A stretch of 12,099 bases of DNA from a virus, in the IMG/VR virus record IMGVR_UViG_3300045988_023686, positions 1-12,099 of that record; one strand, 5' to 3'. Numbering within the stretch: position 1 is the first letter of the stretch; each line of letters opens with the position of its first letter. Positions 1-12,099 of the stretch are shown here, piece by piece. A program made the position numbers and the translations under genes. Under the pieces are notes generated by a model, which saw only the letters and a program-made list of their open reading frames with translations, was not told where the DNA came from and made no database searches.

Positions 1-22
1 AAAAGGTACACAAGGCACCCCA

Positions 23-61
23 TTTTAACATTTCCCAACAGGTTTTTAACATTTGCTAACA
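23..61. repeat. Direct repeat inside the ITR (two 18-nt copies, 21-nt register)
   Basis: TTTTAACATTTCCCAACA (23-40) and TTTTAACATTTGCTAACA (44-61) share 16 of 18 positions and are offset by 21 nt, about two helical turns. The pair is mirrored in the right ITR. Confidence 0.8.
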
Positions 62-103
62 CACTTTGGCACGCTTTTTGTTGCCGTGCCACAAGTACCA
101 CAA

Positions 104-148
104 TTAACAAGTATTAACACATTTAACACACCGTTAACACAGTTAATT
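104..148. repeat. Iteron-like array of TTAACA(C) units inside the ITR
   Basis: TTAACA starts at 104, 114, 123 and 134, and TTAATT at 143, giving spacings of 10, 9, 11 and 9 nt. Further TTAACA copies start at 25, 46, 211, 234, 244 and 313. The array is mirrored at about 11952-11996 in the right ITR. Confidence 0.7.
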
Positions 149-161
149 TTTCACAAAAGAA

Positions 162-204
162 ATGTTTCACGTGGAACAGTAAGAGCAGATGTTTCATGTG
201 AAAC
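162..204. promoter_or_regulatory. Two copies of the palindromic motif ATGTTTCA-NN-TG(G/A)AAC (candidate operator)
   Basis: ATGTTTCACGTGGAAC lies at 162-177 and ATGTTTCATGTGAAAC at 189-204. The arms GTTTCA and TGAAAC are inverted repeats around a 2-nt centre. Copy 1 lies in the ITR and recurs at 11923-11938. Copy 2 straddles the ITR boundary and is absent from the right end. Confidence 0.35.
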
Positions 205-256
205 AAAGTGTTAACAACTATTAAATTAATTCTTTAACACTATTTAACAAAAATAA

Positions 257-288
257 TTTGGTGGATTTGCAAATTTGACGTATCTTTG
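257..288 (+). promoter_or_regulatory. Left-end promoter, Bacteroidota sigma-A type (-33 TTTG, -7 TAnnTTTG)
   Basis: TTTG at 257-260, a 20-nt spacer, then TATCTTTG at 281-288. The identical 10-mer TATCTTTGCA with the same 20-nt spacing occurs at 5060-5069 and, on the minus strand, at 11822-11831. It sits about 50 nt upstream of the first plus-strand ATG (337). Confidence 0.6.
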
Positions 289-336
289 CACCGTATTTTA
301 GAAACAATAAGTTTAACAATTTAAATTAGGTAAATT

Positions 337-504
337 ATGAACGAAAATTTTAATGAAATTATTTTTAACTGTGTTACAAGTGTTAACGCTTTGATGACTT
401 CTAACGAAGTAGCAAAAGATGACAAGGCGGTTATTAAGTTGAACCGCTTTAAGAAGTGGTTGAACGAATTCGCAGCAGCCAACGGTGTAACAGAAGTAAA
501 GTAA
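337..504 (+). CDS. Small hypothetical protein (55 aa), first gene of the left operon
   Basis: I translated this ORF by hand: ATG 337, TAA 502-504, MNENFNEIIFNCVTSVNALMTSNEVAKDDKAVIKLNRFKKWLNEFAAANGVTEVK. It falls below the length cutoff of the supplied ORF track. It is co-oriented with the downstream genes and directly follows the promoter. The listed antisense ORF 313..522 is probably its shadow. Confidence 0.5.
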   Translation: MNENFNEIIFNCVTSVNALMTSNEVAKDDKAVIKLNRFKKWLNEFAAANGVTEVK

Positions 505-548
505 CACCCCTACAGGTAACAAGAAGTTTAACGTTAAATATTTAAGTT

Positions 549-914
549 ATGGTTAAAGGTTTTAGTTTTGCAAGTAAGTTCAACAAAACAAGTTTCGGTA
601 TTGATACAACAGATTTTCCGTTTGTAAAGTTGACAGACATCTACAACAGTAAAAAGGACGGTGGCGATGATGTGGTGCACCCGATTAACGGTTTGTACGT
701 TCACAAATCCCCTTTGGGTGATTCGCCTGTAATTATTGACGCAGAAAACAAACGCTTGGTAAATTTGCCACAATTCACAGGCGACACAATTCGTGAAATT
801 TTGGCGGATAGTGAGGCGGTCGAAGCTATCAAGGCTAACAAGGTAGGTTACACAATTTATGAATACGATTCTCATGCGAAGAAGTGTTATGGTATTACCT
901 TTGTAGATAAGTAG
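549..914 (+). CDS. Hypothetical early protein (121 aa); speculative ssDNA/dsDNA-binding replication accessory protein
   Basis: The ORF is co-oriented, lies upstream of the terminal-protein candidate and polymerase, and is followed by a strong hairpin terminator. Its size and position resemble phi29 p5 and p6. I recognised no sequence motif. Confidence 0.75.
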   Translation: MVKGFSFASKFNKTSFGIDTTDFPFVKLTDIYNSKKDGGDDVVHPINGLYVHKSPLGDSPVIIDAENKRLVNLPQFTGDTIREILADSEAVEAIKANKVGYTIYEYDSHAKKCYGITFVDK

Positions 915-943
915 CGCAGTGTAGTGTAAAGGGTGATAATTTC

Positions 944-985
944 ACAGGGGTAACAGTATTTTTATTGTTATCCCTGTTTTTGTTT
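944..985 (+). terminator. Intrinsic terminator or attenuator within the left operon
   Basis: ACAGGGGTAACA (944-955) pairs with TGTTATCCCTGT (966-977) as a 12-bp stem containing one G-U pair. A 10-nt loop separates the arms, and TTTTTGTTT follows. Confidence 0.6.
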
Positions 986-1005
986 CATTTTAAATTAACA
1001 ATGTT

Positions 1006-1635
1006 ATGGCAAACAAAAATCCTATAGGCTTCAGTGGTCGAACATTTAAGGCAACGAAAAAAGCGCATGTAAAAAAAGAAATAATAAACGCCATTGAAAG
1101 TAGTAGCAGTTTACGAAAAGAAATTGCTAAAGTATTTCAACAGGCAAACAGACGTATACAGAATATAGAGAAAAATGGTGTTGTTTCTCCCGCAGTTGTT
1201 GCGTTAAATAAAGGTGATGTAAAAGGATATTCTAAATTTTCAATGAAACATGAATGGAGCGATTTAAAAATAGAATATTCAAAGGCTATAGCATTTTTGC
1301 AGCAGCCAACCTCAACCGCAACAGGTACGAATGAATACGCAAAACATTTAAAGAAAACTTATAAGTTATCAGATGATGAGTTTTCTTTAATGCAAGAAAA
1401 GTTAATAGGTAAGATTGCTAGCGTATCAGATCAAAAATTTTTGGAACAATACCTTATGCAATATAAAGACTTTACAGGCGAACTTGAACAGGACGCAAGG
1501 GACGTATCAGACCAAATCGAAAGTGACGCTATAAAAATAGCAGATAACTTACAAAATAGTATTGATAACGTTGGCGAAAAAGTCGAAGAAACAGTACAAA
1601 AAATATTGGATAGTTTTAAAGATTTCGGTTTATAA
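1006..1635 (+). CDS. Candidate terminal protein (replication primer), 209 aa
   Basis: It lies immediately upstream of the protein-primed polymerase, and its stop overlaps the polymerase start (TAATG at 1633-1637). The N-terminus is basic (KATKKAHVKKE) and the C-terminal third is strongly acidic and Ser-rich (ELEQDARDVSDQIESD...EKVEETVQ). This charge layout matches that of the phi29 terminal protein. The assignment rests on synteny and composition only. Confidence 0.5.
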   Translation: MANKNPIGFSGRTFKATKKAHVKKEIINAIESSSSLRKEIAKVFQQANRRIQNIEKNGVVSPAVVALNKGDVKGYSKFSMKHEWSDLKIEYSKAIAFLQQPTSTATGTNEYAKHLKKTYKLSDDEFSLMQEKLIGKIASVSDQKFLEQYLMQYKDFTGELEQDARDVSDQIESDAIKIADNLQNSIDNVGEKVEETVQKILDSFKDFGL

Positions 1636-3842
1636 TGAAAAAGATACCCTTTGAACTACATGCAGAAGTTTACACCCCAAAAGATATTGCAAAGGTTTTA
1701 TCTTTGGCGGTTAACGAAAAGAATTTTACAGGCAATAATAAGGGCGAAAAGTTCCTTAATGTGCCTGTGTCTTTCGATATTGAAACTACATCTTTCTATA
1801 GGGACGCAGACGGTGAAACATACAGTTATGACCGATATATAAAATTAGGCGGTAAAGACACAAAAATGGAAAAGTGTTCTTTAATGTATGTTTGGCAATT
1901 TGGAATAAACGGTTTTTGCATAATAGGTCGAACTTGGGACGAATTTATTAAAATGTTGTCTGAGATAGTAACTTTGCTAGATTTAAACCAAAAAAGACGT
2001 GTTATTATTTACGTTCACAATTTGGCTTATGAGTTTCAATTTATCCGTGAATTGTTACAATGGGAAAAAGTTTTCTCTATAGATTTACGCAAACCGATTT
2101 ACGGAATAACTAAAGACGGTTTAGAGTTTAGATGTAGTTACCTGTTATCGGGTTATTCGTTGGCAAAGTTGGGAGAACAGTTACACACTTACAAGTGTGA
2201 GAAATTAGTTGGCGATTTAGACTACAGTCTATTGCGTCACAGTCAAACACCGTTAACGCAAAAAGAAATTGGTTACTGTTTGAACGATATAAAAGTAGTT
2301 ATGTGTTATGTACAGGAATTAATAGAACGTTACAAGGGAATAACGAAATTACCTTTGACAAAAACAGGTTTTGTTCGTAAATATTGTCGTTCTGTATGCT
2401 TCAAGACAACTGACGAAACAGGCAAGACAACACCAAACTTTAAGTATTTCGATAAAATACACGATTTAAATATAACAGGTATCGAAGAATTTGAAATGTT
2501 GCAACGTGCTTTCTCGGGCGGCTTTACTCATGCAAATGCAAAGTATACTGACGAAGTTATGGAAAACGTAGATAGTTACGACTTTACAAGTAGTTACCCG
2601 TATGTTATGGTATCAGAAAAGTTTCCGATGAGCACAGGGGTTTTTGTTCCTGTTAAATCTATAAAACAGTTTGAATTTATGACTAACAAATTTTGTTGTG
2701 TCTTTGATATTGAGATAACAAACATTTTTGCTAAATCAGAAAACGAAAACCCCATATCGGTAAGTAAGTGTTTCGTGAAAGAAAATGTTTCTGAAAATAA
2801 CGGTCGTTTGGTTTGCGCTAGTAAAATATGTATGACTATAACAGAAATAGACTTTAAAGTCTTTTCGCAGTTTTATTCTTGGGAGCGTATACGAATAGGC
2901 AAAATGATTTGTTACAGAAAAGAGTATTTGCCGACTGAATTTGTGAAATCAATTTTGCACCTGTATGAAATGAAAACCAAACTAAAGGGTGTAAAGGGAA
3001 AAGAAGTTGAATACTTGAATAGCAAAGAAATGCTAAACAGTTGTTACGGTATGAGCGTCACAAACCCTTTGCGTGATGAGATTTTATGTGACGGTGAAAA
3101 TTGGGACGTGGAACACCTAACAGGCGAAAAACAGTTAGAAATGTTAAGCAAATACAACGACAGTAGAAACAGATTTCTTTTTTACCCTTGGGGTATTTAT
3201 GTAACGGCTTATGCAAGACGGAACCTATTTACAGGTATTTCAGAATGTGGGGACGACTATATATATAGTGATACCGATAGCGTTAAGATAATGAACGGTG
3301 ACGCACACAAAGAGTATTTCAAGCTATACAATGATTTAGCGCAACAGAAATTACGTGCTGCATGTAAGTTTCATAAAATACCCTTTGAAAAGGTTGAACC
3401 TGTAACGATAAAAGGAATAGCAAAACCGCTTGGTGTTTGGGATTATGAGGGACGATACAGACGTTTCAAAACTTTAGGCGCTAAAAGATACATGGTAGAA
3501 GAAGAAAATGCCCTTACTGTTAACGGTAAAAATTATGATTACAGTATGACAGTTTCGGGTGTTAACAAAAAATCTGCTATACCCTACATGTTAGAAACTT
3601 TCGGGGAAAAAGGTATCTTTGACGCTTTTACCAATTACTTAGACATACCGCCAACGGCAACAGGTAAGAATATTCATACATATATAGATTATGAGCAGAC
3701 AGGTACAATAAAAGACTATAAAGGGGTTATTTCAAGTTACGACACAGTAACAGGGGTACACTTAGAACCAACAGGTTATACACTTAGTCTTTCAGTACTT
3801 TATATAAATTATTTAATGGGAATAAGATTAAAAAAGGAATAA
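1635..3842 (+). CDS. Protein-primed family-B DNA polymerase (phi29 gp2-like), 735 aa
   Basis: All signature motifs are present and in order:
- Exo I: FDIETT (D48, E50; nt 1776).
- Exo II: YVHNLAYEFQF.
- Exo III: YCLNDIKV.
- Motif A: DFTSSYPYVM.
- Motif B: KEMLNSCYG.
- Motif C: YSDTDS (nt 3264-3281).
- KxY: GAKRYM.
Long stretches align with phi29 DNAP as I remember it, for example RAFSGGFT and PWGIYVTAYAR. Confidence 0.95.
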   Translation: MKKIPFELHAEVYTPKDIAKVLSLAVNEKNFTGNNKGEKFLNVPVSFDIETTSFYRDADGETYSYDRYIKLGGKDTKMEKCSLMYVWQFGINGFCIIGRTWDEFIKMLSEIVTLLDLNQKRRVIIYVHNLAYEFQFIRELLQWEKVFSIDLRKPIYGITKDGLEFRCSYLLSGYSLAKLGEQLHTYKCEKLVGDLDYSLLRHSQTPLTQKEIGYCLNDIKVVMCYVQELIERYKGITKLPLTKTGFVRKYCRSVCFKTTDETGKTTPNFKYFDKIHDLNITGIEEFEMLQRAFSGGFTHANAKYTDEVMENVDSYDFTSSYPYVMVSEKFPMSTGVFVPVKSIKQFEFMTNKFCCVFDIEITNIFAKSENENPISVSKCFVKENVSENNGRLVCASKICMTITEIDFKVFSQFYSWERIRIGKMICYRKEYLPTEFVKSILHLYEMKTKLKGVKGKEVEYLNSKEMLNSCYGMSVTNPLRDEILCDGENWDVEHLTGEKQLEMLSKYNDSRNRFLFYPWGIYVTAYARRNLFTGISECGDDYIYSDTDSVKIMNGDAHKEYFKLYNDLAQQKLRAACKFHKIPFEKVEPVTIKGIAKPLGVWDYEGRYRRFKTLGAKRYMVEEENALTVNGKNYDYSMTVSGVNKKSAIPYMLETFGEKGIFDAFTNYLDIPPTATGKNIHTYIDYEQTGTIKDYKGVISSYDTVTGVHLEPTGYTLSLSVLYINYLMGIRLKKE

Positions 3843-3843
3843 T

Positions 3844-4980
3844 ATGAAACAGAAAAAAGAAAAAGTGGAAACACCTAAATTTTACAGTTTAAGCCGCATT
3901 TTATCAAAAAATGCAGATTACAACGTGATTTTCGGTGAACGTTCAAACGGTAAAACTTATGCAACGTTACTGTATGGTATTAAAGAATATTTGCGCACAG
4001 GAAAACAAATGGCATATATTAGACGTTGGCGAGAAGATTTAAGGGGAAAACGTGCCGAAAGTTTATTTGCAAATCATGTGGCAAACGGTGTAATACAGGA
4101 ACTAACAGACGGTAAGTTTAACGAAGTGTTTTACGTTTCGGGTAAATGGTTTCTTTCGTCTTATGACCCCGAAACAAAGAAACGTGTACCCGATAACACA
4201 CCGTTTTGTTTCGGTTTCTGTTTATCAGAACAGGAACACGAAAAGTCAAGCAGTTACCCGAATATAACTACAGTTGTATTTGATGAGTTTTTAACTAGAA
4301 GATATTATTTGCCTGACGAATTCATGTTATATATGAACCTGTTAAGTACAATTATCAGACAGAGAAACGATGTTAAAGTTTTTATGTTAGGTAACACCGT
4401 TAATCAGTTTTGCCCTTATTTTACCGAAATGGGGTTGAAACAAGTGCGAGTGATGGAACAGGGAACTATTGATATTTACCGTTTCGGTGAGTACGGTGCT
4501 ACTGTTGCAGTAGAATATTGTAGTACTATTGTCAGGCATAAAGCTAGTAACAAATATTTCTGTTTCGATAATGAGAATTTGCAGATGATTACAGGCGGTA
4601 AATGGGAACTAGCAGCATATCCGCATTTGCCTGTAAAATACAAACCAAACGATGTGTTGTTTGTCTTCTATATTCAGTTTAACGAAATGACCCTACAGGG
4701 TAACGTGATACAGGTTGAGGACAAAACAGGGGTAAACAATTTTATATATATCCACAACAAAACAACACCGATTAAAGATACAGATAATAGTTTGATTTAT
4801 TCGCTGCAAATGAACGGCAAACCGAATTATAAAAGAAAGTTACTAAGTAACGCAAGTTATGTGGAGCAGCAAATAACAAAGTATTTCGCCACCGATAAGG
4901 TATTTTATCAGAATAACGAAATAGGTGAAATTGTGCGTAACTATTTAATGGCGAGTGCACGCAGTAACATAATTACTTAA
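3844..4980 (+). CDS. DNA packaging (encapsidation) ATPase, phi29 gp16-like, 378 aa
   Basis: Walker A is GERSNGKT (nt 3934-3957) and Walker B is TTVVFDEF (D147, E148; nt 4282-4287). The N-terminal block YNVIFGERSNGKTYA...GKQMAYIRRWREDL parallels phi29 gp16 FVIGARGIGKSYA...GEQFIYVRRYKPEL, as recalled from memory. Confidence 0.9.
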   Translation: MKQKKEKVETPKFYSLSRILSKNADYNVIFGERSNGKTYATLLYGIKEYLRTGKQMAYIRRWREDLRGKRAESLFANHVANGVIQELTDGKFNEVFYVSGKWFLSSYDPETKKRVPDNTPFCFGFCLSEQEHEKSSSYPNITTVVFDEFLTRRYYLPDEFMLYMNLLSTIIRQRNDVKVFMLGNTVNQFCPYFTEMGLKQVRVMEQGTIDIYRFGEYGATVAVEYCSTIVRHKASNKYFCFDNENLQMITGGKWELAAYPHLPVKYKPNDVLFVFYIQFNEMTLQGNVIQVEDKTGVNNFIYIHNKTTPIKDTDNSLIYSLQMNGKPNYKRKLLSNASYVEQQITKYFATDKVFYQNNEIGEIVRNYLMASARSNIIT

Positions 4981-4988
4981 TATCTGTT

Positions 4989-5045
4989 AACAGGGGTTAA
5001 AAATGTTTCACATGAAATAATTTTCCCCTGTTTTATTTGTTTTTA
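4989..5045 (+). terminator. Terminator of the left operon (long hairpin plus T-tract)
   Basis: AACAGGGG (4989-4996) pairs with CCCCTGTT (5025-5032). The 28-nt interior is itself largely self-complementary and contains the third copy of the palindrome. TTTTATTTGTTTTT follows the stem. Confidence 0.6.
5003..5018. promoter_or_regulatory. Third copy of the palindromic motif (ATGTTTCACATGAAAT)
   Basis: It has the same ATGTTTCA-NN-TGAAA core as 162-177 and 189-204. It is located 18 nt upstream of the -33 element of the late promoter. Confidence 0.35.
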
Positions 5046-5067
5046 CCAAATAAAAAAACTATCTTTG
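5036..5067 (+). promoter_or_regulatory. Late/structural operon promoter, Bacteroidota sigma-A type
   Basis: TTTG at 5036-5039, a 20-nt spacer, then TATCTTTG at 5060-5067, followed by CA as at the two terminal promoters. It lies about 30 nt upstream of ATG 5100. Confidence 0.6.
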
Positions 5068-5099
5068 CAGCATTAAATAACAAAGTTAAAATTTGCTAT

Positions 5100-5294
5100 A
5101 TGGACGTAAACGAAATTGCATCATTAATAAGTAACGTTGGTTTTCCTGTTACGGTTTGTATCGCCCTGTTTTTCTATATGGAAAAGCAGAACGAAAGACA
5201 TCAAAACGAAACCGACAAGTTAAACGAAACAGTACAAAGTAACACGAAAGTGTTAACAGAACTTTGTACCTTAATTAAAACACTAATTAAGTAA
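5100..5294 (+). CDS. Small membrane protein, YvrJ-like (64 aa); holin candidate
   Basis: I chose ATG 5100 instead of the track's TTG 5037, which would place the promoter inside the ORF. The protein has one N-terminal hydrophobic helix (ISNVGFPVTVCIALFFYM) followed by a charged coiled-coil-like tail. The LISNVGFP...Y pattern resembles the YvrJ family (PF12841), as recalled from memory. I saw no comparable transmembrane segment in any other protein in this window. Confidence 0.7.
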   Translation: MDVNEIASLISNVGFPVTVCIALFFYMEKQNERHQNETDKLNETVQSNTKVLTELCTLIKTLIK

Positions 5295-6344
5295 ATGAAA
5301 AAAGAAAACTTATATAACAGGTATCAAACAGAAGTTAAAGACAAAGATTCTGCATTATTTACATTTATGCAACGTATTCTTTGCATGACTTCTAAAATGT
5401 TTGAATACACAGGAACACCCGAAACTGTTCCACCTGTTGAACTTGAAAAGATTCTGCAAACATCGGGAAACGTTGGTATCGCAGAAGTTGACGGTAATTT
5501 GTATGCCTTACAGGGTTCAAGGGGTGGCGAGTGTGACGCTTACGGTTACGGAAAAGATTATGTTGTCGCAAATCCTTGGTTACAGTTGAACAAAACCTAT
5601 AAAATCGGTTCTGATATTGTAGTTATAAACAACACACCGTTTGCGGATTCGCTTTTGCCGATTATCGGAAAATATGGTGTTCTTTACACAGACGCAACAA
5701 TAACGCTTAATTTAGCTAGCATTTTAACACGTATTACAATGTTAATCTCTGCTAGCGATGACAAGACCAAACAGAGCGCAGAATTGTTTTTGCAGAAAAT
5801 TTTGAACGGTGATTTTTCTGTAATCGGTGAAAATGCCTTTTTCAAAGGTGTAAACTTACAGACCCCACCGACACAGGGAAACCAACAAATCGGGCAATTA
5901 ATTGAACTGTTGCAGTACTACAAAGCTAGCATGTTTAATGATTTGGGTTTGAATGCTAACTATAACATGAAACGTGAGCGGTTGAACACGCAAGAAGTTT
6001 CAATGAATATAGACGCTTTAATGCCTTTCGTGGATTCAATGCTAAAAGAACGTGTTGAGGGTGTGAAACGTGTTAACGAAATGTTCGGTACAGATATTAC
6101 GGTAACTTTGGGTTCAAGTTGGAAAATTGAACACGAAAATTATTTGTCGTTACTTCAAGCAACAGAAGACGGACACGACCACACCGAAACAGAAGACGTT
6201 CATCCTGTAACGGAAAACGAAACAGAAGAAACGCAAGAAACAGAAGAAACGGAAACAGAAACAGAAGAAACAGAAGAAACGGAAACGGAAACGCAAGAAA
6301 CAGAAGAAACAGAAGAAAAAGAAAACAAAGATGAGAATAAATGA
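5295..6344 (+). CDS. Portal / head-tail connector protein (phi29 gp10-like), 349 aa, with acidic E/T-repeat C-terminus
   Basis: Three blocks parallel phi29 gp10 as I remember it:
- MFEYTGTPETVPPVELEKILQTSGNVG vs [27 protein letters not shown].
- NMKRERLNTQEVSMN vs NLEKKERMVTDEVSSN.
- VNEMFGTDITVTL vs INELYGLNVKVKF. Confidence 0.85.
   Translation: MKKENLYNRYQTEVKDKDSALFTFMQRILCMTSKMFEYTGTPETVPPVELEKILQTSGNVGIAEVDGNLYALQGSRGGECDAYGYGKDYVVANPWLQLNKTYKIGSDIVVINNTPFADSLLPIIGKYGVLYTDATITLNLASILTRITMLISASDDKTKQSAELFLQKILNGDFSVIGENAFFKGVNLQTPPTQGNQQIGQLIELLQYYKASMFNDLGLNANYNMKRERLNTQEVSMNIDALMPFVDSMLKERVEGVKRVNEMFGTDITVTLGSSWKIEHENYLSLLQATEDGHDHTETEDVHPVTENETEETQETEETETETEETEETETETQETEETEEKENKDENK
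6186..6320 (+). repeat. In-frame imperfect tandem repeat (GAA ACR / GAA GAA ACR units) encoding the E/T-rich portal tail
   Basis: Reiterated gaaacagaagaaacg / gaaacggaaacg units translate to TETEDVHPVTENETEETQETEETETETEETEETETETQETEETEEKE. The complementary strand yields the F/C-rich artefact ORF 6150..6497. Confidence 0.9.
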
Positions 6345-6900
6345 ATTGTTCACAACTGAAAATGGGTTATTTGAAAAAATCTTTAAACCCCTGTTTCCTG
6401 TTTTGTACGATTCAATATTTGGGACAGATGACCCAAAAATAATTGATATTGATTTTCGTTTTAAATATGGGGACAGAACTTTTGTTAATGCTATCACAAA
6501 TGAAACTGTAAATGATATTGTAAAAAGTATTATTACAGTAAAGTTTGACGAATGGCAAAAACAGATTCAAGTGTTTAATAAAGAATATGACGTGTTAAGT
6601 CCTGTAACAGAAAAGACAACTGAAACGGTAAATAACACCGTGGACGAAACAGGGAATAACAATACAGTCGATTCAAGTGTAACGTTTAATAATGGAGATT
6701 TCGGAAATGACACAAAGCAACAAAGAGACTCTACAGGGAACAGACAAGAAACGGGTACGAAAACAGTTGTTAAAAACAGTTTGTCGGGTGGTTTTCCTGT
6801 TAGTGAAATTATTCAAAAAGAAATGAGTTTGCGCAAAACTAATTTCAAGATGCAAGTGATAGCAGAACTTGCGAAAGAGTTAACAGTAGATATTTATTAA
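6331..6900 (+). CDS. Hypothetical structural-module protein (189 aa); possible scaffolding protein
   Basis: The ORF overlaps the portal stop by 14 nt and lies between the portal and major capsid genes. It has an N/T/D-rich, low-complexity centre (TETVNNTVDETGNNNTVDSSVTFNNGDFGNDTKQQRDSTGNRQETG) and a predicted helical C-terminus. The function is inferred from position only. Confidence 0.7.
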   Translation: MRINELFTTENGLFEKIFKPLFPVLYDSIFGTDDPKIIDIDFRFKYGDRTFVNAITNETVNDIVKSIITVKFDEWQKQIQVFNKEYDVLSPVTEKTTETVNNTVDETGNNNTVDSSVTFNNGDFGNDTKQQRDSTGNRQETGTKTVVKNSLSGGFPVSEIIQKEMSLRKTNFKMQVIAELAKELTVDIY

Positions 6901-6920
6901 TTACTTAAATTTTTATAAAA

Positions 6921-8105
6921 ATGAATGTAAAACAGATTTATAGTTTAGTTAACACCGTATCGGGTGAGGTTTTGGGTAATACCGAGTTGGTACACGAAGA
7001 CCTTACAGGTTTAGTCGATTTGGGTAACGAAGTATTCAACCAAAACCAAGTTGACAATTATGTTAAATCACTTGTAAACCATATCGGTAAAGTGGTATTC
7101 GTAAACCGCCCTTATTCGGGTAAAGTTCCGAGTGTGCTTATGGACGCTTGGGAATTCGGTTCTGTATTGGAGAAAATCTCTGCTGATGTGCCCGATGCAG
7201 AAGAAAATGATACCTGGAACTTACAGGACGGTAAAGAGTACAAACAGGACGTTTTCTACAAACCGACTGTTTCCGCTAAGTTCTTTAACTCAAAGGTAAC
7301 TTTTGAGGTTCCTGTATCTATCACAGAAAGACAGGTAAAAGAAAGTTTCAGCAGCGCAGAACAAATGAACGGTTTTCTGTCAATGATTTACTCAGCAGTT
7401 GACAAGTCGATGACTATCAAGACAGATGCGCTCATTATGCGCACAATTAACAACATGATAGCTGAGACATTGGACGCAGACAAAACCGCTTTCGGTTTCG
7501 TACCGTCAACACACGAAACAGTTGACTATTCAACTGCTAGTACTGTTCGATGCGTTAACCTGTTGAAACTTTACAACGATAAGACAGGTGCTCATTTGAC
7601 CGCAGCCGCAGCGATAACAACACCCGACTTTATCCGTTTTGCGGCTTATGTTATGGGTTTGTATTCAGACCGTTTGCAGACAATTTCAACCCTGTTTAAC
7701 ATTGGCGGTAAGGAGCGATTCACACCGAAAGACGTTTTGCACACAGTTCTGTTGTCTGATTTCGCAGCCGCAGCAAAAGCATACCTGTATGCCGACACGT
7801 TCAATAGCGAGAATGTTCTGTTGCCACAGGCTGAGACAGTTGCAAGTTGGCAAGCAACAGGCAAAAATTATGCCTTTGAAAACACGTCAAAAATTGACGT
7901 AAAGAGTGCGAGCGGGGCAAACGTTTCTGTAAGCGGGGTGTTGGGTGTTATGTTTGACCGTGACGCTTTAGGTGTAACAAACCTTGATAAGCGTGTGACA
8001 ACCAACTACAACGCAAAAGCAGAGTTTTTCAACAACTATTACAAGTTTGATGCCGGTTACTTTAACGACACAAACGAAAACTTTGTTGTGTTCTTTGTTG
8101 CCTAA
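6921..8105 (+). CDS. Major capsid protein (phi29 gp8-like, HK97 fold), 394 aa
   Basis: Three blocks parallel phi29 gp8 as I remember it:
- DNYVKSLVNHIGKVVFV vs NDFITSLVDRIGLVVI.
- FLSMIYSAVDKSMTIKTDALIMRTINN vs [27 protein letters not shown].
- GVMFDRDALG vs AVLVDKDWF.
It is the largest non-tail structural ORF and is followed by a strong terminator. Confidence 0.8.
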   Translation: MNVKQIYSLVNTVSGEVLGNTELVHEDLTGLVDLGNEVFNQNQVDNYVKSLVNHIGKVVFVNRPYSGKVPSVLMDAWEFGSVLEKISADVPDAEENDTWNLQDGKEYKQDVFYKPTVSAKFFNSKVTFEVPVSITERQVKESFSSAEQMNGFLSMIYSAVDKSMTIKTDALIMRTINNMIAETLDADKTAFGFVPSTHETVDYSTASTVRCVNLLKLYNDKTGAHLTAAAAITTPDFIRFAAYVMGLYSDRLQTISTLFNIGGKERFTPKDVLHTVLLSDFAAAAKAYLYADTFNSENVLLPQAETVASWQATGKNYAFENTSKIDVKSASGANVSVSGVLGVMFDRDALGVTNLDKRVTTNYNAKAEFFNNYYKFDAGYFNDTNENFVVFFVA

Positions 8106-8136
8106 GTTTTGTTGTTTAATTGTTTAACTTTTGGTG

Positions 8137-8190
8137 AGGGTGCGTTTCCTGTAGTTGATAGCACAGGGCGCACCCTTTTAAAATTTTTGT
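8137..8190 (+). terminator. Intrinsic terminator after the capsid gene (probably leaky)
   Basis: AGGGTGCG (8137-8144) pairs with CGCACCCT (8169-8176), and an inner CCTGT/ACAGG helix extends the structure. TTTTAAAATTTTTG follows. I see no TAnnTTTG element before the next gene, so the tail genes would need read-through. Confidence 0.6.
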
Positions 8191-8193
8191 GGT

Positions 8194-8631
8194 ATGCTGA
8201 TAAAAACTTATAATTATAACGGTGAACCTAACAGGGTTAATAAGACGCTACAGGAAAACGAAGAATACACAGGTGTGCTAAATTCAACTGTAAACATATT
8301 AGAACCTGTTATCCGTTTCCGTACAACTAATATAGTAACGTTTAATTACGTTTATATAGAAAGTTTGAACCGTTACTATTTCGTTTCTGAGATACGACAA
8401 GACGGTGATATTTGCACGGTTTATTTGCGTACGGACGTTTTAATGACGTACAAAGATAAAATATTAGATTCTATAGGTACGTTAACAAAGGGTGCAAATG
8501 TAAATAAGTATGCGTCAAACCGTGAAAACGCTTACGATTTGCGCCCGAAACTGAAAAAGCTAGATTTCCCTAATAAAGGGTTATTTAGTGATAAAGATAA
8601 CATTATAATGGTAACTATTAAAGGTAATTAG
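8194..8631 (+). CDS. Tail protein, homologous to the N-terminal domain of the phi29 gp9 tail knob (145 aa)
   Basis: FNYVYIESLNRYYFVSEIRQDGDICTVYLRTDVLMTY parallels gp9 [41 protein letters not shown], as recalled from memory. The ORF ends at TAG 8629-8631, 2 nt before the next ORF. Confidence 0.7.
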   Translation: MLIKTYNYNGEPNRVNKTLQENEEYTGVLNSTVNILEPVIRFRTTNIVTFNYVYIESLNRYYFVSEIRQDGDICTVYLRTDVLMTYKDKILDSIGTLTKGANVNKYASNRENAYDLRPKLKKLDFPNKGLFSDKDNIIMVTIKGN

Positions 8632-8633
8632 TT

Positions 8634-10484
8634 ATGAGTATAGCAATTAAGGAATTTAACCTTTATGGTGCAAAGGCTAATTTTAAAACAAAGGGTTATG
8701 ACGTTATTTGTACTTTTACTCTGAATGCAAATACCGTTTGGAACGGTGAACCGTTTACACTTGAATTTAAAGATAATGACAGCCACTTTCACAATAAAAC
8801 CGTAAATGTTGAAACTGTAAAAGATAGCACGGAAACAATAATAGAAACGGTAAAAAATTACAATTATGCAAGCATGAGTGTTTCTGTTATCGGTTATTCT
8901 ACAACATACAATGGGGAACAGATAGTTATTGGTAATTTGGTAAACAATGTGCCACACAGTACGTTGGAACAAATGTACACAGGTGTAAATAGTGATGACG
9001 GAAAAAATGCGTGGACTAAAATAACATTAAAAGCTGATGACGGTTTTAAATTTGTTGAGGGGACATTAAAAAATGATAGTAATGTTGGGTTCAATTATTC
9101 TCACAATAATACAGTAGCACAACAATATGTTGGAACACCTTTAAATAACTTAAATATAGGGTTGATATTCACAGGTGAAACAGTAGCAAAGGAAACTGAG
9201 ATAATAAATAATATTACAGGTAATTGTGAGGAAACACACACCGTGGACGGTACAAACGTTTCTATAACTGTTACAGGTTATAGCGATTATGCAAAGTTTG
9301 TTGGGGTGTCTGTTGAGTATACCGATATTAACGGTGAACCGAAAACGTTTGTGCCCGATTTTTCGGAAAACGTTATAAATATATCATTAACTGATGTAAA
9401 ACCGGGCACAACGGTTACTTTGTCGGGTGCTTACCGTCTTGTTTGCACAACCGTTAATAATATGACAGGGTGCAACGTAACAGGGTTAAAACCTTATTAC
9501 ATCGAAAACGAAACTGTTAACGTTATCGCAACGGCAAATGGTAAAACTCATTTTGACGCTGAGAATTTACCTGTTGCTAATTGGGAACCGTTAACAGGTG
9601 GAGCAGAACAACACCCTTTTGTTCTGAGTAACAACGGTAAAACCGCAACATTAAATTTTACGTTTCCAAACGACAGAGAAAAAGTAAGTGATTCAACTTT
9701 TACCCTGTTAGGTGGAACAGTCCCCGATACAGAAGTAACAGGTTATGGTAGTATTAACGTTTATCTAGTAGACACAAAAACTTTAGATGATTTCTCAAAA
9801 ATTCGTTTCACTAAAAAGTTAAATGAAAATTACGAATATGAATATTATGATATTGGGAAATATGTGAACAGGTTACACAAAGTTTACGTGGACGTACCGA
9901 ATGTTTCCCCAACGTCTTTAAAGTTGGCTAACTTTGATACAAGTATTAATACAAATAGCGTTGACGATTCAAAGGTACACGTAGATTTCGGAAACGTGCT
10001 ATTACCTGTTAATTCTGATAGTGGAAACGATTTTAACGCTACTATACAATGTTTCATACCGTTTGTCGGTTTTGTACCTGTAGATAGTGATTTTATCGGA
10101 AAAGAACTAAATTTATGTTACGATATAGATTTAATTACAGGTTATTGTGCCTATAATTTATCATGTGACGGTATTACTATTAATAACGGTACGGCAAATT
10201 GTATCAGCGAAATTATTTATAAAACGTTGGCTAATGATGAGATAAGTACTATAGGGGATTTAAGCGATTTCAATACGGTTTTAATGGGGTTAGAACCTTA
10301 TATTACTATCAAGTACTTTGAACCGTTGAATGTTCCTGTAAATAACACCACCGAACAAAAACGTATTGGGGACGTTACAGGGTTTGCACAGTTTGAAAAC
10401 GTTAACTTGTCAACAAATAACACGATGTTAGTTGACGAATTTAATGAAATTGTTTCACAACTTGGAAACGGTGTTTATCTATAA
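8634..10484 (+). CDS. Tail knob / receptor-binding tail protein (616 aa): beta-rich N-terminal part plus gp9-like C-terminal part
   Basis: The C-terminal part parallels phi29 gp9 as I remember it: IPFVGFVPVDSDFIGKELNLCYDIDLITGYCAYNL vs [24 protein letters not shown]...VAYSV, and LVDEFNEIVSQLGNGVYL vs NDLQEIRTIFDNGITLW. The first 400 aa or so look like reiterated beta-sandwich modules, for example NVSITVTGYSDY...TTVTLSGAY and NVTGLKPYY...TLNFTFPND. Confidence 0.7.
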   Translation: MSIAIKEFNLYGAKANFKTKGYDVICTFTLNANTVWNGEPFTLEFKDNDSHFHNKTVNVETVKDSTETIIETVKNYNYASMSVSVIGYSTTYNGEQIVIGNLVNNVPHSTLEQMYTGVNSDDGKNAWTKITLKADDGFKFVEGTLKNDSNVGFNYSHNNTVAQQYVGTPLNNLNIGLIFTGETVAKETEIINNITGNCEETHTVDGTNVSITVTGYSDYAKFVGVSVEYTDINGEPKTFVPDFSENVINISLTDVKPGTTVTLSGAYRLVCTTVNNMTGCNVTGLKPYYIENETVNVIATANGKTHFDAENLPVANWEPLTGGAEQHPFVLSNNGKTATLNFTFPNDREKVSDSTFTLLGGTVPDTEVTGYGSINVYLVDTKTLDDFSKIRFTKKLNENYEYEYYDIGKYVNRLHKVYVDVPNVSPTSLKLANFDTSINTNSVDDSKVHVDFGNVLLPVNSDSGNDFNATIQCFIPFVGFVPVDSDFIGKELNLCYDIDLITGYCAYNLSCDGITINNGTANCISEIIYKTLANDEISTIGDLSDFNTVLMGLEPYITIKYFEPLNVPVNNTTEQKRIGDVTGFAQFENVNLSTNNTMLVDEFNEIVSQLGNGVYL

Positions 10485-10489
10485 ATAAA

Positions 10490-10522
10490 ACAGGCGGTAA
10501 AGTTGTTACCGCCTGTTTTTTT
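10490..10522. terminator. Bidirectional intrinsic terminator between the convergent operons
   Basis: ACAGGCGGTAA (10490-10500) pairs perfectly with TTACCGCCTGT (10506-10516) around a 5-nt loop. It is flanked by an A-run upstream (ATAAATAAAA) and a T-run downstream (TTTTTTTATTTTTT). Confidence 0.8.
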
Positions 10523-10769
10523 ATTTTTTATTAGAAAATTCATAAGCTAAACCTTTGCTACAAATAAAATCTAAAGCGCGGTTTTTCTTTGCCGTTTCTT
10601 CATCAAGTTTGCAAGAAATAGTTTTTATTACTAAGGTTTGCGCCTTTAATACCCCAATAACAGAATTTAATAACATGCCGTTTGTGCCTGTTGTTTCTTC
10701 TGCTATATTCTGCAAATTTTCTGTTGAAACTTTAATTGACTTCAACAAAATTTCTATTGTTTTTTCCAT
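10521..10769 (-). CDS. Hypothetical protein (82 aa), last gene of the right-end operon
   Basis: The ORF is co-oriented with the endolysin gene and starts 2 nt after its stop. I recognised no motif and no clear transmembrane segment. Confidence 0.6.
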   Translation of the reverse strand: MEKTIEILLKSIKVSTENLQNIAEETTGTNGMLLNSVIGVLKAQTLVIKTISCKLDEETAKKNRALDFICSKGLAYEFSNKK

Positions 10770-10771
10770 AA

Positions 10772-11194
10772 CTATTTCTTTTCTAGATTCATTATAACTT
10801 GTTGTCTTGGTTTACCGTTACGGTTACAGACCGAAACATGAAACCAAAAAGACGCAGACCCTTTACGGTGTTCTTTAATAAATTGGTCAAAACCGCCTGT
10901 TTCTCTTAGAACCTTTTCTAAGGTATTCATATCACTACAAACAACGTCAGCAGCTAAACCCTTTAAGTGTTGACTATTAGCCACACCACCAACGGCTTTA
11001 TTTAACACAGGACAACGGAAACCGCTATTAACTAAGATAGGTTTACCCAACTTTTCACGAATTTCGTCTAAGTAATCCGCTAAATGATTCAAGTTGTCAA
11101 CTACCTCAAAGGTAGGGGTGTTATCAATACCCAAACGTTTTGCGGTAGCTGAGTTAATGAACTCGGACAATGTAAAATACTTAATTCTTTTCAT
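10772..11194 (-). CDS. Endolysin, zinc peptidase of the M15 (LAS) family, Peptidase_M15_3-like, 140 aa
   Basis: The family core is SGFRCPVLNKAVGGVANSQHLKGLAADV, with H76-x6-D83 and a distal H119 (FWFHVS) as the zinc triad. The typical N-terminal FTLSEF motif is present. I see no signal peptide. Confidence 0.85.
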   Translation of the reverse strand: MKRIKYFTLSEFINSATAKRLGIDNTPTFEVVDNLNHLADYLDEIREKLGKPILVNSGFRCPVLNKAVGGVANSQHLKGLAADVVCSDMNTLEKVLRETGGFDQFIKEHRKGSASFWFHVSVCNRNGKPRQQVIMNLEKK

Positions 11195-11201
11195 ATCATT
11201 A

Positions 11202-11396
11202 TTATTTAGTTGAAATTACAAACCACTTTCTACTATCTTTGTGTGTCGGAAAACGACCCTTAACAGTTATTGAACAATCGCCCTGTAAGTAGTCGATTTT
11301 GTTGTTAAAGAATTCGCTTACCTTGTCAGAACGTACCATAAAAACCGTTTCTTTGTCGGTTTGTTTTAATGTGATTCTAAAATATGAATGTTCCAT
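11202..11396 (-). CDS. Hypothetical protein (64 aa)
   Basis: The ORF sits in series with its neighbours on the minus strand. I recognised no motif. Confidence 0.55.
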   Translation of the reverse strand: MEHSYFRITLKQTDKETVFMVRSDKVSEFFNNKIDYLQGDCSITVKGRFPTHKDSRKWFVISTK

Positions 11397-11412
11397 ATAT
11401 CAATTATTTTAA

Positions 11413-11438
11413 GCCTGTAAGGTGTTACCCTCACAGGC
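11413..11438 (-). terminator. Minus-strand hairpin between the 110-aa and 64-aa genes (weak attenuator candidate)
   Basis: The minus-strand RNA GCCUGUGAGG-GUAACA-CCUUACAGGC forms a 10-bp stem. Its one G-U pair is an A/C mismatch on the other strand, so the structure is strand-specific. Only a weak U-rich tract (UUAAAAUAAUU) follows. Confidence 0.3.
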
Positions 11439-11446
11439 GGTTAAAC

Positions 11447-11779
11447 TTATAAGATGTGTTCTGTTGTCTGTGTCAACTGTAAGAAAGAACTTGCGTCTTT
11501 TCCCAACTTGTTGCAAATCTGTGTAACGCAGCAGCCGAATTCGTTTATATATTGCAAACTATCTTTTGACTGATAACATGTGTATACGTCCTTTGTTAAC
11601 TTTGGTAAGGTGTTGTGCTTAATGCAGTTTACTTCATGCTGATACATAACCTTTGCCGCATCTTCAAAAGAAGAAACATCTGTTACTGTTTGCGTGCTTT
11701 GTGTTACTTCACTTTTAACACGTTTACCGTTAACTGATAAAACGGTTTCACACTCTAAAGTAATTTTATATGTTGCCAT
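11447..11779 (-). CDS. Hypothetical Cys-rich protein (110 aa), first gene of the right-end operon
   Basis: It is the first ATG after the right-end promoter. It contains six Cys, including the cluster GCCVTQIC. I recognised no family. Confidence 0.65.
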   Translation of the reverse strand: MATYKITLECETVLSVNGKRVKSEVTQSTQTVTDVSSFEDAAKVMYQHEVNCIKHNTLPKLTKDVYTCYQSKDSLQYINEFGCCVTQICNKLGKDASSFLQLTQTTEHIL

Positions 11780-11823
11780 ATTCTTGTATTTTAAAGGGTT
11801 TAACTAAATTTCTAAATCTGTTG

Positions 11824-11855
11824 CAAAGATACGCATTTTCCACGAAACCACCAAA
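11824..11855 (-). promoter_or_regulatory. Right-end promoter, Bacteroidota sigma-A type, facing inward
   Basis: On the minus strand: TTTG (complement of 11852-11855), a 20-nt spacer, then TATCTTTG (complement of 11824-11831), followed by CA. This is the mirror image of the left-end promoter. It lies about 45 nt upstream of ATG 11779. Confidence 0.6.
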
Positions 11856-11905
11856 TTATTTTTGTTAAATAATGTAAAAGTTTTAATTTAATTCTTTTTA
11901 ACAAT

Positions 11906-12099
11906 AAACATCTGCTCTTACTGTTCCACGTGAAACATTTCTTTTGTGAAAAATTAACTGTGTTAACGGTGTGTTAAATGTGTTAATACTTGTTAATTGT
12001 GGTACTTGTGGCACGGCAACAAAAAGCGTGCCAAAGTGTGTTAGCAAATGTTAAAAACCTGTTGGGAAATGTTAAAATGGGGTGCCTTGTGTACCTTTT
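11906..12099. repeat. Right inverted terminal repeat (genome terminus)
   Basis: Exact reverse complement of nt 1-194. The window ends precisely at the end of the repeat (...CCTTTT-3'). Confidence 0.97.

Follow-up and report, generated by a model that had tools for sequence, protein, structure and literature searches.

The Astrithrvirus-like phages, which form 'cluster 23' in a 2024 review of phi29-like phages, comprise the Salmonella phages astrithr, Astrid and assan, Acinetobacter phage Phanie, Pectobacterium phage DU_PP_III, Enterobacter phage Entb_47 and Vibrio phage K58 g2. Their genomes are 11-12 kb long (11.6-11.7 kb in astrithr, Astrid and assan, 11.5 kb in DU_PP_III, 11.9 kb in Phanie); the inverted terminal repeats (ITRs) measure 171 bp in Phanie and 219 bp in DU_PP_III. 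Their genes run in the order terminal-protein candidate, DNA polymerase (PolB), packaging ATPase, small holin-like gene, connector, a protein of about 185 aa, major capsid protein (MCP), a protein of about 145 aa and a large tail protein, and the right end carries small genes read leftward. According to the review, their tail has a knob built from two genes, a small lower collar, and neither fibres nor spikes, and Phanie needs the tail of an unrelated helper myophage. Bacillus phage phi29 (Salasmaviridae) has a larger genome of 19.3 kb and ITRs of only 6 bp.

The DNA analysed here (referred to as the window) is the 12,099-nt IMG/VR virus record IMGVR_UViG_3300045988_023686, which we compared with 80 relatives fetched from IMG/VR (75 of 11.4-13.1 kb and five shorter, most with ITRs). 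It has the gene order given above, including the small leftward genes, and eight consecutive genes are colinear and homologous with those of Phanie, astrithr, DU_PP_III, Entb_47 and K58 g2. We consider it probable that the window holds the whole genome of a phi29-like podophage, uncultured and probably virulent, of the lineage that includes Astrithrvirus, with the life cycle proposed below. Its features are as follows.

1-194, + strand: left ITR, perfect; terminus 5'-AAAAGGTACAC, found also at the contig ends of relatives or fused to adapter
25-249, + strand: TTAACA array by motif count, nine co-oriented copies, some about 10 nt apart
163-205, no strand: two parS-like palindromes by consensus match, TGTTTCACGTGGAACA (163-178) and TGTTTCATGTGAAACA (190-205)
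257-288, + strand: left promoter candidate, rightward, matching the Bacteroidota consensus (TTTG-N20-TATCTTTG)
337-504, + strand: 55-aa early ORF, kept in 79/80 relatives
549-914, + strand: 121-aa early ORF, kept in 79/80 relatives
944-977, + strand: strong hairpin with T-run before the replication genes (-21.4 kcal/mol, z = -7.5)
1006-1635, + strand: terminal-protein candidate, 209 aa, by position directly upstream of PolB, synteny and homology
1635-3842, + strand: protein-primed family B DNA polymerase, 735 aa (PF03175, phrog_1907, motifs)
3844-4980, + strand: gp16-type DNA packaging ATPase, 378 aa (PF05894, E = 1e-22; motifs)
4989-5032, + strand: hairpin terminator closing the early operon (-17.2 kcal/mol, z = -3.9)
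5004-5019: parS-like site TGTTTCACATGAAATA in the loop of that hairpin
5036-5067, + strand: middle (late) promoter candidate, same consensus match
5100-5294, + strand: holin-like protein with one transmembrane segment (phrog_4898, E = 6e-9)
5295-6344, + strand: connector/portal of gp10 type, 349 aa (PF05352, E = 9e-15)
6331-6900, + strand: 189-aa structural candidate, by synteny with Astrithrvirus-like phages
6921-8105, + strand: phi29-type MCP, 394 aa (Phi29_MCP PF25622, E = 2e-52)
8194-8631, + strand: 145-aa protein, N-terminal part of a split tail knob (gp9-like tube domain), by profile matches
8634-10484, + strand: large tail protein, 616 aa, by AF2 model, structure search and variability in the clade
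10487-10519, no strand: bidirectional terminator between convergent operons (z = -6.0 on the + strand, -7.8 on the - strand)
10521-10769, - strand: 82-aa ORF, kept in 60/80 relatives
10772-11194, - strand: single-domain Peptidase_M15_3 endolysin, 140 aa (PF08291, E = 1e-22)
11202-11396, - strand: 64-aa ORF, kept in 73/80 relatives
11447-11779, - strand: 110-aa ORF, first gene of the right arm, kept in 33/80 relatives
11824-11855, - strand: right promoter candidate, leftward, Bacteroidota consensus match
11906-12099, - strand: right ITR, perfect, by self-comparison of the window
11922-11937, no strand: parS site TGTTCCACGTGAAACA in the right ITR, 16/16 consensus match

As the sequence-only reading had described, positions 1-194 and 11906-12099 are perfect reverse complements of each other, and the window limits coincide exactly with the start and end of this repeat; mismatch begins at 195, and gapped similarity, including an 11-nt indel, runs on to about position 300. 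At 18 ends of related public contigs, which come from independent assemblies, an Illumina TruSeq adapter is joined directly to the terminal sequence AAAGGTACAC; internally this sequence never occurs. Reads joining the two ends had been named beforehand as a sign against a linear genome, and no end-to-end junction was found. From these observations we conclude that the termini are real, conserved physical DNA ends, which supports the earlier view of a complete, linear, ITR-bounded genome of a phi29-type protein-primed podophage. Inside the ends, the TTAACA array is followed by a tenth copy at 313-318 and has a mirror-image counterpart near the right terminus. The motif occurs 52 times in the genome, where 27 +/- 5 copies would be expected, and the array may serve to bind an origin protein or another DNA-binding protein.

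Between the repeats there are 15 ORFs, one more than the roughly 14 counted earlier, each kept in 33-80 of the 80 relatives. The core genes recognised in the sequence-only reading (PolB, gp16 ATPase, portal, capsid and endolysin) all score above curated thresholds, as does the holin-like family. PolB matches PF03175 (E = 4e-16) and phrog_1907 (E = 4e-70) and contains the full set of exonuclease and polymerase motifs, and the ATPase has Walker A and B motifs. Family searches returned no match for the 55-aa or the 121-aa early ORF; the position of the latter makes it a candidate for a DNA-binding or SSB-type accessory protein of replication. The hairpin that follows it is a predicted internal terminator or attenuator. 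The terminal-protein candidate, whose stop overlaps the PolB start, is 22-33% identical to the equivalent gene of Astrithrvirus-like phages, which the 2024 review names terminal protein, and it has a conserved PTSTATG motif. No similarity to phi29 gp3 was detected, and the assignment made earlier stands as a candidate one, based on position, this homology and the literature.

Besides the protein-primed PolB and the gp16 ATPase, the window shares with phi29 the gp10 connector, the phi29-type MCP, a terminus starting with AAAG, and convergent transcription with a bidirectional terminator. Unlike phi29, it has no detectable gp7-like scaffold and no gp4 or gp6 homologues, and a search of the window detected no pRNA. 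Homologues of the gp12 appendage, gp13 and the gp8.5 head fibre, all present in phi29, were likewise sought without result, and no coding space remains for them. The sequence-only reading had likewise recognised no gp12, head fibre or lower collar (gp11); as to the last of these, the 189-aa protein gives a weak hhalign match to gp11 residues 87-164 (E = 0.013). Its AF2 model is unusable (pLDDT 43). Given the small lower collar reported for the Astrithrvirus-like group, we favour this role over that of a scaffold.

With the connector, whose acidic, Glu/Thr-rich repeat tail is encoded at 6209-6333, the MCP and the 145-aa and 616-aa proteins, this makes five structural candidates, in agreement with the earlier estimate. 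The tail knob is real, but it is split over two genes rather than encoded by one as previously read and as in phi29. In profile searches the 145-aa N-terminal part matches tail knobs from phages C1 (4eo2, E = 4e-5) and Andhra (8egs, E = 7e-4), hhalign matches it to phi29 gp9 residues 91-130 (E = 6e-4), and three members of its family match PHROG 2248 'tail protein'. The 616-aa protein (AF2 pLDDT 86.7) is a structural homologue of a 568-aa protein of Astrid (E = 1e-24) and belongs to a family with 526 representatives. It is the most variable gene of the clade among the 80 relatives: its N-terminal ~365 aa form a hypervariable tandem array of Ig/FnIII-like beta-sandwiches, with Ig-like matches in the PDB, likely the adhesin or specificity part, while roughly the last 250-340 aa form a conserved C-module, likely the distal part of the knob. 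This module shows no link to phi29 gp9 (hhalign E = 0.17-0.38), which is also not in the top 50 structural matches of the protein. The split knob, which the window shares with Astrithrvirus-like phages together with the lack of fibre and spike genes, partly accounts for the tail parts that had seemed missing.

The holin-like ORF is open from 5037, with the ATG at 5100 as the likely start; gene callers give a 64-aa product at this locus in relatives. The M15 endolysin lies in the right arm on the opposite strand, whereas in Phanie, astrithr and K58 g2 the endolysin gene comes after the tail gene and shares its strand. Its nearest counterparts in isolated phages come from phages of Bacteroides (46-51% identity), Achromobacter and other Gram-negative hosts. 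The 110-aa ORF weakly resembles astrithr gp15, which has an equivalent position (hhalign E = 0.002).

The promoter motif TTTG-N20-TAnnTTTG occurs at exactly three sites, all at operon starts, against 0.4 expected. These candidates are kept in 71-76 of the 80 relatives, and the motif is absent at equivalent positions of relatives infecting Proteobacteria or Firmicutes. Since the parS sites and the three Bacteroidota-type promoters, both absent from Astrithrvirus-like phages, together point there, a Bacteroidota gut bacterium is the most likely host, a phylum different from those of the Astrithrvirus-like phages; against this, the closest MAG-binned relatives sit in Melainabacteria/Gastranaerophilales bins.

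Protein priming, the sliding-back step, the way the tail is built and the autonomy of the phage are our inferences from these features. The terminal protein, if it is the 209-aa candidate, would prime PolB at both ITR ends, where the terminal A-run would provide a 3'-TTT(T) template allowing sliding-back initiation. Transcription would proceed in three operons from the Bacteroidota-type promoters and end at two hairpin terminators: a left operon with early and replication genes and the ATPase, a middle one with the holin and all structural genes, and a leftward right one with small ORFs and the endolysin. The ATPase would drive unit-length DNA through the connector into the phi29-type capsid. 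A short tail of few parts, namely the 189-aa lower-collar candidate, the 145-aa tube-like part and the 616-aa protein, would complete the particle, the hypervariable Ig-like array probably replacing the gp12 appendages in host recognition. Lysis would be brought about by the holin and the single-domain endolysin.

The sequence-only reading placed such a genome near the lower size limit known for tailed phages. Rarity and novelty of this kind are not supported, as the isolates of 11.5-11.9 kb with the same gene order are smaller still and close relatives are extremely common in public data: the MCP has 351 matches in IMG/VR, and the 90%-identity cluster of the polymerase has 4,681 members. The "minimal phi29-like podovirus" is an already known kind, of which phages have been isolated and a review appeared in 2024. 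Identity to the Astrithrvirus-like phages is 56-59% for the MCP, 51-53% for the ATPase and 41-46% for the polymerase, nucleotide similarity is 5-9%, far under the 70% genus line, and their termini start with GGG instead of AAAGG. The termini, parS sites and promoters of the window recur in uncultured phi29-like genomes from the gut (IMG/VR, ENA, Logan and NCBI; 'MAG: Bacteriophage sp.', 'Podoviridae sp. ct...'), which differ from it most in the N-terminal part of the 616-aa protein and in the terminal-protein candidate. Similarity is above 70% for about 15 of the 80 contigs, and the closest, IMGVR_UViG_3300045988_045032, shows 93.5% ANI across 98% of the window. As this is below the 95% species line, the window represents a new species within an uncultured and very abundant genus-level cluster of the lineage including the genus Astrithrvirus.

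As Phanie, of the same group, is reported to be helper-dependent, and the review suggests that other members may share this, autonomy should not be assumed. A satellite-like podophage would make its own capsid and a stub tail and become infectious once docked on the contractile tail of a helper myophage, with the Ig-like array mediating docking and not receptor binding. The gene order and reduced tail set are as in Phanie, and family searches of the window found no fibre, spike or tail-lysin genes; yet Salmonella members of this group were obtained by standard plating, one preprint terms Astrid non-satellite, and the hypervariability of the array would be expected of a direct receptor-binding protein too, which leaves helper dependence rather unlikely. 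An integrated prophage or chromosomal mobile element, of which the ITR-bounded contig would be a fragment, is highly improbable. Continuation into host DNA had been named as evidence against a free genome, and two longer ENA contigs (16.8 and 15.2 kb) do carry cellular-type genes left of the phage. However, these flanks are one-sided, the right ITR still forms the end of each contig, the junctions fall at differing phage positions inside the ITR (about nt 9 and about nt 97), and the flanking genes are unrelated, one contig having GNAT acetyltransferases and the other an FtsX-domain gene; being one-sided and non-conserved, the junctions look like chimeras. Further, family searches of the window found no integrase, and the size range of the relatives and the adapter fusions also speak against integration.

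To the free, lytic phage that we prefer, the parS sites, which are of the host chromosome-partition type, may add a persistent state. Both left palindromes match the consensus TGTTNCACGTGAAACA at 15 of 16 positions, and the one at 163-178 is identical to the 16-mer of the phi29 parS copies, which lie inside genes, whereas in the window the sites lie between genes, at the inner edges of the ITRs and in the middle of the genome. Four such sites occur against 0.01 expected; they are present at fixed positions in 79 of 80 clade genomes (mean 4.5), and their position weight matrix equals the parS consensus. Binding of ParB to them is predicted, and by recruiting host ParB (with SMC or ParA) they could let a non-integrated, terminal protein-capped genome be partitioned as a linear episome or carrier state, in addition to the lytic cycle and not in its place. 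A documented precedent by analogy is phi29, which exploits Spo0J-parS to become entrapped in the spore. Each of the 12 bacteria in a model consortium of the mouse gut, Bacteroides caecimuris included, has ParABS homologues and canonical parS sites. The five Astrithrvirus-like isolates searched, three of which infect Enterobacterales, have no parS sites, and chromosomal par genes are reportedly missing from Enterobacteriaceae. On the other side, the window has no Spo0A boxes, unlike phi29, family searches found no repressor, ParA or ParB gene, and the palindrome just upstream of each promoter could be an operator for a phage regulator, so that we regard a carrier state as tentative. The parS sites, together with the Bacteroidota-style promoters, give a hint of the host of this phage and of how it might persist there.

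Fifteen ORFs occupy the space between the inverted terminal repeats (ITRs) of the window, and all of them are conserved among the related contigs, so that none is a chance ORF; the sequence-only reading, which had counted about 14, was right about the small set and slightly off in the number. The phi29-type core that it had proposed (PolB, a gp16-like ATPase, a portal, a capsid protein, and an endolysin) is confirmed by curated family models. PolB matches PF03175 (E = 4e-16) and phrog_1907 (E = 4e-70), with its Exo I-III, A, B, C, and KxY motifs all located. The packaging genes, encoding a gp16-type ATPase with complete Walker A and B motifs (PF05894), a gp10-type connector (PF05352), and a phi29-type major capsid protein (MCP; PF25622, E = 2e-52), score above the gathering thresholds, and further matches were found to phrog_4898 (holin-like protein) and Peptidase_M15_3 (endolysin). 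At the connector C-terminus (6209-6333) are strongly acidic, Glu/Thr-rich tandem repeats (TEETQETEETETETEETEE...); this acidic tail varies in length among relatives, and the 3' part of the connector gene is shared with the beginning of the 189-aa gene. A tRNA scan of the window found none, and an Rfam scan returned no family above noise, including no pRNA, a divergent form of which could escape such a scan; pRNA is known or predicted solely for phi29 and related Bacillus phages (2024 review of phi29-like phages). When the small early proteins were compared with phi29 gp1, gp4, gp5, gp6, gp16.7, and gp17 and with the small proteins of Astrithrvirus, the sole match was a weak one between the 110-aa ORF and astrithr gp15.

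No GenBank phage was matched in a megablast search with the entire window. At the protein level, the window matches a group of isolated 11-12 kb podophages, namely Salmonella phages astrithr, Astrid, and assan, Acinetobacter phage Phanie, Pectobacterium phage DU_PP_III, Enterobacter phage Entb_47, a Shigella phage, and Vibrio phage K58 g2, with identities of 56-59% for the MCP, 51-53% for the ATPase, 41-46% for PolB, and 39-46% for the connector. The annotated gene order of the Astrithrvirus-like isolates, from a ~200-aa gene 5' of PolB to the large tail protein, is that of the window, and ITRs are annotated in DU_PP_III (219 bp) and present in Phanie (171 bp), compared with 194 bp in the window. 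These isolates were described as one cluster of phi29-related phages with Gram-negative hosts and genomes of 11-14 kb, which have a terminal protein, a small lower collar, and a two-gene tail knob, and lack fibres or spikes (2024 review). The window shares the features of this family-level cluster 23, i.e., a genome of 11-14 kb, the common gene order, a predicted split tail knob, and a related MCP. Because isolated 11-12 kb phages have the same gene order, the 12.1-kb window is not the smallest, and its architecture is not new; its identity as a phi29-type podophage holds, but its rarity was overstated, such phages having been isolated before and reviewed in 2024.

We calculated intergenomic similarity as ANI multiplied by aligned fraction. 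ICTV practice sets thresholds for nucleotide intergenomic similarity of 95% for species and 70% for genus. The product is 0.05-0.09 for astrithr, Phanie, DU_PP_III, Entb_47, and K58 g2, below the 70% for membership in the genus Astrithrvirus. IMG/VR holds 351 stretches with a closely related MCP, and the 80 loci listed are 79-98% identical in this protein; 75 of these 80 contigs are 11.4-13.1 kb long, and the other five are shorter, truncated assemblies. The nearest contig among the 80 listed of 351 has 93.5% ANI across 98% of the window (product 0.92), and about 15 of the 80 exceed 0.70. By these thresholds, the window counts as a new species, placed in an uncultured cluster of genus rank separate from Astrithrvirus. 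Its polymerase falls in a 90%-identity cluster of 4,681 members, and JGI, Logan, and ENA hold proteins identical to those of the window. Minimal, reduced-tail phi29-like podophages of ~11-12 kb are already known as isolates and have been classified and reviewed, and public catalogues list close relatives of the window by the thousands.

The lysis genes differ between the window and its isolated relatives. The M15 peptidase of the window (10772-11194, minus strand) lies in the leftward right-arm operon, whereas the endolysin genes of Phanie and astrithr (L001, 10350-10964, and L002, 9644-10099, both plus strand) directly follow the tail gene; the Phanie endolysin is annotated as an amidase, and the astrithr annotation is also unlike the M15 of the window. 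Judging from gene position and family, the lysis module appears to have been swapped between the clade of the window and Phanie/astrithr.

As the sequence-only reading had noted, a perfect 194-bp ITR lies exactly at the two window ends, where 1-194 and 11906-12099 are reverse complements of each other; the match first breaks at 195, and a looser, gapped similarity extends to about position 300. The AAAA terminus constitutes the terminal base reiteration characteristic of phi29-like phages, with four terminal A in the window compared with a modal three across the window and its 80 relatives. Among the 162 contig ends of these 81 sequences, 47 start directly with (A)nGGTACAC, most commonly in the form AAAGGTACAC, and at 18 more the Illumina TruSeq adapter (...GTGACTGGAGTTCAGACGTGTGCTCTTCCGATCT) is joined straight onto AAAGGTACAC. 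Since an adapter can be ligated solely at the end of a molecule, these termini are physical DNA ends, and the lack of any internal copy of the terminal motif in all 81 sequences argues against circles or concatemers. The adapter-terminus fusions hence provide a proof of the physical genome ends of the clade that needs no reads. Untrimmed TruSeq adapter at the phage terminus was seen in ten IMG/VR UViGs (L021, L022, L023, L030, L041, L051, L063, L066, L081, and L083); these remnants are database contamination, yet useful as proof of physical ends.

Junctions into host DNA would speak for integration, and two longer ENA contigs at first allowed a prophage reading. Both MEGAHIT contigs, ERZ27313372 k141_124282 (1-1335) and ERZ27306154 k141_107719 (1-1457), carry cellular-type genes to the left of the phage, GNAT acetyltransferase genes in one and an FtsX-domain gene in the other. 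The flank is one-sided, and each contig still ends inside the right ITR. The junctions fall at different phage positions (~nt 9 and ~nt 97), and the flanking genes are unrelated. Taken together, these features indicate that the two contigs are probably chimeric assemblies, and the prophage reading was dropped on this junction analysis.

The termini are also rich in the hexamer TTAACA, present in 52 copies in the window compared with 27 +/- 5 expected. Ten copies in one orientation lie within the first 320 nt (25-318), some of them ~10 nt apart (104, 114, 123, 134), and the array is mirrored at the right end (11863-12075). It may be a candidate binding array for an origin protein or a DNA-binding protein.

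The terminal-protein candidate is a conserved 209-aa ORF directly 5' of PolB and overlapping it. This protein resembles neither phi29 gp3 nor any terminal protein in PDB or PHROG, and PHROG scans of all members of the 209-aa and 189-aa families gave no informative family. Within it (gene 1006-1635) is a PTSTATG motif at residues 100-107, in which T102, S103, and G107 are invariant in the clade and in the Astrithrvirus-like homologues, and this region is a candidate for the priming-residue loop of the putative terminal protein.

Among the tail parts, the 145-aa family profile matches the N-terminal regions of the tail knobs of phage C1 (4eo2, E = 4e-5) and Andhra (8egs, E = 7e-4), the 145-aa protein aligns with phi29 gp9 residues 91-130 (hhalign, E = 6e-4), and three family members match PHROG 2248 'tail protein'. 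We therefore assign it, by homology, as the predicted N-part of a split tail knob. The 616-aa protein is the most variable of the clade (median identity 37%, compared with ~90% for the MCP); its family has 526 representatives at 50% clustering, with total lengths of 291 to 1030 aa and an N-part of variable length. Its C-terminal module is conserved, with profile matches mostly from about residue 275 and invariant residues in 371-613. In the AF2 model (pLDDT 86.7), the N-part is all-beta and consists of tandem beta-sandwiches; the PDB matches are Ig/FnIII arrays, and the nearest viral structures are the Astrid 568-aa protein (E = 1e-24) and proteins of gut 'Podoviridae sp.'. The C-module aligns with phi29 gp9 at only E = 0.17-0.38, and gp9 is absent from the top structural matches. 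Its link to gp9 comes instead from modelling of the Astrid and Phanie homologues, to which the role of tail-knob C-part was assigned (2024 review). The tail knob proposed earlier is thus borne out for its N-part, but direct comparison does not carry the C-part.

For the 189-aa protein between connector and MCP, a small lower collar is favoured over a scaffold. The family gives a weak hhalign match to phi29 gp11 (E = 0.013), and the AF2 model (pLDDT 43) is unusable because the MSA was restricted to homologues of at least 77% identity. Profiles of the 209-, 189-, and 616-aa families had no significant match among PDB sequences, and hhalign comparisons with phi29 gp3, gp7, gp11, and the gp9 C-part gave nothing significant. 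Homologues of gp12, gp13, and gp8.5 are not among the 15 ORFs, in agreement with the suggestion that the virion is built from fewer or diverged parts, a property already known for the group.

The motif TTTG-N20-TAnnTTTG occurs exactly three times in the window, compared with 0.4 +/- 0.7 expected, with the -7 box TATCTTTGCA in all three. Together with strong hairpins, these predicted promoters yield a three-operon map:

257-288, plus strand, promoter candidate ahead of the first gene
944-977, strong hairpin
4989-5032, strong hairpin
5036-5067, plus strand, promoter candidate ahead of the holin and structural block
10487-10519, strong hairpin
11855-11824, minus strand, promoter candidate ahead of the right-arm genes

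TAnnTTTG at -7 with TTTG near -33 is the consensus for the primary sigma factor of Bacteroidota (sigma-ABfr), a phylum without classical -10/-35 promoters. Clade genomes have a mean of 3.6 such sites, at positions as in the window; relatives on Proteobacteria or Firmicutes have at most one, and at an unrelated position, and a sigma-70 promoter scan of the window showed no enrichment (37 compared with 40 expected). The endolysin is single-domain, and its closest relatives in isolated phages belong to phages that infect Gram-negative hosts, among them Bacteroides phages (46-51% identity). A Bacteroidota host is, on the promoter pattern, somewhat probable. MAG binning had pointed elsewhere: the two nearest binned relatives, QHMG01000022.1 (L088) and CAAGHI010000088.1 (L089), are whole genomes in Melainabacteria/Gastranaerophilales bins, which are GTDB species-representative MAGs and, from the bin name, presumably low-GC bins. 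This lead was downgraded, since these contigs bear Bacteroidota-type promoters too, and their binning is probably a composition artefact. Remoter relatives are spread across MAGs of many phyla, and bin contamination is the more likely explanation of clade genomes in MAGs than a host signal. We consider a Melainabacteria host quite improbable, and a host outside both groups rather doubtful. The three-operon map with its phylum-specific promoters offers a testable prediction of a Bacteroidota host.

The window also contains four 16-bp palindromes resembling parS, compared with 0.01 expected in a shuffled window. They are located at the inner edges of the two ITRs and, in mid-genome, within the terminator loop:

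163-178, parS-like palindrome, 15 of 16 positions matching TGTTNCACGTGAAACA
190-205, parS-like palindrome, 15 of 16
5004-5019, parS-like palindrome, 14 of 16
11922-11937, parS-like palindrome, 16 of 16

Such sites are present in 79 of the 80 clade genomes (mean 4.5) in three shared position classes, and the position weight matrix of the clade equals the bacterial parS consensus TGTTNCACGTGAAACA. In phi29 (L120), we found four copies identical to the first site of the window, at 10445, 15903, 17243, and 18760; five parS sites have been reported for this phage, through which Spo0J acts when phage DNA is segregated into the prespore. No parS-like site was found in the five Astrithrvirus-like isolates, three of them on Enterobacterales hosts, and chromosomal par genes are reported missing in Enterobacteriaceae. 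Canonical parS and ParABS are present in gut Bacteroides. The 2024 review does not mention parS, and the window has no Spo0A boxes. Perfect or near-perfect palindromes were also seen in two other small phi29-like genomes, MT836125.1 from the human gut (10978-10993, 12024-12039) and Clostridium phage HM2 (10528-10543); outside the Bacillus phages, parS may be common in small protein-primed podophages.

The conservation of host-type parS suggests that the clade hijacks host ParB, binding being predicted from the phi29 precedent. We speculate, with considerable doubt, that this abundant ~12-kb clade infects gut Bacteroidota, and that its parS sites, at the inner edge of each ITR and upstream of the late operon, would serve to load host ParB onto the linear genome with its terminal-protein caps; daughter cells would then each receive phage DNA by partitioning, giving a nominally virulent phage a non-integrative carrier state. 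A helper tail would perhaps be needed, as in Phanie. Phanie particles are reported to infect only while bound to the tail of a helper myophage (Pourcel et al., 2024, as recounted in the 2024 review), and the clade of the window might by analogy have a similar need.

What deserves follow-up in this genome is its parS sites and its Bacteroidota-type promoters. If the clade infects Bacteroidota, it would count among the smallest tailed phages infecting a dominant phylum of the gut, and would offer an attractive minimal model of how tails assemble and how an Ig-like array recognises the host. The conservation of parS suggests that ParB hijack by phi29-like phages is broader than Bacillus spore entrapment, and the proposed carrier state, if true, would extend the Spo0J-parS strategy of phi29 to non-sporulating Gram-negative hosts.

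Follow-up and report, generated by a model that had tools for sequence, protein, structure and literature searches.

Introduction

What is the short element that begins at position 5036 of this gut phage genome, and which bacterium would read it? The window analysed here, by which we mean the whole stretch of 12,099 bases, comes from a small gut phage (12.1 kb, GC 35%), and the same element recurs close to each end. The original prediction took the three copies for identical Bacteroidota-type promoters and, together with a lack of Shine-Dalgarno (SD) sites, for a sign that a phi29-like phage has a non-Firmicutes host.

The traits described for Bacteroidetes are a -33/-7 promoter consensus with the -7 element refined to TAHHTTTG, a transcription start ~5 nt after the -7 element, no SD, and an enrichment of A at -14 to -11, especially at -13 and -12, that is characteristic of the group (PMC6847099). 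Absence of SD alone is not host-specific, because a subset of Cyanobacteria also lacks it (PMC6847099). The RpoD of green sulfur bacteria groups with Bacteroidetes RpoD and recognises a related motif (bioRxiv 10.1101/172254).

Results

A complete phi29-like genome related to Astrithrvirus

The window is a complete linear phi29-like genome, in which 15 ORFs cover 91% of the sequence and 9.2% is non-coding (Table 1). Its identification as a phi29-like phage is well founded, with a protein-primed DNA polymerase (PolB), a gp16-type packaging ATPase, a gp10-type connector, a Phi29-type capsid protein (MCP) and inverted terminal repeats all present. When one end is aligned with the other, positions 1-194 match perfectly, the remainder matches at ~80-86% with one 12-nt indel, and weaker homology reaches to ~300. 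The 209-aa ORF upstream of the polymerase gave no family match in Pfam or PHROG; because it is syntenic with and 29% identical to astrithr gp02, it likely encodes the terminal protein. The genes for the 145-aa and 616-aa proteins are read here as a split tail knob, following PMC11476376, and over its C-terminal half the 616-aa protein shares 24-26% identity with the Salmonella-phage (Astrid/assan) counterparts. No RNA polymerase gene is found among the 15 ORFs. The small ORFs, considered as possible regulator genes, returned nothing from Pfam (permissive thresholds included) or PHROG. The tRNA and Rfam scans of the window were empty, and no Rfam match to a packaging RNA (pRNA) appeared at E <= 1, a feature that is not established for the Gram-negative branch either. 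At the end of the connector gene (6180-6330), imperfect 9-, 21- and 30-nt repeats of the ACAGAAGAAAC type encode an acidic, Glu/Thr-rich low-complexity tail; one relative (L086) has another repeat (GGGAACGGAC-like) at the same place, indicating that the tail varies between relatives.

A megablast of the whole genome against 50,697 phage records found no nucleotide-level similarity to any phage, Astrithrvirus astrithr included. MCP identity to the closest isolates is 56-59% (58% to astrithr) and polymerase identity to astrithr is 46%; as judged from sequence, the relationship to Astrithrvirus is above genus level only. Two statements of the original prediction have to be given up at this point, namely that characterised phi29-like phages all infect Firmicutes and their relatives and that a Bacteroidota member would extend the host range of the lineage. 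The closest isolates infect Gram-negative bacteria (Acinetobacter, Salmonella, Pectobacterium, Enterobacter, Shigella and Vibrio), and a 2024 review lists Gram-negative hosts of phi29-like phages and suggests a Bacteroidales host for 'Bacteriophage sp. 2692_55609' (PMC11476376), so that a Bacteroidota member would fill in a known range.

Searched by capsid protein, IMG/VR yielded 351 relatives, 80 of which were fetched; nearly all of these are complete at ~12 kb, with 79-98% identity. The polymerase falls into a 90% cluster of 4,681 members. Many Logan assemblies of the clade end at ~5.6-6.2 kb, roughly half the genome, which suggests a recurrent assembly break inside it.

Table 1 Features of the 12,099-base window
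Feature	Position	Strand	Remarks
Left inverted terminal repeat	1-203		99% complementary to 11897-12099
Palindromic site TTTCACGTGGAA	165-176		~95-125 nt upstream of P_L
Palindromic site TTTCATGTGAAA	192-203		~95-125 nt upstream of P_L
P_L, putative left promoter	257-290	+	-33 TTTG 257-260; -7 TATCTTTG 281-288
Left unit, overall	337-4980	+	Genes downstream of P_L
Small ORF	337-504	+	Left unit
Small ORF	549-914	+	Left unit
Terminal-protein candidate, 209 aa	1006-1635	+	Synteny and 29% identity to astrithr gp02, E = 3e-9
Protein-primed PolB	1635-3842	+	PF03175 E = 4e-16; phrog_1907 E = 4e-70
gp16-type packaging ATPase	3844-4980	+	PF05894 E = 1e-22
Intrinsic-terminator-like hairpin and T-run	4989-5045 (hairpin 4989-5032)	+	T-run overlaps P_M -33
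Palindromic site TTTCACATGAAA	5006-5017		Terminator loop; centred ~60 nt upstream of the inferred P_M start site
P_M, putative internal promoter	5036-5069	+	-33 5036-5039; -7 TATCTTTG 5060-5067
Middle unit, overall	5100-10484	+	Genes downstream of P_M
Holin-like protein	5100-5294	+	Pfam/PHROG family matches
gp10-type connector	5295-6344	+	PF05352 E = 9e-15
ORF	6331-6900	+	Middle unit
Phi29-type MCP	6921-8105	+	PF25622 E = 2e-52
145-aa protein	8194-8631	+	Candidate half of split tail knob
616-aa protein	8634-10484	+	Candidate split tail knob; C-terminal half resembles Astrid/assan counterpart
Bidirectional terminator hairpin	10487-10519		14-bp stem, T-runs on both sides; between convergent middle (+) and right (-) units
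Right unit, overall	10521-11779	-	ORFs of 110 aa, 64 aa and 82 aa plus endolysin
M15 peptidase endolysin	10772-11194	-	Peptidase_M15_3 E = 1e-22; PHROG endolysin E = 9e-39
P_R, putative right promoter	11822-11855	-	-33 11855-11852; -7 TATCTTTG 11831-11824
Right inverted terminal repeat	11897-12099		203-nt repeat with the left end, 99% identity
Mirror copy of palindromic site	11924-11935		Right end

Three sites match the Bacteroidota-type promoter consensus

A scan for TTTG-N18-22-TATCTTTGCA found exactly three sites in the window, all in the form TTTG-N20-TATCTTTGCA, as the original prediction had stated for one minus-strand and two plus-strand positions; none of 200 dinucleotide-preserving shuffles contained a match. 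The generic Bacteroidota consensus TTTG-N19-21-TANNTTTG returned the same three sites against 0.69 expected, a number reached by 2 of 200 shuffles. Since the -7 octamer TANNTTTG alone is not enriched genome-wide (29 matches vs 21 expected), only the full two-element pattern is informative. All three sites combine a -33 TTTG, a -7 TATCTTTG and a 20-nt gap, in agreement with the claimed match to the Bacteroidota primary sigma consensus. They lie in the non-coding part of the genome, each oriented toward the downstream genes, and the motif ends 46, 30 and 42 nt before the first ATG (at 337, 5100 and 11779), within the 30-50 nt that had been given. Following the published rule (PMC6847099), transcription would start at ~293 for P_L, ~5072 for P_M and ~11819 for P_R, with inferred leaders of ~44, ~28 and ~40 nt.

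The wording 'three identical promoters' needs to be narrowed, since the sameness is limited to the TTTG and TATCTTTGCA cores and the 20-nt spacers differ among the sites. Moreover, P_L and P_R are both contained in the inner, diverged portion of the inverted terminal repeat, where homology extends to ~300. Owing to this shared ancestry, the terminal copies are not independent and represent one element seen twice.

We also considered the sigma-70 consensus, whose matches in the window are not enriched (37 vs 39.9 expected). Read in this way, the three elements become TTGGTG-17-TATCTT, a weak match of 7/12 (3/6 + 4/6). Because this weak match exists as well, the geometry of the element alone does not discriminate between sigma types; the feature that sets it apart from sigma-70, as far as sequence can tell, is the invariant TTTGCA. 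No other promoter candidates were found in the window by the sigma-70 and Bacteroidota consensus scans. The leader of P_M contains an antisense TAACTTTG at 5081-5088 (-), and antisense copies are present near 5040-5140 (-) in seven relatives (L032, L046, L061, L062, L068, L069 and L073), completing a full -33/-7 match in several. Transcription from such an antisense match would be divergent, heading back into the terminator and into the end of the ATPase gene.

Arrangement of the putative transcription units

The hairpin upstream of P_M has a folding energy of -17.2 kcal/mol (z-score -3.9), and 59 relatives preserve its stem despite sequence differences, with compensatory changes in 4 of 8 pairs. 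A terminator placed directly upstream of P_M implies that one transcription unit ends and another begins there. As its 15 ORFs include no RNA polymerase, the genome must carry host promoters somewhere. We conclude that the three elements are putative promoters for three units, to be read by the host RNA polymerase.

In the proposed scheme, P_L and P_R would face inward from just inside the terminal repeats. P_L would drive small ORFs together with the replication and packaging genes, P_M, after the intrinsic terminator, would drive the holin, head and tail genes, and P_R would drive the endolysin gene and three small ORFs, two before and one after it. All three would depend on a Bacteroidota-type primary sigma factor that recognises -33 TTTG / -7 TAnnTTTG. 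Translation would then start independently of SD pairing, on leaders rich in A/T that carry A at -13/-12, which is also the Bacteroidota pattern.

The two putative promoter blocks are conserved among relatives

The P_L site is present in 71/81, the P_M site in 76/81 and the P_R site in 70/81 related genomes. Across these genomes there are 212 distinct promoter sequences, and the gap from TTTG to TA is 20 nt in 212 of 220 sites. For 59 relatives, the P_M intergenic region was aligned on coding-sequence anchors and not on the motif. In such motif-independent alignments, little or no change is seen in the -33 block TTTTATTTGGT and the -7 block TATCTTTGCA (conservation of at least 90%), the 17 nt between them vary freely, and the -7 TATCTTTG is invariant in all 59. 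Two conserved blocks around a free spacer point to a two-element promoter. The extended form ATTTGGT...TATCTTTGCAnC is kept in hundreds of variants.

A subclade with 44% GC retains the TAnnTTTGCA -7 element and the SD-less state; the strict -33 TTTG is missing there. In the same subclade (L079 at 1157-1226 and 8389-8468, and the equivalents in L085 and L086), the octamer TAACTTTG directly precedes two hairpins, one after the third small ORF and one after the capsid gene. In the window, hairpins lie at 944-977 and 8129-8181, and the octamer is absent from both places.

A palindrome accompanies the putative promoters

The palindromic pattern TTYCAYRTGRAA (core CACGTG) has four matches in the window against 0.02 expected. 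Sites of the TTTCACGTGAAA type occupy the same places in nearly all relatives (L001-L080): two or three copies lie ~80-125 nt upstream of each terminal promoter and one lies in the terminator loop. They also occur in four further genomes (L095, L107, L111 and L113). Because the palindrome is shared with SD-using distant relatives, its probable ligand is a phage-encoded protein, either a regulator or an end-binding protein, and not a host factor, although this assignment is speculative.

The terminal repeat between 25 and 150, and its right-end mirror, contain reiterated TTAACA(C) units and a conserved CTTTGGCACG(C/G)TTTTTG element, which is duplicated in L079 and L107. Both may be origin or terminal-protein recognition features.

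Genes of the window lack SD sites and carry A at -13 and -12

SD use was scored by how strongly positions -20 to -4 pair with the tail of the 16S rRNA, and a gene was counted as SD-like at -4 kcal/mol or lower. The mean anti-SD duplex energy of the 15 window genes is -0.77 kcal/mol, compared with -0.90 at random positions. Only one gene scores as SD-like, by an AAGGA before 3844 (-5.6 kcal/mol) that lies inside the end of the polymerase gene, and the claim that the genome has no SD sites therefore stands. At this junction (3829-3846) the polymerase stop and the ATPase start overlap closely (TAATATG), which suggests translational coupling of the two genes.

The Bacteroides fragilis phage B40-8, used as a control, gave a mean of -1.08, with 5 of 46 genes at -4 or lower. 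Two phages of similar GC content gave far stronger pairing, namely Salmonella astrithr (mean -6.3; 14/15 genes) and Acinetobacter Phanie (mean -7.1; 11/13 genes). The window genes carry A at -13 in 14/15 cases (93%) and at -12 in 13/15 (87%), against 43% in the whole upstream region; in B40-8, A makes up 65% at -13/-12. Over -14 to -11, the frequency of A is 0.73 in the window and 0.66 in B40-8, compared with 0.33 in both astrithr and Phanie. When 111 genomes (the phage family and B40-8) were compared, 90 were SD-less with A(-13,-12) = 0.78 and 21 were SD-using with 0.36. All relatives whose capsid identity is 67% or higher are SD-less.

The promoters follow the same division. Intergenic regions of B40-8 hold four full-consensus -33/-7 promoter matches. 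At the end-proximal, inward-facing positions, SD-using Phanie has TTGACA-17-TATAAT (12/12) and TTGACA-16-TATACT, and another SD-using genome (L095) has a 12/12 sigma-70 promoter at the equivalent terminal position, where the best the window offers is 9/12. Thus, promoter type, SD use and upstream A switch together across the phage family.

A Bacteroidota host is the best reading of the signals

A phage of this size has to rely on the signals of its host, so that a bacterium of the Bacteroidota is its most likely host, and we regard this best reading as quite probable. A Bacteroidota-type host explains the data best because the -33/-7 promoter, the lack of SD and the A at -13/-12 match B40-8 and differ from the collinear proteobacterial relatives. 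The explanation as a whole, which joins host promoters, SD-less initiation and a Bacteroidota host, appears probable. Within the phylum, the host is probably one of the gut Bacteroidales. The predicted non-Firmicutes, Bacteroidota host is partly supported, in that three host-tuned signals agree with B40-8; as to the host itself, which is inferred, the nearest MAG-binned relatives carry the Gastranaerophilales label. Homologue searches with the endolysin and the 616-aa protein for prophage or cellular relatives returned only clade members on contigs of ~12 kb, and no phages of Bacteroidota hosts were found among the capsid relatives in the phage collection. Literature on Gastranaerophilales phages, Melainabacteria SD usage and gut surveys of terminal-repeat phages contained no host assignment for the clade.

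The MAG labels could mean that the elements are indeed host promoters, but of Gastranaerophilales (Melainabacteria, non-photosynthetic relatives of Cyanobacteria) that have Bacteroidota-like signals. The two nearest binned relatives (L083 and L084, 90-91% MCP identity) come from two independent studies and both sit in Melainabacteria/Gastranaerophilales MAGs, QHMG01 and CAAGHI01; they have the same promoters and no SD, and the phage GC of 35% is near the 33% implied by the name of one MAG. A lack of SD would also fit, as it does for the subset of Cyanobacteria mentioned above (PMC6847099). We nevertheless consider this account unlikely. The bins of SD-less relatives, among species-representative genomes, range over Melainabacteria, Gastranaerophilales, Prevotella, Scatosoma, Staphylococcaceae, Tissierella and Christensenellaceae; Prevotella holds only one such relative, and others fall partly in Firmicutes bins. 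These labels are mutually inconsistent and are scattered across the SD-less clade in step with GC content, as composition-based binning would give. Since several of the bins are SD-dependent Firmicutes and must be wrong, the simplest reading is composition-driven binning of a free phage contig. The labels thus count as weak evidence, although a pair of independent Gastranaerophilales bins is not negligible. Primary sigma factors of Cyanobacteria recognise TATAAT-type -10 boxes, which may also hold for Gastranaerophilales. Moreover, relatives with sigma-70 hosts have perfect TTGACA/TATAAT promoters, whereas this clade holds TATCTTTGCA invariant, and the clade is extremely prevalent, as the size of its polymerase cluster attests. 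That the bins are right and the host is a Gastranaerophilales bacterium is thus quite improbable in our estimate. If it were so, these would be the first phages assigned to Gastranaerophilales, and the combination of TTTG/TAnnTTTG with SD-less initiation and A at -13 would not be exclusive to the Bacteroidota-Chlorobi lineage.

It is decidedly unlikely that the likeness to Bacteroidota is coincidental and the host belongs to another lineage, be it Firmicutes, Proteobacteria or another SD-poor gut group. Apart from the relatives in Firmicutes bins, two ENA megahit contigs of 16.8 and 15.2 kb (L116, 1-1347, and L118, 1-1440) join the phage left end to low-GC cellular genes with SD, including GNAT acetyltransferases and FtsX, and these are the only phage-cell junctions seen. 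The joins fall at two different positions inside the terminal repeat (~24 and ~115 of the window) next to unrelated SD-using genes, a pattern typical of chimeric assembly, and we rejected these contigs as probable chimeras. Furthermore, the Firmicutes and Proteobacteria phages of the family use SD in 70-95% of genes and have TATAAT promoters, and the M15 peptidoglycan peptidase speaks against wall-less hosts. A different doubt concerns the element itself, which might be bound by a phage protein or belong to a replication origin, being conserved through the terminal repeat, and not act as a promoter for a host sigma factor. Two of the three copies do lie inside the extended terminal repeat, and the separate conserved palindrome beside all three indicates that phage-specific DNA sites exist there. 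Yet the third copy stands well inside the genome, 5 kb from each end, after a terminator and before late genes; all copies aim into gene blocks at promoter-like distances; and the conserved blocks with their free 17-nt spacer form a two-element promoter pattern. In SD-using relatives, canonical sigma-70 promoters occupy the equivalent places, and a genome of 15 ORFs with no RNA polymerase needs host promoters, for which no other candidates were found. A function other than that of a promoter is therefore highly improbable, and promoters read by a Bacteroidota host are the reading that we carry forward.

Discussion

By its sequence, the window belongs to an Astrithrvirus-related, uncultured and very abundant gut clade with Bacteroidota-type regulatory signals. 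In the protein collection searched, the clade is among the small phage groups assembled most often; it has no cultured member, and the tools applied in this analysis assigned it no host. The host reading from the three signals gives a target for isolation, namely Bacteroides, Phocaeicola or Prevotella. A helper phage may have to be supplied as well: Phanie reportedly becomes infectious only once it has bound to the tail of a helper myophage (PMC11476376), and the clade studied here might share this dependence. Should the host be confirmed, no smaller tailed phages would be known for Bacteroidota. The 34-bp promoter, strong-looking and very well conserved, could serve as a genetic part in Bacteroides. 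The result leaves unchanged both the known promoter types and the host breadth of phi29-like phages, in which Gram-negative bacteria are already included; it provides an example of host-tuned signals switching within one phage family.

Comparison with known systems

Like the window, Bacteriophage sp. 2692_55609 (cluster 30, PMC11476376) is phi29-like and ~12 kb long; it comes from human faeces, and for it, too, a host among the Bacteroidales has been proposed. It belongs to a separate lineage, with 42.5% GC and a reported relationship to Amedibacillus phages, and the proposal of its host drew on protein homology instead of regulatory signals (PMC11476376). No record of its length appeared among the MCP matches.

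Astrithrvirus and its allies (Salmonella astrithr/Astrid, Acinetobacter Phanie and Pectobacterium DU_PP_III) share with the window a size of 11-12 kb, inverted terminal repeats, a collinear gene order, a tail knob split in two genes, and inward-facing promoters ~200-300 nt from each end. In contrast to the window, they use SD and TTGACA/TATAAT promoters, they lack the intergenic gap and promoter between the ATPase gene and the small gene after it, and their endolysin is encoded on the plus strand, not on the minus strand.

The regulatory programme of Bacillus phage phi29 comprises early end-proximal promoters, a late internal promoter and the regulators p4 and p6. The window is similar in its protein-primed linear genome, in the placement of its putative promoters near the ends and, for structural and lysis genes, internally, and in its expected use of the host polymerase. 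Unlike those of phi29, its three promoters share a single consensus; a p4 or p6 homologue and a pRNA were undetected in the window by Pfam, PHROG and Rfam, and the candidate regulatory site is a CACGTG-type palindrome.

Compared with the sigma-ABfr promoters of Bacteroidota, the elements of the window, which would depend on the same type of sigma factor, are more uniform than chromosomal promoters. They are alike in their composition: the -7 TATCTTTG fits TAHHTTTG, the -33 TTTG stands across a 20-nt gap, and the genes downstream are leadered.
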